A DNA stretch of 64,000 nucleotides from a virus. Positions within the stretch are counted from its first letter, which is position 1; each line of letters begins with the position of its first letter. The stretch spans positions 4,421 to 68,420 of IMG/VR virus record IMGVR_UViG_3300025929_000003; one strand, written 5' to 3'. This document shows positions 1-64,000 of this stretch, piece by piece. The translations under genes were made by a program, and so were the position numbers. The notes beneath the pieces were generated by a model. It worked only from the letters and a program-made list of their open reading frames with translations, did not search any database and had not been told where the DNA came from.

Positions 1-2
1 TT

Positions 3-137
3 GCAGTAGGTGATACTGCCGACCAATCGCTATTGGACAAGGAAATCATGTTCCACATTCAGTCGGCACAATCATTTGAATACAACGGTGTCAATTTAAA
101 GTTGATATTTGCCACCGATATCATCGCAATTCTATAA
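3..137 (+). CDS. GroES/Cpn10-like co-chaperonin, 3' part (truncated by window start)
   Basis: Hand translation AVGDTADQSLLDKEIMFHIQSAQSFEYNGVNLKLIFATDIIAIL* matches the Cpn10 pattern (AVG...F...G..L.I...DILAI). Confidence 0.6.
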   Translation, partial: AVGDTADQSLLDKEIMFHIQSAQSFEYNGVNLKLIFATDIIAIL

Positions 138-150
138 ACAAACATAAATC

Positions 151-546
151 ATGGCAAAGACAGCAAAAAAACCAGCAGCAGAGAAAGCGCCTAAAGCAGA
201 CGTTACTCCCAAAGAACCAACCACACCTACTGAGGTTCGCCCAGCACCGCCCGTAGAGAACGTGGTTGCACCACAACCTACTACAGAACCAGATGGCGTT
301 ACTCCCGTTAAGGAAGCGGAAGTACACACAGACGTGAAAACCGATGAAGGTGGTGAGCACCCCGACAATGGCACTCATCCGCATGATGGCGATGCCTTAA
401 ACCAAAACCAGCACATCGTACCAACGTTTGCTGAGGACTTGGCACCGCGCAAGGATGAGAGTAAGCCTACTGGCGAAAAGAAACAAGAAGCGATTGACCA
501 CGCCATTAAAAATCCTAATGGTATCGGCAATGAATGGCCGAGGTAA
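151..546 (+). CDS. Low-complexity Pro/Glu/Thr-rich hypothetical protein
   Basis: 131-aa ORF, A-rich upstream, followed by a terminator. Confidence 0.7.
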   Translation: MAKTAKKPAAEKAPKADVTPKEPTTPTEVRPAPPVENVVAPQPTTEPDGVTPVKEAEVHTDVKTDEGGEHPDNGTHPHDGDALNQNQHIVPTFAEDLAPRKDESKPTGEKKQEAIDHAIKNPNGIGNEWPR

Positions 547-567
547 TCTTATTTGACTGGAAAAAGG

Positions 568-595
568 AAAGGGGCTTGTTTAGAGCCCCTTTTTT
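568..595. terminator. Bidirectional intrinsic terminator
   Basis: AAAGGGGCT-TGTTTAG-AGCCCCTTT with T and A tracts, between converging genes. Confidence 0.8.
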
Positions 596-599
596 GTTG

Positions 600-2978
600 T
601 TATGCAGATTGTTTCTGAGGGTTGAGTGCCGCTTGCAATCGTATTGCGGCAAGTTGATTCTGCCCTCTGATAATTTCAAGTTGTAATTGGCTTTGTGCCT
701 GATGCTGTAATTTTTGAGCATCTAACTGGCTATCCACCTGACCTTGCACCTGTATGTTTTGCGCATCAATCTGACCTTTTTGTTGTGCAGATTGCTGTTG
801 CACCTGCGCATTTGACTGAATAGCTTGTTGAGCCTCTTGTTGCTGAGCCTGTTGACGCTTTTCAATAGCAAAGGCAGTATACAATTGGGCTTGTTTAATC
901 TTTCCTGATTTAATCATTTCGTAGATGCACAAATAATCGCTTTCATTGAGAGACTGTTGCCCACCTTGGCGCGCTGCGCTTTTCATGTTCTGCAAATCAG
1001 CCAATAATTGGTCTGCTTCGGCCTCATTATTCGTAATTTTTATGGTTAAATCAAAATCTCGTTCACTCATCTTACTGCCAATCTTCACAATTTGCAATGA
1101 CCGCGTAATCGACAATTGCTTTTTTTGTTCTTCGGGTAGGTAGGTAGCCACTATTTGCCACTTTTTAGCCGCTACGCGCCACGGTTGCTCTGTGATATAC
1201 TCATTTGCCTTAATGATTGGTGTTAAGGCGTTCTGTGCCCCCTGTATCAGTAAATTCGATACTCCCAAACCTGTTTGGCGTTGTGGGGTCTGCGCAGCGA
1301 ATACGTCATTGATACCCGTTACCTTTTCAATCATCTCAATGGATTTACCCATATCTTCCCACCATGCCTGAATAATGGACATTAAGTCGGTGCCGATAGG
1401 TTTAACTGCTTGCCCATTGTTGACTTGGTTGCCCCACTGGTTCTTGCTATCCGTAATCAGAAAGCCCTCATCGGATAACAGGCGCATTAAGGCTTGCGGT
1501 TTGTACTTCACCCCATCTATCTGCATACCCTCCAAAGCCGAACGGTCGATTTGAATATTCGGTGGCGCAGGCATCTTCATACGGGCTACCCTTAGCTTGT
1601 AGTTGGTTAAGTTGGCATCATCCACAAAACCTATACAGCGTTCCACCAATGATGATGTGCCGGTGCGTACAAAGCGATAAGGGAATATGGGTGTTTTGTT
1701 ACCGTAGATATCGGTTTCGTGGGTAATGTCATTATCCTCGCCATAGTCAAAAGTAAATCCCGAGCCGATAATCATTTTGGCTTTGTAAATGGTCATGTGG
1801 CTGTACTTATCCAGCGTCTTCCCATCGGCATTTTTAACCTTGGACAGGTCATAGGCATCATCTACCAAGTTCACCACAATACGCGTATCCTTTTTACGGG
1901 TAACAGACGTCACATTCACGTTCTTTTTACCTACCCAACGGCAATCGGCTACATCCACCTCTATTTGGTGCCACATGTTCATCCCGAACTGCCCTGTATT
2001 GCGGTAGGTTTGCATATCGGCATACATGTTCGGCATATTACCAACCATTCCCTCATTACTGTATTGACGAGCTATTTTTATCGCCTCTGCTTCGGTAATT
2101 TTGGTTTCTGCCAATAACCTTGCGATGCTGTAGCGTTTAACTTCCCCTGCCCAAGTAATATCATGGTAATCATCATAGATAGACCATGGCATCATTGCAC
2201 GATAAGGGTCAACATAATCCTCCATAACAATGGAAGTATTGGGATTAGTGTAAACACGCTTAGCGGCACGCCCAATAGTCAGCAAGTCATCTTTGATAAG
2301 GTCGGCTATGGCGTCTGATGAACTTTCGTACATCGTTTTATCCAGTAGGTTTTGCATGGCGGCTTCTTCTTCCAAAAAGAATACACCCACTTGCGCAGCT
2401 ACGTCCACTTGCTCGGGACTGCTGAATTTCATACCTCCCGGCATTTGCGCTGGTTCCTGGTCTTGCAAGACAGGTTGCCCTGTAGTTTGGTTGATATCTT
2501 GTTTAACTTGCTCTAAGCGCGGGTCGGCCAATATCTTTGCCATTGCCGCCATGGTTTGCTTGTCGACTAATGATTGATAATCGATAGCCTGAATATCCAC
2601 ATCGTAGTTTAGCTTTTGCAGGTAGCCCTTAACCACATCTATCTTTTGTGGCAGAATTTGCAACGGGTCCCAAGAAATGTTAATGGTGGTTTTATTACGC
2701 CTGCCATTATGGTCGCATCCCACCAGCAGGTCTTTGTACTTGTTAACGCTGTTTTTACCGCGCCTGTATGCCCTTAATTCTGGTATCGACCTTTGTTCGC
2801 CCCAAATATCATAGGGTATCCCACATCTATTGTTGAAGTATCTTGACAGGATTGCGTTTACACAAGCCTGAAAGTATTCGGGAGTGTTTTTTTGAGTTTG
2901 GTCAATATCTTCACTTGGAAATGGGTATTGTGACTTCCCCTGATATTGCGATGCGAATTTAATGGTCTCCATTTTCAA
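600..2978 (-). CDS. Portal protein (crAss-related type)
   Basis: 792 aa directly downstream of terminase; helical, Gln-rich C-terminal coiled coil. Confidence 0.8.
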   Translation of the reverse strand: MKMETIKFASQYQGKSQYPFPSEDIDQTQKNTPEYFQACVNAILSRYFNNRCGIPYDIWGEQRSIPELRAYRRGKNSVNKYKDLLVGCDHNGRRNKTTINISWDPLQILPQKIDVVKGYLQKLNYDVDIQAIDYQSLVDKQTMAAMAKILADPRLEQVKQDINQTTGQPVLQDQEPAQMPGGMKFSSPEQVDVAAQVGVFFLEEEAAMQNLLDKTMYESSSDAIADLIKDDLLTIGRAAKRVYTNPNTSIVMEDYVDPYRAMMPWSIYDDYHDITWAGEVKRYSIARLLAETKITEAEAIKIARQYSNEGMVGNMPNMYADMQTYRNTGQFGMNMWHQIEVDVADCRWVGKKNVNVTSVTRKKDTRIVVNLVDDAYDLSKVKNADGKTLDKYSHMTIYKAKMIIGSGFTFDYGEDNDITHETDIYGNKTPIFPYRFVRTGTSSLVERCIGFVDDANLTNYKLRVARMKMPAPPNIQIDRSALEGMQIDGVKYKPQALMRLLSDEGFLITDSKNQWGNQVNNGQAVKPIGTDLMSIIQAWWEDMGKSIEMIEKVTGINDVFAAQTPQRQTGLGVSNLLIQGAQNALTPIIKANEYITEQPWRVAAKKWQIVATYLPEEQKKQLSITRSLQIVKIGSKMSERDFDLTIKITNNEAEADQLLADLQNMKSAARQGGQQSLNESDYLCIYEMIKSGKIKQAQLYTAFAIEKRQQAQQQEAQQAIQSNAQVQQQSAQQKGQIDAQNIQVQGQVDSQLDAQKLQHQAQSQLQLEIIRGQNQLAAIRLQAALNPQKQSA

Positions 2979-3029
2979 AACGGGATTATTTTTCGATAAA
3001 GCTAATTTATTATTTTCAATAATTAAAAA

Positions 3030-5129
3030 CTACACAGATTGCATGACGAACCACTCTGCCTCTTTGGATGTTTCTTCGTGGGTCGGCAACCTACTAAATT
3101 TCTTTTCACAGGCGATTAAACACCATCCCATGGCGCAAAGTAGGTCAAATTTCGTTCTGTTCTTTTTATTCCCCTCCAATAACTGTAATATGATGCGTTT
3201 ATGCTTCAAAGCGTTGCTGTACATCATCACATAGTGGGCAATTGCCATGAAATACTGGTCAATGGTGTCGGTAGTAGCGGGAGTGCCAATCTGGTTGGTC
3301 GTAGAATACCTTGACTTTTCATCCATAGTACTTTCGGGACGTGCCATTAAAAACTCTGCATATCCTCGTTGCCTAAAGTGTTTTTTGATGGCTTGCTTAT
3401 TGTTTTCCACATTCATCTGTGTGCCATAGTAAACGTGCATCATCAGCATATCCTCAAAAAATACATCGGGGTCATCCTCACGGCAAAGGTAATCACATAC
3501 TGGCTGCTTAGAACGCCATTCCCAGCCCCAATCTATAGGTGCACCGTCTTGTATTTTAGCGCCATCCTCATTGTCGTCAAACAATCGCATGATAACACCC
3601 GCACCTTTAGACGCTCTCGCTTGGTCAACTACTGAATCGTGCTCATAAGGGTCACAACCACCCCTAAACTTATGAAGATTACCGGGATATCGTTGACCGC
3701 CTGAGTTTATGACATTGTTATCCTCTCCGTCTTTGAGCAATTGTGATACTTCAAACTTACCATTCTCATCTTCCAAAAATATCACACGACTATCAGGGGT
3801 ACCACCTGACCAAATGAAGTTACCGCGCACCGTCCATTCCTTTTCTTCAAAGCCATAGGATGCCGGGAAGTTCAGGCGCTTTAGAATATCGGTTAGTCGC
3901 TCGATATTAAATGCAGATTGTGAACCCGAGGGTGTTAAAGCATCTTCAATCGTGCGTGGCGTCTTACGCAGCAAGTCCGTAATCATGGTGAATTTCTTGC
4001 GCTTCTTTAAGTTTTCGATTTGGTTCTCCAAAAACTCTTTTGCCGCTTCTTTCATCGGGAAGCCAAACTCATCTTCTTCCGCTGCATCTTCGTAGGAGAT
4101 AAAGATGGCATATAGCCCTGTTACCGTTCTACCGTTCTCATCACGCTCATCGGGGTTACTGTCTTTGTAAAACTCGCCCACTTCTTCAATCTGTTCGTCG
4201 TTTACTTCCTCAATAGTAGTTTCACCCCACCCCTTACCGACAATAAGTGCCCCGTGGTTATAGTGCATACAGGGTTTTACTTTATCCCAATTCTTTACCA
4301 AACTCATTTTTTCCAGTTTCCCAGCCTCGTTGATAATCCAGCGGTTCAATTCAACCCTATCATAAGCGCCAGCGATAGACGCCTGAAAATCTATCCATGA
4401 GTTCATCTCAATCTCAGAGTACACCACTTCTTCTTCTTCGACGCTTGCAGCACGTTCCCGCACCTTTTTATCGGTGTTTACCGAAGATGGGTACATATAC
4501 TCCAACTTATCCTTTGGCATTTCAGAGCCGCGGTGTACGGGCTTCATAAACCATATGAGGTGCTTGTTAGCAAAGGCAATACGGTCAAAGTTTTCGGCAG
4601 CGGCGTCATCATTTTTGGACTGCATACCACCACGGGTATTCCTTACCCTGCTAATAAATTCCAGCATTAAACCCAAGGTGAACTCAGTTTTACCGATACG
4701 CCGTGGCCCGACAAGGAAAGCGCCGTAGCTGTTAATGTCGCGCACCACCATGTCCCAAAACAAAAAAATCAGACACTGAATGTATCTGAAACCAGGCTGG
4801 CTACTATTACTCATCATTGTCCAGTAGTTCAAGAACCAGTAATAGGGGCCGGTGATGTAGATGGGCTTGCCGTTTATCAAAATCCAAATACCGTTATAGC
4901 GTTTGTGGTATTCGCCTTTGATAAATTCCTGTTCTTCGGGGGTGATTTGGCTTTTGTACTTGCGGAGAGACTTTGGTATTTCTGTTTTGCGAAATTTTTG
5001 TTCTGCTGAGGGTAATCCGTAGTTCACCATTTCTGATTTTGGTGGCATGACAGGCAGCGGGATAGTGTACTTATCCAGTTTGATATAGCCTGATGGCTTG
5101 CTGTAATCAAGGTTATATAGTTTTCCCAT
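3030..5129 (-). CDS. terL: Terminase large subunit
   Basis: Walker A-like VGPRRIGKT, Walker B-like WIINEAGK, nuclease-domain motifs GGCDPY and FDLLCAMG. Confidence 0.85.
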   Translation of the reverse strand: MGKLYNLDYSKPSGYIKLDKYTIPLPVMPPKSEMVNYGLPSAEQKFRKTEIPKSLRKYKSQITPEEQEFIKGEYHKRYNGIWILINGKPIYITGPYYWFLNYWTMMSNSSQPGFRYIQCLIFLFWDMVVRDINSYGAFLVGPRRIGKTEFTLGLMLEFISRVRNTRGGMQSKNDDAAAENFDRIAFANKHLIWFMKPVHRGSEMPKDKLEYMYPSSVNTDKKVRERAASVEEEEVVYSEIEMNSWIDFQASIAGAYDRVELNRWIINEAGKLEKMSLVKNWDKVKPCMHYNHGALIVGKGWGETTIEEVNDEQIEEVGEFYKDSNPDERDENGRTVTGLYAIFISYEDAAEEDEFGFPMKEAAKEFLENQIENLKKRKKFTMITDLLRKTPRTIEDALTPSGSQSAFNIERLTDILKRLNFPASYGFEEKEWTVRGNFIWSGGTPDSRVIFLEDENGKFEVSQLLKDGEDNNVINSGGQRYPGNLHKFRGGCDPYEHDSVVDQARASKGAGVIMRLFDDNEDGAKIQDGAPIDWGWEWRSKQPVCDYLCREDDPDVFFEDMLMMHVYYGTQMNVENNKQAIKKHFRQRGYAEFLMARPESTMDEKSRYSTTNQIGTPATTDTIDQYFMAIAHYVMMYSNALKHKRIILQLLEGNKKNRTKFDLLCAMGWCLIACEKKFSRLPTHEETSKEAEWFVMQSV

Positions 5130-5722
5130 TATACCACCGATTTCATTTGGGCGTACATTTCTGCGGGTTGCAATAGCTTCGCCAACTGTTTCCTAATTTT
5201 GTTTCGGGTTGGGATATCGGTGAACACCTGCGCTTCATACTCCACGAGGTCATTGTAAATGGTTTTAAGCTGGTTGTCCAACGTTGCCCGTTTGGTCATA
5301 TCCGCAACCATCTGCACCATATCCTTGCTCACGGGTGCCGCGCGAAGCGATATACTGATGTAGTGGAACATTCTTAGCTTGTTAGACCACATGACGTAGG
5401 CAAGGTTATCGCAAAGCATGAAAAACCTGTTCACCATGTTCTCGTACACCGAATTAGTGCCCATGGATAGTTCTGCCAGTAACTTGTTGTCTTTTATTTT
5501 AAGGAACTCGAATATCTTTAGGAGGCGCTTCTCGTAGTCTTCCCGCTCCAACTTCACAAAGGGGCTATTCTCATCCGTGGCAAACATGGCGATACGTAAT
5601 AGGTTATCGTAATCCACATGAGCGAACTCATCGTACTCCGCCAAGTCGGGGTATTTTTCAATCACTGGCGTTTTAGGGGACAGGTCGGCTATCTGGTAAC
5701 GCATCTTTGCGGTATCTATCAT
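5129..5722 (-). CDS. Putative terminase small subunit
   Basis: 197 aa helical protein overlapping the terL start; positional inference only. Confidence 0.45.
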   Translation of the reverse strand: MIDTAKMRYQIADLSPKTPVIEKYPDLAEYDEFAHVDYDNLLRIAMFATDENSPFVKLEREDYEKRLLKIFEFLKIKDNKLLAELSMGTNSVYENMVNRFFMLCDNLAYVMWSNKLRMFHYISISLRAAPVSKDMVQMVADMTKRATLDNQLKTIYNDLVEYEAQVFTDIPTRNKIRKQLAKLLQPAEMYAQMKSVV

Positions 5723-6504
5723 GCCGCATCCTCCAATACCGCCAAAATGTATTTCTGATAAACGACCTCAACATTCTTAATATCCCCGCCGTGCAGGTCA
5801 TAAGCCATCTTGTAACCGAAGCGTTTGTCCACTAAGATGCGGTCGCCAACCCTTAAACCCATATCGCCCGTGTCTCCGCCATCCAAATAAGCCCGTACAG
5901 GCGACGATAATGCCAAAATGGTACCAATATTCGATTCATAACCTTTAACGTTCTGTACGACAGTTAAACCACTGTCTGTGGTATATTCTGATGCCAGTTG
6001 GTCTCGCTTAAAGAACACATAGCCGTTTACGGGGATTATTTCGCCATCTTTTTGGTAGCCAAATACCATATCCATTGAGATAAGGAGACAGTACCCATAT
6101 TCTTCGGTTTCCACCACCCGATATTCTTCCTGTGCTGAGAGTTGAACGTTGTAGTTGTAGTAAATCTTATCGCCAACATTGTATGGGTGGTCACAGTCCA
6201 CCTGTAGTGATGCCTGTATCTGCGAGGCCAACTCAGGCTGGCTCATTTCAGCATCTTTATCGCAGAAAAATGTGGTTTTTGGCTTTTTGATGACGGTGCC
6301 ACTGATGGAGAAGTGGTTTACCGCGTGTTCATCGAAGGAGATAAGTTGAATTTCTACTTTTTTACCTTCGGGGCCGTCAAGGACGATGAGGTCATAGTTA
6401 GGACTTGCTTTTACCAGTAATTTGTTAGAGACCACTTCAAATGTGGCAAGATTTACCTTTTCGATTAACATACTTTGTGCTTTTGTGTACAACAAATATA
6501 TCAT
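5719..6504 (-). CDS. Tandem GroES-like co-chaperonin
   Basis: Two Cpn10-like repeats: NKLLV...GTVI...VGDKIYY and PVNGYVFFK...GTILAL...VGDRILV...QKYILAVL. Confidence 0.7.
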   Translation of the reverse strand: MIYLLYTKAQSMLIEKVNLATFEVVSNKLLVKASPNYDLIVLDGPEGKKVEIQLISFDEHAVNHFSISGTVIKKPKTTFFCDKDAEMSQPELASQIQASLQVDCDHPYNVGDKIYYNYNVQLSAQEEYRVVETEEYGYCLLISMDMVFGYQKDGEIIPVNGYVFFKRDQLASEYTTDSGLTVVQNVKGYESNIGTILALSSPVRAYLDGGDTGDMGLRVGDRILVDKRFGYKMAYDLHGGDIKNVEVVYQKYILAVLEDAA

Positions 6505-6529
6505 TAAGTAAATTAATTCTACAAGTTTG

Positions 6530-6537
6530 TATATTTG
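6530..6537 (+). promoter_or_regulatory. Bacteroidota sigmaA -7 box
   Basis: TATATTTG (TAnnTTTG) upstream of the 6583 ORF. Confidence 0.55.
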
Positions 6538-6582
6538 GCATCAACGGGCAAGGCAATGTCGCCCCACCGAAATCATCATATC

Positions 6583-7071
6583 ATGGGCTTATTAAGCGTA
6601 ACTCTGCTGGCTATCGACGGGTCAGCAAACACCACCACAATTTATTTAAATCCGGATTATATTATCCGTGTTCGTCCAGCCAGCGCGACTGAGATTACAA
6701 ATTTTCCAACGGCGTTAACGAGTATTACCATCAAGGATTTAACCTATCAAAGTCCTGTTGAACGCAAATACTTAACAGCGACTGCTACGGCAACGGTAGC
6801 ATCAGCCATAGCATCGGCTCAGTCTGGCGTATTAGGTTCTGGCGTATCAGGTCAAACTACTTTGGTTGCCGGTACCAAAGCAATCACCATTACTGGCTTA
6901 ACTACTTCAAGTTTGGCTTTTGTGCAATTGGTAACACCTAACACCGCTTCTTCTACCATTCAGTACAAGGCGGTATGTACTGCAAACACGTTAACAATTA
7001 CAGCACTTGTGGCTGCAGGAACTATCAACGCATCTGATGTTTCTACTGTTAACTACGCAATTTTAGGCTAA
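6583..7071 (+). CDS. Thr/Ala-rich beta-strand virion or fibre-like protein
   Basis: Likely start MGLLSVT at 6583 (after the promoter); C-terminal TLVAGTKAIT...VNYAILG resembles phage fibre/decoration domains. Confidence 0.5.
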   Translation: MGLLSVTLLAIDGSANTTTIYLNPDYIIRVRPASATEITNFPTALTSITIKDLTYQSPVERKYLTATATATVASAIASAQSGVLGSGVSGQTTLVAGTKAITITGLTTSSLAFVQLVTPNTASSTIQYKAVCTANTLTITALVAAGTINASDVSTVNYAILG

Positions 7072-7094
7072 ATCGGTTAACCACCAAAAAGAGA

Positions 7095-7124
7095 AGCCCT
7101 GCTGATTATAGCGGGGCTTTTTTA
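7095..7124 (+). terminator. Intrinsic terminator
   Basis: AAGCCCTGCT-GATTAT-AGCGGGGCTT then TTT. Confidence 0.7.
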
Positions 7125-7366
7125 TTCCACTTGTTCATATCATCTCTGAGTTTATCCATAAGCTCTTTATTTTTCCTCTCTGGCTCGTTCAGCCAATACT
7201 CAATCTTATCGGCGTTCGATAAAAGTTCTGTCAGGCTGTTATTGGGCAACGTCTGTGCCGCCTGTAACGCTATCAAGTGATAGTTGGGGCGCTCTTTCTC
7301 TGTTTTAAAAACAAATGGTTGCCTTTTCATGTCATCAATAAGGATTTTTGCATCTTCGTCTGTCAT
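7106..7366 (-). CDS. Hypothetical protein
   Basis: 86-aa ORF in the operon. Confidence 0.65.
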   Translation of the reverse strand: MTDEDAKILIDDMKRQPFVFKTEKERPNYHLIALQAAQTLPNNSLTELLSNADKIEYWLNEPERKNKELMDKLRDDMNKWNKKAPL

Positions 7367-7367
7367 C

Positions 7368-7499
7368 TTAAAATAGTTTTAATTGTTGATTATTCATATT
7401 TTCTTTCGCTATGCACGCCAAGATAACGCGCTCCAAGGTCTTTAGCCCGTGTTTACGGGCGTAGGCTAATTCGGCGTATTTGATGTCGAGGTAGGTCAT
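7368..7499 (-). CDS. Small hypothetical protein (43 aa)
   Basis: Hand-found ORF MTYLDIKYAELAYARKHG...QLKLF fills the gap exactly. Confidence 0.55.
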   Translation of the reverse strand: MTYLDIKYAELAYARKHGLKTLERVILACIAKENMNNQQLKLF

Positions 7500-7500
7500 A

Positions 7501-8436
7501 TCAAAATAATAAGCCTTGGTTTAAAACTGGCTGTATCCGTTTGTTTGCAATGGCTAAATACTCAGCGCTCATTTCACTCCCAATAAATAACCTGTCGGTT
7601 CTCAGTGCCATTAAGGCAGTAGTGCCACTTCCCATAAAAGGGTCATAGATTATACCCCCCTTAGGACATCCTGCCAATACTGGCTTTTTTAGAAGTTCGT
7701 CGTTATACTGTGCATAATGGTCGGCACTTGATGGCTTAGTGGGTATATCCCAAAAATCTGATATGGTGCCGGGATTTTTAATAGCATAGTTGTTTTCTTT
7801 TAACCCACCCATTTTTGTGCGCCCGGGCGTATTGTTTAGACGGGTGGTGTCCCTGTCGCGGATATTAAAATCAATTGTTTTAGTTTTATCCTTTACTGAT
7901 TCTAAGTCAAAATAATAATCGGTTGATTTTGTCATGAAGAAAAAATATTCATGTTTCTTGCTGAACCTATCTGTTACACTTTCGGGCATTCCATTCCGTT
8001 TTGCCCAAACAATGTCATTCCGTACAACCCATCCACGATCTATACAGCCTATTGCAAAACGATGCGGTAAAAGCAAAAGGCACTTATGAAGTGATTTTGG
8101 TTGTTTTATTGGTGTTTCAAAAGCACCGTATTTACTTTCCTTACTTTCAAAATTATCTTGTGCTAAAGCCATCCCTCCGGATTGTGTGCCATAAGTATCG
8201 CCAAGATTTATCCAACATGTGCCACTTGGTTTAAGTGCCAAATAAATTAAATCCATCATCTCCCAAAGGTGTTCAAGGTATAATTGGAATGTTGGCTCTA
8301 ACCCCCATTGCCCGTCATAGCCGTAGTCTCTAAGTTGCCAGTAAGGCGGCGAAGTGATTACACAATCAATACTATTTGGCTCGAAACGTTTTAGTGTTTC
8401 TAAGCAAGGTTCATTGTAAATCTTATTTGTTTCCAT
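7501..8436 (-). CDS. Orphan N4-cytosine/N6-adenine DNA methyltransferase (beta class)
   Basis: Motif IV VITSPPY precedes motif I DPFMGSGTT. Confidence 0.9.
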   Translation of the reverse strand: METNKIYNEPCLETLKRFEPNSIDCVITSPPYWQLRDYGYDGQWGLEPTFQLYLEHLWEMMDLIYLALKPSGTCWINLGDTYGTQSGGMALAQDNFESKESKYGAFETPIKQPKSLHKCLLLLPHRFAIGCIDRGWVVRNDIVWAKRNGMPESVTDRFSKKHEYFFFMTKSTDYYFDLESVKDKTKTIDFNIRDRDTTRLNNTPGRTKMGGLKENNYAIKNPGTISDFWDIPTKPSSADHYAQYNDELLKKPVLAGCPKGGIIYDPFMGSGTTALMALRTDRLFIGSEMSAEYLAIANKRIQPVLNQGLLF

Positions 8437-8489
8437 CTATCATTTGTTGTGTAAAGCAGTAAATTTTTGAATAGTCGTTGGTGAATTTG

Positions 8490-8693
8490 TTAAAATCGAA
8501 AGTATGTTGCTCTTTTAACTCGTTTATAATCGTTAGAAAACTCTACTCCGGGATTATTGTCATCAATATACATTTTTACCGCTGAGATAAAATCTTCTTG
8601 TTTATTTGACGGTATTGAATCTATAGAGATATGATGCCCTATTTCGAGTTTGTCAAGGTGATTTTTAACCTTATCGTAAAATTTATGTGTCAT
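8490..8693 (-). CDS. Hypothetical protein
   Basis: 67-aa ORF in the operon. Confidence 0.6.
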   Translation of the reverse strand: MTHKFYDKVKNHLDKLEIGHHISIDSIPSNKQEDFISAVKMYIDDNNPGVEFSNDYKRVKRATYFRF

Positions 8694-8696
8694 GTC

Positions 8697-10505
8697 TTAA
8701 AATGGTAAAGGGTCTGAATCGTCGTCATCATCAAAACTTATCTTAATCTCTTTGGTAGGGTGCACTAATGGCATTTCTAATTGTTCTGTCACAACCTTTT
8801 CTTCCAGCCAGTTTGAGTTATCCCAATCACCATTCAGATTGTTAAACCTTGAATTGTTAATGTTGTACTTAACCTCTACGGTACCGACTGAACCTAAATG
8901 ATTATATTTTATTTTCTGTACGTGGATTTCATTATTGCCCGTTTTAAAGTTTCGGTAAAATGAAATACCTAAATCAACCTTATTGTACCAGTTGGATGAG
9001 CCACTAATATCATAAAGGGTCGGCACCTCAAACAACTTCGTGCGCAAGTCTTTCTTGATTTTAGTTGGGTGTGCAACTATGATTGTGAAAACATCATTCC
9101 TTTGGTCAAATTTAATTATTTGGTCAATCTGCTTAGAAATATAGTTTGTTTCACTTTCCCCTTTCTCCAATAGGTGTTCTAACTTATTCCACGGGTCAAT
9201 AAGTAGTCCCCTGATACCTTTGCGAACCACCAAATCCTTAGCTATTTGCAAAATATTTGAAACGCTTAGGTTTTCATCGGATGGTTCAATAAAAAAGAAG
9301 TGCTCATTGATAAATGATTTTACTTTTTCAATCTCCCCGTTGCTGTAACTATTGCCGCGCCTAAGGTGCTTCCCAAGCAAACATTCACATATTTTGGCGA
9401 TGAATAATGCCATAGGCTTATGCTCGGGGGAGAATAATCCCCACTTCCACTTATACTTAACAGATAGTGCACACATTATTTGAAGAGCGAATGGGCTTTT
9501 ACCGTGATTTGGAATACCTGTAAGCGCCATAAGCTGTCCCGGTAATATAGAAACAATCTCATCAAACTCGTCAAGCACGCCAGTGGTGTAACCCCGACTA
9601 AGTCCATTTTGGAGATAGTTATCTAATTCATCCCATAGCATATCTGCAGTAACGATGCCATCAATTGGGAACTCTATCAGGTTTTCTGTAACGAGAACAT
9701 CTTTAAGTGTTGCACCATGGGCTTTCAGATAGTCATTAGCATCCTTGTACTCACCAAAGTTTACCTTAAAGCATCTTTCATGCCCCAAACGCCTTGCTAA
9801 TTCTTCTCTAAGCGCTAAACCTGGTTCATCATTATCTGTGGCGAGGATTATTTTGGTTTTGTTTTGAAAGTAATCAATACAGTTGTCGAGATATTCTAAA
9901 TTTAAACCCCCTTTAGATGCACCGTTAGGTACGCTGACAACTTCTTTAACGCCAGCCTCCCAAAAGGCCAATTTATCCATCTCACCCTCTACAACGACAC
10001 ACCATGTGCTGTCTTTGATGTCATCCAATCCATAAAAAATCAATTCGGCGTTCTTTACCATTCTGAAATTTTTATCGGAATCTCGGTACTTGACGTTTAT
10101 CAACTCCCCATTTCTTAAATAATTGAAGTCTATGGCATTCCTTTCGGCGTTAACCTGTGGAAAGAATTGTTTTGAGCAGGTTATCCTGCAGTCGATAAGT
10201 GTTTGCTGGCTCAGTTGTCGCTTATCCCAAAACCATTTCACAATGGCGTCATTCAATTCTGTGCGGTTATGGAAAACTGGTTTGAAATATTCTTTCTGCT
10301 TTGGTTCATACTGTGCTTTCAAAACTCGGCCTGTATTGTCGCAACCCGGATTATGGCAATAATACACACCAGTGTCTATGTTCACATTTAAACATGGCTC
10401 ATTTTTCTTTTTGCGGGTGTGGGAGCATTTTGGGCATAAAACCTTTTCGCTACCTGAGTTTCTTTTTACAATTATGCCTATGGCGGCTAATAAATCTTTT
10501 GTCAT
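8697..10505 (-). CDS. Primase-helicase (T7 gp4/Twinkle-like)
   Basis: Zn finger CPKC..C, Toprim VVEGEMD and ATDNDEPG, Walker A TGIPNHGKS, LLIDPWN, IVAHP. Confidence 0.9.
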   Translation of the reverse strand: MTKDLLAAIGIIVKRNSGSEKVLCPKCSHTRKKKNEPCLNVNIDTGVYYCHNPGCDNTGRVLKAQYEPKQKEYFKPVFHNRTELNDAIVKWFWDKRQLSQQTLIDCRITCSKQFFPQVNAERNAIDFNYLRNGELINVKYRDSDKNFRMVKNAELIFYGLDDIKDSTWCVVVEGEMDKLAFWEAGVKEVVSVPNGASKGGLNLEYLDNCIDYFQNKTKIILATDNDEPGLALREELARRLGHERCFKVNFGEYKDANDYLKAHGATLKDVLVTENLIEFPIDGIVTADMLWDELDNYLQNGLSRGYTTGVLDEFDEIVSILPGQLMALTGIPNHGKSPFALQIMCALSVKYKWKWGLFSPEHKPMALFIAKICECLLGKHLRRGNSYSNGEIEKVKSFINEHFFFIEPSDENLSVSNILQIAKDLVVRKGIRGLLIDPWNKLEHLLEKGESETNYISKQIDQIIKFDQRNDVFTIIVAHPTKIKKDLRTKLFEVPTLYDISGSSNWYNKVDLGISFYRNFKTGNNEIHVQKIKYNHLGSVGTVEVKYNINNSRFNNLNGDWDNSNWLEEKVVTEQLEMPLVHPTKEIKISFDDDDDSDPLPF

Positions 10506-10506
10506 G

Positions 10507-11244
10507 TTATTGGTTTAGGTAGCGTTCAACTATTTTTTCTCGCAAAATGTATTCAGGTGTGAGGTATTGGTTTTGGGTGCTAATATGGTATTCATCACGA
10601 ATAGCCCTGTTTAAAACTACAATCAAGTCTTTGGAAGCATATTTTTTTAATCTTGCGTTTAATGCCGAGCATGTTGCATCCGTTACGGTATAAGTAGATT
10701 TTTTGCCAGTTCGTGTTTTACGTAAAGAGTTAAACTTTTCTATAAACAGTCGGCATTTTTCTTTTGAAGATAAAGCGCCATCCGTCGATGTTGGCGTAGA
10801 CAACTCGACAATAGTATCTTTAGATACTTCTTCTCTTATCTTCTCTTCTTTACTCTTCTTTATATTGGTTATGTTTGGGTTTTGTAAAAATAACCCATTC
10901 GGTTTTTCTTCGGTTATTTCCTTACGTGGACGACCACCAAGCGACCCGTTGTTCCTGTTTATTGCCTTTTGAACCTCCTTGCTTTGCATCTGCTCATTTA
11001 AGAATGATATGGAGATATTGTTGCCGATTATTTTTATACAGTTGCAGTTAATTAACTCATCTATACCATCGGCTACAGACCTGAATTTCTTTTTAACGTT
11101 ATCCAGTGTAACGTCGCAATCTTTTGACCAGTAATAGGCGCAAATGTTGATGAATATTCCCTGCAGTTCAAATGTTTCTAAAGTAATATCCCCATTAGAC
11201 CAATCGCCAATGTAAAACTTAAAGTATGGTATTTCTTTAGCCAT
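10507..11244 (-). CDS. DUF1376/YdaU-like replication initiator or helicase loader
   Basis: N-terminal PYFKFYIGDW..., lambda O-like position upstream of the helicase. Confidence 0.65.
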   Translation of the reverse strand: MAKEIPYFKFYIGDWSNGDITLETFELQGIFINICAYYWSKDCDVTLDNVKKKFRSVADGIDELINCNCIKIIGNNISISFLNEQMQSKEVQKAINRNNGSLGGRPRKEITEEKPNGLFLQNPNITNIKKSKEEKIREEVSKDTIVELSTPTSTDGALSSKEKCRLFIEKFNSLRKTRTGKKSTYTVTDATCSALNARLKKYASKDLIVVLNRAIRDEYHISTQNQYLTPEYILREKIVERYLNQ

Positions 11245-11245
11245 T

Positions 11246-11665
11246 TTAAAATGATTTTAAAATTGAATTATATCTATCAATGGCAGACTTTAAAAAACAA
11301 ACCTTCATTTCTACAGGGACTTTTCCAAAGGTTGTTTTCTCATAAAATGCTATTCCTAATTTACCATCTATTTTAATATAGACCTCAAAATCATATTGGT
11401 GTGAAACCTTTTCGATATGTAAAACTGTGCCCTTATATTCATTTATGATATTATGAATTATTGCATGGCAGTATTTACAAACCGTTTTTAATTCAATTGG
11501 GTCTATGTCCCAAGGATTACCTTTATACGAATCATGGTGAACGTGTAAAGTGCTTTCACCATCATCACACAGTCTACACTTGAAACTATCCCTTTGTAAT
11601 ATCTCTAATCTTTTCTTCTGCCACCGCGGGTCAAGAAGTTTGTCTGAGTAGTTTTTATTGCTCAT
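11246..11665 (-). CDS. HNH endonuclease (McrA-type)
   Basis: DPRWQKKRLEILQRDSFKCRLC...LHVHH...CKYCHAIIH. Confidence 0.85.
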   Translation of the reverse strand: MSNKNYSDKLLDPRWQKKRLEILQRDSFKCRLCDDGESTLHVHHDSYKGNPWDIDPIELKTVCKYCHAIIHNIINEYKGTVLHIEKVSHQYDFEVYIKIDGKLGIAFYEKTTFGKVPVEMKVCFLKSAIDRYNSILKSF

Positions 11666-11702
11666 TTTGTTTACAGGTTGAAAAAGTTTATAGCCAAAAA
11701 AA

Positions 11703-11867
11703 TCATTTGGCGTGGATTAAAATAGTGCCGTTTACCTCAGTCGCATGAATTTCTTTTGTTTCAATCTGCTTATCGATTGTAGGCCGACTGATATTGTACG
11801 CACGGGCATACTCTGACTTTGTATAAGTCTTTTTTGGGTTGATGGTAACTTCCTTGTCTTGTATCAT
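11703..11867 (-). CDS. Small HTH DNA-binding protein (Cro/Xis-like), leaderless
   Basis: Hand-found 54 aa, TKSEYARAYNISRPTIDKQI; start 4 nt after TATATTTG. Confidence 0.7.
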   Translation of the reverse strand: MIQDKEVTINPKKTYTKSEYARAYNISRPTIDKQIETKEIHATEVNGTILIHAK

Positions 11868-11871
11868 GGTT

Positions 11872-11901
11872 CAAATATAGTTTATTTTTACAACTTGTCA
11901 A
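11872..11901 (-). promoter_or_regulatory. Promoter of the replication operon
   Basis: Minus strand TTGACAAGTTG...AAACTATATTTGAACCATG. Confidence 0.6.
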
Positions 11902-11917
11902 ATTTTATTTCAAAAAA

Positions 11918-11942
11918 AACACCGGGTTACGACGCCCGGTGT
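11918..11942 (-). terminator. Intrinsic terminator
   Basis: CACCGGG-loop-CCCGGTG with a preceding A8 tract (U tract on the minus strand). Confidence 0.7.
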
Positions 11943-11997
11943 TATGCCAAAATACGAACCGCCGAGGTGGCGACCGAATAGGTGACAAAGGTAGTGA

Positions 11998-12348
11998 TTA
12001 TTCTACAAAAGAAGCTAACGAATGAACTATGCCCCTAAATAAATAATCTTTTGCTTGTTGCTCGGCTGGTAATTGGTCGTAAGGCACAAAACACGGATGC
12101 TCTTTTTTATCGGCATCCTTTACCGGACCATACTTCCAACCCGTTTCCTCTTTTTCCTTTAGCCAACTGTTGTGGCTATCATCGGTACCAGCATCGGGGT
12201 TGTTCAAATGGAAGTCAATGCCTTTTAACGCCGAATCTTTCTGCCATTGTGGTGCGCTTGCCCAAGTTGGTTGTGAATTGTCGCCCTGCGTCTCGCAAAG
12301 GGCTTTGTTTGCCTCATGGCAAATCTGTGCTACTGCTTCTCTTGTCAT
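11998..12348 (-). CDS. RyR-domain protein
   Basis: HNSWLKEK..GWKYGPVKDADKKEHPCFVPYDQLP..Q..KD. Confidence 0.8.
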   Translation of the reverse strand: MTREAVAQICHEANKALCETQGDNSQPTWASAPQWQKDSALKGIDFHLNNPDAGTDDSHNSWLKEKEETGWKYGPVKDADKKEHPCFVPYDQLPAEQQAKDYLFRGIVHSLASFVE

Positions 12349-12367
12349 TTTTTAAAAGTTATTATTG

Positions 12368-12742
12368 TTAAAATAAAAATTCAGTGTACCTAAACCCTTG
12401 AAAACCCTTCATAGGTATTTCAAATGGTGCTTTTACGCATTGTCCAGTCATTATAACCATGTTTCGGTTTTTATAACTCCGTTCAACGCCACCATCAGAG
12501 AACTTGCCTGTATGGTTTTTTACATAGCGAGTAACAGTTAAGCGATATTGAACTTTTCCATCCCAAACAAGATAGCAAAACTCTACCTCTTTGGCTGGAA
12601 CTCCACTGCCACAAAACTGCATCCATTGATATGAGCCGTCATCTGTGCGTTCTAAAGCCTTAATTACCGCTTCTCTACCGCCTGGATACATTTTATTCAT
12701 AAAATCTTGCCCGAGGGTCAATACTATGGCGTCTCTTTGCAT
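12368..12742 (-). CDS. ASCH/PUA-like protein
   Basis: C-terminal IPMKGFQGFRY motif. Confidence 0.45.
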   Translation of the reverse strand: MQRDAIVLTLGQDFMNKMYPGGREAVIKALERTDDGSYQWMQFCGSGVPAKEVEFCYLVWDGKVQYRLTVTRYVKNHTGKFSDGGVERSYKNRNMVIMTGQCVKAPFEIPMKGFQGFRYTEFLF

Positions 12743-12744
12743 GA

Positions 12745-13287
12745 CTACAGTGGCAAATCGTCGTCGTCATCCTCTGGCGAGAATAAGTCATCAGCCAAAC
12801 TGGTGTCATCGTCCATCGGCAACACCTTGGCACCGCCCTCAGCAAACTCACCAGCTTCGTTGTTCTCCTCAATTTGCTCATCCAAGTCCAGCTTGCGCTG
12901 CAGGATGTTGTAGTCGCTGGCGTGAAGGTCTTCTACTTTAACGACCTCACCCGTCTCTTTCAGGCGGTACTCGCGCTTCTTCGTCTCGAAGTTGGCGTAT
13001 AACTCGCAAGCCTTATCCACGGTGGCGTACTTGTTGTTGATGTGACCCGAGAGCAGGGTGATCTGCGCAGCCTCTTTGTCGATTTTGTTCTTAAACTCGG
13101 CGGCGTTGGTTTTCTTCTCGGCTTCCAGCTTGGCTTTGGTGGATACACACTCGGCTATCTCGTTGGACTTTTCAAGGAGTTCCGTGTTGCTAAACTCGTG
13201 GCGGACTGGCACGATGACCATCGATGAAAGTAAGTGCTCTTGGTTTTCGGTAGGCTCTACTGCCTGTTCTTTTGGTGTTTTTGACAT
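12745..13287 (-). CDS. Coiled-coil hypothetical protein with acidic tail
   Basis: 180 aa; visibly GC-richer than neighbours. Confidence 0.7.
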   Translation of the reverse strand: MSKTPKEQAVEPTENQEHLLSSMVIVPVRHEFSNTELLEKSNEIAECVSTKAKLEAEKKTNAAEFKNKIDKEAAQITLLSGHINNKYATVDKACELYANFETKKREYRLKETGEVVKVEDLHASDYNILQRKLDLDEQIEENNEAGEFAEGGAKVLPMDDDTSLADDLFSPEDDDDDLPL

Positions 13288-13321
13288 AAATTGTTGTTTT
13301 TAAATTATTGATTTGTGTTAA

Positions 13322-13519
13322 TTATTTTAATTGTTCAAACTCTTTTTTGGGTTCGTTGTACCAGTTAGACCTTTTAGCCATAGTCTTATCGAAGTTTTCA
13401 AGGCACCCAACAAGATACTCTGCTAAAATGAAATCAGGTGTGCTACTCCCACTCTCTAATGAATATCTGTTTAACAATGCCGAAAGGGCTATTGTAAATG
13501 GCGTTTTAGGATTTATCAT
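13322..13519 (-). CDS. Hypothetical protein
   Basis: 65 aa, LLNRYSLESGSSTPDFILAEYL. Confidence 0.65.
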   Translation of the reverse strand: MINPKTPFTIALSALLNRYSLESGSSTPDFILAEYLVGCLENFDKTMAKRSNWYNEPKKEFEQLK

Positions 13520-13710
13520 TTGTAAAAAATGTTATTTAAATCGTTGATTATAGGTTCGTCTTTATATTCTTCTTGCAGATTTTTTGCCAACTCAGGCTCA
13601 TTCTTTTCAATACACGGCATACACATCCATTCGGGTTTTAAGGTTCCTATTTCTCCCGTTCTGTGAAGCATAATTTCGTTTACGCTTTTGTTACACTTTA
13701 CGCATTTCAT
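13516..13710 (-). CDS. Small Zn-binding hypothetical protein
   Basis: CxxC...CxxC. Confidence 0.6.
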   Translation of the reverse strand: MKCVKCNKSVNEIMLHRTGEIGTLKPEWMCMPCIEKNEPELAKNLQEEYKDEPIINDLNNIFYK

Positions 13711-13712
13711 AA

Positions 13713-14180
13713 TTATTTAGTTTTAAAGTTAAGTTCAATATTTTGGTCTGGCAACGGCAACTCTATCATACAGAAATCCCTTGCGAACATTCGCACGTTT
13801 TCGGTAAACTCCATCGCCTCAATGGTATTCATATCCCTTGTGTCCTGTATCGTGTAAGCAATCTCACCGCTTTCTACGTCGGCTATAGGATGTCCCTCTT
13901 TATCCAGCAATGGCTTTTTAGCATACATTGCCTTTAAGGTCATTTTTACGCTCTCTAATGAATTTCCAGTTTCATCTGCTATCATTTGTAGGCACATGTG
14001 TAAATAGCTATTCTGCGCCAAGCTACGTGGCCTCCTGCGGCTTTTAATCTCCACTGTGACACGACTTCCGTCCTTATAAGCCAGCATAAGTTCTTTGTAG
14101 ACGTATGCCTCGTTGATAAAATGCAGAGTGGCGTCGTGGGCGGTGTGGACTATTGTGGCGTCAAATGTTCTTACTGACAT
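13713..14180 (-). CDS. NinB/YbcN-like recombination accessory protein
   Basis: RSLAQNSYLH...TRDMNTIEAMEFTENV. Confidence 0.7.
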   Translation of the reverse strand: MSVRTFDATIVHTAHDATLHFINEAYVYKELMLAYKDGSRVTVEIKSRRRPRSLAQNSYLHMCLQMIADETGNSLESVKMTLKAMYAKKPLLDKEGHPIADVESGEIAYTIQDTRDMNTIEAMEFTENVRMFARDFCMIELPLPDQNIELNFKTK

Positions 14181-14554
14181 ACGAAATAGGTAATTATGAT
14201 TAGCACTAACTGATGAAGAAACTGGTCAATGCCAAACAATGTCCAGTGATAGTACGAAGCGGTGTCTTGAAAAACAGGAAACCACTTATTCATTCTTCCT
14301 TTCCACACATCAATTAAAAAGTGCGTAATAAACTCGAAAATAACGATCACCAATAGTAAATGTGATGGATACATAAACGGCATTAATATTACCCATACCA
14401 TCATAGCATGCACCAATGCGTGGATTGCAATTGGGCGTAGTGGGTAACCAAAATGCTTTGCCTTTAGCATGTATGGGCGTGAAAGCCACGTATAGTCGGC
14501 AAACAGGTGCCCGACGTTTAGGGCGATAAGTATTATCAGTGATTTACTATTCAT
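14171..14554 (-). CDS. DUF3307-like membrane protein
   Basis: HLFADY, HALVH, HFLIDVWK, DQFLH motifs; hydrophobic helices. Confidence 0.75.
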   Translation of the reverse strand: MNSKSLIILIALNVGHLFADYTWLSRPYMLKAKHFGYPLRPIAIHALVHAMMVWVILMPFMYPSHLLLVIVIFEFITHFLIDVWKGRMNKWFPVFQDTASYYHWTLFGIDQFLHQLVLIIITYFVCQ

Positions 14555-14627
14555 TTTTTCGTATTGGCTTTAATTAATTTCTCTTTATCCTCGGCAAACA
14601 CCTTCTCCCGCGCGGCGATGTAAGCGG

Positions 14628-14831
14628 CTACGGGGTCGGGCTTTGGCGGTGATTTTGGTTTGTTTTTAAACTGCATAGGTCTTGAATAAACTCTTTAATA
14701 TCGGTACACCTATTTTCCAAAACCGTTAAGTCGTCGCCAGTTGGTTTGTTGGTTTTAATGTGCCATGTAATGTTACCTAAATACCTATCGTACTTGAAGC
14801 GTAACTTTTCAATCTTTTCGTCAGTTGTCAT
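14628..14831 (-). CDS. Hypothetical protein
   Basis: Likely start MTTDEKIEK within the longer ORF call. Confidence 0.45.
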   Translation of the reverse strand: MTTDEKIEKLRFKYDRYLGNITWHIKTNKPTGDDLTVLENRCTDIKEFIQDLCSLKTNQNHRQSPTP

Positions 14832-15297
14832 AATCTCCAAATTAAATACCACTTGCCGTCCGTAACATCTCTCATCACATTGATGATGTGAAAGGCGAAG
14901 TCGTTCCCGACAAAATCCTTTAGTTCGTCGATGGTTTTGAATGTTGCGTAGTCTATCATGGCTAATCGCAGTAAAATAAATGCCAGTCTTCAACTATTTC
15001 GCCATTGTGATACGACAGAATAGGGTTGATACTGATAATGTCGCCGCAGCGGATGTTTAAGTTGGCCCAGTCGAGCAACTCTTGCTCACTGGTGAAATGT
15101 TTGCTTAGTAACATTGATTATCCTCCTATGATTTGTGTGGTACCATCGTCGCACAGAATGTACCGTGTGCCATTATCTACTTCTTTAATGTAACCATACT
15201 TAACGGTTCCGTCAGGGTAATCTAAGGTAACTCTTGTGCCCTCAGTCATTAATGGTTCGTTTTGGTTTTCGTTCATTGTGCTTTTGTGTTTTATGGG

Positions 15298-15612
15298 TTA
15301 AAAAAATCTTTCAATATAGCTTACCACGAATACATTAAATCCGCAGAACTGTAAAGCGAACTCAAAGTGCTCAGGTAGTTTAATCTTCATTGCACTACAA
15401 ATCTCCTCAGCGTATCCACGGGGCATCATATGCTCCCTAAACTCGTTGTAAACGTGGGGCATCATGTTATAGTCAACCACCAGTGTTATCATTTGCCCCT
15501 GAATAGTGATACTCCTGTAGAAGCCGGTTTCAAGGCGACCATACTCTACGCCCCGAATAGCTTCGTATAACTTGTCGGTTAGTGGTTTGATTTTTACTTT
15601 TTCTTCATTCAT
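15298..15612 (-). CDS. Hypothetical protein
   Basis: 104-aa ORF. Confidence 0.65.
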   Translation of the reverse strand: MNEEKVKIKPLTDKLYEAIRGVEYGRLETGFYRSITIQGQMITLVVDYNMMPHVYNEFREHMMPRGYAEEICSAMKIKLPEHFEFALQFCGFNVFVVSYIERFF

Positions 15613-15629
15613 CGTATTTTGGGTTTATG

Positions 15630-16283
15630 TTATTGAATATCTCTATAGGTTTTCCCTGTTACAATACCCTTTACACACGTATTGTTAATGCCAATCATAC
15701 CGGCAACTATGGTATAAGTATGACCTAAAGAATAAAGGGTTCTTATTTTTTTTACCGTTTCATCTGAAAGTTTTCTTTGCGAAACTTGGGGGCAATACAC
15801 TTGCCTTCGGTCATTCTTTTCTTTTATGGCTAATAAGGCAGCTTCTTTAGAAAATAAATCCTTTCGCATCCAAACTATGTCCCTTCTTTTTTGAGTAAAC
15901 TCAAACAATCGTTTTCTTGAAGAACACTCATGTATTATTTCAGCATCAAAGTTCAAAACAACATACTCAGTAGGGACGTGTCCAAGATTATTTTCCTGTG
16001 CGTGTTTAATATTTTCATCCCCCGTACACCACTCTAAATTCTCCACACGATTATCGGTTTTGATGCCGTTTTTGTGGTTTACCTGCGGCTTATTCTCGGG
16101 GTTAGGGATGAATGCGGTGGCAACCAATCTGTGAACAGAATAAGAACCAATATTTCCAAGAGTGATTTTATAATATCCCTTGTTTGATATGCTCGGTATC
16201 CTAACCGTCCCTTTTTTTGAGTTTAAAACTGTACCTGTGTCAGTTATTATGTAATGGCTATTATTTATTTTTCGTTTGTTCAT
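15630..16283 (-). CDS. HNH homing endonuclease (HNH_3)
   Basis: [37 protein letters not shown]. Confidence 0.9.
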
Positions 16284-16831
16284 TACTTCTTCTCTAAAAT
16301 ACCTGTTAACTTCTTATCAAAATATACCCTGAAATTACTATCGCCATTGTTGTCAAACGTTAACTGCGCGATAATCTTCCTTATTCTATCCTTATCGTTC
16401 CCCTTGAAGAAGAACTTAGGATGAACCATAAACGTTGCCTTGGTGGGTTTGCAAATTAGCAGACCCGCCTTATTCAATTCGCCCCACGCCTGTTTAACTG
16501 TTTGGTCGGCATACCTTACACGCTCATTAGTTATTTTGCTGATAAACTCATTAAAAATCTTTCTTGAACCAGCCGTATGATAAACAATATTCGTATCAGT
16601 CATTTCCTCAGTCAGCCAGTCCATCAAATTCCTTGCACACGGGCTTAATCCAGCCAAAAGGTATAAACAGTTATGGAAGCGCTTAGTATGGCTTAAAACA
16701 ACCACCTCCTCATGCTCACCAGGCAACCTCATCTCCATTCCGCCATCTTCTTTTATTACCCATCCAGCATAGTAATTGATTATCAACGGTACGTTTTTAT
16801 TATTCATCAGTATATTAGTTTTATAAACCAT
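16283..16831 (-). CDS. RepL-like winged-helix protein
   Basis: [15 protein letters not shown]...[11 protein letters not shown] matches the RepL-type wing motif. Confidence 0.6.
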
Positions 16832-16922
16832 TAGTATCTACACAACAAACTTACGGTATATTTATTAAACTACCAAATATATATTTAAAAAGATACTAAC
16901 TACTATTTGAGTATACCTACAC

Positions 16923-16979
16923 GATACTGGTCAGTATTGTCCAGAGATACTGAAAAGTATTTAAACTACTGATTATCAA
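16923..16979. promoter_or_regulatory. Tandem palindromic operator/iteron pair plus TGATTATCA box
   Basis: ATACT-N4-AGTAT at 16924-16937 and 16947-16960; ACTGATTATCAA at 16968-16979. Confidence 0.5.
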
Positions 16980-17436
16980 TAATAGTTGTCCCTATAGACA
17001 TTTTATTTATTTTAAAGAGTATACGCCTCAAGTCCATTTATCAAAAAATTTTATTATACCGTTTTTTAAACCACTGTTTTAGCATTATGTAGCGGAAGTG
17101 ATGCAGTAACCGCCCAAAAGACGGGGGTGGGTCTTCCGGTTTTAAATCACGTTTACTCAAGGCGGGTACCCTCGGATAAAAAGTATTTCTCACCAGCGGC
17201 AAGCAGACCGGCAGAGACGCAACCAACACGCACACGCGCAAAGCTGTTTAGGCAATAGACGCTAAGCAGAGGGGCACAGCAAGGCTTATCAACCAACCTA
17301 TACGCACAACCCATTTGCAAAAGCGGATAGTATTACGTTGCTTTGTATCGCACTACGACAAGCACTCTTGCAAAATACCTTTTTTAAGTTACATTTGATT
17401 TAAGGCTTGTTTTAGGCGATTTAAGACACTTTGTTT

Positions 17437-17874
17437 ATGGGACAACACCAAGTATTAGATTTTCAAGAAGATTTAATAGACGAGGAATACAGGGCTCAGG
17501 GGGTAGTAACACTTGCCAATGGGACTGTTATGTCGCTTCATACATTGCTCATAATTACAAGTAAGCTAATCGGAACACCTCCAAGCAAGATCAATAAGCA
17601 TATACCACCCGTAAAGAGTATAAGGGGTAGAACATGCTTTCAATTGTTGATAACGGTTAATTGCCGTCCTAACTGTACGGCTAACAAGCTAAAGAACTAT
17701 GTGGGGAGTGATAGTAGGGTAATCAACAAGGTTATTGATCGGTTGTTATTATTAGGGTTTATCCAACACACGAGGCGACCGCGCAAGATGCCTATTGGTG
17801 CCTTTGTGATTGACGATACGTATAGGATAACCTCTAAAGGCCGTAGTGTATTACGCAAGATAACAGGCATGTAA
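17437..17874 (+). CDS. MarR-like winged-helix protein
   Basis: ANKLKNYVGSDSRVINKVIDRLLLLGFI...YRITSKGRSVL. Confidence 0.7.
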   Translation: MGQHQVLDFQEDLIDEEYRAQGVVTLANGTVMSLHTLLIITSKLIGTPPSKINKHIPPVKSIRGRTCFQLLITVNCRPNCTANKLKNYVGSDSRVINKVIDRLLLLGFIQHTRRPRKMPIGAFVIDDTYRITSKGRSVLRKITGM

Positions 17875-18001
17875 CCTGGTTTTCACATTATTGCAACAAA
17901 CACAAGTACGATTTTCACCTTGATTATCAGCGTGTTATAAACTTTGTTGCATTATTTGCATTATTTTGTTGCATAATTAAAATATAGTTTGCACCTTTGT
18001 T

Positions 18002-18382
18002 ATGTCGGAAGCAATAAGGCTAACGATTAAAAACATTCTCAAGATGAAAAAGCTAACCAAACAAGACGTACAAATTGAAGTAATTGCCGACTATGATACA
18101 ATACCGGTTCGTGGCAATGCTATTGATAGCGGTGACGCTGAATACGATAAAGAAGTAGAGGACAAGATTATTAACGCCATTGATAATGGTGATGTATGGG
18201 CATGGGCAAGTGTAGAAGTAAAGGCCACTTACAAGGGTTTAACCGCTTCAACTTATTTAGGATGCTGTTCTTATGCCAGTGAAGAAGATTTCAAGTCAGA
18301 CGGTTATTATGCGGATATGGTTAGCGAGGTTATAGAAGACCTGAATAGCCAGTTAAACGAACTGATTGAAGAACACGCATAA
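18002..18382 (+). CDS. Early hypothetical protein (acidic)
   Basis: 126-aa first gene of the early operon. Confidence 0.7.
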   Translation: MSEAIRLTIKNILKMKKLTKQDVQIEVIADYDTIPVRGNAIDSGDAEYDKEVEDKIINAIDNGDVWAWASVEVKATYKGLTASTYLGCCSYASEEDFKSDGYYADMVSEVIEDLNSQLNELIEEHA

Positions 18383-18430
18383 CGCAGTTATTTACCACCA
18401 GCCAAATACGACACTTTAATAATTACGACA

Positions 18431-18700
18431 ATGTTTAACGATATAAATTTCAACAAAGCTAAAGCGCACGAAGCAAATAACCAATGGTTTGAGGCTGCGC
18501 AGCTATGGCGTACAATGGGACGCAACGATGATTTTAACGCCTGTATGCTGTTACATAACGCTGTAAGCGCTGGCGATACCTATCGCAATAGGGTTGCTAA
18601 CGAATTGGGAACAGAGCCCGACAAAGCAGAAAACCCGCATAAATGGGTAAAATGGTATGACGGAATGACTAAGATATACAACGAGGTATTCAAGAAATAA
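18431..18700 (+). CDS. Early hypothetical protein
   Basis: ORF preceded by ATAATTACGACA. Confidence 0.65.
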   Translation: MFNDINFNKAKAHEANNQWFEAAQLWRTMGRNDDFNACMLLHNAVSAGDTYRNRVANELGTEPDKAENPHKWVKWYDGMTKIYNEVFKK

Positions 18701-18742
18701 CCAACAAGCCAAAATATTCACGAACTTCATAATTACGACAAA

Positions 18743-19087
18743 ATGAAAATAGAATTATTAACTCCCGAACAACACGATCAATTATTAAACATACATAATT
18801 CATTCCCTGAATTAACCTTAGAAAATAAAGGCTATGAGGGCATCAATAGGCGCGAATTAAGTGACGAAGCAAAGGAAGCTGATAAGCAAGTTAATGCCAT
18901 TTTAAAAGCTAACGTTTGCGGGTTTAGCTCATTCCAAAACTTCTGCCACACTAAAGACGGAGATATACGTATTCGTTTACAATACAATTGGGGTGCCGAA
19001 GATAATACCATGCCGTTTACAGGTGTTGGATATGTGTTACTATCTGAATTATTAAACGGATTTAACGAAACTACTATTAAATCTTAA
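18743..19087 (+). CDS. Early hypothetical protein
   Basis: ORF preceded by ATAATTACGACA. Confidence 0.65.
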   Translation: MKIELLTPEQHDQLLNIHNSFPELTLENKGYEGINRRELSDEAKEADKQVNAILKANVCGFSSFQNFCHTKDGDIRIRLQYNWGAEDNTMPFTGVGYVLLSELLNGFNETTIKS

Positions 19088-19091
19088 TACC

Positions 19092-19340
19092 ATGTCAAAA
19101 GCTACAGAATATTACGAAAAACGTGTTAATAATATCAACACGATTAACGAGTGGATTTTAAAAGAAGGCTACGAAATTCACACTAACAGGGAGGGCGTTT
19201 TAACCTGCTTAGGCTTATACAAGCCAGCACCCACAAAGAACGATATACCCGAGTTTTTAAAGTACCTTAAACGTGGAGCACCCGCCGAGATAAATAATTA
19301 CGTACAGGGCATGTATGATGCCTTAAACCTTTGCAAATAA
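19092..19340 (+). CDS. Early hypothetical protein
   Basis: 82-aa ORF. Confidence 0.6.
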   Translation: MSKATEYYEKRVNNINTINEWILKEGYEIHTNREGVLTCLGLYKPAPTKNDIPEFLKYLKRGAPAEINNYVQGMYDALNLCK

Positions 19341-19347
19341 TATTACC

Positions 19348-19572
19348 ATGATAACCACCATCAACAATAGCCACAGGATATTTTTAATATCAGGCGACCA
19401 AAATACAAGCTATGTATGTAATTTGGAAGATGTAGAAAGGATTGTTTTATCCTTTGATGACTTATCATCTGTAAAGTTTCAACACCGTTGGAACGGCTAT
19501 TTTAAACACTGTTCTAAAAAATCAGTTATTGACATGCTTAAATCAATGAACCTTAATTATAAATTCTTATAA
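19348..19572 (+). CDS. Early hypothetical protein
   Basis: 74-aa ORF. Confidence 0.6.
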   Translation: MITTINNSHRIFLISGDQNTSYVCNLEDVERIVLSFDDLSSVKFQHRWNGYFKHCSKKSVIDMLKSMNLNYKFL

Positions 19573-19636
19573 CCATGCAAACCCTAAAACGCATCCTTGC
19601 AGCCCTTAGCCGATTTGCTAACAACTGCTAAAGAGA

Positions 19637-20279
19637 ACCATAACCCTAACAACCCATAGCCAGCAACGGCATGGGTTTAAGGAGGTACAAAGCAAGCCGT
19701 AACTAAAGGCAATAGGTTATGTAAAAGAGTAAACAACGCATGGTAAGCCCAGCAACGTAAACCCCAAGATGCCTAAAGCGCATAGCCTATCAAACGGCAT
19801 GCGCTTTAGGCAGTAGAAGCCCACAAGGTTTTTAGGCATCGCTGAAATTGCCTTAACGTTCAGCAAGGTTAACCCCGTATTAGCCGAGGGGACAGGCTAA
19901 AGGTCAAGCAAGATAGACCAAATTATCAAGCGTACTAAAGAAACGATATTCTTTCGCATTGCCGTAATTGCGTAACGGTAAGGTTAGCAAGTGATACCAA
20001 AAACTTGACGGTCGGGCAAACCGAATTTAACCCGCGTAGATACCTAAATTCCGCATAGCGGTGTATCCATCGAATAACTCTAAGGCTTGAAATAGTGCCA
20101 CGAGCAAAATAAAACGTAGCAAAGTGTGTACTTTGCCTGACGAGTTGAAAACAACGAAACGTAAAAACAGCGGATAGGGTGTAAGCTGTATAAATAAGCC
20201 GACCTAAAGGCTATAAAGGTGCATGAGCCGTAGAATGGTGACTACCTATCCCATTTATTAAACTTAAAAATCAAACGTT
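19637..20279 (+). ncRNA. Large structured non-coding block (hairpins, pseudoknots, hammerhead)
   Basis: No ORF of 60 aa or more; many inverted repeats visible (19651-19677, 19770-19812, 19873-19900, 19902-19919, 20167-20252). Confidence 0.6.
20114..20162 (+). ncRNA. Type III hammerhead ribozyme
   Basis: ACG-U-A | stem I GCAAAGT/ACTTTGC | CUGACGA | stem II GTTG-AAAA-CAAC | GAAA-CGT; all core nucleotides present; cleavage predicted after GUA at 20118. Confidence 0.9.
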
Positions 20280-20432
20280 ATGAAATACTTTTTAATTCGG
20301 CTTACATACGGTCGCTGGGCTTCGGTATATGCATACAATTCTGATGATGCTATAATTGCATACCACCTACTGTTTGATAAGACCGACAAAGAAGATGTTT
20401 TATCGGCCTATGCGCCACTTATACAACCATAG
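20280..20432 (+). CDS. Small hypothetical protein (50 aa)
   Basis: Hand-found ORF MKYFLIRLTYGRW... Confidence 0.5.
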   Translation: MKYFLIRLTYGRWASVYAYNSDDAIIAYHLLFDKTDKEDVLSAYAPLIQP

Positions 20433-20492
20433 CCAGCATACTCACGCTAAAGAGATAATAATCGCTCACAGAGCCTTAAAAATAGCCTAAAG

Positions 20493-20663
20493 ATGAAAAC
20501 AGATAAATATTACAAAGCGGTATGTATAGAAAAAACCGCTAAAGAGTTTGGTCAAATATTAGGACAAACAAAAACAGGCAATAAAAAAGGATTAAGTAAA
20601 GAAGATTTTGCCGAGGCTATGAATAATAGCACAGTTTACTCATTTGAAATTATAGAGTTTTAG
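20493..20663 (+). CDS. Small hypothetical protein (56 aa)
   Basis: Hand-found ORF MKTDKYYKAVC..., abuts the next gene. Confidence 0.5.
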   Translation: MKTDKYYKAVCIEKTAKEFGQILGQTKTGNKKGLSKEDFAEAMNNSTVYSFEIIEF

Positions 20664-20665
20664 TT

Positions 20666-21271
20666 ATGAAGATATTTAAACAACAGCCAATAGATTTAAT
20701 AAGGGTTAGGATTTACAAAGATAACGAACACGTTAAATATTTAAACCTCTGTGATACGACCGCTGACGAAGTTTTAGAAATGTGTAAGCAAGTTATTTTA
20801 AAACAAAACCTTTCTCCTTTTGCAACAGGCAAAAGAACGTCCATAGAGGTTAGGGAGGCTAAAGGGGCTAAGAATGGCAAAGCGCAATCTATACCATTTA
20901 AAGGGCTTGAAGTTGACGAAACCTATGAATTAATATTAAACGCCATAGAACAAGAAAGTAATCACTTTTCAGTAACACCCCCACCCGAAAGCAAGCGCAG
21001 AGAAACAGAATGTGAAGATATTGTAACAACCCTTAATAACGACATAGCCGCAAGCGGGTTGGATTTATCGTTTACATACTCAACAGATGGGTATTACCAA
21101 GCGATATGTTTTAATGATACTGTTTTGTGGAGTACGGATAATGACGAAAGAGATTTTGACGAAGATACCCAAGAATATATTCCGTTGCTTACTCATATCA
21201 TCGCACAATATCAAGATATTTTTGGTGAGATGAGTAAGTTAAACGAACGTTTTTTAGAGCGATTGAGATGA
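20666..21271 (+). CDS. Hypothetical protein
   Basis: 201-aa ORF. Confidence 0.7.
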   Translation: MKIFKQQPIDLIRVRIYKDNEHVKYLNLCDTTADEVLEMCKQVILKQNLSPFATGKRTSIEVREAKGAKNGKAQSIPFKGLEVDETYELILNAIEQESNHFSVTPPPESKRRETECEDIVTTLNNDIAASGLDLSFTYSTDGYYQAICFNDTVLWSTDNDERDFDEDTQEYIPLLTHIIAQYQDIFGEMSKLNERFLERLR

Positions 21272-21459
21272 ACAAATACGCCGCCACCCCCTGCAACATC
21301 AAAATGGTGTTAATGGCTAAAGACGTTAACGTTGAAAAGGTCTGCACCAACCTTTGGGAAGTTTACACCTTTGAACGGGATATGCCCACTAAGTATAAAC
21401 TGCAGTTCTCGGGCAAACCATATATTATAGCAACCTATTATTTAGACGCCATAAATTAA
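21268..21459 (+). CDS. Hypothetical protein
   Basis: ATGA overlap with the upstream gene. Confidence 0.55.
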   Translation: MNKYAATPCNIKMVLMAKDVNVEKVCTNLWEVYTFERDMPTKYKLQFSGKPYIIATYYLDAIN

Positions 21460-21465
21460 ACAGTT

Positions 21466-21648
21466 ATGAATATTCAAAGCATTAATGGTGATATTAAACT
21501 AATTGAACAAGCAATCGGCTTAATAGAAAAAACAGAAAATTACCTGCATTTTAGGAAAAGCCACTTAGTAATGGAATTGTGTGAGCAGGTAAACGTTTTA
21601 AAAGAAAAAAGAGATAGGCAGATACAGGTTATTAACCAGTTAACTTAA
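21466..21648 (+). CDS. Hypothetical protein
   Basis: 60-aa ORF in the operon. Confidence 0.55.
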   Translation: MNIQSINGDIKLIEQAIGLIEKTENYLHFRKSHLVMELCEQVNVLKEKRDRQIQVINQLT

Positions 21649-21654
21649 AATGGT

Positions 21655-21852
21655 ATGCTAATTAACGGCAAAGAATTAAGTTCACATGATAATGGTAATA
21701 TTATATACTATGATCACATTTTAATTAAATCTGTAAGCCACCCTAAACTAAATGAGTATAGCACTTTTGAACAATGGGTGGAGCACATAAACAACAATCC
21801 CGAATTTTGCGGATGCAAGTATCATTCTATAATGAAAGGGCATTGCAAGTGA
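21655..21852 (+). CDS. Hypothetical protein
   Basis: 65-aa ORF in the operon. Confidence 0.55.
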   Translation: MLINGKELSSHDNGNIIYYDHILIKSVSHPKLNEYSTFEQWVEHINNNPEFCGCKYHSIMKGHCK

Positions 21853-21975
21853 TTAAAAAAGAAAAATATATCATTCACTTTAGGGAAGAAAAAGCCTTGT
21901 TTTTTAAAGTGATAAAACAAAAACATTTTTACGCTGGGTTTACCTGCAAAATAAATAAACCCCAAACCCAACAAC

Positions 21976-22155
21976 ATGAAAAGCTTGATTAAAATATTGG
22001 AACAGTCGGTAAAAATACACGGCGCTAATACACCACTAAGCATAGGACACCTGCTGAACATAGCAAAGATGTGCGAACAAATGGAGGGCGACAGTCAAGA
22101 CACCACCACAATTGAGCAGCAATATTTTGAAGAAACAACTAAATACGGCAGCTGA
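21976..22155 (+). CDS. Hypothetical protein (59 aa)
   Basis: Hand-found MKSLIKILEQSVKIHG..., TGATG-coupled to the next ORF. Confidence 0.55.
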   Translation: MKSLIKILEQSVKIHGANTPLSIGHLLNIAKMCEQMEGDSQDTTTIEQQYFEETTKYGS

Positions 22156-22331
22156 TGAAACCCCAACAAAATCTAACCCAAATAGCCATAGGACACCTAC
22201 ACCCACGACGTGAAATTCGCTTTTGGCAAGCCTACCGCGGCGCCCTTTGCATTGACGAAAACAACTCAATCGCCATATTGAGGGCGAAGTATAAAGGAAT
22301 GCCTAACATTACATTTAAATCTGTACGCTGA
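22155..22331 (+). CDS. Hypothetical protein (58 aa)
   Basis: Hand-found; TGATG overlaps at both ends. Confidence 0.5.
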   Translation: MKPQQNLTQIAIGHLHPRREIRFWQAYRGALCIDENNSIAILRAKYKGMPNITFKSVR

Positions 22332-22729
22332 TGAAAACCATTAAAATAAGGATACCCGACAATTTATCGGGCGAGAAAGAAGCGTTTGCAATTGGTAAAC
22401 AACTGGCTAAAAAGTCTCTTAGTGGTGGCGGACAAAACAAAGATGTCAAACGCCTGGGTAATCAGATAGATGTTATTGATTTGCAAACTACCATTATAGT
22501 AGAAAGGTTCTCAACCGAGAAGCCTATAATCATGCAAACTTGTAACGTTTGTAACTGCGAATATCAATCTGATATGGCTAAACATTATTACCACAATTAC
22601 GGCGGTAAAAGAGTTAAACGAAGCGTTTGCTCTGCCGATTGCGTTCAATTTATGGTAGATAACTTTGGTGCGAGGATACAAAAGTCAGCCTCGAAACTAC
22701 CGCACCCAATTAATTATTTTAACAGATAA
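22331..22729 (+). CDS. Protein with TRASH-like Cys cluster
   Basis: CNVC...CSADC. Confidence 0.6.
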   Translation: MKTIKIRIPDNLSGEKEAFAIGKQLAKKSLSGGGQNKDVKRLGNQIDVIDLQTTIIVERFSTEKPIIMQTCNVCNCEYQSDMAKHYYHNYGGKRVKRSVCSADCVQFMVDNFGARIQKSASKLPHPINYFNR

Positions 22730-22861
22730 CACCATGAACATACTACTGCAAAGCGATTACAACCCCGCACAGCTACTTAAACAGGTCTCCCTAAACAATA
22801 CCCGCCTGAGCGATTTGGTGGCGTCAGAGATAAGGAAACAGCACTTAAAACGATAAATACC

Positions 22862-24235
22862 ATGCAATACCTAAAGATTAAGAACAAAGGCGAATTGGAT
22901 ATTCGCCTGATATGCCTAATGGGTGCCAGTACCAAAACTGATGACCCTACAAAGCTGGGACAATTTGGCACAGGGCTTAAATATGCCATTAGCTACCTGT
23001 TACGCAATAAAATAGATTTCAGGCTATTCTGCGGCAAGAAAGAGGTGTTATTTACCATTGTGCCTACCACCATTGCGGGTAAGGATTTCGAGGAGATATA
23101 TTGTGATGGGCAAACCATGAATATTACCACACAATACGGCTATCAATGGCAGGCGTGGGAAGCCATGAGGGAAATATGGTGCAACGCTACCGACGAGGGC
23201 GCAGATCGCAAATCTATTATGTCTGACCGTTCACATACCCACGGCGCAGCGGGACACACCACGTTTTACATTGGCATAACCGAGGCTATACAGGGTGTTT
23301 TGGATAAGTGGAATGAATACTTTTTAAAAGCCAAACCTTTGTTTAGCAATGAACAGTATGCTATTTACCCAAACACAGGTAAACTAAAACTATACAAAAA
23401 CAGTGTGCTTATTTACGAAAGTAGCTACGCTGAAAGCCTGTTTGCCTACGATATAAAAGAAGCCAATCTGAATGAGTTACGCCAGTTTATGGGTAGCTAT
23501 GAGTATTCAGTAGGTTGCGCGTTGCTATCATCCAATAGGGAGGTAATCGCTAAAGTTATGGAGGCTATTAAAAGCAGTGCTAAAGTTATAGAGGCAACCC
23601 TGAATTGGGACTATGTGCCAGGCAAAACCGAAACCGTTAAAGAGATATTCTCGGGTTATTTATTCCTGCACCCACAAAGCAATTCTAAAGCCGCCAGCGC
23701 AAGTAGCGTAATCGTTAACCAAAGCCTGTACAACCTGCTTAAAAAGTATAATCTGCCCTGTGAGCGAGTTGAAATATCTCGGGGTGGTTACTATGGTGGG
23801 GGGGGTATTGGTTACGGTGACAAGGCTGATATGAAGTATAAAGAGATACTTAACCGTGATCTGCAAAAGAAGATTGAGGCAATAGCTGAAAAATACCATT
23901 CGGGCATGACATTTAAAATCGTGTCTCCATTGGGTGATAGTTTTGATTTATTGGTAGAGGGTGGTTATTCAAAGACCGTGCTATTCAGCACTTCGTTACT
24001 TAACCTGTCAGCCGCCGACCTTGAAAGCACGGTGCTTATAGGTATTATGCACACACAGGAAGAAAACATATTTAAAGCCTTTAAACGCCTTGTTAAGTCG
24101 GTTATGGGAAACCGTAACTTTAAGAAGATAATATTCGGTAGGAACATTGGTACAGGCGAACCAGCCAAGTATCTGCCACCTGTGAACGAAACCGCATTGG
24201 CTGATATTAGCCTTGACGAAGATTTACCCTTTTGA
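22862..24235 (+). CDS. GHKL/HATPase-like ATP-binding protein, apparently circularly permuted
   Basis: GASTK..LGQFGTGLK (G2 box) precedes REIWCNATDE (N box). Confidence 0.7.
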   Translation: MQYLKIKNKGELDIRLICLMGASTKTDDPTKLGQFGTGLKYAISYLLRNKIDFRLFCGKKEVLFTIVPTTIAGKDFEEIYCDGQTMNITTQYGYQWQAWEAMREIWCNATDEGADRKSIMSDRSHTHGAAGHTTFYIGITEAIQGVLDKWNEYFLKAKPLFSNEQYAIYPNTGKLKLYKNSVLIYESSYAESLFAYDIKEANLNELRQFMGSYEYSVGCALLSSNREVIAKVMEAIKSSAKVIEATLNWDYVPGKTETVKEIFSGYLFLHPQSNSKAASASSVIVNQSLYNLLKKYNLPCERVEISRGGYYGGGGIGYGDKADMKYKEILNRDLQKKIEAIAEKYHSGMTFKIVSPLGDSFDLLVEGGYSKTVLFSTSLLNLSAADLESTVLIGIMHTQEENIFKAFKRLVKSVMGNRNFKKIIFGRNIGTGEPAKYLPPVNETALADISLDEDLPF

Positions 24236-24401
24236 TTATGAATTGGATACCAGACGAAAACATCGAGATTATCGACCCACCCGTGGATGACAGCCACTTA
24301 GACCAGCTATGGGATTAACCATCGCCCTGCTCCTATGGTTCACCATACCGATATTAGTTTGGGCTTACCACCTGATTAGAAAATTGTTTAAATAACTAAC
24401 C

Positions 24402-24698
24402 ATGAAAACAAATCGAATTAAAGATACTGTTGTACCGCAGGGCAACTATTTTAAACTAAACATAGTACCCACAGCCCCTAAGCCTGACGTTCACATCTCC
24501 GAAAAGGAAATGGCGCTTTACAATTACGTTAGGCTAAAGATAGCCTACCAGCAAAACGAGGTTGAGGGGATGGTGAATGCCATAAGGCACAAACAGGAAC
24601 TAAAGGCGATACGGTTTAACAACATCGCTACCCGATCAATCTGCGGCGCAATGGCTTTGGCTATTATTGGTATTATCGTTAAACATGTTCTTTTATAG
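24402..24698 (+). CDS. Hypothetical protein with C-terminal TM helix
   Basis: 98 aa, ICGAMALAIIGIIV. Confidence 0.6.
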   Translation: MKTNRIKDTVVPQGNYFKLNIVPTAPKPDVHISEKEMALYNYVRLKIAYQQNEVEGMVNAIRHKQELKAIRFNNIATRSICGAMALAIIGIIVKHVLL

Positions 24699-24706
24699 AT
24701 AGTGCC

Positions 24707-24958
24707 ATGAACAAAGAACTATTCACCTACCACCTGTGCGACAACGGCGGGGCTAACACCATTCAACTACCGATACTCTTAGGCATTCGTACCCAGTTTG
24801 AACACGAGTATGGGCGCTACGAGGTGCAAAGCATCACTAAGCGGGACGGTGAGGTAGTGGTGATGTGCGAACGGACGTTAACCACTACCTACCTGATTGA
24901 CCACTTCGATAAAAGCGCCGAGGGTGTTCAACTAACCAAAGGCGCTGATTTTACTTAA
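24707..24958 (+). CDS. Hypothetical protein
   Basis: 83-aa ORF. Confidence 0.6.
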   Translation: MNKELFTYHLCDNGGANTIQLPILLGIRTQFEHEYGRYEVQSITKRDGEVVVMCERTLTTTYLIDHFDKSAEGVQLTKGADFT

Positions 24959-24970
24959 AAACTTAAAACG

Positions 24971-25177
24971 ATGGAAAACGAAGGAATTGAAATAAGACCA
25001 CTTGAAAGCATTGTATCTGATATTAGAGACACCATTAAAATACTTAATGGCTTAATCAGAGAAGCTAATGACAAGGCATTAAAGGTAACGTTTACACAAG
25101 CGTTTCACCCCATGCAACAATACAAGCCTGAAAACATAAACGCACCCTTTGAGGTGAAGTTTACTAAAGAGTACTAA
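24971..25177 (+). CDS. Hypothetical protein
   Basis: 68-aa ORF. Confidence 0.55.
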   Translation: MENEGIEIRPLESIVSDIRDTIKILNGLIREANDKALKVTFTQAFHPMQQYKPENINAPFEVKFTKEY

Positions 25178-25178
25178 C

Positions 25179-25310
25179 ATGAAACGACCCCTAACCCACC
25201 ACATCGCCCTATGGCTTGCAATGGCACTTGTGTGCCTCGCCGTAGCCTCCTGTGGCTTAGTCCACAAAGTAACACGTACTAACCCGGCAACCAGTTGCCC
25301 TAAATGGTAA
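25179..25310 (+). CDS. Small predicted lipoprotein (43 aa)
   Basis: MKR + hydrophobic core + lipobox VAS|C. Confidence 0.55.
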   Translation: MKRPLTHHIALWLAMALVCLAVASCGLVHKVTRTNPATSCPKW

Positions 25311-25317
25311 AAAAAAG

Positions 25318-25530
25318 ATGAAAGTACCACATAACCTAAGTGGCATGTATTTCCGTGCCCAAAACGAAGAAACCGGCAAATGGGAAAGCGTTTGCTTTGA
25401 AGATTTAAGCGAGAAACAGATGGATGAGCAACTTAACCAACGCTCGGAGGAATGGATAAAAAGTCTTGCTAAGCAATTAGCAAACAAGTTGCACCAAATA
25501 GGTGTAGAGTTTGAAATTTTTGCAGAGTAA
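25318..25530 (+). CDS. Hypothetical protein
   Basis: 70-aa ORF. Confidence 0.6.
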   Translation: MKVPHNLSGMYFRAQNEETGKWESVCFEDLSEKQMDEQLNQRSEEWIKSLAKQLANKLHQIGVEFEIFAE

Positions 25531-25552
25531 CTTGCCAATTAAATAAAAACAT

Positions 25553-25685
25553 TATATTTGCAGTGTTAAAAGAGGTCATGCGAGGCCGCCAATAACAAAG
25601 CAGTAATTAAGACAAACCAAATAAATATTACCCGTTCTTGTAGGTGGCCTCGCAAATGTTGACCTCTTGAACGGGTTTTTATTTG
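25553..25685 (+). ncRNA. C4/CI-like promoter-leader-terminator element 1
   Basis: TATATTTG box; 25571-25590 complementary to 25643-25654 and 25660-25667 inside hairpin ACCCGTTC/GAACGGGT plus U tract. Confidence 0.7.
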
Positions 25686-26473
25686 GTCAAAAATTGAGAT
25701 ATTGTTCAACACCTTACGCTAAGTACTTATATCTGCCATTACAGGTGATTAGAGACGCTGTGGCGAATAATTATCTCGATAGCTTATGCTACTTCATTTG
25801 GATGAGAAACTTACACCAGCGGCCTGTAATTTACCATTACTCACTACGCAAGATTGCCGCCAAATTAAAAGCAAGCCCGACCACTATTAAAACGCATATC
25901 GAAAGGCTGGAAAGATTAGGTTTGGTTACCCGCCACAACGGGCACTTATACCTTAAATCAACACACCAGTTTTTCAGGGAACGCACCTCACCTATGGTTG
26001 CCGTAGGTATTGCCGATAACAAGCAACAACAAATCGCTTATCTGCGCTTCCCTTTATTTAAACGTAACCTACATACTCAATATAAAAAGGTCAACCAAAA
26101 GAACAACGTCTTACAATTGCTCCAAGGTGCCAATCTGTCCTATAAGGCTACCATAGCCGCTATTCGACAGTCTAAGCGCCTTAACTTAAAAACGCTTGAA
26201 AGTTCTTTAGACACCGATTTTACACTGAGTAATAAAAAGATAGGAATATTAACCAATCGCTCAACCAGCACCGCTATTAAGATTCAGAAAGCCTTTAACA
26301 CCCTCGGACTTATCAAGTCATTCAGGCGGGTTAAACTATTGCTTACAGGTCATAACAGGCGGTCATTCTTTGAACTTAACCTTAACGCCAGTTACTTCCT
26401 GTCCAACAAGGGTTGTGTTTATCAAAGGCTGAGCAATGGTTTTATATTTCAGGATAAAGGAGCAATTGTATGA
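25667..26473 (+). CDS. Winged-helix DNA-binding protein with two HTH-like segments
   Basis: SLRKIAAKLKASPTTIKTHIERLERLGLV and SNKKIGILTNRSTSTAIKIQKAF; true start uncertain. Confidence 0.65.
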   Translation: MNGFLFGQKLRYCSTPYAKYLYLPLQVIRDAVANNYLDSLCYFIWMRNLHQRPVIYHYSLRKIAAKLKASPTTIKTHIERLERLGLVTRHNGHLYLKSTHQFFRERTSPMVAVGIADNKQQQIAYLRFPLFKRNLHTQYKKVNQKNNVLQLLQGANLSYKATIAAIRQSKRLNLKTLESSLDTDFTLSNKKIGILTNRSTSTAIKIQKAFNTLGLIKSFRRVKLLLTGHNRRSFFELNLNASYFLSNKGCVYQRLSNGFIFQDKGAIV

Positions 26474-26482
26474 TTGCATTAA

Positions 26483-26989
26483 TTGAACAGTAAACTTAAC
26501 AACAACATGATAACAGAAGTAGACAACTACCGTGGGTATGAGATACGTTTCGATACCAACAATGAAACATTTAGGTGCGATATAGACGATAGCCGTTCGG
26601 TTAAAAAGTCATACACTGCCATTAAAACATTTATTGATGAATGGCTGAAAGATAACGCCAACTTTAAAAAGTTTAAGGTTATTTGTAACCCATTGTCAAT
26701 GTATGGAGGCAAAGCTGGAACGATTATCGGTCAACGCAAAGATGGCAGATACTATCTTGAAACGCCAAGCGGTGTCAAAGAACAAGTTTCTGATTATAAC
26801 CTAAAAGACCACTGGATACTGACCGATGAGGTGGCAGAAGCCCTAAAGGCAGCAAATCCCATCTTGGCTGAATTAAAAGCCTTAGATATCAAGGAAAGAA
26901 CCCTTAAGGAGCAATTAACAGCCATTTACCAAAGCATCCCTGTTCAAACTTTAGAAGATTACAAAAAAGCTAATAGCGGGAGTTTTTAA
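26483..26989 (+). CDS. Hypothetical protein
   Basis: 168 aa; start may be MITEV. Confidence 0.65.
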   Translation: MNSKLNNNMITEVDNYRGYEIRFDTNNETFRCDIDDSRSVKKSYTAIKTFIDEWLKDNANFKKFKVICNPLSMYGGKAGTIIGQRKDGRYYLETPSGVKEQVSDYNLKDHWILTDEVAEALKAANPILAELKALDIKERTLKEQLTAIYQSIPVQTLEDYKKANSGSF

Positions 26990-26991
26990 CC

Positions 26992-27174
26992 ATGAATAAA
27001 CCACAAGTAACCAACGACGAAAGCCACGCCCAAGTGCGTGAGCAATCCTGTGTCTCCGACTGCTGCGGGGCTAAAGTAATCAGGGAGCACTGCTTTAATG
27101 AAGTGTTTGAGCAGTTTTGTAAAAGATGTGGCAATCGATGTAGAGCAGTTGAACCTAAAAATCAAGAGTTATGA
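26992..27174 (+). CDS. Small Cys-rich protein
   Basis: SDCCGA...FCKRCGNRC. Confidence 0.55.
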   Translation: MNKPQVTNDESHAQVREQSCVSDCCGAKVIREHCFNEVFEQFCKRCGNRCRAVEPKNQEL

Positions 27175-27497
27175 AATATCAATTACCCCGAGAGTTCGCC
27201 ACTAAGTGGGTGGCGGCTTTAAGAGAATTCCCCGAACAAAAACACCATAAAGGTGAACTTCAAAACGCAAAAGACAGGAGTTGTTACTGTGCCATTGGTG
27301 TATCTTGTTTAGCTAATAATATAGACATATCCGATAACGGGATGTCGATGATAGTTGATGGCGAGAAAGTTGATTACTATGAAAAGTTTATCTTTAAAGA
27401 CCGACTGGCATACGAAATAGTTAATCTTAACGACCGCCAAGAACTCACATTTAATGAGATTGCCGACTGGATTGAAGCCAATGTAGAGTTTGTATGA
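27171..27497 (+). CDS. Phage hypothetical protein
   Basis: KWVAALR...YCAIGV...LNDR..LTFNEIADWIE, a recurrent phage family pattern. Confidence 0.65.
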   Translation: MKYQLPREFATKWVAALREFPEQKHHKGELQNAKDRSCYCAIGVSCLANNIDISDNGMSMIVDGEKVDYYEKFIFKDRLAYEIVNLNDRQELTFNEIADWIEANVEFV

Positions 27498-27608
27498 GAA
27501 AGCACGAACGCCTCCTTTGGGGCATACTATTCACATTGTTAGCCGTGGGCATCGCCCTGTCGGGCTTGCAGGTTTATTTAATCAAACAACATCATAAAAC
27601 TAATCAAC

Positions 27609-28010
27609 ATGAACCCAACACCACAACAAGTTCAAACGGTTATAGATAATCTTGAACAAGCTAATAAGATAGCAGAGTATGACGCCCCTATTGATATGTT
27701 CTCCACTTACATAACCAATTATAACGTATGCGGTACACCTATGTGCCATGGCGGCTGGTATGCCTTAGTAACAAAATGCCATCGTTATTCAGAGGGCGCA
27801 AGTGCCATGGCTGAGCACTTAGGATTTGACGATAGATTTGGATTGATGGATTGGGCGGAGAAAAACCCAACTATCTGGGGTAATAAAAGCGGTGGCTATA
27901 TGTTTAGCGATGGTAGTTCTTTTAACCAACCACGTGATAGTGGTTTTACCCTGCAAACCATTATAGACCACTGGAAACAAGTAAAAACCAACTTAGAAAA
28001 AGCACAATAA
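27609..28010 (+). CDS. Hypothetical protein
   Basis: 133 aa, CGTPMCHGGW. Confidence 0.65.
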   Translation: MNPTPQQVQTVIDNLEQANKIAEYDAPIDMFSTYITNYNVCGTPMCHGGWYALVTKCHRYSEGASAMAEHLGFDDRFGLMDWAEKNPTIWGNKSGGYMFSDGSSFNQPRDSGFTLQTIIDHWKQVKTNLEKAQ

Positions 28011-28014
28011 CACC

Positions 28015-28353
28015 ATGCCAAAGTACGAAACCATCATCGCCGGAGACCAGGTTCTCGTCAGCGACCGCCTGCAGGGCTTTAAACTATTCCAAAAGAACTC
28101 CACTATGGTTAGCTACCTTGGGGTGTCCGACACCGAGATATTCGCTCAGTTCGCCAAAGGTGGCGCAGGGCTTATCTATAAGGATGTGCCAGCGGATGTT
28201 ATTGAAGCAGCCGTTAGAGCCCCGTCAACAGGCACATTCATTCACGCCGAGTTAAAAGGCAAGTACGACACCGAACCTACGGAAACCTACGCCATTGAGT
28301 TGGTAGAGGATTTGGAGGGCGAAGAGTTTGGGGATGATTATTTGCCTATTTAA
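28015..28353 (+). CDS. KTSC-domain protein
   Basis: STMVSYLG...QF.KG...Y..VP....AAVRAPS.G.FIH..LKGKY. Confidence 0.7.
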   Translation: MPKYETIIAGDQVLVSDRLQGFKLFQKNSTMVSYLGVSDTEIFAQFAKGGAGLIYKDVPADVIEAAVRAPSTGTFIHAELKGKYDTEPTETYAIELVEDLEGEEFGDDYLPI

Positions 28354-28364
28354 AAGAAACGGTT

Positions 28365-28549
28365 AATGGGGCAGCGGAGTGGTGACGCTTAGTATGTTAG
28401 ACGAGGCAATCAAGTCCTTACGAGAGAGTTATTTTACTTATTATATTGTAACGAAACCCACTGGCAGCATAGGCAATCAGACTGTTAAGACTTGACGACT
28501 ACCGTATAAGTAAAAAAATATGTTGTGGGTTCGAATCCCACCCCCATTA
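28365..28549 (+). ncRNA. tRNA-like RNA (Leu-type body) with a large insertion replacing the anticodon loop
   Basis: Acceptor AATGGGG/CCCCATT+A, D arm GCGGAGTGGTGACGC, T arm GTGGG-TTCGAAT-CCCAC; 136 nt between D and T arms. Confidence 0.75.
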
Positions 28550-28584
28550 CTAACAAAATAAAAAACACTTAATATAAACTAATC

Positions 28585-29571
28585 ATGCCAATCATTCGTA
28601 AACACGAAACTTTACCCGCACAACCCGTAATCGTACTTATCTACGGACAACCAGGCACAAGCAAAACCAGCTTGTCCAATACCTGCAAAAACGCACTTAA
28701 CTGTGATTTTGATTACGGTTTTAAACGTTCCTTCGGGGTAGTAGACAGCTTTCAACCCACAGGATGGGGAGAGATTATTCAGGAACTAAACTTAGGCGCT
28801 TTCGATGAGTTTGATACCATCGTTATTGATACTGCAAAAGGCGCTCTTGATGACTTCCTTATGCTTCATGTACAGCAACAAGACTATAAACTTAAAACTA
28901 ACAAACTTAAAATGTTCGGGGCTATTGGCGAGGAGTTCAAGTCATTTGTTAGCACCTTGCGTTTAAAGAAAAAGGACATCTTCATTATTGCCCACGATAA
29001 AACAGAGGAGGACGGCGACATTAAAAAGCGTATACCCGATGTTACCGGACAAAGCAACGCCTTATTGCTTAGGATAGCCGACCAAGTTGGTTACCTCTCT
29101 ATGCGCAACGGTCAGCGTGTGTTATCATTTAACCCAAGCGACACCACCGTTGGTAAGAACGTGGCTAACCTGCCTGATTTGGTTTTGCCAAGTCATACTG
29201 ATGCTGCGTGGGACGGTTTCGCAGATCGTGAGATTATCCAAAAGGTAAAGGATGCTTTAAGCGCCCACTCTGAGGAACAAAAGGCATCTATTGAACTGAT
29301 TGCTAACTACCGCACCAACATTGATAACGTCGCCCTCACAGACACCGCTTTAAAGGCGCTGATGGAAACGTGGAAGGACGAACCTGAATATATCCGCCTG
29401 CAACTGCGTTCGTACTTTGGGGCGCACCTAAAGGCTAATGGGTGGAAATACTACGCTGATAAGACAGCGTTTGCGCCGATAGCGGCAATTGAACCGCCTG
29501 TGGTTGCGGAAACCCCACCTGTTGAGGCAGAGAAAGAACCCGATTTGTTTGAAGCTAAGGAAGGAGAGTAA
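28585..29571 (+). CDS. Sak4-like AAA ATPase / ssDNA-annealing recombinase (AAA_24)
   Basis: VLIYGQPGTSKTS, IVIDT, FIIAHDK, ADQVGYL. Confidence 0.8.
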   Translation: MPIIRKHETLPAQPVIVLIYGQPGTSKTSLSNTCKNALNCDFDYGFKRSFGVVDSFQPTGWGEIIQELNLGAFDEFDTIVIDTAKGALDDFLMLHVQQQDYKLKTNKLKMFGAIGEEFKSFVSTLRLKKKDIFIIAHDKTEEDGDIKKRIPDVTGQSNALLLRIADQVGYLSMRNGQRVLSFNPSDTTVGKNVANLPDLVLPSHTDAAWDGFADREIIQKVKDALSAHSEEQKASIELIANYRTNIDNVALTDTALKALMETWKDEPEYIRLQLRSYFGAHLKANGWKYYADKTAFAPIAAIEPPVVAETPPVEAEKEPDLFEAKEGE

Positions 29572-29574
29572 GCC

Positions 29575-30126
29575 ATGGAGGAGATATGGAAAGATGTGCC
29601 CGGATTTGAAGGATTGTATCAGGCATCCAGTTTTGGACAAGTAAAGAGCATCGACAGAATAGAGTTCAGGAAAAACAATTCAGAAATAGCCACCGCCCAT
29701 AGTATTAAAGCGGTTGTGCTTAAGCAAAAAATAACGAACACGGGATATGCGACAATAGTCTTAAGTAGGTCGGGTAAACCAAAATACATTTCTGTGCATA
29801 GGGTTATTGCCCTAACATTCGTTTCTAACCCTGAAAACAAGCCACAGGTCAACCATATCGATGGCAACAAACTAAATAACTGCATTGGAAATTTGGAATG
29901 GTGTACACCCAAAGAAAACATTAATCATTCATGGAGAATTGGGCTATCAAAAAGTGCACATGGTGAAAAGAACCATAGGGCAAAGATTACCGATGTACAG
30001 GCGACCGAAATAAGACAAAAGTATTTCGCAGGGGTAAAGCCCTGTATAATATTAGCCGAGTACAATATTTCAAGGTCAAGGCTCCACGAACTAAAAACAA
30101 GGAAAGTATTTAAGCATGTGCCATGA
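29575..30126 (+). CDS. NUMOD4-HNH homing endonuclease
   Basis: EIWKDVPGFEGLYQASSFGQVKS; [24 protein letters not shown]. Confidence 0.9.
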   Translation: MEEIWKDVPGFEGLYQASSFGQVKSIDRIEFRKNNSEIATAHSIKAVVLKQKITNTGYATIVLSRSGKPKYISVHRVIALTFVSNPENKPQVNHIDGNKLNNCIGNLEWCTPKENINHSWRIGLSKSAHGEKNHRAKITDVQATEIRQKYFAGVKPCIILAEYNISRSRLHELKTRKVFKHVP

Positions 30127-30854
30127 AGCCAGTATACACCATAAGAACTACATCTGTAGAGGCTTACAGGTATTGGGCGCACGAACAGTCCGAAAGTAAC
30201 GAATCTTGGAACACTGAGGATAAGCTAATTGAAACCATAAAAGGAATTTACTTAGCAAATGTTAAAGCTAACTTTGGCGAATTTGGACACCTCATCATCG
30301 AGAAACCCAAAGAAAACAGGGCTTACCTGAGCAACGGCGAGTATGGCTTTAAGTGGAAAGGATTTGAGTTAACCCAAGCGCAGGCAGTACCGCTTATCCA
30401 CCACGCCGCAGACCACCCTTTATGGAGTAGGGAGATACCGCTGGCTAAGGTCTACGAATTGCCTAACTGCAAGCTGATACTCACCGGTACCTGTGATGCG
30501 ATTGAGGGGATAGAGTGCCGAGATACGAAACTGAAATTCAGCAGCTTCGATGTGAGTGACTTTTTGGTTAGCTTCCAATGGCGGGCATACCTTGACATGC
30601 TGGGTCTGAAAACCTTTCACTACGATTTTTTCCGTGTATTCAACTTTCAAGTCAAACAGGACTGTTTAAAGGCACGTATTGAACCGTGTGAAAGTATGAC
30701 CTGCTATTGGTACGAAGAAATGAACAGGGATGTTGTTTCGATGCTGACCGAGTTTGTTGAGTACTGCCAATATCGCCAATTAACCGATTACCTTAAGATA
30801 GACGCCGCCAAGCAAAAGCGCATACGGGCTGCGGGATTAAAAATACAATTATGA
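30123..30854 (+). CDS. PD-(D/E)xK exonuclease-like protein
   Basis: LTGTCDAI...DTK...FQWRAY; paired with the Sak4-like gene. Confidence 0.7.
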   Translation: MKPVYTIRTTSVEAYRYWAHEQSESNESWNTEDKLIETIKGIYLANVKANFGEFGHLIIEKPKENRAYLSNGEYGFKWKGFELTQAQAVPLIHHAADHPLWSREIPLAKVYELPNCKLILTGTCDAIEGIECRDTKLKFSSFDVSDFLVSFQWRAYLDMLGLKTFHYDFFRVFNFQVKQDCLKARIEPCESMTCYWYEEMNRDVVSMLTEFVEYCQYRQLTDYLKIDAAKQKRIRAAGLKIQL

Positions 30855-31099
30855 AAAAGCCATACGCAAAAATATACTATAACAACTGTAGCGTGGACTA
30901 TGATTATACAATAGTTCCACTTCCCGATATCCCTGATTATATCGAGGTATTTAAACAGGACAATGAAGATGTAGATGAAGCCGGATTTAATGACTGGCAA
31001 ACCAAAGGATATCTGCCGTCAATTACAATATCATTAGTAATGATGACCGATGCTGAATTCACAGAATGGTTTGTCACCAATGTAGAAAATCACGCTTAA
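30851..31099 (+). CDS. Hypothetical protein
   Basis: 82-aa ORF. Confidence 0.6.
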   Translation: MKKPYAKIYYNNCSVDYDYTIVPLPDIPDYIEVFKQDNEDVDEAGFNDWQTKGYLPSITISLVMMTDAEFTEWFVTNVENHA

Positions 31100-31109
31100 C
31101 TAACCAGCC

Positions 31110-32174
31110 ATGATTACCACCGACAAAATAAAGATAGGCGATAACGTATATTACTACGACAACAAAGCCAATATAATCGAGACAACTTGCGAAAGTGAAG
31201 TGATGAACTTTAAGGGTGAACCATCTGTTCACGTACTATCACAGAAAACGCCTGTGCCACTAATGTATCTGTACGCAGAGAAGCCGATAAACGTACAACC
31301 AAAGGGGCACGTCCTTGTAACGGGAAACCCTATCAATCAAATTGAGGTCGCCCCCCCCACGGAAATCGTCTTTAAAGGCAAAATAGCGGGGGAATTGGAA
31401 GAAACCATTATTACCCCCGAACTCATTGACGAACGCTCAAAACCTTTGTTGGCACTAACCATTAAAGGCTTGCACGATACCGAAGGTGCTGAGGCTATGA
31501 AAGCGGCAGTGCTTAAAGCGGTTCGCCTCAGAACAAGTGTAGAGAAGTTGGAAGAACCCATCCTGAAAAGCATTACCGCACAGGCAAAGAAAGCCAAGGA
31601 AGCCGTTACATCGGTTTCCAAGCCTATCTACGATAAGTGCCTTGAAGTGCAGAACGCCTTACAAGCTAAACTTGACGCTTGGCAATTACAGGTGAACCAG
31701 GCTAAGGCGAAAGAAGATGCCGCCCTGAAAGAGAGAACCGAAGCGCGTGAAGCCAAAATGTTCAGCCTTGGCATGCTTTATAACGGCGTTGCCTTTACCG
31801 GCTACGGCAAGACCATTACCAAGGAGAGTTTGTTTGCGTTGGAGCAAGACCGTTACGATGCTTTGATAGTAGAACTTACAGGGCTGAAAGAGGAGGCTGA
31901 TTTATTGCCACCTACGGAAGCGCCTGTTGCCTCTGCATTTCTTGGCACACCAATGTATCACTCAGCGCCCACAACGGCTTTAAACGGCTCGGTTGGGGCT
32001 AACACAGCCACCAAGCGCACCACTAAGTTTGGCGGTCAGGAAATTGTGTACCTTAAACTCACCTCTTTGGGTAGTATCATTATTACCAAGGGGCAAGTGC
32101 CAGCGGATACCGAAGCCGAAGTTCTTAACGACAGGATACTCCTTTCGTCTTATTATCTTCACCTAACTAAATAA
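31110..32174 (+). CDS. Coiled-coil protein (DUF1351-like)
   Basis: Long Ala/Lys/Glu heptad region, LTIKGLHD...LRTSVEK. Confidence 0.5.
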   Translation: MITTDKIKIGDNVYYYDNKANIIETTCESEVMNFKGEPSVHVLSQKTPVPLMYLYAEKPINVQPKGHVLVTGNPINQIEVAPPTEIVFKGKIAGELEETIITPELIDERSKPLLALTIKGLHDTEGAEAMKAAVLKAVRLRTSVEKLEEPILKSITAQAKKAKEAVTSVSKPIYDKCLEVQNALQAKLDAWQLQVNQAKAKEDAALKERTEAREAKMFSLGMLYNGVAFTGYGKTITKESLFALEQDRYDALIVELTGLKEEADLLPPTEAPVASAFLGTPMYHSAPTTALNGSVGANTATKRTTKFGGQEIVYLKLTSLGSIIITKGQVPADTEAEVLNDRILLSSYYLHLTK

Positions 32175-32181
32175 CTCACAA

Positions 32182-32601
32182 ATGAAAAATCAAGAATTAT
32201 TCGATAAGACAATAACAGTTTTAGTAAAAGCATATCAAAAAAACACCCTACGGCATCAACTGTGTTGGGCTTGTGCTGTTGGTAACATTGTTGCCGCTGC
32301 TAACGGTTCGCCACTAAACAATGTAATGGATTCCTTTGATTGGGAGGATTACTACCACACCCTTCATGCCGCAACTCAAAATATTGCCAGCTTTAAAGCA
32401 ACCGAAGCGGGGTTTAAACAAATAGAAAAAACGGGATATACACCCATTCAACTTTTGGCTATAGAAAAAGCCTTTGAAAGAGAAAAAAACGATATAGATG
32501 GGTTTAACGGCTTGATGGCGGTTGTAGATTGCCTAATGGAAATTCACGAAGCCACCACCGAACAAGCCGAATCGGCAAAATCACTATTCGTTAAAGTCTA
32601 A
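32182..32601 (+). CDS. Hypothetical protein
   Basis: CWACAVGNIVAA...AIEKAFE. Confidence 0.65.
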   Translation: MKNQELFDKTITVLVKAYQKNTLRHQLCWACAVGNIVAAANGSPLNNVMDSFDWEDYYHTLHAATQNIASFKATEAGFKQIEKTGYTPIQLLAIEKAFEREKNDIDGFNGLMAVVDCLMEIHEATTEQAESAKSLFVKV

Positions 32602-32605
32602 CATT

Positions 32606-32941
32606 ATGGATAAAGAAACAATCATAGCCGCACTGCTAAAACTGCGTGGCGACAAACCCCAGCAGGAGATAGCCGATAGCATGGGCATCAGCAAGTCCAC
32701 CTACTGCCGTATGGAGTTGGGTAGCCACATCAAACTGGAACACATCTTTAAGCTGGCGAAAGCCTATGCCGTGAACCCTGAGTATATCTTGGCTTTGATG
32801 AGTGGCAGGCAGGACGTTATTGTCACACCGTCCATTAAGGAACGCATGGAGAAACAGCAGGACACCATCAACCAACAAAAGGACGAGATAATCAAATTGC
32901 AAAGCCAGCTGCTGGCCGCGCGGAGAGGGGAGGACTGGTAG
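32606..32941 (+). CDS. XRE-family HTH regulator with coiled coil
   Basis: QQEIADSMGISKSTYCRMELG. Confidence 0.85.
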   Translation: MDKETIIAALLKLRGDKPQQEIADSMGISKSTYCRMELGSHIKLEHIFKLAKAYAVNPEYILALMSGRQDVIVTPSIKERMEKQQDTINQQKDEIIKLQSQLLAARRGEDW

Positions 32942-33351
32942 TGGAAATTAAACACATTGTGCCCTATTTGCCTTATGAACTAAAAGTAATTCACGAGGAA
33001 GCACCTACCCCATTAACGGTGTATGGCATCAGTATATACGATAACAAAATGGTAAACATTGCTGGTAATAGCACTCTGAGTATCGAGCGATGTAAGCCGT
33101 TGTTATTACCCATATCCGAATTAGGGCGCCAAGCCCCTAAGACTGTAGTAGGACGCAGATTGGTAGACGAGATTAATAAAAATTGCATGTACAGCCTTGA
33201 TAGGTATGGTGACTTCTATGATTTACCAGAAGCCATGAGTGTTGATGATGTATGGGAAACCTATGAGGGGTTATTCAAGTATCACTTCGACGTATTCGGA
33301 CTTATCGACCAAGGACTGGCATTAAACAAACTGGATTATGAGCAAACCTAA
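32941..33351 (+). CDS. Hypothetical protein
   Basis: IVPYLPYELK...HFDVFGLIDQGLA. Confidence 0.7.
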   Translation: MEIKHIVPYLPYELKVIHEEAPTPLTVYGISIYDNKMVNIAGNSTLSIERCKPLLLPISELGRQAPKTVVGRRLVDEINKNCMYSLDRYGDFYDLPEAMSVDDVWETYEGLFKYHFDVFGLIDQGLALNKLDYEQT

Positions 33352-33634
33352 AACACTAAACTCCTTCGCCGACCTCGGCAAAGCCGTGGAGGTAGAGCCG
33401 AGGTATCTGCGGTTTGAGTTGGTTGGCAAAAGCCAAAGCGGACTAACCGACCAATACATGGTTTACGAGAAGAAAGGTGTCGGACAATTGGCTGCCGTAC
33501 AATTCAGTGGTAATTTCAGACAATACGCCTACTTCTCTTTACCCGGTGTGGAGTGGACGGCAGATGCCTTACAAGAACTGGTTGTTTTTATCAACCGAAT
33601 TAATCAACAGCATATTAATAAAAATAAAAAGTAA
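33338..33634 (+). CDS. Hypothetical protein
   Basis: 98-aa ORF. Confidence 0.6.
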   Translation: MSKPKTLNSFADLGKAVEVEPRYLRFELVGKSQSGLTDQYMVYEKKGVGQLAAVQFSGNFRQYAYFSLPGVEWTADALQELVVFINRINQQHINKNKK

Positions 33635-34041
33635 TGCTAAAAACAGAAGATATTTCCCAACTAAAAATGGTTAAACTTAAAACCATTGAAGAAAACTTAG
33701 CCCACGTTTTTTCTGTTGATGATTTTAATACAGGCAAAAAGTGTTGCGGCGAACCTATCTATAAAGGGATAGATACAGACCCGTGGGTCGGAGTTAAATA
33801 CTGTATTAATTGTCATAGGATAACCACAATTTATTTTCAGGATAGAATGGGTGGTATATATCAAGACCCCGCTGAAATATGGGAAAATCCAACACCTGAG
33901 AATCCATTTATAGATTTCAGCCAAATCCACCAATACGCAGACTTTTTAGCAGAACATGCAAAAGATAAGTGTTATGCCCCGTGGTGGGGTGACATTAACA
34001 AATTTAAACAGTGGGTTCGGGATAAAAATAAAAAGCCATGA
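33634..34041 (+). CDS. Hypothetical protein (Cys pairs)
   Basis: KCCG...YCINC. Confidence 0.6.
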   Translation: MLKTEDISQLKMVKLKTIEENLAHVFSVDDFNTGKKCCGEPIYKGIDTDPWVGVKYCINCHRITTIYFQDRMGGIYQDPAEIWENPTPENPFIDFSQIHQYADFLAEHAKDKCYAPWWGDINKFKQWVRDKNKKP

Positions 34042-34265
34042 AATACCCAAAGCTATTCACGAACGATGCCATAACTATTAACGGCTACGCCTATTTGGTG
34101 TGTACTGGCATTAACCCTGAGAAAAGGGCATTAGTTAAATCGCCTGAATATAACCGCATGGTGTACAATATTCACCTGCGGTCGGTAAAGTATGACCCCA
34201 ACAGTCACCAACCCGACTATTACTGTAAAAATACTGAACTTCCCCCCTACGAGATAGTGAAATAA
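34038..34265 (+). CDS. Hypothetical protein
   Basis: 75-aa ORF, ATGA overlap. Confidence 0.55.
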   Translation: MKYPKLFTNDAITINGYAYLVCTGINPEKRALVKSPEYNRMVYNIHLRSVKYDPNSHQPDYYCKNTELPPYEIVK

Positions 34266-34269
34266 TTTC

Positions 34270-34408
34270 TATATTTACACCGTTGAAAGTAGTCAGGGAA
34301 AGGCAACTCAAACGCGCATTTTTTCAATTTCGGTATACACAATAATTACCGCATTTCAGTTTAGACTTTTTGCCTTTCCCTGCAAGTCTACTGGATGCGG
34401 TTTTTTAT
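34270..34408 (+). ncRNA. C4/CI-like promoter-leader-terminator element 2
   Basis: TATATTTA box; CAGGGAAAGGCAA (34294-34306) perfectly complementary to loop TTGCCTTTCCCTG (34370-34382) of hairpin ACCGCAT/ATGCGGT plus U tract. Confidence 0.7.
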
Positions 34409-34410
34409 TG

Positions 34411-34700
34411 TGCTGTTGTATGAATTGTACAGCATAGGGAAGCAGAAGCCCTAATCAAAAACAACCTATTGAAATACCGTCTGCATTAATTGCAAGCTGG
34501 CACTGTGTGTAAGGTTCACAACCAAGCGACTGCAAAATTTGATTGAGTGATTAATGCAACCAACGCCGAAAGGATGCCGTGCAGGAGCGGTTTGTATTGA
34601 AACATAGAGTGACCACTGTAATCATAACGGTCAAACCTTGGCTCTAAAGAGAGTTGCAGGAGAAGAACCTTTTATCACTTAGCTAAAAAAGCACTTTTAT
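34411..34700 (+). ncRNA. Candidate structured RNA
   Basis: No ORF; TGCATTAAT/ATTAATGCA, TGTG/CACA, TGACC/GGTCA, CC-GAAA-GG. Confidence 0.4.
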
Positions 34701-34710
34701 ATTCATTGAT

Positions 34711-35100
34711 ATGAGATTTATACCAACAACAGCAGAAGCAATTGGCGAAGAACCAGATTGGAGCGAATTATACCCTACCAAATGGTGGCTTGACACAGAA
34801 AGACCATTACCCGATGGCGACCCTCAAAAATACATTGCTGTTCAAACAGAGGGCGATAAAGACCCAAACAACTTTGTTAAGGTTGGAGATATGCGGGTTT
34901 TGTTCACAGACCAATGTGAGTACTATTTCGTTTGTAACCCCTGTTTTAATATTCACTACGACCAACAATGGAGTGGAAGCACACGAGGTTCGTTAAATTG
35001 GCGCAAAGAGGCTATTGAAGAATGCGCTCAACATAGCAACCAAAAGGGTTGGTGTGAGTTCTGCGACCCTATTTTTGGAAACGGAGGGTGGTATTTATGA
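34711..35100 (+). CDS. Hypothetical protein
   Basis: 129-aa ORF with CxxC pairs. Confidence 0.65.
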   Translation: MRFIPTTAEAIGEEPDWSELYPTKWWLDTERPLPDGDPQKYIAVQTEGDKDPNNFVKVGDMRVLFTDQCEYYFVCNPCFNIHYDQQWSGSTRGSLNWRKEAIEECAQHSNQKGWCEFCDPIFGNGGWYL

Positions 35101-35270
35101 TACCAAAAGATAAAACAACTGCATACGTCTTAGGCTATCAAAAAGGCTTAGATAATTCTAACACCAAAAATCCCTACACAAAAGGAGATAATGATTGGCA
35201 GGAATGGACTGATGGTTACAATGAAGGTTATTCAGAGTTTATTAAATGGGTTAATTTAATGTGTAATTAA
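35088..35270 (+). CDS. Small protein with Rmf-like pattern
   Basis: AYVLGYQKG...NPY......W..GY. Confidence 0.4.
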   Translation: MVFMIPKDKTTAYVLGYQKGLDNSNTKNPYTKGDNDWQEWTDGYNEGYSEFIKWVNLMCN

Positions 35271-35282
35271 AAATTAATAATT

Positions 35283-35471
35283 ATGGCACACACCTGTCCC
35301 ACCTGCGGATATCTTTGTCACTGTGGCGGAGATATTGACGATATAGACTTTGGCGAATCATACACCTGCGTCTGTTGCGACGAAGATGATGATGATTGGG
35401 ATGACGACGACGAAGAAGACTACTACAATAGCAACCCAAACAACAGACGTTCAAGAGATGGATACGATTGA
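35283..35471 (+). CDS. Small Cys-rich, acidic protein
   Basis: CPTC..CHC...CVCC followed by a poly-Asp/Glu tract. Confidence 0.6.
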   Translation: MAHTCPTCGYLCHCGGDIDDIDFGESYTCVCCDEDDDDWDDDDEEDYYNSNPNNRRSRDGYD

Positions 35472-35814
35472 CCAACTAACCGAAACGCAGCTTTACGACT
35501 TCAACGTGGCATACGGCTGCTTATTTAGCCTATCAACGGTGGTAGACTATTTGGACGCCATACAGCCCGTCATGGCTTCACGTAAAGCCAACTACGCCGT
35601 CAACAAGGCAAAGACCGCCGAGGCGGCTTGCAAGGGCTTAGAAACGATATTAATGCGGGAACTGGTCAAGAAGATGAACCCCGACGAAAAGGCGGTAGCC
35701 TTGGCGGCGATTGAGGAGCAGAAACAAATCCTGTATGCGTTCTTTGTTCTGGATGTAGATGACCAGCGCCGTGTAAAAACCCTAATTTCAAAACTTAACA
35801 GAGAACGATTATGA
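35458..35814 (+). CDS. Hypothetical helical protein
   Basis: Likely start MDTIDQL. Confidence 0.6.
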   Translation: MDTIDQLTETQLYDFNVAYGCLFSLSTVVDYLDAIQPVMASRKANYAVNKAKTAEAACKGLETILMRELVKKMNPDEKAVALAAIEEQKQILYAFFVLDVDDQRRVKTLISKLNRERL

Positions 35815-36038
35815 GAAGAACAAGTTTATACCTTAAGGTTGAAGCACAACCGGGAGCAACCATAAGCGATACAATGGAAGATGCCATACGTATAGCCGAT
35901 ATACTTGGCGTTACTGTAGAGTTTGACTTCAACAGTGTTAAGTGCTTAATCAATCCACACGCCGATGCGCAGATTGCCGAGGCACGGTGGAACGATGCTT
36001 TGAGTTCTAAAAGGGAACGTAAAATAATGTCAGCATGA
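35811..36038 (+). CDS. Hypothetical protein
   Basis: 75-aa ORF. Confidence 0.6.
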   Translation: MRRTSLYLKVEAQPGATISDTMEDAIRIADILGVTVEFDFNSVKCLINPHADAQIAEARWNDALSSKRERKIMSA

Positions 36039-36388
36039 GCGCCATAAGAGTTAAACTAATATCGGCGAAGCTACATACTGGCTTTATGCCGACTGTAACC
36101 AAGCCCGATAAGCGATATAAAAAAGGCTATCGGGTGATTAGCGAGGGATACACTAACTATCAGCTACGGCTAAGAACCACCAACCCCAAAGGTCAACTGC
36201 GTGTCGGACAGACCGTACAAACCCCGTGGGGGCAATACAGGGTAATTATTAATAACTTCCTGTCGTTAGATGGCGAATCAGAAATGATACAGTGCTGCAT
36301 GGTTGAGAAAGGGTGTGATTTTGAGTTTAACGCAGAGTTTGATATTCTGCCTTTAGTGTTTACTATTGGTGAAGGGAGTGTGAGATGA
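36035..36388 (+). CDS. Hypothetical protein
   Basis: 117-aa ORF. Confidence 0.6.
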   Translation: MSAIRVKLISAKLHTGFMPTVTKPDKRYKKGYRVISEGYTNYQLRLRTTNPKGQLRVGQTVQTPWGQYRVIINNFLSLDGESEMIQCCMVEKGCDFEFNAEFDILPLVFTIGEGSVR

Positions 36389-36657
36389 AACCAGTTTTAG
36401 ACCGAAAAGAAACCACTTGCGATAGAACCACCATCCACAAGGGTTGCTGCAAACATTGCCCATCAGCATCGCCATATAAGTGTCAGGAGGAAATTGATAT
36501 GGATAACGACATTCGTCCTATGGGCAAAAGAATGATAGCTTTGGAAATCCTGTTTGCTTGCGCTTGGCGACCAACTAAACTGTGTAAGGGTATCTGTGAT
36601 ACTTTTGAGATTGACCAAGCATTTTTAGACGACCTATATAAATCAGAAAGGCCATGA
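36385..36657 (+). CDS. Cys-rich hypothetical protein
   Basis: CCKHCP...FACAW..KLCKG. Confidence 0.6.
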   Translation: MKPVLDRKETTCDRTTIHKGCCKHCPSASPYKCQEEIDMDNDIRPMGKRMIALEILFACAWRPTKLCKGICDTFEIDQAFLDDLYKSERP

Positions 36658-37229
36658 GTAAAAACCTAATTTGGAGTGCCGAAGATTTAAAGAAGAAAGG
36701 CTTGGTTCAAAACCAGTCGGGAGACTATGTGCCAGTTAAGTCATTAGTCAACACAGGGAAAGTTGAAAAGTTGCCTAATTTGTTAGAAAGGGCTTTAGAA
36801 CAGCGCTCACAGATGGTTAAACCCGCGGCTAACAAAAAGGTCAGGAATGCCACTAAATCAGTTGTGGACGGCGTGTCGTTTGATAGCAACCTCGAAAAGT
36901 ACCTGTATTTTGAACTAAAGTCCGCGGGTATCAATTTTGAGTTTCAAAAGACTTTCATACTGCAGCCTAGTTTTCGATACCGCGGCAAAGCAATTATCGC
37001 CATGAAGTCCATCTGTGACTTTTGGATAAGCGACCATAACCTGATTTTAGACGCCAAGGGATATGCCAATGAGACCAGTCCACTTAAGTATAAGCTATTG
37101 AAATACAAGTTTTACAAGGCTTATGAGAGTGGCGCAAGGAAGCGTGAACCGCCCGAGATAATTATGCCAAAGAATAGGAAAGAATGTGACGAGGTGGTTG
37201 CACGAATTAAAGCAGGAGAGTTTTTATGA
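36654..37229 (+). CDS. DUF1064-like PD-(D/E)xK endonuclease
   Basis: DGVSFDSNLE...ICDFWI...ILDAKG. Confidence 0.75.
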   Translation: MSKNLIWSAEDLKKKGLVQNQSGDYVPVKSLVNTGKVEKLPNLLERALEQRSQMVKPAANKKVRNATKSVVDGVSFDSNLEKYLYFELKSAGINFEFQKTFILQPSFRYRGKAIIAMKSICDFWISDHNLILDAKGYANETSPLKYKLLKYKFYKAYESGARKREPPEIIMPKNRKECDEVVARIKAGEFL

Positions 37230-37744
37230 ACCAAACATTTTTACAAAAATATGGTGACGTAGAGTTACGTTACTTAGGCTGGAAACAGCCATTCGCCAGT
37301 TTAATGCTACACGGGAAGATTGAAACACGGGTTTGGGATACCAAGTATCGTGGCTGGGTCTTGATTACTGCGAGTAAGGGCACGTATAACACCAACCAAA
37401 TAGAAGATATATCTGGCGTAACGCAGGGATATAGGATATTGAAACAGTTTAATGGCGACATAAAGTCTTTGCCAACGGGTAAAGCTATTGCAGTCGGTAG
37501 GTTGGTTGATAGTCGCCCAATGACAGTATCCGACGAGGATGCTTGCTTTGTCCAATATAAAGAACCATGGGTCGTTCCAGTCACAAGAGACTTCTTTGGT
37601 ACGCCTGTTACTACTTATAAGAACAAACAGTTGTGGTGCCACGTATACGAGGATGTACAACCAATAGAACCGCTTGAGTGGTACGGTAACCAAGGTTGGA
37701 ATACGCTTGATGTAGGGCATAAAGAGAAGATATTCCTCCTATGA
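37226..37744 (+). CDS. ASCH-domain protein
   Basis: KQPFASLMLHGKIETRVW...RG.VLITAS...YGNQGW. Confidence 0.8.
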   Translation: MNQTFLQKYGDVELRYLGWKQPFASLMLHGKIETRVWDTKYRGWVLITASKGTYNTNQIEDISGVTQGYRILKQFNGDIKSLPTGKAIAVGRLVDSRPMTVSDEDACFVQYKEPWVVPVTRDFFGTPVTTYKNKQLWCHVYEDVQPIEPLEWYGNQGWNTLDVGHKEKIFLL

Positions 37745-37962
37745 CACTCCTCGAAACCTTTAACCGCCTTATCGAACAGCATGGCGGGAGAGAGGTGTTA
37801 GCGGAGATTATCAAGGATGAGTATAACCAAGGCAATAAGTACAACAACTACAGCGTGGCTGAGCCTGGAAAGCTAACACGCAACCAAACCCACTATTACA
37901 GAAAGAAACTTAGGTATTTAAAGGAATATGCCAACCAACCCCCATTAACCAGTAATAATTAA
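37741..37962 (+). CDS. Hypothetical protein
   Basis: 73-aa ORF. Confidence 0.55.
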   Translation: MTLLETFNRLIEQHGGREVLAEIIKDEYNQGNKYNNYSVAEPGKLTRNQTHYYRKKLRYLKEYANQPPLTSNN

Positions 37963-37967
37963 AGGAT

Positions 37968-38240
37968 ATGAAAACAGCAGTAAAATCAAATGTTGAATTT
38001 CTAATAAACGTACAATTGACAGAGATTGAAGCGAGAGCTCTTGACGCAATTGTCGGATATGGCATAAAACCGTTTTTAGAAGTTTTTTATAAAAGCTTAG
38101 GGCAATCTTATTTGAAAGCACACGAAGACGGTGCAAAAACCCTGTTTGAGCATGTTAGAGCAGATTTAAGCCAGCAGTTACATAATATCGATGAAGCGCG
38201 GGCGGCTATAAATAAAATTAACGTTATCAACCCTATTTAA
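37968..38240 (+). CDS. Hypothetical protein
   Basis: LTEIEARALDAIVGYG..PFLEVFY. Confidence 0.65.
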   Translation: MKTAVKSNVEFLINVQLTEIEARALDAIVGYGIKPFLEVFYKSLGQSYLKAHEDGAKTLFEHVRADLSQQLHNIDEARAAINKINVINPI

Positions 38241-38253
38241 CCCCCACCAAATC

Positions 38254-38697
38254 ATGCAAACAAAAGAGCAAAGCATTTTCATGTCCCAATATTTATGGCA
38301 AAAAGTATTTATATCGCCAAAAGAAAAGTTTAACCCAGTATTATTAACACCGCAGGACTTAGAGTTTAGAGTTCCTGAATTTGGAGGCTATCTACAACTC
38401 CGCAGTATAGAGCAATTGACTGATGAGGAAATAACTGAATTGATGTACAGTATCGGTTTGCGCTGGCCTGAAATTGACAGCAAGGACGACGATAGTATAT
38501 TAATAGTTGATGACAGCTATTCTGTAGGGCTATACTTTGATGGAACTGTGGTTATGTACAAAGGTCGCGGAATGCAACGCAAGCCTTATTGGAATGACAT
38601 TAAGGCGTTGTACGATGGTTTGATACAATTAGGCGTGTGCCTATCAAAAGAAGCCATAACAAAAGGCTGGGCTGTCATAAAGGAGGATGGGGTATGA
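38254..38697 (+). CDS. Hypothetical protein
   Basis: 147 aa, LQLRSIEQLTDEEI. Confidence 0.65.
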   Translation: MQTKEQSIFMSQYLWQKVFISPKEKFNPVLLTPQDLEFRVPEFGGYLQLRSIEQLTDEEITELMYSIGLRWPEIDSKDDDSILIVDDSYSVGLYFDGTVVMYKGRGMQRKPYWNDIKALYDGLIQLGVCLSKEAITKGWAVIKEDGV

Positions 38698-38918
38698 GAT
38701 TCGACTACGATAAATTTGCTAAAGCAATTAAAGCTAAAATGTACAGGCCAGTAGAGGGTTATCGTCCTAATGGTGTACGTTATTGGGCTAATCAAATTGG
38801 CATCAGTAGCGCAACATTATCCCGCGTAACCAATGGTAAATGCGCCGATCTTGATACCACATTAAAAATATGTACCTGGCTTGAAATTGAAATAGAGCAC
38901 TTTATTAACCCCCTCTAA
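38694..38918 (+). CDS. XRE-family HTH regulator
   Basis: RYWANQIGISSATLSRVTNG...DTTLKICTWL. Confidence 0.85.
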   Translation: MRFDYDKFAKAIKAKMYRPVEGYRPNGVRYWANQIGISSATLSRVTNGKCADLDTTLKICTWLEIEIEHFINPL

Positions 38919-38946
38919 GTGGTAACAATATATTACTTGGGACAAG

Positions 38947-39126
38947 TTAATTTTCAAAAACGCTATTGTAAACCTCAAATATCTTTTTTCCTACATCATC
39001 AGGTAAGTTCTTTTCAAGTATCATAAACTGTGGTTCATCTCCATTCCAAAAATGAAGGTCAACATGGTCTAATGAAAGTGCTTTTAACGTTGCTTTTACA
39101 GCTAACTCTTTTTCATAGAAGTTCAT
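38947..39126 (-). CDS. Small hypothetical protein (59 aa)
   Basis: Hand-found MNFYEKELAVKATL...VFEN. Confidence 0.45.
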   Translation of the reverse strand: MNFYEKELAVKATLKALSLDHVDLHFWNGDEPQFMILEKNLPDDVGKKIFEVYNSVFEN

Positions 39127-39344
39127 AAATTCCAGTGCGGTTTTTGGTAGATGTAACGTTCATCTATACGCACTATATAAAAGTATATTTTTTATTCAGG
39201 TAAAAAAGGGCTAATATTCGCCCTATGATTTCGATATTAAGCGGATATTTAAAAGTGTTTATATTTATTTAGATTTGTCTAAAAATAAAATTAGCTTCAT
39301 TTAAATTTTGAAATGTAACTAATTTGTACGTTATTCGTATAAAA

Positions 39345-39535
39345 CAGGAAAGCCCACCTTTAGGGTGGGCTACTTCAAATGGTGCGCAACGTCATTGTTC
39401 CTGCTTAACTTTGCGATTACTGGCGGCTTCTATCTCATTTCGGGTAATGAGCCGAACATAGTTCCCGCAACGCTCATGAGGTCTCCGCTATCTCGGTCTG
39501 TCGGACTACTTCACCCACGCAGTTAAGTATCTTAT
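39345..39535. ncRNA. Candidate multi-junction structured RNA flanked by opposing terminators
   Basis: CTTAACT-GCG closing stem, TCCG/CGGA, GCGG/CCGC, GAAC/GTTC, CTCATT/AATGAG; hairpins at 39351-39371 and 39538-39560. Confidence 0.55.
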
Positions 39536-39537
39536 TA

Positions 39538-39560
39538 GGCGGGTAAAACCGCCTTTTTTT
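39538..39560 (+). terminator. Intrinsic terminator
   Basis: GGCGG-GTAAAA-CCGCC followed by T7. Confidence 0.7.
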
Positions 39561-39993
39561 ATTTGTTTTTCCAAGACAATTTGCCATAGCGATATTTCCC
39601 ATTACTGTCTGTCTTTTTGCTTTTATAATAAACCTTGTTATCCTTGCCTCCTAAAACTTTTGATAAGTTCTGTATGACCGCCGTTTTATCCTTCGCACGC
39701 TCGTCTTCATATTTTTCTATTAACAAATTATAGGTTTCACCAGTAGATAATTCTACTTGTTCCACATCAAAAATGTAATCTACTCGTTTATTCAACGTCT
39801 TAATTGTATGCCATACGTTAACGTCTTGTTGAATTTTTGTAATGAGGTTCACGCCCTCAAATAAAGGCGTTTGAGAGCCTATTGGAAAGGTAGTAATTTT
39901 GATAGGCGTTGTAGTGGTTAGAAACTTTATTCGGTCGTTGATATATTTTTTTTTCTCCAATAAAGTACTAATGGTCTTTTCTGTTTCCACCAA
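39559..39993 (-). CDS. AT-rich basic hypothetical protein
   Basis: 144 aa, isolated, directly upstream of the structured RNA. Confidence 0.55.
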   Translation of the reverse strand: MVETEKTISTLLEKKKYINDRIKFLTTTTPIKITTFPIGSQTPLFEGVNLITKIQQDVNVWHTIKTLNKRVDYIFDVEQVELSTGETYNLLIEKYEDERAKDKTAVIQNLSKVLGGKDNKVYYKSKKTDSNGKYRYGKLSWKNK

Positions 39994-40142
39994 TTCTTTT
40001 CTGTAACTATTGACTAATAAATCAAGTTCCGCTTGTTCTAATAAAAGACGTCCAGTTAACGTTGGGTATTCTGCATGGCAAAAAAAACGTATTCGAGAAC
40101 CGCCAAATCAACTATTCCACACGTAAAACAAGTAATCAATAT

Positions 40143-40439
40143 ATGAAACGTAAAACTATCATCACCGCCCTCCTTACTGTAGCAGTAGGCACGGCTTTCG
40201 CGCAGACACAACAAGCGCCCCAGAAACAATTACCACCATCTGTCCACATCGAACTGTCGGACAAGCAAGTTATTCGCTTAGATAGCCTTATTCAGCGTTT
40301 AACGCAGCAGATAGACAGCAAAGCGGTTACCGCCAACATCTTTTCTGTGGTTGCACCTATTTACAGCCAGATTGAGGCGCAGATGGTGCCCGCGGTTAAG
40401 CCCGAAGAAAAGAAACCTACGCAAGCTAAAAAACCTTAA
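40143..40439 (+). CDS. Secreted/periplasmic protein with Sec signal peptide
   Basis: MKRKTIITALLTVAVGTAFA|Q. Confidence 0.7.
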   Translation: MKRKTIITALLTVAVGTAFAQTQQAPQKQLPPSVHIELSDKQVIRLDSLIQRLTQQIDSKAVTANIFSVVAPIYSQIEAQMVPAVKPEEKKPTQAKKP

Positions 40440-40471
40440 CTTTAATCAACCAATTTAATTTAACCCCACAA

Positions 40472-40687
40472 ATGAACACACAACCAACTTTAAAACACAA
40501 GTGCGTACAGGTTTCGGATAACTTCCATATCCTGTACGTCCAACAATTCTTCTTAGGATGCATTGCTTATTGGTGTAAGGTACGTGACTTGCCTTACAAT
40601 CATTGGGATACCATACGGGTCACGGCGAAGTTGGACGATGTGGAGTTTGTGGACAGGAGAAAACGTAAATATTCATTTTTAAAATAA
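40472..40687 (+). CDS. Hypothetical protein
   Basis: 71-aa ORF. Confidence 0.5.
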   Translation: MNTQPTLKHKCVQVSDNFHILYVQQFFLGCIAYWCKVRDLPYNHWDTIRVTAKLDDVEFVDRRKRKYSFLK

Positions 40688-40692
40688 GCATC

Positions 40693-41145
40693 ATGTCAGT
40701 AATCGAAACAGTACTAAAATCAATCGCCACTTTCATCAGCAAGTTGGCGGGATGGGTCAAAACCACCACCTCGGATGGCACCACAATCGCCAATGAAATC
40801 AAAACCATTATCGACAACCCAGCATGGGACGTTGCCGTATCGTTCACCGCTACCAATGTAGATAACCAAGCCTTAGCGATGTTAAGGAACTGGTTAGCCG
40901 CCTACCTGATAGATAGCAAAATCGTGTCCTCAGCGACCGTAGAATTGAATGATATCTTTAAGGAAGCCTCTGATGCCATCAGTAAAATGGAGATGCCTGA
41001 GGCGAAGATTAACACCCTAAACGGGATAGCGGCTTATGCCAACGTGAAGTCAGCAGAATTGGATGGGAAGACTATACCCATGGAGACAGCGGTAAGTATT
41101 CAGCAATCCGCCTATCATCACCCTGAGTTGTTGGAAGTAAAATAA
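40693..41145 (+). CDS. Hypothetical helical protein
   Basis: 150-aa ORF. Confidence 0.65.
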   Translation: MSVIETVLKSIATFISKLAGWVKTTTSDGTTIANEIKTIIDNPAWDVAVSFTATNVDNQALAMLRNWLAAYLIDSKIVSSATVELNDIFKEASDAISKMEMPEAKINTLNGIAAYANVKSAELDGKTIPMETAVSIQQSAYHHPELLEVK

Positions 41146-41199
41146 TTTAAAAATCAAACTTAAAACCTCTCGATATATAAGGTTAATCGAACAATAAAA

Positions 41200-41475
41200 A
41201 TGGAATTACCGAGTAACTTTCAAATCGGGGATAATTGTGAATTTATCCCAATGGCAAAGCAATTATCTGCTGATTGTATATCAAACGAACCCCGTGACGG
41301 TAAAATTGTAGCAGTAAGATTTACAGAAGCAAAAATCTTCTACGATATCTTTGATATTTATTATGCTAAAATCTATAAAAACGTAGATAGTTCAAAAGTA
41401 TTTAGATACACTTTCGCAAATCTTCCTCACTCTGAGGAAACCACCCCTGAGCCTTTAATCACACAAAGCAAATAA
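41200..41475 (+). CDS. Hypothetical SH3-like beta protein
   Basis: FQIGD.C.F...GKIVAVRF...YD. Confidence 0.55.
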   Translation: MELPSNFQIGDNCEFIPMAKQLSADCISNEPRDGKIVAVRFTEAKIFYDIFDIYYAKIYKNVDSSKVFRYTFANLPHSEETTPEPLITQSK

Positions 41476-41504
41476 AGCAAAGAAATAGCCTAAAGAGAGC
41501 ATTC

Positions 41505-41540
41505 AGGGCGGTCAACTCAAAAAGTAGCCGCCCTTTTTTT
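41505..41540 (+). terminator. Intrinsic terminator
   Basis: AGGGCGG...CCGCCCT followed by T tract. Confidence 0.7.
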
Positions 41541-41850
41541 ATTGTTTGTCATCAACAATCTTTACACCAAACATCTTGCTAATACCCTTAACCACTGGCG
41601 TAGCAAATAAAGTAAAGAAGTAAAATATGTGCTGAGTAAATTCAGTGTTGAATATCTTATCAGCCACAATCCACGCTAAAAAACTGGTCGTAACGATAAG
41701 ATAAATGTCAAAAGCTGCATTTGCCCATTTAGGAGTCGGTAGACTAACCGCAGCCAGCCCAAATGTTGTTGTAGTTGGGTCTACCTTTTTGGCGTCTTGC
41801 GTGTTTGCTGGCTCTGTGCCCGGTAGTGGTGTTTCGTCTTGATTTGCCAT
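41539..41850 (-). CDS. Holin-like membrane protein
   Basis: Two TM helices, basic C-terminus, immediately after the endolysin. Confidence 0.55.
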   Translation of the reverse strand: MANQDETPLPGTEPANTQDAKKVDPTTTTFGLAAVSLPTPKWANAAFDIYLIVTTSFLAWIVADKIFNTEFTQHIFYFFTLFATPVVKGISKMFGVKIVDDKQ

Positions 41851-41852
41851 AA

Positions 41853-42491
41853 TTATACAATGTTTGCTAATTTATTTAATTCTTCTTTACTGCCCATGAA
41901 ATAATTGAGGTCTAAACCGCCGCCCTTAATAGCGCCACCAAAAGTCCCAAATTGGCTGTACTGCCAAAAATCAAGTTTAGTGTACCCTTTGGGTAACCCC
42001 GGTTGGGTTGACTGATAGGAAGCTAACCATAATGGATTATTAGGCCATGAATGGTCTTTAAGATAGTCCCTAAAGAAATTCTTATAGCTATATATCATTG
42101 GCTTGCGACCTGTAGCCTTTTCAATAATCAACAACCAGTCGGTTATTAATTGAATAAAGGCATCTTTATCTTTCGTAATACCACTATTTAGCGATGCTGG
42201 CACCTGATCTTCCACATCGAGCACAGGCGGTAGCACCCCCGGCTTTGAAAAGTCTATGCCGAACGATAAAAAGTTATCGGCCTGTTTTTGTGCACTATCA
42301 ACTGCAGTCAGAAAGTGATAAGCCCCCCTATATAGGTTTGTGGTCTTAAGATGTTGCCAATTCTCATTAAACTTTGGGTCTCTGTATCCAGCGCCTTGAG
42401 TTGCTTTGCAGAACACAAACTTAATATCGGGCGAAAGATTAGCCCATGGTACGGGGCTGTTGAAGTGCGAAATGTCACAACCTTTTATCAT
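41853..42491 (-). CDS. GH25 muramidase endolysin
   Basis: GCDISHF, FVFCKATQG, RGAYHF, LDVED, FWQYS, LDLNYF. Confidence 0.92.
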   Translation of the reverse strand: MIKGCDISHFNSPVPWANLSPDIKFVFCKATQGAGYRDPKFNENWQHLKTTNLYRGAYHFLTAVDSAQKQADNFLSFGIDFSKPGVLPPVLDVEDQVPASLNSGITKDKDAFIQLITDWLLIIEKATGRKPMIYSYKNFFRDYLKDHSWPNNPLWLASYQSTQPGLPKGYTKLDFWQYSQFGTFGGAIKGGGLDLNYFMGSKEELNKLANIV

Positions 42492-42562
42492 AATAACGTT
42501 TTATTTTAAAACAAACTTTTTTGGTAGATAAATAAATTTAACAAATATACTATTTTTGACAT

Positions 42563-43078
42563 ATGGAAGTTTTTTTTGATATAAATGGATTTGATAACTA
42601 TCAATTGTCTAAAAGCGGCTTGGTAATAAGTAAAAAGTCTAATCGGCTTTTAAAATGCGGGTTAATGGCTAAAAGAAAGGGGACATCGTCTGGATATTGG
42701 GGTTTTTTGTTAAAATCTTCTTTGACTGGAAAATTCCAAACACAATATATTCATCGATTATTAGCCACTCACTTTATTCCCAACCCCGATAATAAGCCAC
42801 AAGTTAACCATATTAATGGAATTAAGACCGATAATAGGTTAGAAAACTTAGAGTGGTGCACTTCCAAAGAAAACATTATACATGCATGGGAAAGCGGGTT
42901 GTGTAATACTCATTCCATAAAAAATGGGACTTCACTAATAAAACCTTGTAAAATAAATGGATTAGATTTTCCATCTATCAATGCCGCGTCCTGTTACTTT
43001 AATATATCTTACTATGCTTTGAGTTCTTACGTTAATCATGGCAAGAAATTAAAAAAATACAAGGCTTTTTTTAATTAA
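42563..43078 (+). CDS. HNH homing endonuclease, inverted inside the lysis cassette
   Basis: [37 protein letters not shown]; AT-rich; TATTTTTG box just upstream. Confidence 0.9.
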
Positions 43079-43131
43079 AAAAGGGGAAACCAAAATCGCT
43101 CTGATATCCCCTTCAACCATAAAGTTCTTTT

Positions 43132-43278
43132 TTAAGGCGCTACGTACACAATCATTCCCCAAACAAGCAAACATATCGCCAGATAGAGATAGTCGCTCCT
43201 GCGCCACGTATAGTTGGCGTAATAGTATACCATCGCTATACATATCCACCCCATAATCAGTATTGGTATCTTTGACAT
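43132..43278 (-). CDS. Small 2-TM protein (48 aa)
   Basis: Hand-found MSKIPILIMGWICIAMVYYY...LAICLLVWGMIVYVAP; TGATG coupling. Confidence 0.55.
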   Translation of the reverse strand: MSKIPILIMGWICIAMVYYYANYTWRRSDYLYLAICLLVWGMIVYVAP

Positions 43279-43457
43279 CACTTTGTGCGATTTACCTGTT
43301 CCCGTAGTTCCCTGTTTTCTTCCCGCAATTCCTGATACTGCTGGTCTTTCAATTTCTGTATGCCATCATTCACCTCGCTTTTCACCCACACACGTATTAG
43401 CCACATTAGCCCGCTGAATAAGACAGCCCCCAATGCAATCCATGCGCCCGCATCCAT
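43278..43457 (-). CDS. Small TM + coiled-coil protein (59 aa)
   Basis: Hand-found MDAGAWIALGAVLFSGLMWLIRVW...ELREENRELREQV; TAATG coupling to the REC gene. Confidence 0.6.
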   Translation of the reverse strand: MDAGAWIALGAVLFSGLMWLIRVWVKSEVNDGIQKLKDQQYQELREENRELREQVNRTK

Positions 43458-43864
43458 TATTGTTTAAATTTAGCCTTGTCCAACAATTTAGGTTTTAGTG
43501 CGTCTACTTTAGCTCTTAACTCCTTTAGCCACTCTATATTGTGCGTCTTCTCCACCACGGCATCAACCCTGCACTCTATCAGCTTCATTAATATCTCTTT
43601 ATCGAAGTAAGCGGACATAGCTACGATGTAACAACCAGGATTAACGCTCACAAACGTTTTAATAGCCTCTATGGCGTTGTAACGAGCCACCCTGATGTCT
43701 GTTATCACTAAATCAACATCCTTGCTGAAATCGCTTAAAAATGGCTCAGGGGAGTGGTAAGTGCGGATGTCGTAGGCATACTCATCCGAAAAGATATTCT
43801 TAATGAAGTCTAAGACAATACTATCGTCATCCAATACGGATATCAGTATTTTTATAGGTGGCAT
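43457..43864 (-). CDS. Single-domain response-regulator receiver (CheY-like)
   Basis: Acidic pocket LDDDS, phosphoacceptor DLVITD, AMSA, conserved K in VVEK. Confidence 0.85.
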   Translation of the reverse strand: MPPIKILISVLDDDSIVLDFIKNIFSDEYAYDIRTYHSPEPFLSDFSKDVDLVITDIRVARYNAIEAIKTFVSVNPGCYIVAMSAYFDKEILMKLIECRVDAVVEKTHNIEWLKELRAKVDALKPKLLDKAKFKQ

Positions 43865-44175
43865 TATCTATCCCGCTTTATTTCGTACAACAATTTCATT
43901 AGTTCGTCCCTATCCTTAATCCTGCGTTCCTCGTTTTCACGAATCGTCTTTTCAAGGTCTTCAATTTCGGGCTTGATTATTGTCTTAACAGAATCGGATA
44001 GATTTCTATCCATTCTTTTCGCTACTAACTTAATAATCCCATCGATACCCTTGTATAAAATGGCTATAATGGATAATTCTTCCCAGTGGTCTTTCAGGAA
44101 GGATATGATATTATTGGTTTCTTGTGGTGCCTGCATGGTCTTTGATAGACTTGAATAAACCATGTCTGTACCCAC
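43864..44175 (-). CDS. Hydrophobic segment + coiled-coil protein
   Basis: LSIIAILYKGIDGIIKLV then a heptad tail; TAATG coupling to REC. Confidence 0.6.
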   Translation of the reverse strand: MGTDMVYSSLSKTMQAPQETNNIISFLKDHWEELSIIAILYKGIDGIIKLVAKRMDRNLSDSVKTIIKPEIEDLEKTIRENEERRIKDRDELMKLLYEIKRDR

Positions 44176-44509
44176 TAATCAATATCATTAAGGTTGTTAT
44201 TACTACGCCTGTTAACATAAGTTTGGTGTTATATGTTCTCTCCAACACTTTATTGTAGTTCAAAATATAAGCCAAACCTAACCAAATGTTATAAGTTGCC
44301 TCAATAATTAAAAATTGTACATCCAGCCACGTTTTCTTTTCGATAAAAATAAACAATAAAATAAATGCGGCCAGAAAAAACCGCTCAGATGCAAAGTAGT
44401 AGGTACACCACCACTCAGAGGCATAATGCTCGCCAGTAGGGTCGTGCATGTAAAACAAGACGCTACCGACGTGCAAAAGCATTGTTAATGGTATTAACAA
44501 TCGTTTCAT
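44111..44509 (-). CDS. Four-TM membrane protein
   Basis: Four hydrophobic stretches in 132 aa. Confidence 0.7.
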   Translation of the reverse strand: MKRLLIPLTMLLHVGSVLFYMHDPTGEHYASEWWCTYYFASERFFLAAFILLFIFIEKKTWLDVQFLIIEATYNIWLGLAYILNYNKVLERTYNTKLMLTGVVITTLMILISGYRHGLFKSIKDHAGTTRNQ

Positions 44510-44512
44510 TCC

Positions 44513-44659
44513 CTAACTCTCTGATGGTGGATGACCGGGATGCCATGTGCCATCCCCATCTGTATAACCATCTTCGCCATCGGGCCCCTCTACTGGATAA
44601 GTGTATGGCGGTGTACCATCGACCTGTTCTTCTTGCTGTTTTGCTTTTTCGTTTGCCAT
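44513..44659 (-). CDS. Small acidic Gly/Pro-rich peptide (48 aa)
   Basis: Hand-found MANEKAKQQEEQVDGTPPYTYPVEGPDGEDGYTDGDGTWHPGHPPSES. Confidence 0.55.
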   Translation of the reverse strand: MANEKAKQQEEQVDGTPPYTYPVEGPDGEDGYTDGDGTWHPGHPPSES

Positions 44660-44679
44660 TGTATGTTGTTTTTAAGTTG

Positions 44680-45165
44680 TTACAATTGAAGTTCCTGTCC
44701 AGATACGTAGCTAAACGTGCTGGTGCCCGAAGTTACTAATTTTACATAATAACCTTGGGGTATAAATGCCGCTAAACAGGTTGTTTGAGACTGCGATGTA
44801 TTTAATCCGACGGTTAGCGTGCCTGTATTGTTATTGGTTGCCGTAGCAACAGTCTTATAGGGGTCTACCGCACCGTTATCCTTAGATATCTGTAAATTGA
44901 TAGTTCCAGACTGACCACCTGCTAAAGATAATGTACTTGTAATATTCAGGCTGTAAGACGCCATAATATCTCTGGTGGCACTTGGTATGTACGCGGTATT
45001 AAACGTGCGTGTAACTATTGTATATGCCCTTGGTACAGGGTTATATTCAAAGGTCTTAGCAAAGATAAATACAGAGCACACTATCGTGAGCAAAAACATA
45101 ATAAGCATATCTCGCCTTGCTGACTTAGCAACCTTGATTTCTGTGGGTGTGATTTGGTTTTTCAT
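44680..45165 (-). CDS. Tail-fibre-like beta domain with N-terminal TM/signal segment
   Basis: RTFNTAY..SATRD..SYS..ITSTLSL.GGQ.G...FIPQGYYV.L. Confidence 0.55.
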   Translation of the reverse strand: MKNQITPTEIKVAKSARRDMLIMFLLTIVCSVFIFAKTFEYNPVPRAYTIVTRTFNTAYIPSATRDIMASYSLNITSTLSLAGGQSGTINLQISKDNGAVDPYKTVATATNNNTGTLTVGLNTSQSQTTCLAAFIPQGYYVKLVTSGTSTFSYVSGQELQL

Positions 45166-45176
45166 AGTAATAAGGC

Positions 45177-48100
45177 TTAATGATTAACCCATCCAATGGA
45201 AGGGGCGGTGTTAAACTGTCTTGATTGATACTGAACTGTTAAGGTGTTTGCGCCCGACACGGTGTTTACAGTCACGGTATTGGCGCTTGCATCTGTTTTA
45301 GTCACATAGATGGTATACCCAGCAAATGTGGTTGAAGATGGTAGTGTTATAGTAACGTTACCTGCAGTAGCATCCACATAAAGGTCAAGGGTTGATTTCT
45401 TGCCTGTAGCGAAGTCGCCAGAGATTATAGTATAGTTTGCAGTCTTGGATAAAATATTATCTGTAGCGGCACTAATGTCGCTTAGCAAAGCCATTGTACC
45501 GTCCTTATCTGGGGTTATATATGTTCTGGTAGATGTATTGTTTGACTGAAAGAAAGCAGGAGATGAACCAGAAGCAGATGAGGGTGCCATCATGAATGTC
45601 TTTCCGTCTGAATTAACTTGGAATGTGGCATATCCTGTATTTGTAATTACAGTTGAACTTGGTCTTAAATTAAGCGTGCCAACTATAGATACAGTTTGAG
45701 ATTTGAATATAGGTGTTGCGTTGATGTACTGTGTAGTAGAGGCAACCTTATTAAACGTTAGTGTGCTGTCTGCTACAATTGTTCCTGTGGTTGTTATTGG
45801 TCCGCCAGTTAGCCCATAACTTGTCCCAATACTTGTAACAGTGCCGTTCCCCGTGCCATATCCCTGCGCTTTTACAAATGCCGTGGTAGCGATTTGCGTA
45901 CTGTTTGTACCCGTAGCTGCTGTAGGAGCTGTAGGTATACCGGTAAAGGCAGGAGAGGCTAATGGCGCATAATTAGACAGATCGCTTGTTTTTGCAAATA
46001 GGTTAGTAGCAACAGCACCCATTTTACCAGTTACGCCTATTTTTACCATAACACTATCTGTGGTAGATGTGCCGGTTGTGGTTTGAACTACCGTTGTTGG
46101 TGTGATTATACCGGTTAACTGATTTGTATATTCTGGCAGTGTACCTGCAGTATTAACTCGCATGTAATATCCCGCCGGTCCTAAGCCTAAGTAAGTTAAC
46201 TTACCTGTTGTTGATTTAAGTGGAATAGAACCAGTGCCGAACCCCGTAACATCAAGAGTTAAATTCCTAACATTTACGGCTACATTACCATATTGTATTT
46301 TTGACAATCCAGTACCTAAACCCCCTGGTAAGTAACTTAGTGCTACCAAAGGAGTAGTGGGGCTACCCCCTGTTTGTGCTACGATGCGGGCGGTGTCTGC
46401 ATCTGTAGCTATCTTAAATGAGCCGAAATTGGTACCGCCCGACTGATTGTAAAGCCTTATATCTGTTTGGGTTGACGTTCCGTTAGGTATTATATCAATA
46501 GCTTGGCCGCCGTTTGTGATCAAACTGGTAAGCTGTAACCTTGCGTATATGGCGTTAGTGCTTTGGTATAAGCCCATTTTAGATAACCTCACTGCCGTAT
46601 TACCAAAATTCCATGAACTTAAGGCAGAACCAAATGAACTGCCATTTAAACTAACATTTCTGATAGGATTGGTTGTACCCGTTCCTATATCCTGATAATT
46701 AATAAAAGCGGTATCGGATGCTGCTGAAATTTTAAATGAACTATTATTAGTAATATCGGATTTATTAAACCACCTGGTTGCCGTACCAACGCCTGTGCCG
46801 CTGGTAAAATAATCAGCTAAAAACTGTTTATCTGTCCGTAAGGGATATGTGCGCAAAATATCAGCACCGCTTGATACTCCGGGGTATAATGCTACGCTAT
46901 TCGTACCACCAATAACACTTATTCCATTTCCGTCTATTGTGGCAAGGTTTGTTACAGTAGTAGTGCCATTTCGGACGCCGTAAAAGTCAAACGCGCTACC
47001 TAATGCACTGGATGAATTGGCCTCATTGGTGCGCATAACCATTTTAATAGTATTGGTTTCTCCACTACCATTATACGCATTACCGTTAAGACTACGGATA
47101 GTTGCCGCATTGCCTAATGTTGACGGAGATGTATTGCTTGTGCCAGCGTTATAGGCAATATCTACAGGTGTGTCCGAAGCTGTACCCCGGCGCTTGATGT
47201 TGTTAAAATTATCAATATTGGTTTGAGTTGATGCGGTTGCATCCAATTGCTTATTATAGGCATAATCCCCAATCGTATTATTACTTAACACATAGTTTGT
47301 GCACGTATCTATTTTAAAAGCAATAATACTACTTGTAGTAGGTGAGATCAGGCTATTAGCCCTGATAATTAGCTTTGTAGTGTTTGAGGCATAGATGGCG
47401 GGATATGCCGCGGTAGATATGATATTATTTGAAACGGTATTATTAGCCCCTGACGACTTAAACCTGATAGCATATCTCCCCGGTGCTGGAAATTGATTGC
47501 CATCTACGATATTGTTTGAACAGGCGTTTCTAATATAAAGCGCATCACCTATTATAGAATAAAAGTGATTTGTAGCTATAGTTGATGAAAACACACTATC
47601 CAGTACCATACCATTTTTACACGCCCCAAACTGATTGTTTGAAATGTTGTTTAAAGAGCCTTTTATAATACCTACTGTGTCTAAAAATGCGGCTTCAGAA
47701 TAAGATATATGCGTACTATTAAGACCGCCTTTCCACCCTAAACGGCTGTTTTCTGCGCCGGACTTGTCAAACTGGCTGTCATTCGCCTTTTTCAGATCAA
47801 AACAAATCCCAAAATCGGAAACATGAAACCCTATAAAGCTATTAACGCCGGGGTTCCCGTGCGTATTACTATAAAGTTTAAGGCCCGCTGTAGTATCTGC
47901 TGCTGACCCCGAATACTTGCCGACAACTAAAAAATCTTTAAGTGTATTTCCTTGACACCTGAACGCCCCGGCTTCATCTGTTGTGATACCATCAGTATGA
48001 TTATAAAAGAACAGAATAGATAGCGGGGCAAATTTAACACTATCTCCCGGTGATGTACTTTGATATGGTAGAAATCCGCTTTCTCCTTTAATTACCGTAC

Positions 48101-49121
48101 CCTGACCTATTTTTATACGGTCTGATAATCCAAAAGAATAGGGATATTTACCGGGAATATAAACGCTTTTAGCCATTTTATAGGCAGCGGCATAAGCAGC
48201 CAAAAAAGATGTACGGCTGTCTGTTCCGGTCCGCGTTACAGTTCTATTAGAAACTAACCAGTCAGCTTTAGCACCGTACCACTGTATATTTATCGCATCG
48301 GCATTAGAAATGTCTCTTATCCAGTATTTACCACCGGAAGAGCTGAAAACAATACCATTATCCACTGGATACGGCGATGTTGCAGACAAATTGAAAGTAC
48401 CACCCCGTAAACTATCTGTCACAATTACCGTTGTCGCCGTTCCTGCATAGCTTAAAAGTTGAGTTATTGAAGCTAAATGTATTGCACCTACCGTTCTTTT
48501 AATGTAGTTAGCTGTATCTGCTTTAGTACCTAAAGAGACTGTGACTGCTGCCCCTGTAGGTAACTTTCCATCATTTGCTAAAGTACTTTCTATATTACTT
48601 GCATCTACTACCTGATTGCCTCCCTGTGATATGCTTGGAGAAGATATTGAGCCATTAAATATAGCGTGCCCATCCCCAAAAATGCGTACCGTGGGGGTTC
48701 CTGAGCCTGTATAGTTGCCTATATAAAGTGCCTCGTGGGTGGCGTCACCACCCTCTATCTTTAAACCAAACCCAGTGGGGCTGTTGTTATAAAAGTAACC
48801 CCCGTAAAGGTTACTACCTGTAGCCACCCCATGCCCAACTTCTGAATACTCAGCAAATAACCCCTTGCCCGTAGAAACTAAATCTACATCGTGCGCAGCC
48901 CCCGTATATGGCACATAGCCCAAGCCAGCATGGTTTATCAAGCTATCCACCTGTTGCTTGGTGTACAACTGCATAAAACCGGGCACACCCATATTGAACC
49001 TATACATCCACCCCAAGCCCGTAGGGGCGCGTTGTAGGGTATTACCAACAGTGACATACGTTTGGGCGCTTGCTGCGCTCAGAACGGTTAAAAATGCGAT
49101 TAAGGCTATTAGTTTTTTCAT
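45177..49121 (-). CDS. Tailspike/tail fibre with pectate-lyase-like beta-helix and N-terminal signal peptide
   Basis: INIQWYGAKAD...DSRTSFLAA, parallel beta-helix repeats (N..V.GN.F, N.I..N.I), fibre repeats APLASPAFTGIPTAPT. Confidence 0.8.
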   Translation of the reverse strand: MKKLIALIAFLTVLSAASAQTYVTVGNTLQRAPTGLGWMYRFNMGVPGFMQLYTKQQVDSLINHAGLGYVPYTGAAHDVDLVSTGKGLFAEYSEVGHGVATGSNLYGGYFYNNSPTGFGLKIEGGDATHEALYIGNYTGSGTPTVRIFGDGHAIFNGSISSPSISQGGNQVVDASNIESTLANDGKLPTGAAVTVSLGTKADTANYIKRTVGAIHLASITQLLSYAGTATTVIVTDSLRGGTFNLSATSPYPVDNGIVFSSSGGKYWIRDISNADAINIQWYGAKADWLVSNRTVTRTGTDSRTSFLAAYAAAYKMAKSVYIPGKYPYSFGLSDRIKIGQGTVIKGESGFLPYQSTSPGDSVKFAPLSILFFYNHTDGITTDEAGAFRCQGNTLKDFLVVGKYSGSAADTTAGLKLYSNTHGNPGVNSFIGFHVSDFGICFDLKKANDSQFDKSGAENSRLGWKGGLNSTHISYSEAAFLDTVGIIKGSLNNISNNQFGACKNGMVLDSVFSSTIATNHFYSIIGDALYIRNACSNNIVDGNQFPAPGRYAIRFKSSGANNTVSNNIISTAAYPAIYASNTTKLIIRANSLISPTTSSIIAFKIDTCTNYVLSNNTIGDYAYNKQLDATASTQTNIDNFNNIKRRGTASDTPVDIAYNAGTSNTSPSTLGNAATIRSLNGNAYNGSGETNTIKMVMRTNEANSSSALGSAFDFYGVRNGTTTVTNLATIDGNGISVIGGTNSVALYPGVSSGADILRTYPLRTDKQFLADYFTSGTGVGTATRWFNKSDITNNSSFKISAASDTAFINYQDIGTGTTNPIRNVSLNGSSFGSALSSWNFGNTAVRLSKMGLYQSTNAIYARLQLTSLITNGGQAIDIIPNGTSTQTDIRLYNQSGGTNFGSFKIATDADTARIVAQTGGSPTTPLVALSYLPGGLGTGLSKIQYGNVAVNVRNLTLDVTGFGTGSIPLKSTTGKLTYLGLGPAGYYMRVNTAGTLPEYTNQLTGIITPTTVVQTTTGTSTTDSVMVKIGVTGKMGAVATNLFAKTSDLSNYAPLASPAFTGIPTAPTAATGTNSTQIATTAFVKAQGYGTGNGTVTSIGTSYGLTGGPITTTGTIVADSTLTFNKVASTTQYINATPIFKSQTVSIVGTLNLRPSSTVITNTGYATFQVNSDGKTFMMAPSSASGSSPAFFQSNNTSTRTYITPDKDGTMALLSDISAATDNILSKTANYTIISGDFATGKKSTLDLYVDATAGNVTITLPSSTTFAGYTIYVTKTDASANTVTVNTVSGANTLTVQYQSRQFNTAPSIGWVNH

Positions 49122-49666
49122 ATGGTTGGGACTACTGTTACTATAATTGCTTGTGGTGCATCATTTGATGCGAAGCCATATATGCGTGGTGGTGTAAAGT
49201 TTGTTGTGAAGGTAAAGGTAAATGATTCTCCATTCAGGGTCACACTCACCGGAATATCTCCTGTTGGTAATGCTACGTTTGTTTCGCTCAAAAAAGGCAG
49301 GTACCAATTACCACCACCAGCGTCTATCAAATCAACAGCAGACTTTCTTATCTCATAAGGGGCATTAACGGGCGATACGATAATAATACTCGGCACCTGT
49401 GCGTTTGGGTCTGGCGTAACGCCGTCTGTATATTTAAGACCAGCTATTTCTAACATAGTGTTATAAAAAGAAAGAGCCGTATCGCTTGCATAATCCCCTA
49501 TTGAATAACAAAATAGCGCACCCCGTATTTTACGGTAGTTGCATAATGCCTCTGACCAGTCAGCGGTACAGCCTGATTGTTCGCACAGTATCAATTGTGT
49601 GCCAGCATCGGCTGTTACTAACTGTGCCCTTAATATGGCTTGGGAATACTCATTAGCGGTTGGCAT
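49118..49666 (-). CDS. Putative tail-associated protein
   Basis: 182 aa in the late operon. Confidence 0.5.
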   Translation of the reverse strand: MPTANEYSQAILRAQLVTADAGTQLILCEQSGCTADWSEALCNYRKIRGALFCYSIGDYASDTALSFYNTMLEIAGLKYTDGVTPDPNAQVPSIIIVSPVNAPYEIRKSAVDLIDAGGGNWYLPFLSETNVALPTGDIPVSVTLNGESFTFTFTTNFTPPRIYGFASNDAPQAIIVTVVPTI

Positions 49667-49670
49667 GTTT

Positions 49671-50126
49671 TCAGCAGTTACAAGGTGAGGTAGTAGCTAT
49701 TAACGTATTTGCGGCATCTATGCACCGTTGAGAGTTTGACCCTTGGTTAAACAACCAATAAGTATTCGCCCATGATTCTGATAGCAAAGATTTAACAGCA
49801 TCGTTACATAGTGACTTAGATGACGAACACCCACAGTTTAAAGCCTGTTCAAGTGTTAGTGACTGCAAATCAACCTGACGGGTACTTAGGTATGTTTTAG
49901 TGGTGGATATACTTCCATTTAGCGTTAAAATAAAGGTATAGAACACATCTTTTACGATAGGCACATTCTGAGTAAGATTGGTGCCCATGTTATAATCGGT
50001 TACCAAAGTACCGTTACTGTCATACACTAATAGATGCCTTGACGTTACGCCAATTCCTGTGCTGGTATCTGTAGCTAAAATCGGGCTAAGTGCCGCCGAT
50101 TGTGAAACTGTAAGTCCTATAGCCAT
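49671..50126 (-). CDS. Putative tail-associated protein
   Basis: 151 aa, C-terminal Cys cluster. Confidence 0.5.
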   Translation of the reverse strand: MAIGLTVSQSAALSPILATDTSTGIGVTSRHLLVYDSNGTLVTDYNMGTNLTQNVPIVKDVFYTFILTLNGSISTTKTYLSTRQVDLQSLTLEQALNCGCSSSKSLCNDAVKSLLSESWANTYWLFNQGSNSQRCIDAANTLIATTSPCNC

Positions 50127-50178
50127 AATTTGTTGTTTTTAATTGGCATAAAAGTACAATAAAACATTTCAAAAATAA

Positions 50179-50200
50179 AAACCCACTTTTTAGGGTGGGT
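50179..50200 (-). terminator. Intrinsic terminator
   Basis: ACCCAC-loop-GTGGGT preceded by an A tract. Confidence 0.65.
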
Positions 50201-50206
50201 ATAATG

Positions 50207-53200
50207 CTATTTCTTTTTGATTTTAGCGTTCGGGTTGTAGGAACTGGTACTAATGCCAAACTGAGATGGCAGAAACGCTTTTAATGCATTTTTAATGCCC
50301 CCAACTTGATAGGCTTCCTGCACATCGGTAAACGGTAATGGCACAAACTCCTGCGGTACATTAGGCCAGAAGTGGTATGGTTGCCCAACGACGTCTTTCC
50401 CCTCCATTAAGTTAACGCCCGAACCAATCAGCGGAGACAACTTCCCGCGCATAAACGAGGTGGCTAAAGATAGGCGTGATGGCTTACCGTATTTGCCAGT
50501 AGTTAAGTCTATAACCCCATTACCTGACGCCGGTACTTTTTGTCCCGAAGCCATTTGTGATAGTAAACGAACATACTGAGGTAGTCCACCCAAAATGTCA
50601 TAAAACGTTGAACCATTCTTTTGCTTATCTTCTATTTTCAAAAAATTAGAACTCCGAGGGTCGGTCACCACTTTTAGTCCAGCCATTGCCGCTAACGACA
50701 ACAGCACGCTACCCACAGCCAGCGTAGCACCAATATCCTTAGCCGCCATTACCTTTGCTTCTTTCGGCAACCTTGGGTCAGCCCACAAGTACAATGTTTG
50801 AATGCGTGCCGCCATAAAGCGGGGTGAGAATAACACATTGGACAACACTTTGGGTTGCTTGCCTCCAAACGCTTCTGGTATATCACCGCGACCTGTCAGC
50901 ACATTCACCACCTTAGCCACACCCTTAAACACCTCTGGGTTGTTTTCAAAAGTATACCCTCGCTTAATCAGTTCTCTTGCCTGTTGTTCAAACACGCCAG
51001 CACGAAGCACGTTAAGGTAGCCCGTATAAGCCCGTTCAGAGGCTGCAATTAGTTTGCCTATGCCCGGTATCTTATCGGCAAGGTTAGAGGTAAATTCTTC
51101 TTCTCTGGCTATAATCTTCGGGTCATCTTTGTCAGACAGGTACAACTCGCTATCTTTCATCAATTCATAGTTTTCGCTATGTTTCAAATCCGAAATCCAG
51201 TTACGGTACTTTTCTTCTGAAAAAGTCTGCTTAAACATCTCCGTAAACGCATGTAATGCTTGTACAGGGTGATTAACTGTAGCGAACAGCCCTTGGCGCA
51301 ATACCGCCGAAAAATCCAGTGACGCTTTCAGTGCACGTGGTAATGAGGCAATATTTAGCAAATCATCCTTTAGTTTTTCAGTCTTACTCCGTTGCTTTAA
51401 GGCGTCCTTAGCAACCTCAATGTCAAAGTCGTTTTTAATTCGGTCATACTTACGGCGCAATTCCAACCCTTCGGCATCTAAGGTTAATGGCTTTGGTTTC
51501 TCACCTTTCTCATAATCCTCGTTGGCCAAACGTTGGGTTAGCTTTTCGATATTTTCCTGAATACGCTTTTTATAGGCTTCCAGCTTCTTTTCATCGGCGG
51601 TAGGCTCATTTTCTTTATTGAGTTCCTTTAAACGTCCCCTAAGTGCCTCGACCTGCTCATTTTTCTTTTTAGCATTGGCGCTTTCGGGCTTGGCTTTTTT
51701 AATGCCATTCTGCAAGTCCTCAATCTCGTTTAACAACTTAGCCTGTGTTTTTAAAGAACTAATATCAGTAAGTATCTCCTTTTTGGTCGGCTTTACCTCA
51801 TCGTATTTGCCAGCAATCAGGTCGGTTACATCACGCTTGGTTAAGCCCTCAATATCGCCTTTGAACTCCTCATGTATTCTATCTACCACATCTTTTATCT
51901 CCACCAATCCCTCTTGGGCAAGGTTACGCAACAGCGCAGGCATGTGTTTAGCGATAGCCGCCAATTCACGGCGATAAGGGATATCCGACATCGCTTGCCC
52001 TGATTTACGGATTTTAGCAAACTCATCCCTGATGCTATCAAATATCTTGGTACGCTCCGCTTTCAACTCATCCTTGCTGATAGATTTACGCTTAATGCGA
52101 TCTGCCGCTTTCCTTACAGACTGATTAGCCTTTAGCTTGGCATTGTCTTCTTCCAACCTCGCAATCTTCTTTTGCAGGGCTTCCTGTATTGATTCCAACT
52201 CCGCATGCGTTTTCTGTACCTCCGCTAATTGTTCAGGCGATAGCTTATTATTGCCATTAGCCTGACGCTTCGCCACAATCATATTAGCCAGTGTCGCCTC
52301 TTTGTTGAAAGACAGTTTACGGGCGCTCAATGCGCGGGCGGTTTCGGTACCAGTTTTACGGTCGGCTTGTGCTGCATCCTGAAACTCACTTAACGATTGC
52401 GTATTAGCCTCTGTCAGTTCGTCAAATTGCTTCTTTGACATAGTAGCACCATCTTTAGCCAATCGTTCGTTCTGCGTCTTTATTTCAGCCTCTTTGGCAT
52501 CCATATACTTGCCTAAGATAGCTATCTCAGTATCGGACGCTTGATGCCCCTCGTTAAGTATGCGGTCAATCAGGTCAGGTGTGTCGTACCCCTTATCAAT
52601 CTCCGCTGTGGCATCCACATCTATCTTATCAGCACCACGTTTACCGTTTTTGGTGTCTTTCAATTCTATCCCTAAATCAGCAGCACGTTCGTTAGTTACC
52701 TCATTTTTAGTCGGCAATGTTTTCTCGTGCTCTGTATATTCATTGGTGAGGTGGTTACGGTACTGCTCGTCGAACTTTTCCTTGTCAGTTAATGACTTGT
52801 ACCAATCGGTAGACTTGACATGCTTTAACCCAGCCTCAATAGCATCAGCTACCTTAGCGCCTGTTTCAAGGGACTTGGCGACCACCTCCAATGAACCATC
52901 CCAAACAGCATCGAAACCTGTAGACGCTTTAAAGCCGCCCAACTTGTTAATTTTGCCATTACGTACCTTTTCAGCGAATGACCTTATCGGGTCTCCTGCT
53001 TTGCTTTCCACTCCTTTACCGCCGTCACTTTCTTTCGGGCGTCCCCCCTGCTCATTTGAGGGTTGTTGTACTTTGTTCTTAGCTGGTTTAGCATCTCGGG
53101 GCTTATCTGCTCCACGGTCGCTTTGTTTTCTTGCTCTTTCATAATTGTCAATATCTTCTTGGGTGATGCCAATCTCTTTGGCGTGTTTATTAAATTCTTC

Positions 53201-56029
53201 AACTTGCGCAGGTGTTAACTCCTTAGCAAGCGAACCATGTGCTTTTTCAGCCCTGCGTGCGGTTAGTTTTTTACCTGTCAATTCTTCATAACGGCTTTCC
53301 AATAGTTTTTGCGTATCGGACTTGTTTGCCTCAATAAAGTTTTTCCTGCCTGTATAACGGTCGATGGTTTCCACGATATCTTCGGGAGTAACATGCACAC
53401 CTAAGTCATGGGAGATTATCTCCGCATGGGTGTTAATATCGGTCTTGTCAGAGTTTTTGGTATCTATCCAGCGTGATATACCGCCGTGTGGCGCATCATT
53501 GCCTGTAATACGCTTATAGTCCTTCTCATTGATTTTACTATCGCCTAAGTAATCTATGATGCCTTTCTCAATATGGTCAGGGTAGCTTGTTTCGGTATGG
53601 TATTGCGCCGCTATCTTTTTAGGGTCAGTTTCCTTTTCAATAGATTGCCTTATGGCGTCTTCGTGGGATAACTCAGGTTCTTTTTTACTGGCTTCATAAA
53701 GCGCCTGTCCAGCATCGGTAGTTTCTTTACCCCTAACATCTTTCAGGTCGATACCGTTATCCTCAGCATGCTTAAATAGCGCAGTGGCAATGCCTTTACG
53801 ACGGTCAGCCTCGTCAACCACTACTTTTACAGATACTGGTTCTTTTTGTTCACCATCCCTATTGTTGTAAGATATTTCCAGCACCCCGTTAACCTTACCA
53901 TCCTTACCGCGCGACACAACTTGTTTAGTGCCGTTATCAAGCGGTTCGTCTGTAAAGTTACCTTTGTTATCTTTTTTAAACGCTGGCTCAATTGAAATAC
54001 CTTCTTTGCCTGTTTCTGGCAAATTATGAGCAAGTTCCTTTAGTTTTGGCGCATCGGCATCGGATACCCTATTTCTTTTTTCTTTAACAGGAGTTTCAAC
54101 AGGCGCTTCGCTATTGCTTGGCGCACTAACTTGTTGCTCAGATTGTCCTTGTACATCTGGCGCAGTTTCAGAATTTGTAGTTGGGGGTTCATTTGCTATG
54201 GGTTGAATAGGTGTTTCGTTTGTCGGGTCAGCCACAACAGGAACATTAGGTTGTTCAGTCGGTGATGGCGTCTCAGGTAGTGATACCTGTCCTTCCGATA
54301 CTGGTGGTATGGGTGCTTCATTTGGCTTGGTTTTAGTTAACGACTGTACTTTATCAATCAACTCCGCCTTTTGCTCATCAGGTATCTCGTCGCTATTGGT
54401 TATCGTATCAATAAATGCTTGTGGGTCTTTGGAAACCTTATCGGCAATCAGTTTAACGTCGCCTTGGGTCTTTAGCACCAATTGGTCAGCATACAGACGC
54501 TTCTTTTCTGCCGTATCCTTAGCATCGTAGGCTTTAGTACCCATCTCAATACTATCGGCATACAAATCCTCGTGCCCATCTTTAATATTATCATTAATAG
54601 CGGTTAACTGGTCTTTGGGCGTATTCATTAAGGTACGCAACACACTTTCGCCATTCAGGTTAGAAGCGGCTGAGGAGGCAGCGGCAACCTGCAATGCGCC
54701 ATCATTTACCTTTTTACTATCAACAGCGTCTTTAACATCCGCATGTAACCCCTTAGCAACCCCCGGCAATTCAAAAGCCAAACCAGTACCAAACTGCTTC
54801 ATGGCTTCGTGCACATCGATGTCTTTGCCGTTCAGTAAATCTTCCCCCGCTGACGTCCCCCCGAATACCGTACCCACACCAACAGCATGCAAGAGTGCCT
54901 CTGCTGTTTTGCCACCTTTCAACAATCCTTTCTCAGCTAACTTATTAACGACGCCCTTACCCAAAGCACCGCCTAACATCATTTGAGCCTCCATAGTCAA
55001 CCCCTCCACACCGCCTTTTAAAGCACCTGTAGCGGCATCGTTCAATGAAGTAACATAATCTTTGTGTTGGTCGGTAGCATCCTTGTAGGCGGTAGCAGCT
55101 TTAGTGGTAGCCAATAACCCTGTCAGTTTACTCACCAATTGTGGCGTTTTAGCCGCCATAGATGCTTCGCCCTGACCCGTAGCTAAAGAAGCGATTAATG
55201 GCAATGTGCCAACCACGCCCTCGGCGGTCTCTGAAAGTATATTTGAAGGCTTGTCACGCTCTTGATAGGCTTTGTCATAGTAGGTTGCCACTTTATCAAA
55301 AGCACCGCCCTTACGCAGCCATTGAGGGGTTTTATCGCCCGTTAAGCCAGTATATATCTTATCGATGGTTCTGTCAACCAAATCTGTGCCCCCCGCAAGG
55401 GGTTTAACTACTAAATCATTAAAGCCTTTATTGAAAGCTGGTAAGTATAAGCCCTGTTGAATATCCTCCATCCAGCTACGCCCCTTGGTATCGGCAGGTT
55501 GTTGTACGGTAGCGTGTTTTTGCCCTATAGCCTGTGCGTTTTGTAGAACGGTTGTTTTAGCCATTTCGGCCCGATTGGCTTTGTCGATAGCCTTGTTTTG
55601 GTTGTGGGCAATATCTAAAGCCTGCTGGTTTTGGAGGTTTTGCTTTAACGATGGGTCGGTAACTGGCGTAAATTGGTTAGCGCCACTATTGCCACCTATC
55701 AGGGAACTTTGGTCGGTTATGCCACCAGTGAATGAGGGCGGAACAGTATTCGCAGAAACGGGAGTAGATTGTTTTTTTTTTATGCCTACCTGTTCGTAGA
55801 AAGCGTCAGGGGTTTTGTCGAAGCCAGTCAGGTTGTCTTTAAGTGCTTGATATGCTTTTGAGGCATAGGCGCTGTCCTGCATAGCGGTTTTAAATTCTTC
55901 TGGTGTCTTTTTGAACCCAACCAAGTTATCCTTTAATGCCGCATATACCTTGTCAACATACGGTACTGGTGCTGGTTGCTGGGTAGCATCTGCTACAACT
56001 GGTTCTGCCGTGGTAATATCTTCTGCCAT
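50207..56029 (-). CDS. Large ejection (internal virion) / polyvalent protein with embedded GNAT-like domain
   Basis: About 1940 aa from MAEDITT; VVVDEADRRKGIATALF; helical, last in a run of ejection-type genes. Confidence 0.7.
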   Translation of the reverse strand: MAEDITTAEPVVADATQQPAPVPYVDKVYAALKDNLVGFKKTPEEFKTAMQDSAYASKAYQALKDNLTGFDKTPDAFYEQVGIKKKQSTPVSANTVPPSFTGGITDQSSLIGGNSGANQFTPVTDPSLKQNLQNQQALDIAHNQNKAIDKANRAEMAKTTVLQNAQAIGQKHATVQQPADTKGRSWMEDIQQGLYLPAFNKGFNDLVVKPLAGGTDLVDRTIDKIYTGLTGDKTPQWLRKGGAFDKVATYYDKAYQERDKPSNILSETAEGVVGTLPLIASLATGQGEASMAAKTPQLVSKLTGLLATTKAATAYKDATDQHKDYVTSLNDAATGALKGGVEGLTMEAQMMLGGALGKGVVNKLAEKGLLKGGKTAEALLHAVGVGTVFGGTSAGEDLLNGKDIDVHEAMKQFGTGLAFELPGVAKGLHADVKDAVDSKKVNDGALQVAAASSAASNLNGESVLRTLMNTPKDQLTAINDNIKDGHEDLYADSIEMGTKAYDAKDTAEKKRLYADQLVLKTQGDVKLIADKVSKDPQAFIDTITNSDEIPDEQKAELIDKVQSLTKTKPNEAPIPPVSEGQVSLPETPSPTEQPNVPVVADPTNETPIQPIANEPPTTNSETAPDVQGQSEQQVSAPSNSEAPVETPVKEKRNRVSDADAPKLKELAHNLPETGKEGISIEPAFKKDNKGNFTDEPLDNGTKQVVSRGKDGKVNGVLEISYNNRDGEQKEPVSVKVVVDEADRRKGIATALFKHAEDNGIDLKDVRGKETTDAGQALYEASKKEPELSHEDAIRQSIEKETDPKKIAAQYHTETSYPDHIEKGIIDYLGDSKINEKDYKRITGNDAPHGGISRWIDTKNSDKTDINTHAEIISHDLGVHVTPEDIVETIDRYTGRKNFIEANKSDTQKLLESRYEELTGKKLTARRAEKAHGSLAKELTPAQVEEFNKHAKEIGITQEDIDNYERARKQSDRGADKPRDAKPAKNKVQQPSNEQGGRPKESDGGKGVESKAGDPIRSFAEKVRNGKINKLGGFKASTGFDAVWDGSLEVVAKSLETGAKVADAIEAGLKHVKSTDWYKSLTDKEKFDEQYRNHLTNEYTEHEKTLPTKNEVTNERAADLGIELKDTKNGKRGADKIDVDATAEIDKGYDTPDLIDRILNEGHQASDTEIAILGKYMDAKEAEIKTQNERLAKDGATMSKKQFDELTEANTQSLSEFQDAAQADRKTGTETARALSARKLSFNKEATLANMIVAKRQANGNNKLSPEQLAEVQKTHAELESIQEALQKKIARLEEDNAKLKANQSVRKAADRIKRKSISKDELKAERTKIFDSIRDEFAKIRKSGQAMSDIPYRRELAAIAKHMPALLRNLAQEGLVEIKDVVDRIHEEFKGDIEGLTKRDVTDLIAGKYDEVKPTKKEILTDISSLKTQAKLLNEIEDLQNGIKKAKPESANAKKKNEQVEALRGRLKELNKENEPTADEKKLEAYKKRIQENIEKLTQRLANEDYEKGEKPKPLTLDAEGLELRRKYDRIKNDFDIEVAKDALKQRSKTEKLKDDLLNIASLPRALKASLDFSAVLRQGLFATVNHPVQALHAFTEMFKQTFSEEKYRNWISDLKHSENYELMKDSELYLSDKDDPKIIAREEEFTSNLADKIPGIGKLIAASERAYTGYLNVLRAGVFEQQARELIKRGYTFENNPEVFKGVAKVVNVLTGRGDIPEAFGGKQPKVLSNVLFSPRFMAARIQTLYLWADPRLPKEAKVMAAKDIGATLAVGSVLLSLAAMAGLKVVTDPRSSNFLKIEDKQKNGSTFYDILGGLPQYVRLLSQMASGQKVPASGNGVIDLTTGKYGKPSRLSLATSFMRGKLSPLIGSGVNLMEGKDVVGQPYHFWPNVPQEFVPLPFTDVQEAYQVGGIKNALKAFLPSQFGISTSSYNPNAKIKKK

Positions 56030-56057
56030 GTAACAAATGTATGAATTTGTTATCAAC

Positions 56058-56081
56058 AAAAAAGCCACTCAAAAAGTGGCT
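56058..56081 (-). terminator. Intrinsic terminator
   Basis: AGCCAC-TTTTTGA-GTGGCT plus U tract on the minus strand. Confidence 0.65.
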
Positions 56082-56104
56082 CTATTTTACTTACCTAAAA
56101 TCTA

Positions 56105-57628
56105 CTATAACCCATAATCTGTAGCTGCCTTTTTGCTTTTATTAACCAGTGGCGTCCCCGCTGGCGTGGTTGGTATCCTGTGCTTCTTATCAAACTCGGG
56201 ACGTTTCTTAAACAAATCCAAGTGGTTTAATAAAGAATTAGCCACAGTCTTTCCAGCTTCCCCGTCTGTAATGGTAAACACCTGCTCATCTTTTACCTTT
56301 TTGGTTAATGGCTTGCCAGTTTTATCGTTAATGATAGGTTTACCTAATTGTGGGTTAGGAATAGTTTTACTGGCATCGTTAGGGTCGGGGATAGTGTGGC
56401 GCTCATCCAATACCGGCACCTCGGTTGTAGCACCTGGTTTCCCCGGCATGGTAATGGTAAATCCATTCGTAGATGGCGAGAAGTGACCACCCGCGGCGTT
56501 CGCGGCCCTGATTAGCTTATCTGTTGACGCTTGGTCACCTTGCTGTACTTGTTGTATAAACTTATCTCTATCATCATCCTCTGCTGGATGTGCTTGGTCA
56601 AATCTATATTTATCCCAAAGATGTTCATTGTACTTATCGGGTGTAACTACACGAGACTTATTCACCAACGATGTGCCATACTTGCCAGCGTCTGAGATAA
56701 ATTGACCATACCCTGCATTTTGCTTTGTAATAGCCGCTTGCAATTTCTCTTTGGCATAAGTATCGCCGGGGGCGATGCCCAATTTGGTTAATACCTCCGC
56801 ATTGTGGGCTTCAGTAGGGTTATCCAGCATCTGCTGCGCGATATGGTCTGTTGCCTGTGCGTTGGTATACCATACCCGTTTGCCATTCTTATCGTACACA
56901 CTACCGATATCCCCCAATTCTGGGTCAATACCATATTTAGTCTTTTTAAGGTTATTCCAGCGAGGGTCGGCAGAGTTAACATATGCCTGCTGCATCATGG
57001 AACTGGTGTCGGGCACAATCGTTTTTACTGTCCCATTCCCTTGTTCAATGTGCACTGGTTTAATCAGCTTATTAAAGTCATCAATACCAGATGGCGTACC
57101 CTGCAGTTGTGGCGCGGGCTTACCAAAGTAATCGGTAGGCTTTGCCAAAGCACCTTGCACAAACTGGTTCACCTGTTGCTTGCTATCTTCTGTAAAACGG
57201 TTATCATGGTCCGCGGCTACCATTGGCAATAATTTGCCGATAGACTGCTCCAACTCTTTTGATTGACGCGCTTTTAATAAAATATCATTCTTGCGTTGTT
57301 CAAACTCGGGGTTGCCAAAAGGCGAACGCCCTGTTTTTGCTTGATAGGCGGCGGCATCGGTTAGGTATTGATTCCACTGGTCGTTAATCGGCTTACCAGC
57401 TTGTGCCCAATACTCGGGTAGCTTTTGAGCGGCTAAGTCTTTTTGGTATTGCGCCTGCAATAGTTGTTGTTGCTTTTGTTGCTGCAAAGCCGCATTACGC
57501 AAGTCTGCCGCATGTTGCTGGCCCAACTGCATCGCATATTTTTCAGTATTTGACTGAGGCAATACAAACGCTAAACCCTGGCCTATGCCATCTGTTGCGT
57601 TACCAATAAATCCCGGTGCTACTGCCAT
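56105..57628 (-). CDS. Ejection (internal virion) protein
   Basis: 507 aa, Gln/Ala-rich helical, between the pilot-like and large ejection genes. Confidence 0.6.
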   Translation of the reverse strand: MAVAPGFIGNATDGIGQGLAFVLPQSNTEKYAMQLGQQHAADLRNAALQQQKQQQLLQAQYQKDLAAQKLPEYWAQAGKPINDQWNQYLTDAAAYQAKTGRSPFGNPEFEQRKNDILLKARQSKELEQSIGKLLPMVAADHDNRFTEDSKQQVNQFVQGALAKPTDYFGKPAPQLQGTPSGIDDFNKLIKPVHIEQGNGTVKTIVPDTSSMMQQAYVNSADPRWNNLKKTKYGIDPELGDIGSVYDKNGKRVWYTNAQATDHIAQQMLDNPTEAHNAEVLTKLGIAPGDTYAKEKLQAAITKQNAGYGQFISDAGKYGTSLVNKSRVVTPDKYNEHLWDKYRFDQAHPAEDDDRDKFIQQVQQGDQASTDKLIRAANAAGGHFSPSTNGFTITMPGKPGATTEVPVLDERHTIPDPNDASKTIPNPQLGKPIINDKTGKPLTKKVKDEQVFTITDGEAGKTVANSLLNHLDLFKKRPEFDKKHRIPTTPAGTPLVNKSKKAATDYGL

Positions 57629-57630
57629 TT

Positions 57631-58275
57631 TTATCTACCTGTTTTTTTAAGCCTGTTTGCTGCCATTGCCGCAGCCACATTCGGGTCTGACAATATATTG
57701 CCGTATATTTTATCCTGATACTTGCTATTGGCATAACCTAAGCCAGCGGTACCGATTTGGTCAAGACCACTAAACTCGTTCGTGGCACCAGCGCCCTCTA
57801 ACGAAGCGGCGGTGTTTGCGGTGCGTAGGAACGGCTGTAAGACGTTATTTTGGTACAGCTTATCTTGCCATTGTCCCTCGTTATTCAAAGCACCCTCGTA
57901 GCCATTTAAGGCATCTGCTTTGTAGTTAGCCGCTTTCATAGATAAATCATTGGTGGCGACGTTCTGCCCTTGGTTAATCTTAGCTGCTAAATCCAATAAG
58001 TCACCACCTGACGAAGCGCCTTGTGAACCATTGTAATAGGAGTTAGCACCATTGTTAGCGATGAGTTGTTGTGCCGCCGCTGTTCCGGGCATCCCATTGT
58101 AGTAGTTTTGGGCTGCAAGGTTGGTGGCTAACTTCACTTGCCCCGGCAGTTGCTCTGGCTGGAAGATATTTGATGCCGCCAATTTCTTAGCATCTGCGCG
58201 TTGGTTTGCACCCTGTATAGTTTTGTAAATCCCAAGTCCACCAGAGATAATGGCTCCTGCTGCTAATGCGGTCAT
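57631..58275 (-). CDS. DNA pilot/ejection protein (gp7/gp14-like)
   Basis: Gly/Ala-rich N-terminus MTALAAGAIISGGLG, Asn/Ala/Gln-rich body. Confidence 0.65.
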   Translation of the reverse strand: MTALAAGAIISGGLGIYKTIQGANQRADAKKLAASNIFQPEQLPGQVKLATNLAAQNYYNGMPGTAAAQQLIANNGANSYYNGSQGASSGGDLLDLAAKINQGQNVATNDLSMKAANYKADALNGYEGALNNEGQWQDKLYQNNVLQPFLRTANTAASLEGAGATNEFSGLDQIGTAGLGYANSKYQDKIYGNILSDPNVAAAMAANRLKKTGR

Positions 58276-58700
58276 ATGGCTTTTTGTTTGTATGCTATTA
58301 AAAGCGGGTTATTGTGTTCTTTGAATAATCTTTTTTCTAAGGTAGGTATATCCTGACAATTATCAGGATTTGCATGAATGGTAGTCCATATGCAATCTTC
58401 CAAAACAAAACCCATCCGCCTTACACCCCTCTCGCTTTCTCCTGTATATGGCGCTACTATCCTTACTAATCCATCGTCTGTAATGACATTAATAACCCCC
58501 ATTGAAACGATATAGGAATGGGTTGTTTTATGCACCCTGGATGTTAACCATGCCCCTTTAGGAACAAACATTTCACGAAGATATAAACCGGGGGTAAAGT
58601 AGTGTTTTAGGGGGAACTCTACAGCGCCTATTTGGTGCATAGCAACCTCGCACTCATTGAGTAATTGGTTGTATTCCTTATGTTTTTTAAGTGCTCCCAT
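58272..58700 (-). CDS. Cupin-fold protein of the virion module
   Basis: HYFTPGLYLREMFVPKG.WLT.RVHKTTH...G...EDCIWTTIH. Confidence 0.65.
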   Translation of the reverse strand: MGALKKHKEYNQLLNECEVAMHQIGAVEFPLKHYFTPGLYLREMFVPKGAWLTSRVHKTTHSYIVSMGVINVITDDGLVRIVAPYTGESERGVRRMGFVLEDCIWTTIHANPDNCQDIPTLEKRLFKEHNNPLLIAYKQKAI

Positions 58701-58733
58701 TTTGCATTACAATATTAAGTACAAAAAACCGAA

Positions 58734-59651
58734 TTACATAGCCCTGCGAACTTCAGTATAGTACACTTCTATGGATGAGATTTCTGACGGCTTATCATCG
58801 TTACATTCAAGTTCAAGAATTAACCAACCTCCCTGTAGCATCCGTGCCTTATATAGTACTGTTGCTTGATTGGTTTCGGTAGCGAAATTCGGGTCGTTAA
58901 CATCACCAAGGCATGAGGCCCAAAGTTTCCCATCCACCAAACTAAAGTTGTTTTTCTTTAGACGAGACAACATGCCGTTAGGGAACTGGTTGGTTGGCGC
59001 AATCTGCAATACAGGCGCATACCACCTTCCATTGGCATCTAATCTCAGGTTATACCAAAGTTTGTCTACCTCATATTCGGGGTTAGGCACAATTGAAATC
59101 TGTGCAGGATACTTGGTACCATAGAACATCCCAGCAACAGGATTGGTCTCATGTTCCCACAACCTGCCATTGCTAAATGAATAAAAACTGTCGCCAAACC
59201 TTAGCATGCAGTCTGGCACAAATGAATAGTCAGACGCCCAACGGTTAAACGTTTCGTTAAAGGAAATGGTCGCTGAATTGGTTACCTGCACATCTTGTTG
59301 CTGATAAACACTTAACACATGCAGGGTCAAAGCGCCATCTGAATAGAACTTTAACAGGTCGCCAGTGGTGTATAAAAATGTTTCGGTATAAGTACCCGCC
59401 GCAGACCTTAAAGTGCCCGTATGCGCCCCTAAATCAAGTCGTACGCCACCCGAAGTCCTGCTATCTACAATATAGGTAAACACATAGGTTTCGCCATCAA
59501 TAAACGGCAACGCGGGGGTATAGGTCATCGTTCCTGCAAAGCATGGGTAATGCGTGGCATAGATACCATCTACAACCCAACCACTATCAGCATATTGCAC
59601 TTGTGGGTCGATATATCCTGTTGTTCCTTGTACGATTGAAAATGTTGCCAT
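58734..59651 (-). CDS. Tail stabilisation/nozzle C-terminal-like protein
   Basis: TISFNE..NRW.S.YSF.P..M......FYSF.NG.LWEH...FYG. Confidence 0.55.
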   Translation of the reverse strand: MATFSIVQGTTGYIDPQVQYADSGWVVDGIYATHYPCFAGTMTYTPALPFIDGETYVFTYIVDSRTSGGVRLDLGAHTGTLRSAAGTYTETFLYTTGDLLKFYSDGALTLHVLSVYQQQDVQVTNSATISFNETFNRWASDYSFVPDCMLRFGDSFYSFSNGRLWEHETNPVAGMFYGTKYPAQISIVPNPEYEVDKLWYNLRLDANGRWYAPVLQIAPTNQFPNGMLSRLKKNNFSLVDGKLWASCLGDVNDPNFATETNQATVLYKARMLQGGWLILELECNDDKPSEISSIEVYYTEVRRAM

Positions 59652-59661
59652 GGTATATTGA

Positions 59662-62600
59662 TTAACTTGGGTCTGCCCCTATTTTTACAGTTGACCCATT
59701 TGGTACTGTTCCAGACCATGTGCCGCCGCCCGAAGGAATGGTAGCTACAGTTGTGCAGGTTGGGTTACATACCCTGATAGGCACAGCGAATAAATACGTG
59801 TTAGGGACAACAATGGTAATATCTAAATAACTTACTGTTACCTCTTGTAAATAATCAATTTCAGACGGTACCACAATAGATGTCTCATAATACTGGCACG
59901 GGCTGGTGATATTATTTAAGATGTTAGCCGAAGCGGTGATTGGGCAAGCGTCGGTATTTACCACTGGCGCTACGTATTGATCATTGGTCACTCTATCAGT
60001 TAACAAAGTCCACACACCAGCAATCTTTTTGTACTCATTGTCGGCAACGGGGTTATACCATATATCCCCGTTAGAACCGCCGCTTGGCGCTACATCGGTA
60101 GGATAATTATAGGTAATCGTTGCCGCTTCTGGCACCAAGTCCTGCGCTGACACCTGAGCGATATTAGGGCGTTTAAAGCCGTCTAAACTCATATCGTCTA
60201 AATATATACCCTCCAACACTTTCCACCCCTGTAAGCCAGTATTGCCTCCAATATCGACTAAGCAATAGGCAGATGATGTACGTACCTGATATCCAACTGG
60301 ACGGTTTGGCGCTTGTACAGTTGTAAAACACTGTTTTTTAACTGTACCGTACATGCCACCACCCAAAACAGGGCGATATAAGAAGTAGTCATCCCCCAAA
60401 GCCGTTCCTGTAATGACAAAGCTTTTTAATGTGCCATCATAGGTTACCATGCCCGTAGCCGATTGCTGTGTCACCTCGTAGGTTATACTGTCTGACAATA
60501 AAGGCACAGAGGTGCTCCACTCGCCTGAAACAAAGCCGCCGTTTAAAAGATATTCAGTATGCTGCGCTATAGACCATAGTGCCATTTGATTCTGTTGGTC
60601 GAACTCCCCTGGAATTGCTAAGTCATATTTATCAACCAAACCCAATATACGCTTTGCTTCACTGTCAAAATCGTTCTGAGAGGAGATAGGTTCAACCCCT
60701 TCGCCCCCTATCCTGCAAAAAGCACCTGAATTGGTAGAGGCATGGTATATCCAGTTAGTCCATACAAACACCGATTCGGGGTTATTACCAATACCGCCCT
60801 CATAGTCATACGGCACAAACTCATTTAATAGTTTATCGGTCTGCACTTGAATGGTTTTGCCATCTGTTCCAGTGGTTAAGGTATGGCGAACCGGGATAAA
60901 GCCATCTTTAAGCGGTTTAAAGACGTGTAAGCGACGATTAAGGAACTTGGTGAGTAAGATATCGCCATAAGCATCATTGTTGTCTACGCGGCTTAAATTA
61001 TCGAAATCACTCATACCGTTCACATCGGTATCCTCCAAGTAGTTATTGCTATACCTTGTCCTACTACCAAATTTAATAATTCCCAATCCATTGTCCTGCG
61101 GGTAAACCCGTCCCAAGTCTGATATGTCGCTATGGTAAAAGTCGGAGAAGTTGGGGTCTACAACAGTAGAAACCAATACCTGCGTCCCCGGCACCACGTT
61201 ATTAACGGGTAGTTCCCTATCACGCACATAAGCATCCCCACGGTTTACTTCAACAATTGCGGGTTGTGATGCCGTTTGGTTTTGTACATTACCTTTATGG
61301 TATCTGGTATCGGTCCCCCAGCCTGTTATCTCAAATTTCTGGCTAAAGTCCTGATAGATTTTGTAGTCAGGACTGATGGACAACGATTGTGGCTTAAATA
61401 GTTCAACTTGGCTGTTATCAGCAATGGTAACGCCTTGTAATTTCTTAATCCTGATAATACCACGCCTGTCTATAATCCGATAAGACGGCTGTATATCATC
61501 CTCATCAGCTATTGTACCCAATGAAATTGGACTATCTAAAACATAATCGCTGCCCGAAGTGGAGATAATGGTACGCTCGTTGCCCAATATGCTAATCACC
61601 TTACCCACATAATCGGTGCGCACTGGCTTGCCTGTTTGGATATGGTCGGTACCATGGGTGGAAACGTTATCATCAATCAAATCATCAACCTCGTCCTTAT
61701 AGGACAATATCTCTGTTTCGTAGTAGCCTGTATAAAAAGCGCCTGTATCTACATTCTTGATAAGCCTTATCCTGTCCCCTTTGGCAAACTCATAAGTAAT
61801 AATGGTATTCTCATGTAGCTTTTGATAGGTGAACAAACTGCCTACCACTAAATCGAGATAGTCACTGGTATTATCGGTAGTTACCTCAATCACTTTTTGA
61901 ATGAGTATTTCTACGCCGTGGTTTTGTGGCGATCTAACCAACTTCCAGTATTTAGCCATTATTGGCGGGGTATGGTTAATGGTTATGATATGAACAGGTA
62001 GTTTATACGAGCCTATCTCCGTGATATAAGGAGTACGTATAACCGATAGCGCCGAGGCATAGCCCAAACTCTCCCTGCCGTCGTCATCTACGTACACAAC
62101 AGCATAGTTGGTGATACAGCCGTAGGGAATGATTTGTACGGATGTGCCGTTATCTTTTAACGAGGTGTAGGATACCTGCGTAACTGCTCCTGTCCAATCG
62201 GTAACCGACTGCGCATACTCGCCTAAATACCCATAAGAAAAGAAAACATTCCCATCAATATCGGTACCCTCTGCGCTGATAGCCGCCTCATTGGATGGAT
62301 ATCCCCTGCCAATACCGCGTAAAGCGGCTTTCATTTGTGAGGCAATCGTAGAGGCGGTGTCGCTAAGGGTTGCAGTAAAGGCAAAATAATAGTTGTCGCT
62401 ATCGCCATTGCGCCCGAAGATGAAATACTGAACACCCTTTTTAACCTCAGCACCAATCGTAAACTTAGTAACGGTATTATACCTTGATTTGGACAAGAAA
62501 CTATCCTGATGCCTATCTACGCTTTGACGTTCTACAATTAAACTGGCATTTGACAACTTATTTTCAGTGTCGGGTGGAATGAACAACTCATCCATACGAA

Positions 62601-63675
62601 TACCGACCGTCATTATCGGGCGCACTACTGGCCACCCTTCTTCGGCATTGGTATAGGTCATGGCTGACTTAACGAATGACTGTGTAACTGGTATTCGCGG
62701 TAAGAAAGAATAATTACGGTTTATCTTATCCTGATTAGTGGATACATAAGACCCGTCATTATAAAAGTTATAGATATAACTGCTGTTATCGGCTATCAGT
62801 AGTTCCTCTTTATCAATCGAGGCGCATATCAAAAAGTTGTTGTTCTCTATGCCATCGGTAGTGGTGTTTGCCTGAAAGGCTATTTCAATCTTTTTAACCA
62901 GTTTATTACCTGTGGCAACTGTTACCTGAATACAGTTATTATCAAAAGTAATGGTGTTTACGCCAGTATAACTTTGGTTTGACGGTTTGGGTACCAGCGA
63001 CCAGTCCGACCAGTTTGACTGCTCTTTGTCGTCGTACAGCCACCTTACCGTAAACTTGTATAAGTTTCCATATAGGTTATTTGCGTTGCGCGTGGGGTCT
63101 GTAATGTAGTTACAGGCGGGTGAATACACTGCCGTCTGCTTGTAGGCGGTAATAAAGTCCTCGTAGATGACCGTTCCGTAACCAGCAGAGGTTTTATCCA
63201 TGGCTTTGGCGATATTGAATTTGCGGGCTTTATTCAGGGCATCCACGAAAGTAAATAAGCGGCCTTCGATAATGTCGATGGAATTGATACGGTATTGCTT
63301 TAGGTTACTCCACCTTAAAATATCCACGTCATTACTGTCGGTGCGCGATTGCAATACGATATTCACGACTTTGGATAGGCGGTCGTACTTGTAAATAGTA
63401 TGGAAGCCGTTAGAGTTCCAGATGCAATAGTAAAAGCAGTTGCGTTCTTCGTCGCGCTCTTTACCGATACATAGGTTGTTTCCCGCTGGCAAAATATTGT
63501 CGATAAGGGTGTTGCCAGTAATGGCTTTGGCAACCCGTTTGCTTCCCGATTTGTAGATAAGCATATTCTGCATACGCCTGAACATATTGGCAGGAAGAAG
63601 CTGGTCAGCCGTGTCGGTATCCCTTCCGCCCTCGAAGGTTTGCTTAACTATCTTTTTTTCGTCTTGATTTGCCAT
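59662..63675 (-). CDS. Tail stabilisation/nozzle protein (P22 gp10/crAss-like)
   Basis: 1337 aa, FEGG.DTD..DQL start, beta-propeller-like, SRTRYS, YGDI, YEGGIG.NPES. Confidence 0.65.
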   Translation of the reverse strand: MANQDEKKIVKQTFEGGRDTDTADQLLPANMFRRMQNMLIYKSGSKRVAKAITGNTLIDNILPAGNNLCIGKERDEERNCFYYCIWNSNGFHTIYKYDRLSKVVNIVLQSRTDSNDVDILRWSNLKQYRINSIDIIEGRLFTFVDALNKARKFNIAKAMDKTSAGYGTVIYEDFITAYKQTAVYSPACNYITDPTRNANNLYGNLYKFTVRWLYDDKEQSNWSDWSLVPKPSNQSYTGVNTITFDNNCIQVTVATGNKLVKKIEIAFQANTTTDGIENNNFLICASIDKEELLIADNSSYIYNFYNDGSYVSTNQDKINRNYSFLPRIPVTQSFVKSAMTYTNAEEGWPVVRPIMTVGIRMDELFIPPDTENKLSNASLIVERQSVDRHQDSFLSKSRYNTVTKFTIGAEVKKGVQYFIFGRNGDSDNYYFAFTATLSDTASTIASQMKAALRGIGRGYPSNEAAISAEGTDIDGNVFFSYGYLGEYAQSVTDWTGAVTQVSYTSLKDNGTSVQIIPYGCITNYAVVYVDDDGRESLGYASALSVIRTPYITEIGSYKLPVHIITINHTPPIMAKYWKLVRSPQNHGVEILIQKVIEVTTDNTSDYLDLVVGSLFTYQKLHENTIITYEFAKGDRIRLIKNVDTGAFYTGYYETEILSYKDEVDDLIDDNVSTHGTDHIQTGKPVRTDYVGKVISILGNERTIISTSGSDYVLDSPISLGTIADEDDIQPSYRIIDRRGIIRIKKLQGVTIADNSQVELFKPQSLSISPDYKIYQDFSQKFEITGWGTDTRYHKGNVQNQTASQPAIVEVNRGDAYVRDRELPVNNVVPGTQVLVSTVVDPNFSDFYHSDISDLGRVYPQDNGLGIIKFGSRTRYSNNYLEDTDVNGMSDFDNLSRVDNNDAYGDILLTKFLNRRLHVFKPLKDGFIPVRHTLTTGTDGKTIQVQTDKLLNEFVPYDYEGGIGNNPESVFVWTNWIYHASTNSGAFCRIGGEGVEPISSQNDFDSEAKRILGLVDKYDLAIPGEFDQQNQMALWSIAQHTEYLLNGGFVSGEWSTSVPLLSDSITYEVTQQSATGMVTYDGTLKSFVITGTALGDDYFLYRPVLGGGMYGTVKKQCFTTVQAPNRPVGYQVRTSSAYCLVDIGGNTGLQGWKVLEGIYLDDMSLDGFKRPNIAQVSAQDLVPEAATITYNYPTDVAPSGGSNGDIWYNPVADNEYKKIAGVWTLLTDRVTNDQYVAPVVNTDACPITASANILNNITSPCQYYETSIVVPSEIDYLQEVTVSYLDITIVVPNTYLFAVPIRVCNPTCTTVATIPSGGGTWSGTVPNGSTVKIGADPS

Positions 63676-63711
63676 ACTGTGGGATAAAGGTATGTATTTT
63701 CCTAAACAAAA

Positions 63712-63737
63712 AAACCCTCACTCAAAAGCAAGGGTTT
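63712..63737 (-). terminator. Probable intrinsic terminator
   Basis: AAACCCT...AGGGTTT preceded by an A tract. Confidence 0.5.
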
Positions 63738-63761
63738 CAAAAATAAAAAACACTGAATCAA

Positions 63762-63998
63762 TTATTTAAAAAAGTTCGTTGTGATATATGTTTGAAGCGC
63801 CCCGACGTTGGCAAATGCGGTAGCCGTATCGCCATTAATAACGTCACTGAATAGCCTGTTAAAGATTGATTGACCCGTATATGCATTATATAGCGCAACG
63901 TTATTGCCGTTAGTGGTCATATACACGGAGTTCATCGGATATACGCTTGGTGGGTTTGATAACGGCGTAATGGTGAAATATGTTCCGCCTGTGCTTTT
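63762..63998 (-). CDS. 3' end of a hypothetical (likely virion) protein, truncated by window end
   Basis: Open frame ...KSTGGTYFTITP...LQTYITTNFFK*. Confidence 0.55.
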   Translation of the reverse strand, partial: KSTGGTYFTITPLSNPPSVYPMNSVYMTTNGNNVALYNAYTGQSIFNRLFSDVINGDTATAFANVGALQTYITTNFFK

Positions 63999-64000
63999 GG

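Follow-up and report, generated by a model that had tools for sequence, protein, structure and literature searches.

Does the 49-nt segment at 20114-20162 of this phage DNA encode a working type III hammerhead ribozyme, and if it does, what could a self-cleaving RNA be doing within a viral gene arm? The window, i.e. the whole 64-kb stretch that was analysed, covers bases 4421-68420 of a complete 71,233-bp IMG/VR record with direct terminal repeats. A search of sequencing runs returned a single run that contains the entire window, DNA from a microbial fuel cell metagenome, which is the probable source; no RNA runs containing the window DNA were listed in this search. Because hammerheads have been known from phages since 2011, the candidate is another example of a known element; what genome-encoded hammerheads do in vivo, in bacteria as in phages, is still a matter of hypothesis according to reviews (PMC6765202).

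Sequence and structure of the motif

The plus strand at 20114-20162 reads ACGUA|GCAAAGU-GUGU-ACUUUGC-CUGACGA-GUUG-AAAA-CAAC-GAA-ACGU (49 nt) and is composed of the following elements:

20114-20117 (+), 5' strand of stem III (ACGU), four Watson-Crick pairs with 20159-20162; U20117 is U16.1
20118 (+), H17, an A, within the GUA triplet 20116-20118; the predicted scissile bond is 20118/20119
20119-20136 (+), stem I hairpin, six pairs (GCAAAG/CUUUGC) and the loop UGUGUA; a seventh pair, U20125-A20130, is possible
20137-20143 (+), catalytic core strand CUGACGA (C3 U4 G5 A6 C7 G8 A9)
20144-20155 (+), stem II hairpin GUUG-AAAA-CAAC, four Watson-Crick pairs (20144-20147/20152-20155); G10.1:C11.1 is 20144:20155
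20156-20158 (+), core GAA (G12 A13 A14)
20159-20162 (+), 3' strand of stem III (ACGU); A20159 is A15.1 and pairs with U20117

All core positions of a hammerhead are found here, namely C3-A9, G12-A14, the A15.1-U16.1 pair and an H17 that is not G (A20118). The three helices are joined to this core by the pairs G20119:C20136 (1.1-2.1), G20144:C20155 (10.1-11.1) and A20159:U20117 (15.1-16.1). An earlier note had claimed a complete core and a GUA triplet with the cut after 20118, and these are all present in the letters, as are the perfect stems I and II that it described: stem I has seven Watson-Crick pairs when the possible seventh is counted (20119-20125/20130-20136), and stem II has four. Stem III likewise has four. 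The order of the elements (5' strand of stem III, H17, hairpin I, core, hairpin II, GAA, 3' strand of stem III), with loops closing stems I and II and with stem III open and bearing the 5' and 3' ends, is the type III topology.

A loose type III descriptor of our own (stems of at least 4, 3 and 3 bp, G-U pairs allowed, hairpins of up to 60 and 50 nt) matched exactly one site on both strands of the 64-kb window, which is 20114-20162, and had no match in 400 dinucleotide-preserving shuffles. A chance origin of the motif is excluded. The candidate is also a single one, no further hammerhead copies being present in the 71-kb genome.

The Rfam hammerhead search that had been proposed as a check was run as well and gave no gathering match, although the motif is intact. 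In detail, Rfam 15 at gathering thresholds reported nothing in the whole window, the candidate falling short of the 48.5 bits set for RF00008 (Hammerhead_3), and the E-value mode returned at the site only a partial Hammerhead_1 match of 16.2 bits, with an overlapping lower match suppressed, so that the outcome of this check looks wrongly negative. Other ribozyme classes were not found by the E-value mode, neither in the whole window nor in 19300-20400.

A phage hammerhead class with conserved loops

Relatives of the phage itself were sought by several routes. Blastn against 50,697 phage records yielded no match to this phage, an exact 26-mer was absent from IMG/VR, and the search for related loci with the 457-aa and 201-aa neighbour proteins found none, the latter protein having no homologue besides itself among 5.8 billion proteins. 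Since no close relative was found, the architecture of the motif was sought elsewhere. For this, IMG/VR was scanned with the pattern GUH-N18-CUGANGAG-N10-CGAAAC, which fixes the core, the two core-adjacent pairs of stem III and the lengths of the two hairpins; loops I and II are not part of it. The pattern was found at no fewer than 139 sites, at least, in at least 120 phage contigs (L003-L122; e.g. L055:8490-12977 on the minus strand and L022:2154-6270 on the plus strand). Comparing all ORFs of the genome with those of the hammerhead loci by blastp gave only distant matches of 25-37% identity (primase-helicase, terminase, portal and methyltransferase).

Among the matches listed, 122 of the 139 sites have at least six pairs in stem I, four in stem II and three in stem III, a combination that is expected by chance in only a few per 100,000 sites. 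The geometry of this class is fixed, with a 6-bp stem I carrying a UGUGUR loop and a 4-bp stem II carrying an RAAA loop. The unconstrained loops are conserved among the matches listed as U-G-(U/A)-G-U-R in loop I and (A/G)-A-A-A in loop II, at 87-99% per conserved position, and the loops of the candidate, UGUGUA and AAAA, fit this consensus at every conserved position. Stem III has four pairs or fewer in 24 of the 122 class members among the matches listed. H17 is A in 18 and C in 83 of 102 listed members, and N7 is C in 12 of the 102; the C at N7 and the A at H17 of the candidate are both common class variants.

Covariation was analyzed in 48 mutually diverse members, a set that was pre-filtered for paired stems, for which reason the unfiltered proportion given above is the fair pairing figure. 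In this set 98.3% of the cells pair, compared with 64.5% in partner shuffles and with 34-45% when the partners are slid by 1-3 columns in the same 48 sequences. Double-sided changes were counted in 268 cells versus 76 in the shuffles, and all six pairs of stem I covary within the class. A covariance model (R1) was then built from the 48 members, with the window excluded, and used with filters off to search the window. It aligns with the candidate over its full length (1-53) at 62.7 bits (E 8.6e-17), the runner-up in the window reaching 13.6 bits. The class itself spans 45-78 bits, and sites that share nothing but the search pattern reach at most 27 bits. Where the candidate departs from the consensus, it does so in pairs. 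Its loop-closing pair in stem II is G-C in place of the usual C-G, a compensatory double change that is also present in 4 of the 48 model sequences, and stem III contains one A-U pair where the consensus has C-G.

JGI metagenomes were scanned with a half-pattern consisting of stem I, loop I and CUGANGAG, which was found at 19 sites in 14 contigs. At all 19 the rest of a hammerhead follows (a hairpin for stem II, GAAAC and a stem III that matches), and none of the 14 contigs is syntenic with the window. From the loops, the R1 score, the compensatory pairs and these JGI sites it follows that the candidate is a bona fide member of the class; this membership, like the motif, is directly established. 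The assignment of 20114-20162 as a genuine, sequence-intact type III hammerhead ribozyme with predicted self-cleaving activity, which had first been made from the letters, is thus strongly supported by the class covariance model, by the conserved loops of the tertiary contact and by the covariation among relatives. The conservation of both loops is presumed to imply a tertiary contact between loop I and loop II, and a contact of this kind makes natural hammerheads fast (PMC3088659).

As a separate observation, the stem I/loop I sequence GCAAAG-UGNGUN-CUUUGC is shared by the hammerheads of 14 unrelated contigs (L124-L137), with stems II, III and the flanks differing among them. This recurrence hints at modular spread or at a preference for this stem I sequence.

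The class as a whole is poorly reached by Rfam. No hammerhead was reported at gathering thresholds on 10 other phage loci holding 14 pattern-matching sites, and the top class member is aligned end to end by Hammerhead_3 with 43.5 bits (E 7e-8), which is below the cut-off. The silence of Rfam reflects limits of the model and is not evidence against the RNA. Within type III hammerheads (RF00008, clan CL00010), the sTRSV-like extended form, in which loop I makes a tertiary contact with loop II, is closest in design. It has the same core and topology as the candidate, stem III being open and stems I and II closed; its stem I of 6 bp ends in a loop of the U-G-N-G type, and its stem II of 4 bp carries a purine-rich tetraloop. 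The candidate and the phage class differ from RF00008 in remaining below its gathering threshold of 48.5 bits and in a loop II of AAAA/GAAA, and in contrast to the hammerheads of viroids and satellite RNAs the candidate is encoded in a double-stranded DNA phage genome. A blastn search with L022, meant to connect the class with named phages, yielded a single weak match, to an uncultured Caudoviricetes, and typical class sequences did not occur in a string search of the literature or in the supplements of Perreault 2011.

Genome setting and proposed role

The genes of the window are arranged in three arms. Minus-strand genes at 0.6-16.8 kb include those for portal, large terminase, DNA methyltransferase, primase-helicase and HNH endonuclease, the region of 17.4-38.7 kb is essentially all plus-strand, with many small ORFs belonging to no family, an AAA_24 protein and an HTH protein, and minus-strand structural genes occupy 41.9-63.7 kb. 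All ORFs of at least 120 aa in 17431-38697 are on the plus strand except 37307-37720, which lies inside plus-strand ORFs (37226-37744), and the AT skew is positive across 18-38 kb. Judged from this uniform gene orientation and the positive skew, plus-strand transcription through the ribozyme, about 2.7 kb into the arm, is likely. That the transcript is an early one, as it had been labelled, we infer from the gene orientation, from the small size of the ORFs and from a box at 17390 that may be promoter-like. This is a Bacteroidota -7 box (TAnnTTTG) ahead of the first plus-strand ORF, and no further one follows on the plus strand up to the ribozyme. TAnnTTTG is not enriched in the window (80 versus 76), and a sigma-70 promoter and terminator scan of 16.5-21.5 kb remained at shuffle background (19 versus 16.7).

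The ribozyme is situated within a 707-nt gap (19573-20279) that has no plus-strand ORF of at least 40 aa and that provides its two flanks:

19573-20113 (+), ORF-free, highly structured stretch of 541 nt, which would be the 3' part of the upstream product
20163-20279 (+), leader of 117 nt that separates the ribozyme from the following ORF (50 aa, ATG at 20280); folding z-score -0.6, not unusual

A perfect 17-bp hairpin is present at 19770-19812, inside the first of these flanks.

The best explanation overall, which by analogy with other members of the class we regard as probable, is a functional type III hammerhead that cuts the plus-strand operon RNA co-transcriptionally. The tertiary-stabilised ribozyme would be made in the sense orientation of the plus-strand gene arm, its stems I, II and III forming once RNA polymerase has passed 20162. 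Loop I (UGUGUA) would then dock with loop II (AAAA) and thereby align stems I and II, and the 2'-OH of A20118 would attack its own 3' phosphate. The upstream product is predicted to end in ...AAAACGUA with a 2',3'-cyclic phosphate, and the downstream product to start with the 5'-OH of G20119, buried in the stem I hairpin. Such a cut would part the ORFs up to 19572, along with a structured non-coding stretch of RNA about 540 nt long, from the genes at ORF 20280 and onward. The two RNA halves could then differ in stability or translation, the hairpin-capped 5'-OH end of the downstream half being expected to resist 5'-end-dependent decay.

The literature on related elements is consistent with this proposal. 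Cleavage in the course of in vitro transcription is known from clustered hammerheads of phages and prophages, the 5' end of a halovirus early transcript maps to a hammerhead site, and the hammerhead of haloviruses HF1/HF2 is located just upstream of an early gene; it has been proposed that polycistronic transcripts are cut by phage hammerheads into RNAs of gene length (PMC3088659). The clustered hammerheads of phages and prophages resemble the candidate in their sense-strand, intergenic position in phage operons and in the role proposed for them, the conversion of long phage transcripts into gene-length RNAs, but are mostly type II or mixed clusters that flank genes, whereas the candidate is a lone type III hammerhead in a long non-coding gap (Perreault et al. 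2011, PMC3088659). Self-cleavage of the plus-strand RNA at 20118/20119 in infected cells appears likely. That the site is transcribed, that the RNA is cut in vivo and that its stability changes in consequence is what we infer. The role suggested in the earlier note, i.e. the splitting of the operon RNA and a downstream 5'-OH end, agrees with the same-strand intergenic placement of the class and with the published hypothesis (PMC3088659) and is retained as the best-supported reading, qualified in that it draws on class analogy and literature. For the annotation of the phage genome, 20118/20119 can be entered as a predicted RNA processing site, and the candidate adds one intact hammerhead from an orphan phage lineage of a microbial fuel cell metagenome.

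The class cassette and competing readings

The placement of the class was observed directly: listed members lie between genes, in the orientation of the flanking ORFs, with a median distance of 37 nt from the preceding stop codon and of 34 nt (mode 22-32 nt) to the start codon downstream. The 40 nt 5' of the ribozyme contain a strong GC-rich hairpin in 85 of 110 non-redundant listed sites, the remaining 25 failing the cut-off of -10 kcal/mol, and the class median for these 40 nt is -15.1 kcal/mol versus -5.7 in a control segment. The hairpin, of which GUGUC-UUCAAA-GACAC and GGGGC-UUCG-GCCCC are recurrent forms, ends 2-3 nt from the core-adjacent pairs of stem III and is followed by a U run in 4 of the 110. 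The usual layout is therefore a strong hairpin, the ribozyme, about 25-35 nt and a start codon. The number of copies per genome is 1-5, and they lie close together, within a few kb and on one strand. Examples of this cassette, to which about 80 further sites can be added, are:

L004:13300-13392, hairpin, hammerhead and short leader
L011:4409-4500, the same layout
L023:550-645, the same layout

A cut in such a cassette would give an upstream RNA with a 3' hairpin and a cyclic phosphate, and a downstream RNA whose 5'-OH is enclosed by stem I, some tens of nt ahead of the start codon. By analogy, the combination of hairpin, UGUGUR/RAAA hammerhead, short leader and start codon suggests a self-contained intercistronic processing unit. 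In T7-like phages, host RNase III cuts the transcripts between genes, and the upstream RNA then ends in a 3' hairpin. These RNase III sites can be seen as a functional analogue, as the class hairpin and ribozyme would act alike without a host enzyme; the chemistry of the class differs from that of RNase III in being a self-cleavage that gives 2',3'-cyclic phosphate and 5'-OH ends, and the candidate itself has no adjacent hairpin. The possibly more useful by-product of this analysis is thus a large and easily defined phage subclass below the Rfam gathering threshold with a stereotyped cassette, whose layout suggests a testable function, host-independent intercistronic processing that provides a hairpin-protected 3' end and a hairpin-capped 5'-OH end.

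The candidate departs from this typical context. Its upstream 40 nt reach only -5.3 kcal/mol, weaker than in 102 of the 110 listed class members, and it lies 541 nt past the previous ORF, with the next ORF starting 118 nt downstream. A cassette context is not required for catalysis. The long distances could mean that the main job of the ribozyme is to make the 3' end of a structured non-coding RNA of about 540 nt (19573-20118) and not to process mRNA, a sub-case of the main explanation that we consider rather unlikely. In its favour, the ribozyme follows the last ORF only after 541 nt within the ORF-free gap, a start codon at the usual 25-35 nt downstream is absent, and the 541 nt upstream fold with a z-score of -3.9, none of 100 shuffles being as stable. 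The minus strand of the same stretch, however, folds equally unusually (z-score -4.6), and the folding signal may therefore stem from palindromes or hairpins at the DNA level and not from a specific plus-strand RNA. Moreover, 19573-20113 matches no Rfam family, no homologues were found, and as no protective hairpin adjoins the cut the released 3' end would be exposed. Since both strands fold well and no RNA family matches, the release of a non-coding RNA upstream is a possibility and not a finding. We hold equally tentatively a joint reading, in which the lone hammerhead makes the 3' end of this RNA (19573-20118) and the cassette is a host-independent equivalent of RNase III; if true, it would open to direct test what hammerheads do for bacteria and phages, a question of long standing.

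A further reading takes the hammerhead to be intact in sequence but decaying or inefficient, the relic of a module acquired by recombination that cleaves poorly in its present context. A single copy without the flanking hairpin and nearby start codon of the class would fit this, as would the occurrence of an identical stem I and loop I in unrelated contigs, which suggests modular spread. The helices are AU-rich, stem III has 4 bp, and the secondary structure of the hammerhead amounts to -9.4 kcal/mol, only 10 of 102 listed members being weaker, which places it in the weakest tenth of the class. In addition, nearest-neighbour minimum free energy (MFE) favours competing pairings over the hammerhead fold by 1.5-3.4 kcal/mol. 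In one of them CGU at 20115-20117 pairs with A6-C7-G8; in another, found in the MFE structure of the whole gap, 20075-20101 pairs with 20124-20147, a segment that takes in the CUGACGAG of the core and the 3' strand of stem I; in this model the pairing could compete with ribozyme folding, its advantage over the ribozyme fold being only 2-3 kcal/mol. Because such energy gaps ignore tertiary stabilisation and the order of co-transcriptional folding, our confidence in efficient cleavage is only slightly lowered, and the former objection applies to the 2-3 kcal/mol at issue here in particular. Against decay also speaks that not one core or tertiary-loop position is mutated and that, where the candidate deviates from the consensus, both partners of a pair have changed in a compensatory way (C-G to G-C in stem II, C-G to A-U in stem III); compensatory changes around an intact core are a signature of purifying selection. 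A relic is in our judgement improbable, and a functional ribozyme that cuts the operon RNA is preferred.

Least credible, to a degree that makes it negligible, is the idea that the resemblance arose by chance or that the site is some other element, e.g. a terminator hairpin of the minus strand: the lack of an Rfam gathering match, the folding z-score of only -1.6 for the isolated 49-mer and the stem I hairpin with a following T-rich sequence, flagged as terminator-like on the minus strand, could be cited for it, but Rfam thresholds also miss class members, and chance is effectively refuted by the shuffles, by the R1 score and by a class with full stems and conserved loops whose consensus the candidate fits. 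The minus-strand terminator at the stem I hairpin was dismissed, as 17.4-38.7 kb has no convincing minus-strand genes that it could terminate.

Finally, two soil runs from another study contain short contigs of low depth, none covering the ribozyme, that are about 92-99% identical to coding sequence at 20596-20843 and 21249-21447, from which it follows that a soil relative of this otherwise orphan phage exists.

Follow-up and report, generated by a model that had tools for sequence, protein, structure and literature searches.

The minus-strand segment from 39341 to 40111 is read here, tentatively, as a self-contained accessory ('moron') cassette of mobile-element origin whose GC-rich spacer is transcribed on both strands, and we put the probability of this reading at a little under two in five. 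All positions are those of the window, which is the whole 64,000-nucleotide stretch of DNA that was analysed. The cassette is recognised by its terminators, its composition, the predicted fold class of its protein, the homologues of that protein and its layout, all of which are observed. It would have been imported at the junction of the early and late arms of an uncultured phage and would encode a small, basic protein with a helix and a winged helix. The terminators are crossed: the plus-strand one abuts the stop codon of the accessory gene and the first minus-strand one lies 187 nt beyond it. An earlier note on this DNA had proposed an inserted module at this place, and the proposal that it was inserted is supported: the gene is AT-rich, it is absent from five phages that share the lysin, and its only relatives lie beside IS1595 or IS1 transposases, on contigs of Mucilaginibacter and from soil, or on two phage-sized contigs.

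The source record is a 71,233-bp IMG/VR virus with direct terminal repeats that is rated complete, and the window comprises its bases 4421-68420. The closest primase-helicases are those of Riemerella, Cellulophaga, Tenacibaculum and Flavobacterium phages, at 32-39% identity. In addition, exact copies of TAnnTTTG, which is the Bacteroidetes -7 promoter consensus (PMC7366714), stand directly 5' of several phage gene starts, for example at 17390, 25553, 42542 and 42551. From the primase-helicase similarity and these boxes, the host is almost certainly a member of the Bacteroidota.

The early genes occupy the plus strand from ~17.4 kb to 38918, and the late and lysis genes occupy the minus strand from 41539 onwards. 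The locus sits between the plus-strand early genes and the minus-strand late genes, as the earlier note had placed it, among small genes of alternating orientation. One neighbour, a 59-aa ORF on the minus strand (38947..39126) taken from the ORF list, has no assigned function and gave no significant family in profile searches; it is only a candidate for membership of the module. Another, the ORF at 40693-41145, has a single relative, which is 32% identical. The phage has only two genes in common with the five lysin-sharing phage contigs (L008-L012), namely the lysin (61-67% identity) and one other. By BLAST, the accessory ORF and the spacer are both absent from these five, which are too distant to provide empty-site evidence, and no close syntenic phage showing an empty site was found.

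The accessory gene and its crossed terminators

The accessory gene was annotated as a minus-strand ORF of 144 aa with a TTG start (39559-39993). Its product has a pI of 9.48 and its GC content is 33.8%, versus 41.8% for the window, in agreement with the earlier description of a basic protein from an AT-rich ORF. The coding region that is homologous to the helix and winged-helix family is longer (39559..40059, minus strand), as judged by BLASTP and structure models, and the similarity extends ~18-22 codons 5' of the annotated TTG. In BLASTP against the homologue P0003 (E 3e-29), the alignment begins 18 residues 5' of this TTG, and residue 1 of the family falls on the TTA codon 40057-40059. No stop interrupts the frame as far as 40107, and 5' of the TTG at 39993 it has no ATG, GTG or TTG. 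The only nearby ATG (40074-40076), which is the first one past the candidate promoter, is offset by one base from the family frame and, by frame count, opens six codons, MQNTQR, followed by a stop (40056..40076, minus strand).

These positions suggest that the phage gene has undergone a frameshift or a truncation at its 5' end. There are three options for what this may represent: a real frameshift, a one-base assembly error, or a protein started at the TTG or an adjacent GTG that would be ~22 residues shorter. The phage protein would begin inside the N-terminal helix, or the gene would be decaying. As the family has a natural 88-aa member, P0004, which is the winged helix alone, a truncated phage protein could by analogy still be active.

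Two candidate promoters were identified in the locus. The first is TTGATTTG (40104..40111, minus strand), a putative Bacteroidota-type -7 box upstream of the accessory gene with one mismatch to TAnnTTTG; the relatives have exact boxes, TACCTTTG and TACTTTTG, at the corresponding site 5' of their ATG. The second is an exact box, TAGATTTG (39270..39277, plus strand), which was found by motif search in intergenic DNA of 20% GC, and from which a candidate plus-strand transcript of ~280 nt would end at 39565. The -33 element is poor at both sites. At the second one, the exact box and the downstream terminator bracket the spacer in the manner of an sRNA gene, but the -33 TTG is absent at the expected spacing, with none 17-20 nt 5' of the box. 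Across the whole window TAnnTTTG occurs 80 times versus 76 expected, which is chance level.

Intrinsic terminators were scanned for as a GC-rich stem-loop followed by a T tract on the transcribed strand. The earlier note had described terminators in both directions, and the scan predicts them on both strands, in opposite orientation around the spacer. The minus-strand terminator (39341..39371) has an 8-bp stem with six GC pairs (39371..39351) and the tail TTTCCTGTTTT, and it is the first terminator 3' of the accessory gene. The sequences CAGGAA (39345-39350) and TTCCTG (39398-39403), which had been said to enclose it, are both present. In the plus-strand terminator (39537..39565), a 6-bp GC-rich stem at 39537-39554 precedes a T7 tract that overlaps the accessory gene's stop codon, and on the minus strand the same element is a hairpin without a U tract. 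Upstream of the 59-aa ORF there is a second terminator-like hairpin on the minus strand (39197..39224, hairpin 39224..39207), which has a tail of T6.

As the scan gave no minus-strand terminator between the stop codon (39559) and 39371, the spacer would be carried as a 187-nt 3' UTR of the accessory mRNA. Similarly, the terminator at 39537 is the only one on the plus strand within 38500-40600, so that plus-strand transcription is expected to cross the spacer and to end at the edge of the accessory gene. Such antisense transcription is probable, and it would either begin at the -7 box at 39270 or be read-through from the early arm, where the last gene ends at 38918 with no terminator after it. 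The opposing units would thereby each be shielded by a terminator, with ~225 nt left transcribed on both strands, an arrangement that could allow antisense control of the accessory gene.

Homologous loci and their RNA slot

The ORF had been taken for an orphan, which was not borne out when databases were searched. Exhaustive HMMER against 1.84 billion cluster representatives produced five further clusters (E 1.8e-14 to 9.4e-5), and a profile search of a 5.8-billion set produced one more, giving a family of about seven clusters among 15 billion proteins. The sources are Mucilaginibacter sp. 21P (WP_219125566.1), a Mucilaginibacter MAG, three JGI metagenome contigs and two Logan contigs, which encode P0002 (77,383 bp) and P0004 (61,034 bp) and are phage-sized. 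The gene is present in one of the 401 Sphingobacteriaceae genomes sampled and in two of 229 Mucilaginibacter genomes, where the second match is marginal, and no homologue of the ORF was found in IMG/VR or in INPHARED and cultured-phage records. Judged by sequence similarity, the family is real and very rare.

Four homologous loci were read (L003, L004, L005 and L006/L007). In each of them, two hairpins stand in the 3' flank with a small tRNA or tRNA-like gene between them, all on the strand of the gene. The first element 3' of the ORF is composed of an A-run, a hairpin and a T-run, with a conserved loop of 18 nt. This is followed by a spacer of ~30 nt and the tRNA-shaped gene, which is 71-72 nt long, and then by the second hairpin, which is conserved and AT-rich, with the arms TTACTTAC and GTAAGTAA around a 7-nt loop. 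A DDE transposase gene lies 3' of the slot, and is of the IS1595 type in L004 (Pfam DDE_Tnp_IS1595 and Zn_ribbon_IS1595) and of the IS1 type in L005 and L006 (DDE_Tnp_IS1).

The RNAs of L006 (L006/L007) and L003 score 55.7 bits against RF00005, which is above gathering, and ARAGORN rejects them. In the RNAs of L004 and L005, an acceptor stem and a T arm are combined with a 5-bp stem and 17-nt loop that replace the D and anticodon arms. Although L005 and L006 share 91% identity over 1.8 kb, their RNA genes are unrelated, which indicates that the slot is exchangeable. A further contig from IMG/VR, the 73-kb phage contig L025, has an RNA of the L004 type, the hairpin and a fragment of an IS1595-type transposase, without a homologue of the ORF. 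Its 71-nt RNA differs from that of L004 at exactly four positions, which are two compensatory pair changes, and this argues that the tRNA-like RNAs are real.

The earlier note had turned on whether an RNA is linked to homologues of the ORF. An RNA gene does lie in the same-strand 3' flank at all four homologous loci, but these RNAs are unrelated to the phage segment, and the co-occurrence is not strict, as L025 has the RNA without the ORF. On the contigs compared here, the relatives' RNAs are linked to the transposase at least as much as to the ORF. The relatives also have a motif of 10-12 nt that co-varies between the 5' leader and the loop of the first hairpin. The operator-like motifs TACTTAC and TACTTGK, which are repeated around the relatives' cassettes, are not enriched in the phage window. 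Element ends were not established in the relatives' loci; a 16-nt inverted-repeat candidate in L004 was rejected as such an end, for it sits within the next ORF.

The phage locus has the layout of its relatives, that is, stop codon, hairpin, non-coding segment and hairpin, and the distance from the stop codon to the second hairpin is ~210 nt in the phage versus 170-177 nt in the relatives. It differs from them in that the first hairpin is a plus-strand terminator and the second is a proper minus-strand terminator. In addition, the slot consists of 165 nt without tRNA features, it is unrelated to the relatives' RNAs, and the transposase is absent. Within 38000-42600, no convincing inverted repeats of at least 15 nt flank the module and no target duplication was found. 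As the spacer stands in the position of the relatives' interchangeable tRNA-like genes, it may, by this analogy, be a fourth kind of RNA cargo.

Morons are independently transcribed accessory genes of phages that have their own promoter and terminator and are inserted between conserved modules. Like these, the phage cassette contains a small, AT-rich gene in the opposite orientation at a module junction, with its own candidate promoter and a dedicated intrinsic terminator, and the gene is missing from phages that share neighbouring genes and has relatives in bacterial mobile DNA. Unlike typical morons, it has no empty-site relative to document its insertion, the 5' end of its gene is out of frame with the ATG, and an unusually long GC-rich 3' segment of 187 nt precedes its terminator. 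The homologous loci, where the ORF lies directly 5' of a tRNA or tRNA-like gene and a transposase, resemble cargo-carrying ('transporter') elements of the IS1595 and IS1 families; the phage copy differs from these by having no transposase, tRNA-like RNA or detectable terminal inverted repeats.

For the phage alone this is a modest result, namely an accessory winged-helix gene that is possibly damaged, together with ordinary convergent terminators. The comparison shows a very rare family that travels with interchangeable tRNA-shaped RNA genes and DDE transposases in the Bacteroidota, and the phage copy retains the gene-hairpin-slot-hairpin layout of the IS-borne cassettes with a different slot content.

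Readings of the GC-rich spacer

The spacer, or RNA slot, is a non-coding segment of 165 nt (39372..39536) that lies between the two convergent terminators. Its GC content is 47.9%, and reaches 50.4% over 39400-39530, compared with 19.8-25.9% in the flanking non-coding DNA. It contains a closed domain, 39404-39527, in which CTTAAC (39404-39409) and, after a TT bulge, TGCG (39412-39415) pair with CGCA (39518-39521) and GTTAAG (39522-39527). This closing helix had been described earlier and is present as such, but the domain is 124 nt long and not ~135 nt. The mutually exclusive pairings of CTCATT (39434-39439) with AATGAG (39446-39451) and of ATGAGC (39447-39452) with GCTCAT (39472-39477) were likewise recovered, and every short pairing listed in the earlier note was found at, or a few bases from, its position there.

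The multi-junction fold that had been built from these pairings fared less well, as its minimum free energy (MFE) is no better than chance and it has no statistical or comparative support. Against dinucleotide shuffles, the 124-nt domain has an MFE z-score of -0.98 on the plus strand and -0.43 on the minus strand; the corresponding values are -0.98 and -0.12 for a 131-nt version, and -0.11 and +1.01 for the 165-nt spacer. The ensemble definition of the plus strand is ordinary, with 27% of shuffles equally well defined, and that of the minus strand is worse than in most shuffles. A larger segment of 231 nt (39340-39570) has a z-score of -2.64 because it includes the two terminator hairpins.

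Searches for relatives of the spacer were negative. The Rfam check that had been proposed found no family (Rfam 15) anywhere in the window at gathering scores; with the E limit relaxed to 10, the region 39150-39700 returned only look-alikes of terminator hairpins (E 0.5-10), each well below its gathering score. ARAGORN found no tRNA in the window, RF00005 gave no match at E up to 10, and neither strand has a T-arm motif. There were no homologues by blastn in INPHARED, nor by BLAST in the five lysin-sharing phage records or in 401 Bacteroidia genomes. In IMG/VR, an exact 24-mer and a pattern of conserved ends with a variable interior gave nothing or matches at chance level. Similarity to the window segment 28365-28549 is not above that of shuffles, and the module contains no tandem repeats.

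Next to the reading of the spacer as a transcribed 3' UTR, a discrete functional RNA from it is possible. The spacer could be a stand-alone small RNA gene, which we regard as a serious alternative although still on the unlikely side. The gene would encode either a plus-strand cis-antisense sRNA of ~280 nt (39270 to 39537-39565) or a minus-strand RNA processed from the 3' UTR. An island of 48-50% GC within flanks of 20-26% GC would be in keeping with such a gene, as would an exact -7 box and the lack of any ATG-started ORF ahead of the strong plus-strand terminator; the -33 box, however, is weak, and termination of the early arm would explain that terminator equally well. Of the two strands, the plus strand has the somewhat better and more definite fold, but the z-scores are not significant on either. 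Although RNA genes fill the corresponding slot at each of the four homologous loci, the spacer belongs to no Rfam family, has no homologue in IMG/VR, INPHARED or the 401 Bacteroidia genomes, and is complementary to the rest of the window over 12 nt at most, which is chance level.

A plus-strand sRNA of this kind would be fully antisense to the 3' UTR of the accessory gene and would control that gene in cis; a minus-strand RNA would have the role that the tRNA-like RNAs have in the homologous cassettes. Known sRNAs of the Bacteroidota, such as GibS, include intergenic and 3'-UTR-derived classes (PMC7366714). The phage spacer resembles the intergenic class in being bracketed by a candidate TAnnTTTG promoter and an intrinsic terminator, or, alternatively, the 3'-UTR-derived class in sharing a terminator with its parental mRNA. 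Unlike these sRNAs, it has no conservation, no seed or target complementarity and no significant structure.

The spacer could also be inert or decaying DNA, a reading that we consider rather unlikely. It would then be a decayed donor RNA slot, or a coding fragment, that separates the convergent terminators, and its helices would be chance pairings. Phage genomes are compact, which favours a functional RNA in the spacer and speaks against a functionless one, whereas the folding energy and the ensemble definition both fall inside the shuffle distribution and the segment shows no conservation. A cassette in decay would also fit the apparent damage to the 5' end of the adjacent gene; the 165 nt of the spacer, on the other hand, are above the genome-mean GC in DNA of 20% GC, contrary to mutational decay in an AT-rich context. 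Further, the slot of the relatives holds functional-looking RNAs, one of which has the two compensatory pair changes between L004 and L025.

A broader reading, which we think improbable, joins the protein and the variable slot RNA into a mobile protein-RNA cargo module of Bacteroidota IS elements and phages. The protein would bind or regulate the RNA, and the co-varying motif of the relatives would be the recognition site. The slot RNA would here be a tRNA, an armless tRNA-like RNA or, in the phage, a new multi-branch RNA of 124 nt. If the slot RNA were expressed and bound by the protein, the locus would be a new mobile protein-RNA module, and would help to explain the odd tRNA-like cargo of Bacteroidota IS elements and phages; if not, it would be a routine moron.

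Coding by the plus strand of the spacer is very improbable. A 53-aa membrane peptide, similar to a type I toxin or a holin, would run from a GTG at 39365 to a stop at 39526, 10 nt before the plus-strand terminator, and would have a hydrophobic stretch of ~20 residues. The frame is open from 39323 to 39526 with the terminator directly 3', but it has no ATG and the GTG lies within a terminator hairpin. It has no homologue and is not among the gene calls of the source collection, and an open frame of 67 codons is not rare in 165-200 nt of 48% GC read in six frames.

The accessory cassette has also to be compared with toxin-antitoxin and RNA-guided systems. Type I toxin-antitoxin systems combine a small hydrophobic toxin with an overlapping antisense RNA, and type III systems combine an endoribonuclease toxin with a tandem-repeat RNA antitoxin. 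Both types were rejected here, with a winged-helix ORF, no tandem repeats and a 53-aa hydrophobic frame without an ATG or a homologue. RNA-guided effectors of mobile elements have a RuvC/HNH nuclease or DEDD recombinase gene adjoining the guide RNA; TnpB/IscB omega RNA, IS110 bridge RNA and CRISPR were rejected, as no RuvC/HNH or DEDD domain occurs in the 144-182-aa frame or its neighbours. A toxin-antitoxin pair or RNA-guided effector made of the ORF and an RNA, as the earlier note had suggested from little but the juxtaposition of a protein gene with a putative RNA, is the least probable reading of all and hardly to be entertained, given a predicted helix and winged helix of 144-164 aa without a toxin, nuclease or recombinase signature, no tandem antitoxin repeats, and a tRNA-like RNA that in the relatives is also found without the ORF.

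Predicted fold of the accessory protein

No model in Pfam, PHROG or NCBIfam matches the family, and PADLOC gave only a marginal LmuB match in one member (E 0.021). AlphaFold models of P0003 and of the window protein are concordant: in both, a disordered linker joins a long helix at the N-terminus to a winged helix at the C-terminus, and the latter is modelled with confidence, at a pLDDT of 82-90 in P0003 and 77-93 in the window protein. In the P0003 model, the domain consists of helices at 86-96, 103-113 and 122-134 and strands at 143-149 and 155-159, and the window protein has the same arrangement. The predicted models thus have a three-helix bundle, with its recognition helix, followed by a two-strand beta wing, which is what defines a winged helix.

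The best Foldseek matches are Fur and forkhead (E 0.02-0.1). VIA-align Z-scores are 8.5 for the H1 globular domain, 8.4 for FoxA2, 8.2 for Fur and 7.1-7.8 for the N-terminal domain of RNA polymerase delta, over superpositions of 70-76 residues; matches of this middling strength speak to the fold class only. The models establish, as a prediction, that the C-terminal domain belongs to a nucleic-acid-binding fold class and nothing beyond that. The long N-terminal helix is probably a dimerising coiled coil, and the protein is most likely a DNA-binding regulator.

Like the known winged-helix domains (H1/forkhead, Fur and the HARE-HTH of delta), the C-terminus of the family has a three-helix bundle and a beta-hairpin wing. 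Unlike them, it has no Pfam, NCBIfam or PHROG membership by sequence, and the long N-terminal helix and disordered linker are particular to the accessory-protein family. The seven members gave no match to HARE-HTH (PF05066) at E up to 1, in spite of the structural Z of 7.1-7.8 for the delta domain. One feature neighbour in a protein atlas has HARE-HTH in 38% of members; this and the structural match serve as leads only.

Small RNA genes between the hairpins

Two of the loci that carry a homologue of the accessory ORF, L005 and L006, are 91% identical across 1.8 kb and have in common the ORF, the flanking hairpins and an IS1-type transposase. Despite these near-identical surroundings, the small RNA genes located between the hairpins are wholly unlike each other: L005 has an armless tRNA-like RNA (1208-1275), and L006 a 72-nt tRNA (3456-3527) whose anticodon stem contains an A-A mismatch. 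Such a pattern suggests that the RNA is exchanged in the manner of a cassette.

Another armless tRNA-like RNA, of 71 nt, lies directly 5' of an IS1595-type transposase gene in L004 (4467-4537), another locus with a homologue of the ORF, and in the phage contig L025 (7993-8063). Its acceptor stem is 7 bp long and includes G3-U70; a 5-bp stem capped by a 17-nt loop and a T arm are also present, and the ACCA end is encoded in the DNA. Only four positions vary between the copies in L004 and L025, and together these make up two compensatory base-pair changes. This RNA was recognised by neither Rfam nor ARAGORN.

Repeats flanking the ORF homologues

In each of L003, L004, L005 and L006, a 10-12-nt motif (TCAGTCGCC, TCAGTCTCC or TCAATCGCC, followed by A) forms a direct repeat of two copies, the first immediately 5' of the ORF ATG and the second in the loop of the hairpin 3' of the stop. 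The approximate coordinates are 478-487 and 991-1000 in L003, 3920-3929 and 4413-4422 in L004, 645-657 and 1150-1161 in L005, and 2890-2901 and 3395-3406 in L006. Both copies within a locus are of the identical variant, giving three co-varying haplotypes, and the motif may serve as a common site for recognition or recombination. No clear counterpart of it was seen in the phage.

Upstream of the ORF homologue, L004 also contains two copies of a 17-nt palindrome (3776-3828), whose core, GGTAAGTACC, is similar to the arms of the hairpin preceding the transposase gene. The palindromes may be operators to which the winged-helix protein binds.

Transcription around the accessory ORF

Divergent from the accessory ORF is a plus-strand gene (window 40143-40439) for a 98-aa protein, which has a typical Bacteroidota-style signal peptide and no family match. 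Just 66 nt would separate the two genes if the out-of-frame ATG at 40074-40076 were the true accessory start.

On the other side, the plus strand has no terminator between the last early gene, whose stop is at 38918, and 39537 (window 38919-39536), so that any read-through from the early arm would cross both terminator hairpins of the minus strand, and the 59-aa ORF (38947-39126), in the antisense direction.

Follow-up and report, generated by a model that had tools for sequence, protein, structure and literature searches.

A stand-alone receiver protein encoded without a kinase in a small membrane-protein module between the fibre and lysis genes of an uncultured phage

The DNA analysed here (the window, 64,000 nucleotides, positions 4,421 to 68,420 of IMG/VR record IMGVR_UViG_3300025929_000003) belongs to the complete, DTR-bounded 71,233-bp genome of an uncultured phage. 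Between positions 43132 and 44659 its minus strand carries six packed open reading frames (ORFs), whose coordinates were re-derived from the sequence. The first (44513–44659) encodes an acidic, Pro/Gly/Asp-rich peptide of 48 amino acid residues, and the second (44111–44509) a four-helix membrane protein of 132 aa (4TM), a core component of the module. The third, named up-coil, spans 43864–44136 and encodes 90 aa from an ATG at 44136, a likelier start than the GTG at 44175 (103 aa). It is followed by the gene for a 135-aa receiver (REC, 43457–43864) belonging to PF00072 and devoid of an output domain, by that for a 59-aa protein with one hydropathy-predicted transmembrane (TM) segment, named down-coil (43278–43457), and by a 48-aa ORF with two TM segments, also predicted from hydropathy (43132–43278, or 49 aa if taken to 43281). 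Reading of the sequence showed one-base stop-start overlaps between up-coil and REC (TAATG), REC and the 59-aa gene (TAATG), and the 59-aa and 48-aa genes (TGATG), and the 4TM and up-coil genes share at least 26 nt. The six tightly packed genes with three stop-start overlaps reported in an initial annotation of this DNA were thus confirmed. Three of the ORFs are shorter than 60 aa and would escape a default ORF list, which fits the remark in that annotation that three of the six are absent from the ORF track.

Upstream of the module lies a beta-helix tail fibre gene (45177–49121), and next to the module, outside the 43132–44659 interval, a minus-strand gene (44680–45165) for an anchored protein of 161 aa with a basic N-terminus, a TM segment at about residues 21–39, and a beta-rich C-terminal domain that resembles the C-terminal ends of fibre proteins. 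This protein matched the C-terminal end of the 359-aa profile phrog_31472 (E 2e-19) and is a conserved upstream neighbour, with 47% identity (E 1e-37) to the product of a 162-aa gene upstream of a module lacking REC (locus L014). On the other side, a gene for an HNH homing endonuclease (42563–43078, plus strand; PF13392, E 1e-10; phrog_59, E 3e-42) is inserted on the opposite strand and separates the module from the gene for a 212-aa GH25 endolysin (41853–42491, minus strand; PF01183, E 5e-40; phrog_291 endolysin, E 2e-41), which has neither an N-terminal TM segment nor a signal. Within the region, only the HNH gene matched cultured phages at the DNA level. Directly 3' of the endolysin gene, a minus-strand gene (41539–41850) encodes a 103-aa protein with two TM segments by hydropathy, a canonical holin candidate homologous to a 179-aa protein of locus L006 (E 5e-12), with the motif GISKMFGV common to both. 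The location between tailspike and endolysin given in the initial annotation therefore stands, with the beta-helix fibre upstream, GH25 downstream and the HNH gene intervening.

The REC protein matched PF00072 with 43.8 bits (cut-off 30.2) over positions 1–107 of the 111 of the profile, and the match was reproduced in a six-frame search of the genome. The ESM Atlas model of the exact REC sequence (pLDDT 0.90, pTM 0.90) showed a fold similarity of TM 0.78–0.85 to ten REC-containing clusters. The best solved relative was Spo0F of Bacillus subtilis (E 1e-10), with an identity of only about 25–30%; residues D12, D13, D56, S84 and K106 of REC align with D10, D11, D54, T82 and K104 of the Spo0F active site. 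The REC family comprised 41 single-domain proteins scoring at least 90 bits, after which scores fell to the 60 bits of generic receivers. Median identity within the family was 36% and the lowest pairs shared 23%, and D56, S84 and K106 were present in all 41 members. At the D12 position 38 members had D and three E, and at the D13 position 39 had D and two N. The residue at D+2 was R or K and that at T+1 A or G in 41/41 sequences, and Y or F occupied T+2 in 38/41. Features of the family's own are an invariant T55 and W112 and a near-invariant P125 in an extension of the C-terminal helix; the active-site Lys lacks the usual following Pro, and the aromatic switch position (Lys-3) is V, T or I. 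REC is thus a real receiver with an intact and strongly conserved active site, as the initial annotation had stated of its catalytic residues and missing output domain, and phosphorylation on D56 is probable in view of the complete Spo0F-like active site.

A survey of the neighbourhood of the REC relatives revealed the order fibre, peptide, 4TM, up-coil, REC, TM-coil in 12 REC loci wherever sequence was available. The same gene order in 12 independent REC-bearing contigs far exceeds chance clustering, and REC is kept beside the same membrane and coil proteins, mostly near endolysins. Modules devoid of REC were also found; they retain homologous peptide, 4TM and up-coil genes, followed by an unrelated fourth gene. 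Since the peptide/4TM/up-coil core exists without REC, REC is an optional add-on, and REC plus TM-coil is a swappable cassette. No counterpart of the 48-aa 2-TM ORF was found in L003–L009, L011, L013 or L014, so that this ORF is specific to the window. On both points the six-gene module described initially needs correction.

An endolysin gene lies 0–4 genes downstream of the module in 8/12 REC loci, with five types represented near REC loci (GH25, PF00959, GH108, M15_4+GH19 and CHAP) and a distance of 3–8 genes between 4TM and endolysin. In L006 the module is directly followed by a holin-family gene, and in the REC-less L014 such a gene stands one gene beyond the module. The alternative that REC is not conserved beside lysis genes does not hold, since REC lies 0–4 genes upstream of an endolysin in most loci. 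Placement in a lysis cassette, as described initially, is supported by this proximity but weakened by the fibre or tailspike genes that part module and endolysin in at least four loci (L004, L008, L009 and the P0025 locus). Locus L003 has the module between fibre and head genes, with no endolysin within 13.6 kb. The upstream fibre gene is the one invariant neighbour of the module, and fibre or tailspike genes are found on both flanks in several loci; the location of the module is as much a fibre cluster as a lysis cassette. In every locus with an endolysin, a 2-TM protein of 88–103 aa is encoded directly after it, that of L009 matching the holin family phrog_2879 (E 1e-4). With a 2-TM holin candidate for each endolysin outside the module, the module is neither the only holin nor required for a minimal lysis system, and the initial proposal that REC gates a multi-component holin finds no support.

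In all loci with sequence at that point, the peptide position is filled by an ORF of 39–88 aa. In most peptide relatives the C-terminus reads C-P-x-G-x-x-W-x(5-6)-C-V-D-D-P-G, a stretch with which the cysteine-free window copy aligns; the two-Cys motif itself is missing from this copy. The suggestion that the acidic peptide may act as a ligand finds no support. The 48-aa peptide belonged to no Pfam or PHROG family. A double-glycine leader was considered for the peptides and dropped, since it suits just one or two of them and no genes for processing or export are present. Homologues of 4TM were present in all loci, and the family comprised 114 representatives at 50% identity, all of about 120–130 aa. 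The AF2 model of 4TM (pLDDT 68) has helices at residues 2–20, 32–55, 61–85 and 91–115; the protein shows basic termini, a basic C-terminal tail and the motif G-x-R-H-G-L-F-K. Four family members gave no match in Pfam or PHROG, the low-confidence model gave nothing below E 0.1 against the AFDB clusters and BFVD, and look-alikes in the ESM Atlas remained under the lead threshold. The up-coil protein is composed of an N-terminal hydrophobic or amphipathic segment and a long charged helical tail. Its homology spans REC-linked and REC-less loci (E 1e-9 to 1e-24), the window protein being weakly similar to a 92-aa protein of L004 (E 2e-4). The relatives carry an unambiguous TM segment; in the window copy the hydrophobic stretch is short and broken by charges, so that a TM segment is doubtful and the protein is membrane-associated rather than provided with a clear TM helix. 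Peptide, 4TM and coil proteins from several loci yielded only coil-type noise against Pfam and PHROG (DivIC, bZIP, ZapB), and none of the module proteins matched holin, antiholin or spanin families.

The down-coil protein has an acidic N-terminus, one TM segment and a charged helical tail ending in TK; its profile matches were weak and of DivIC/bZIP coil type. It directly follows REC in 11/12 REC loci (in two of them by ORF size only), with uncalled copies recovered in L006 and L008, and is absent from the REC-less modules. The co-occurrence and the translational coupling of the two genes make it likely that down-coil is the membrane tether of REC. A complex prediction for REC with both coil proteins, run without controls, gave a score of 0.00, which counts neither for nor against such a contact. 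All eight N-termini inspected were acidic, with no K or R before the TM segment and K or R after it, and the net charge of the N-terminal flank was −1 to −2 in the six scored, from which an N-out/C-in orientation is predicted by the positive-inside rule. By the same rule all soluble parts of the module are predicted to be cytoplasmic. This topology disfavours a spanin role; the N-in/C-out orientation with a periplasmic coil of i-spanins is not predicted for the TM-coil proteins, and no lipobox Cys after a signal peptide was found in the module ORFs as read. Heptad analysis of the tails gave values modestly above those of shuffled sequences (p 0.03–0.39), and "coiled coil" is therefore to be understood as a charged helical tail that is probably coiled. 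Of the architecture first described, the 4TM protein, the TM segment of the 59-aa protein and the 2-TM ORF were recovered, but the TM segment of up-coil is unclear and the coil signal is modest.

Relatives were sought more widely. No match to REC was obtained by tblastn against 50,697 cultured phage records, and IMG/VR pattern scans based on REC, on its alignment and on the motif of 4TM gave no relatives. A GTDB genome scan yielded only a generic receiver of 30% identity in a Kiritimatiellae MAG, and thus no prophage copies. Scanning of JGI metagenomes added two short contigs and nothing more, and a search of sequencing runs gave one matching DNA run, from a microbial fuel cell metagenome that is probably the source, and no RNA run. 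As clues to the host, the endolysin and the 161-aa protein matched unrelated phages. A promoter pattern of Bacteroidota type was not enriched (four found versus 2.8 expected), and the fibres yielded no T9SS C-terminal domain.

The lack of a histidine kinase in the window, noted initially, extends to the whole phage. Across the complete 71,233-bp genome no HATPase_c (PF02518), HisKA (PF00512) or Hpt (PF01627) domain was detected at E ≤ 1, in a profile search backed by positive controls in 11–14 reference genomes. The cognate kinase or Hpt protein of a two-component or phosphorelay unit is thus not encoded in the same genome. No conserved His was found in the neighbouring helical proteins, and these were rejected as Hpt- or Spo0B-like on that account. 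Since the phage encodes neither a kinase nor an Hpt, phosphate for REC would have to come from a kinase or phosphotransfer protein of the host, or from a small molecule such as acetyl phosphate.

Comparison with known systems gave partial likenesses. As in Spo0F, REC is a single domain of about 120–135 aa with no output, and the surroundings of the active site agree (D-x-K/R-[VI]-P-G and T/S-A-Y, that is, D+2 basic, T+1 Ala, T+2 Tyr); Spo0F acts by docking on helical bundles. It functions, however, between kinases and the Spo0B phosphotransferase, whereas the phage REC has no kinase, no Hpt and no neighbour with a conserved His. CheY and DivK are likewise stand-alone receivers that signal by protein contacts after Asp phosphorylation, and their fold matches that of REC, but they have dedicated kinases and known targets (FliM, DivL/PleC), whereas REC belongs to a phage, is kinase-less and is encoded among membrane-protein genes. 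In LytSR-Cid/Lrg, two-component signalling is tied to holin/antiholin-like membrane proteins; control there is transcriptional, through a DNA-binding regulator with a kinase, and the system is cellular and not phage-encoded. Lysis inhibition in T4 involves the holin T, the periplasmic antiholin RI and the cytoplasmic antiholin RIII. In phage N4, gp62 illustrates that a cytoplasm-facing partner can regulate a holin (PMC12642591). Both T4 and N4 (gp62/gp63) resemble the present case in having extra genes around the lysis cassette, whose small products bind the holin and postpone lysis, but neither shows sequence or family similarity to the module, and neither includes a domain competent for phosphorylation. 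What is called a "Receiver domain" in N4 gp63 was discarded as a precedent, being a coincidence of naming and not a two-component receiver. Jumbo phages carry a divergent cREC, but its link is with NAD/ADPr enzymes and not, as here, with membrane proteins. In the type IX secretion system, the CheY-like receiver of PorX docks on the cytoplasmic part of the small membrane motor protein PorL (GldL) (PMC5005315, PMC10951265); PorX differs in having the kinase PorY and a large effector domain, and neither 4TM nor the coil proteins showed homology to PorL.

The reading we tentatively prefer, while holding it short of even odds, is that of a membrane-tethered phospho-switch that would tune the timing of lysis, the link to lysis being drawn from gene position only. 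The module would be a late-expressed, inner-membrane one with its soluble parts facing the cytoplasm, formed by a widespread core of the small peptide, 4TM with its conserved basic C-terminal tail, and membrane-anchored up-coil. The lineage of the window would have gained, after the core, the two-gene cassette of stand-alone REC and N-out/C-in TM-coil, the latter probably tethering REC at the membrane beside the core. Phosphorylation of REC, whether by a kinase or phosphotransfer protein of the host or by a small-molecule donor (e.g., acetyl phosphate), would alter the packing of the coil tails and of the 4TM tail, and this in turn would modulate the separate downstream pair of endolysin and 2-TM holin, so that the breach of the envelope is timed or delayed in a function of antiholin or lysis-inhibition type. 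Against this it must be considered that any insert at the late-operon end between fibres and lysis genes would look alike.

An unlikely alternative is interference with host signalling, the tethered REC acting as decoy or as phosphate sink on a host histidine kinase of the membrane or on a phosphorelay, for example in an envelope-stress or motility/secretion pathway, and so blunting the late-infection host response; the TM-coil proteins would then do no more than keep REC at the membrane, with an incidental link to lysis genes. REC identity between loci is 47–61% versus 16–35% for the neighbouring proteins, as would be expected of a protein that has a conserved host protein as its key partner, and the intact, Spo0F-like active site is of the type that exchanges phosphate with helical-bundle partners, in a phage that has no kinase. 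Precedents are PorX on PorL (PMC5005315, PMC10951265) and the phage protein PIT4, which targets two-component systems (PMC10714779). However, the module belongs to the late structural/lysis arm and not to the early genes, among which host-takeover functions usually lie, and the existence of the core without REC gives REC the look of a regulator of the module rather than of a free-standing decoy.

The invariant upstream fibre gene, with fibre or tailspike genes flanking both sides in several loci, would also agree with superinfection exclusion or with envelope or receptor modification tied to these genes, an explanation we consider improbable. The module would block incoming phage DNA or work with the exported fibre-like proteins encoded on either side, REC making exclusion conditional in some lineages. 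Receptor-blocking exclusion genes, e.g., T5 llp and cor, adjoin the genes of receptor-binding proteins; the fibre proteins and the 161-aa protein have Sec-signal-like or anchor N-termini, and the partner proteins diverge fast, as an arms race predicts. On the other hand, no similarity to known exclusion proteins was seen among the families searched, such genes are normally early or lysogenic and not at the late-operon end of a DTR phage, and by its predicted topology the module has almost no part in the periplasm.

It is very unlikely that REC is never phosphorylated and serves, as a structural pseudo-receiver, only as a folded adaptor within the membrane complex. The missing phage kinase, the lack of the usual Pro after the active-site Lys and the V/T/I at the switch position would suit such a role, for which FrzS, as a non-phosphorylated receiver, is a precedent (PMC9811614), but proteins of this kind typically lose active-site residues, whereas all 41 sequences, despite their low median identity, keep D56, S84 and K106, and nearly all keep the acidic pair. 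A conventional lysis cassette with 4TM as main holin, i-spanin-like coil proteins and an incidental REC is equally hard to credit: the size, four helices and basic, charged C-terminal tail of 4TM and the TM-plus-coil proteins near the endolysin would fit, but the place next to every endolysin is held by another, 2-TM holin candidate, the acidic N-terminal and basic C-terminal flanks of the coil proteins predict tails in the cytoplasm, contrary to the orientation of i-spanins, the module ORFs as read include no gene for a lipoprotein partner, and family matches are absent.

To return to the phospho-switch, its fullest form, which we regard as rather doubtful, would be a phage lysis clock or lysis-inhibition switch, the first to be read via aspartate phosphorylation: a kinase-less, membrane-tethered REC would sample the phosphodonor or kinase state of the host, cytoplasmic coil tails and 4TM would decide the firing of holin and endolysin, and REC plus TM-coil would be gained or lost on a widespread, undescribed module. 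Lysis timing is thought to be a matter of proteins only, through holin accumulation, antiholins and superinfection sensing, and a phage membrane module equipped with a phosphorylation-competent receiver would, if true, provide a direct line to the metabolic or signalling state of the host at release. A receiver domain can, in this arrangement, be recruited as a swappable cassette without its kinase. Apart from REC, the peptide/4TM/coil module represents a sizeable unannotated family at a fixed late-operon place in a clade of uncultured phages. A fibre-to-lysis cluster of membrane proteins with a kinase-less stand-alone receiver has not been described, and such an arrangement may let a phage time cell-envelope events by the state of its host.

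The window covers bases 4421–68420 of a 71,233-bp virus record, which is bounded by direct terminal repeats, and the phage genome is therefore considered complete; a sequencing-run search listed a microbial fuel cell metagenome as the sole holder of this DNA. The minus-strand late arm runs from large virion proteins through a 1314-aa beta-helix tail fibre (45177–49121) and a gene cluster to a GH25 endolysin (41853–42491) and, after it, a 103-aa protein with two transmembrane (TM) helices (41539–41850). The cluster, on the same strand, encodes a 48-aa acidic Pro/Gly-rich peptide (44513–44659), a 132-aa protein (4TM; 44111–44509) modelled with four membrane helices and a short basic C-terminal helix, a helical protein (up-coil; 90 aa from ATG at 44136 or 103 aa from GTG at 44175), a 135-aa receiver (REC; 43457–43864), a 59-aa protein with a TM segment and a charged helix (down-coil; 43278–43457) and a 48-aa two-TM ORF (43132–43278). 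ORF calling recovered all six ORFs of the initial annotation, and the stop-start overlaps proposed there were read as TAATG, TAATG and TGATG at the last three junctions. An HNH homing endonuclease gene (42563–43078, plus strand) lies between cluster and endolysin; nothing else in the region matched the DNA of cultured phages. A Bacteroidota-type promoter pattern, TTTG-N17-21-TAnnTTTG, was seen four times against 2.8 expected, which is not above chance, so it gives only a weak hint to the host; three of the four matches lie upstream of genes (11872–11902 and 16846–16877, minus strand; 39870–39901, plus strand).

REC scored 43.8 bits against PF00072 (cut-off 30.2), and its exact-sequence ESM Atlas model (pLDDT 0.90) superposed on receiver clusters with TM-scores of 0.78–0.85; every sequence and fold comparison placed it in the receiver superfamily. 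Profile searching across 5.8 billion proteins delimited a sharply bounded family of 42 clusters (111–142 aa, all but one 130–142 aa), consisting of the REC domain only and scoring 90–230 bits, below which came generic receivers at 60 bits or less. In an alignment of 41 of the 42 clusters (pairwise identity median 36%, minimum 23%; only eight groups at 50% identity), the phospho-acceptor position D56 as well as S84 and K106 were identical in 41/41 sequences, D12 was D in 38 and E in three, and D13 was D in 39 and N in two. R/K at D+2 and A/G at T+1 were likewise found in all 41, and Y/F at T+2 in 38. Family-specific invariants were T55 and W112, with P125, in a C-terminal helix extension, near-invariant. 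This active-site conservation argues strongly for a functional phospho-acceptor site, in agreement with the earlier description of a receiver with complete catalytic residues and no output domain. The best solved relative is Spo0F, whose D10/D11/D54/T82/K104 align with D12/D13/D56/S84/K106 of REC and which has the same K/A/Y at D+2, T+1 and T+2. From the work of the Bourret laboratory on positions D+2 and T+2, this pattern reportedly goes with slow autodephosphorylation, which by analogy would be expected of the phage REC.

A domain search of the complete genome, for which control genomes gave clear matches, found no HATPase_c, HisKA or Hpt at E ≤ 1, so that the lack of a histidine kinase noted initially for the window extends to the whole phage. 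Since neither kinase nor Hpt is encoded in the same genome, REC does not belong to a phage-encoded two-component system. Its phosphate would have to be supplied by the host, through a kinase or a phosphotransfer protein, or by a small donor such as acetyl phosphate.

The neighbourhood was compared in 12 REC-bearing contigs (the window, L002–L009, L011 and two loci, P0025 and P0007, known from gene tables only) and two distinct REC-less loci. All 12 have the look of late phage regions, among whose products are portal, major capsid and tail fibre proteins, crAss-type ring proteins and endolysins. The order is constant in every locus for which sequence or a gene table exists: large fibre, 39–88-aa peptide, 111–151-aa 4TM protein, one or two up-coils (membrane-anchored helical proteins, 79–122 aa) and REC. 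A 51–87-aa TM-coil lies directly 3' of REC in 11 of the 12 loci, the two table-only ones being judged by ORF size; in L006 and L008 it had escaped the gene callers. Only L002 departs from the pattern: its REC is followed by genes on the opposite strand and an IS1595 transposase. The two-TM sixth gene, claimed as part of the module, had no counterpart at the other loci and is not retained. Between loci, identity is 47–61% for REC versus 16–35% for its neighbours, which can nonetheless be recognised as homologues. A C-terminal motif G-x-R-H-G-[LY]-[FL]-K is common to the 4TM proteins, an acidic N-terminus and a terminal T-K to the down-coils, and most peptides have C-P-x-G-x-x-W-x(5-6)-C-V-D-D-P-G as their C-terminus; the peptide of the window is a Cys-free variant, and the L003 copy also lacks cysteines.

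The two-Cys motif occurs in L004 (3662–3865), L006 (6143–6271), L007 (6054–6290), L009 (5265–5384) and the REC-less contigs L013 (5795–6001) and L014 (4873–5004), and a related, more Cys-rich C-x-C-V-W-V-P form in L002 and L008. No peptide with either motif has a signal peptide; the two-Cys motif could form a disulfide hairpin or half a metal site. In the window (44111–44175), L004 (4209–4228) and L009 (5726–5745), the last codons of the 4TM gene (for R-H-G-L-F-K-D) and the annotated up-coil 5' end (M-V-Y-x-K-I-K-M) overlap in different frames; the conserved up-coil N-terminus may therefore be a by-product, the true start being the second Met. The module edges are repeated landing sites of mobile elements, namely HNH homing endonucleases in two phages (that at 42563–43078 and an HNH_3 gene between fibre and module in the P0025 locus) and the IS1595-family transposase in a third (L002, 9030–10028), a pattern suggesting that this junction of the late operon is prone to recombination. 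Pfam CrAss_Ring_1 and CrAss_Ring_2 were found right after the CHAP endolysin and holin candidate of L009 (10545–12402), and an SU10-type major capsid protein match in L003; these matches hint at a REC-bearing clade with a crAss/SU10-like podovirus virion.

The proposed location of REC beside lysis genes holds in part. A same-strand endolysin lies downstream in eight of the 12 loci: GH25 in the window (beyond the 48-aa ORF and the HNH insertion), L007 (one opposite-strand gene between), L008 (one tailspike gene) and the P0025 locus (two genes); a PF00959 lysozyme directly in L005; and, beyond three genes each, GH108 in L004, CHAP in L009 and M15_4 plus GH19 in the P0007 locus. It is notable that one conserved module stands beside five different endolysin types. 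The separating genes are often extra tailspikes, and in L003 the module is flanked by fibre and head genes, and no endolysin gene occurs in 13.6 kb. Immediately after each endolysin comes a separate 88–103-aa two-TM protein, that of L009 matching PHROG holin family 2879 (E 1e-4), so that a canonical endolysin/holin pair is placed beside the module. The protein at 41539–41850 is homologous to the gene directly after the module in L006 (E 5e-12), and in L014 a 93-aa TM protein comes after the module and precedes a homologue of the post-endolysin proteins. Judged from gene content, the module is an accessory and not the sole holin, and the initial idea that REC gates a multi-component holin was not borne out.

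Every down-coil has an acidic N-terminus (e.g., M-D-A-G-A-W, M-T-T-E-N-W), no basic residue before the TM segment and K/R after it; in up-coils with a clear TM segment K/R-rich stretches follow, and both termini of the 4TM protein are basic. Under the positive-inside rule, this charge distribution predicts a cytoplasmic location for every soluble part of the module, in the same compartment as REC, which fits REC acting on the coil and 4TM tails. An i-spanin reading of the coil proteins is contradicted by these predicted tails. Their heptad signal is modest and their Pfam matches are weak and of leucine-zipper type, coiled-coil character being a prediction.

Exhaustive searching with a profile of the 4TM alignment gave 114 representatives at 50% identity, nearly all of 119–132 aa and matching end to end, and two of the more distant members (L013, L014) were sampled by gene context. 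Both loci contained a fibre, an anchored beta-domain protein, a Cys-motif peptide, a 4TM protein ending R/K-H-G-x-F-K-D and an up-coil, the last three having homologues at REC-linked loci (E 1e-6 to 1e-24); the L014 up-coil is 58% identical to a fragment from REC-linked L005. REC and its TM-coil are missing from both, with an unrelated 69–73-aa TM-helix protein instead. Because the REC-less modules keep a homologous core, REC with its own TM-coil is regarded as a cassette swapped into a wider module, and this swap is the strongest argument that REC would regulate that module, with the down-coil as its putative tether. The replacement protein (L013 6646–6867; L014 5625–5834), which has one TM segment and the conserved tail I-E-K-R-H ... 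R-E-N-T-S-V-L-S-A-L-K-T, possibly serves as an alternative regulatory subunit.

At every locus the flanking large beta-helix/fibre proteins carry an N-terminal Sec-type signal (M-K-K-L..., hydrophobic core, A-Q or similar): window 45177–49121 (minus strand), L002 4015–7170, L006 3347–6127, L007 1855–6042, L008 1045–4863 and 6615–8459, L011 1176–1763, L013 2857–5220 and 5220–5783, and L014 2688–4376. This is odd, since the cytoplasm is where virion fibres assemble. A search of these proteins for a T9SS C-terminal domain was negative; they may be exported enzymes or membrane-handled fibres, and a functional link with the module is possible. A 161/162-aa protein (window 44680–45165, minus strand; L014 4361–4849) has a basic N-terminus, one TM anchor and a fibre-end-like C-terminal domain (phrog_31472), predicted to be periplasmic in a type II orientation. 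With 47% identity (E 1e-37) between the REC-bearing window and REC-less L014, it is better conserved than any module protein except REC.

The best-supported reading of the module is a late-made inner-membrane complex facing the cytoplasm, to which, in one lineage, a phosphorylatable REC would be tethered. Lysis regulation from the cytoplasm has a precedent in T4 RIII. N4 gp62 provides another (PMC12642591). By analogy with both, and from the position of the module and the modular addition of REC, its output may tentatively be sought, as the likeliest of those considered, in modulation of lysis timing, of an antiholin or lysis-inhibition-like kind. That REC diverts host membrane signalling, as a decoy or a phosphate sink, is rather doubtful; its much slower evolution than that of its phage neighbours speaks in favour. 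A role in superinfection exclusion or envelope modification, connected with the flanking fibre genes and their export signals, is unlikely. A non-phosphorylated adaptor is quite improbable given the invariant active site, as is a conventional holin/spanin set, opposed by the predicted topology and the separate holin candidate.

The partner proteins matched no described family in Pfam or PHROG, sequence and pattern searches of IMG/VR, GTDB genomes and records of cultured phages yielded no relatives, and the literature searches turned up no two-component receiver described from a phage lysis or fibre cluster. The N4 gp63 "receiver" is a naming coincidence, unlike a two-component REC, and the jumbo-phage receiver variant differs in being tied to NAD/ADPr enzymes (PMC7824862). 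Single-domain receivers and accessory lysis regulators are known elements, and the phage arrangement appears to be a variant on both; the hypothesis that the module is a lysis regulator is clear and cheaply testable.
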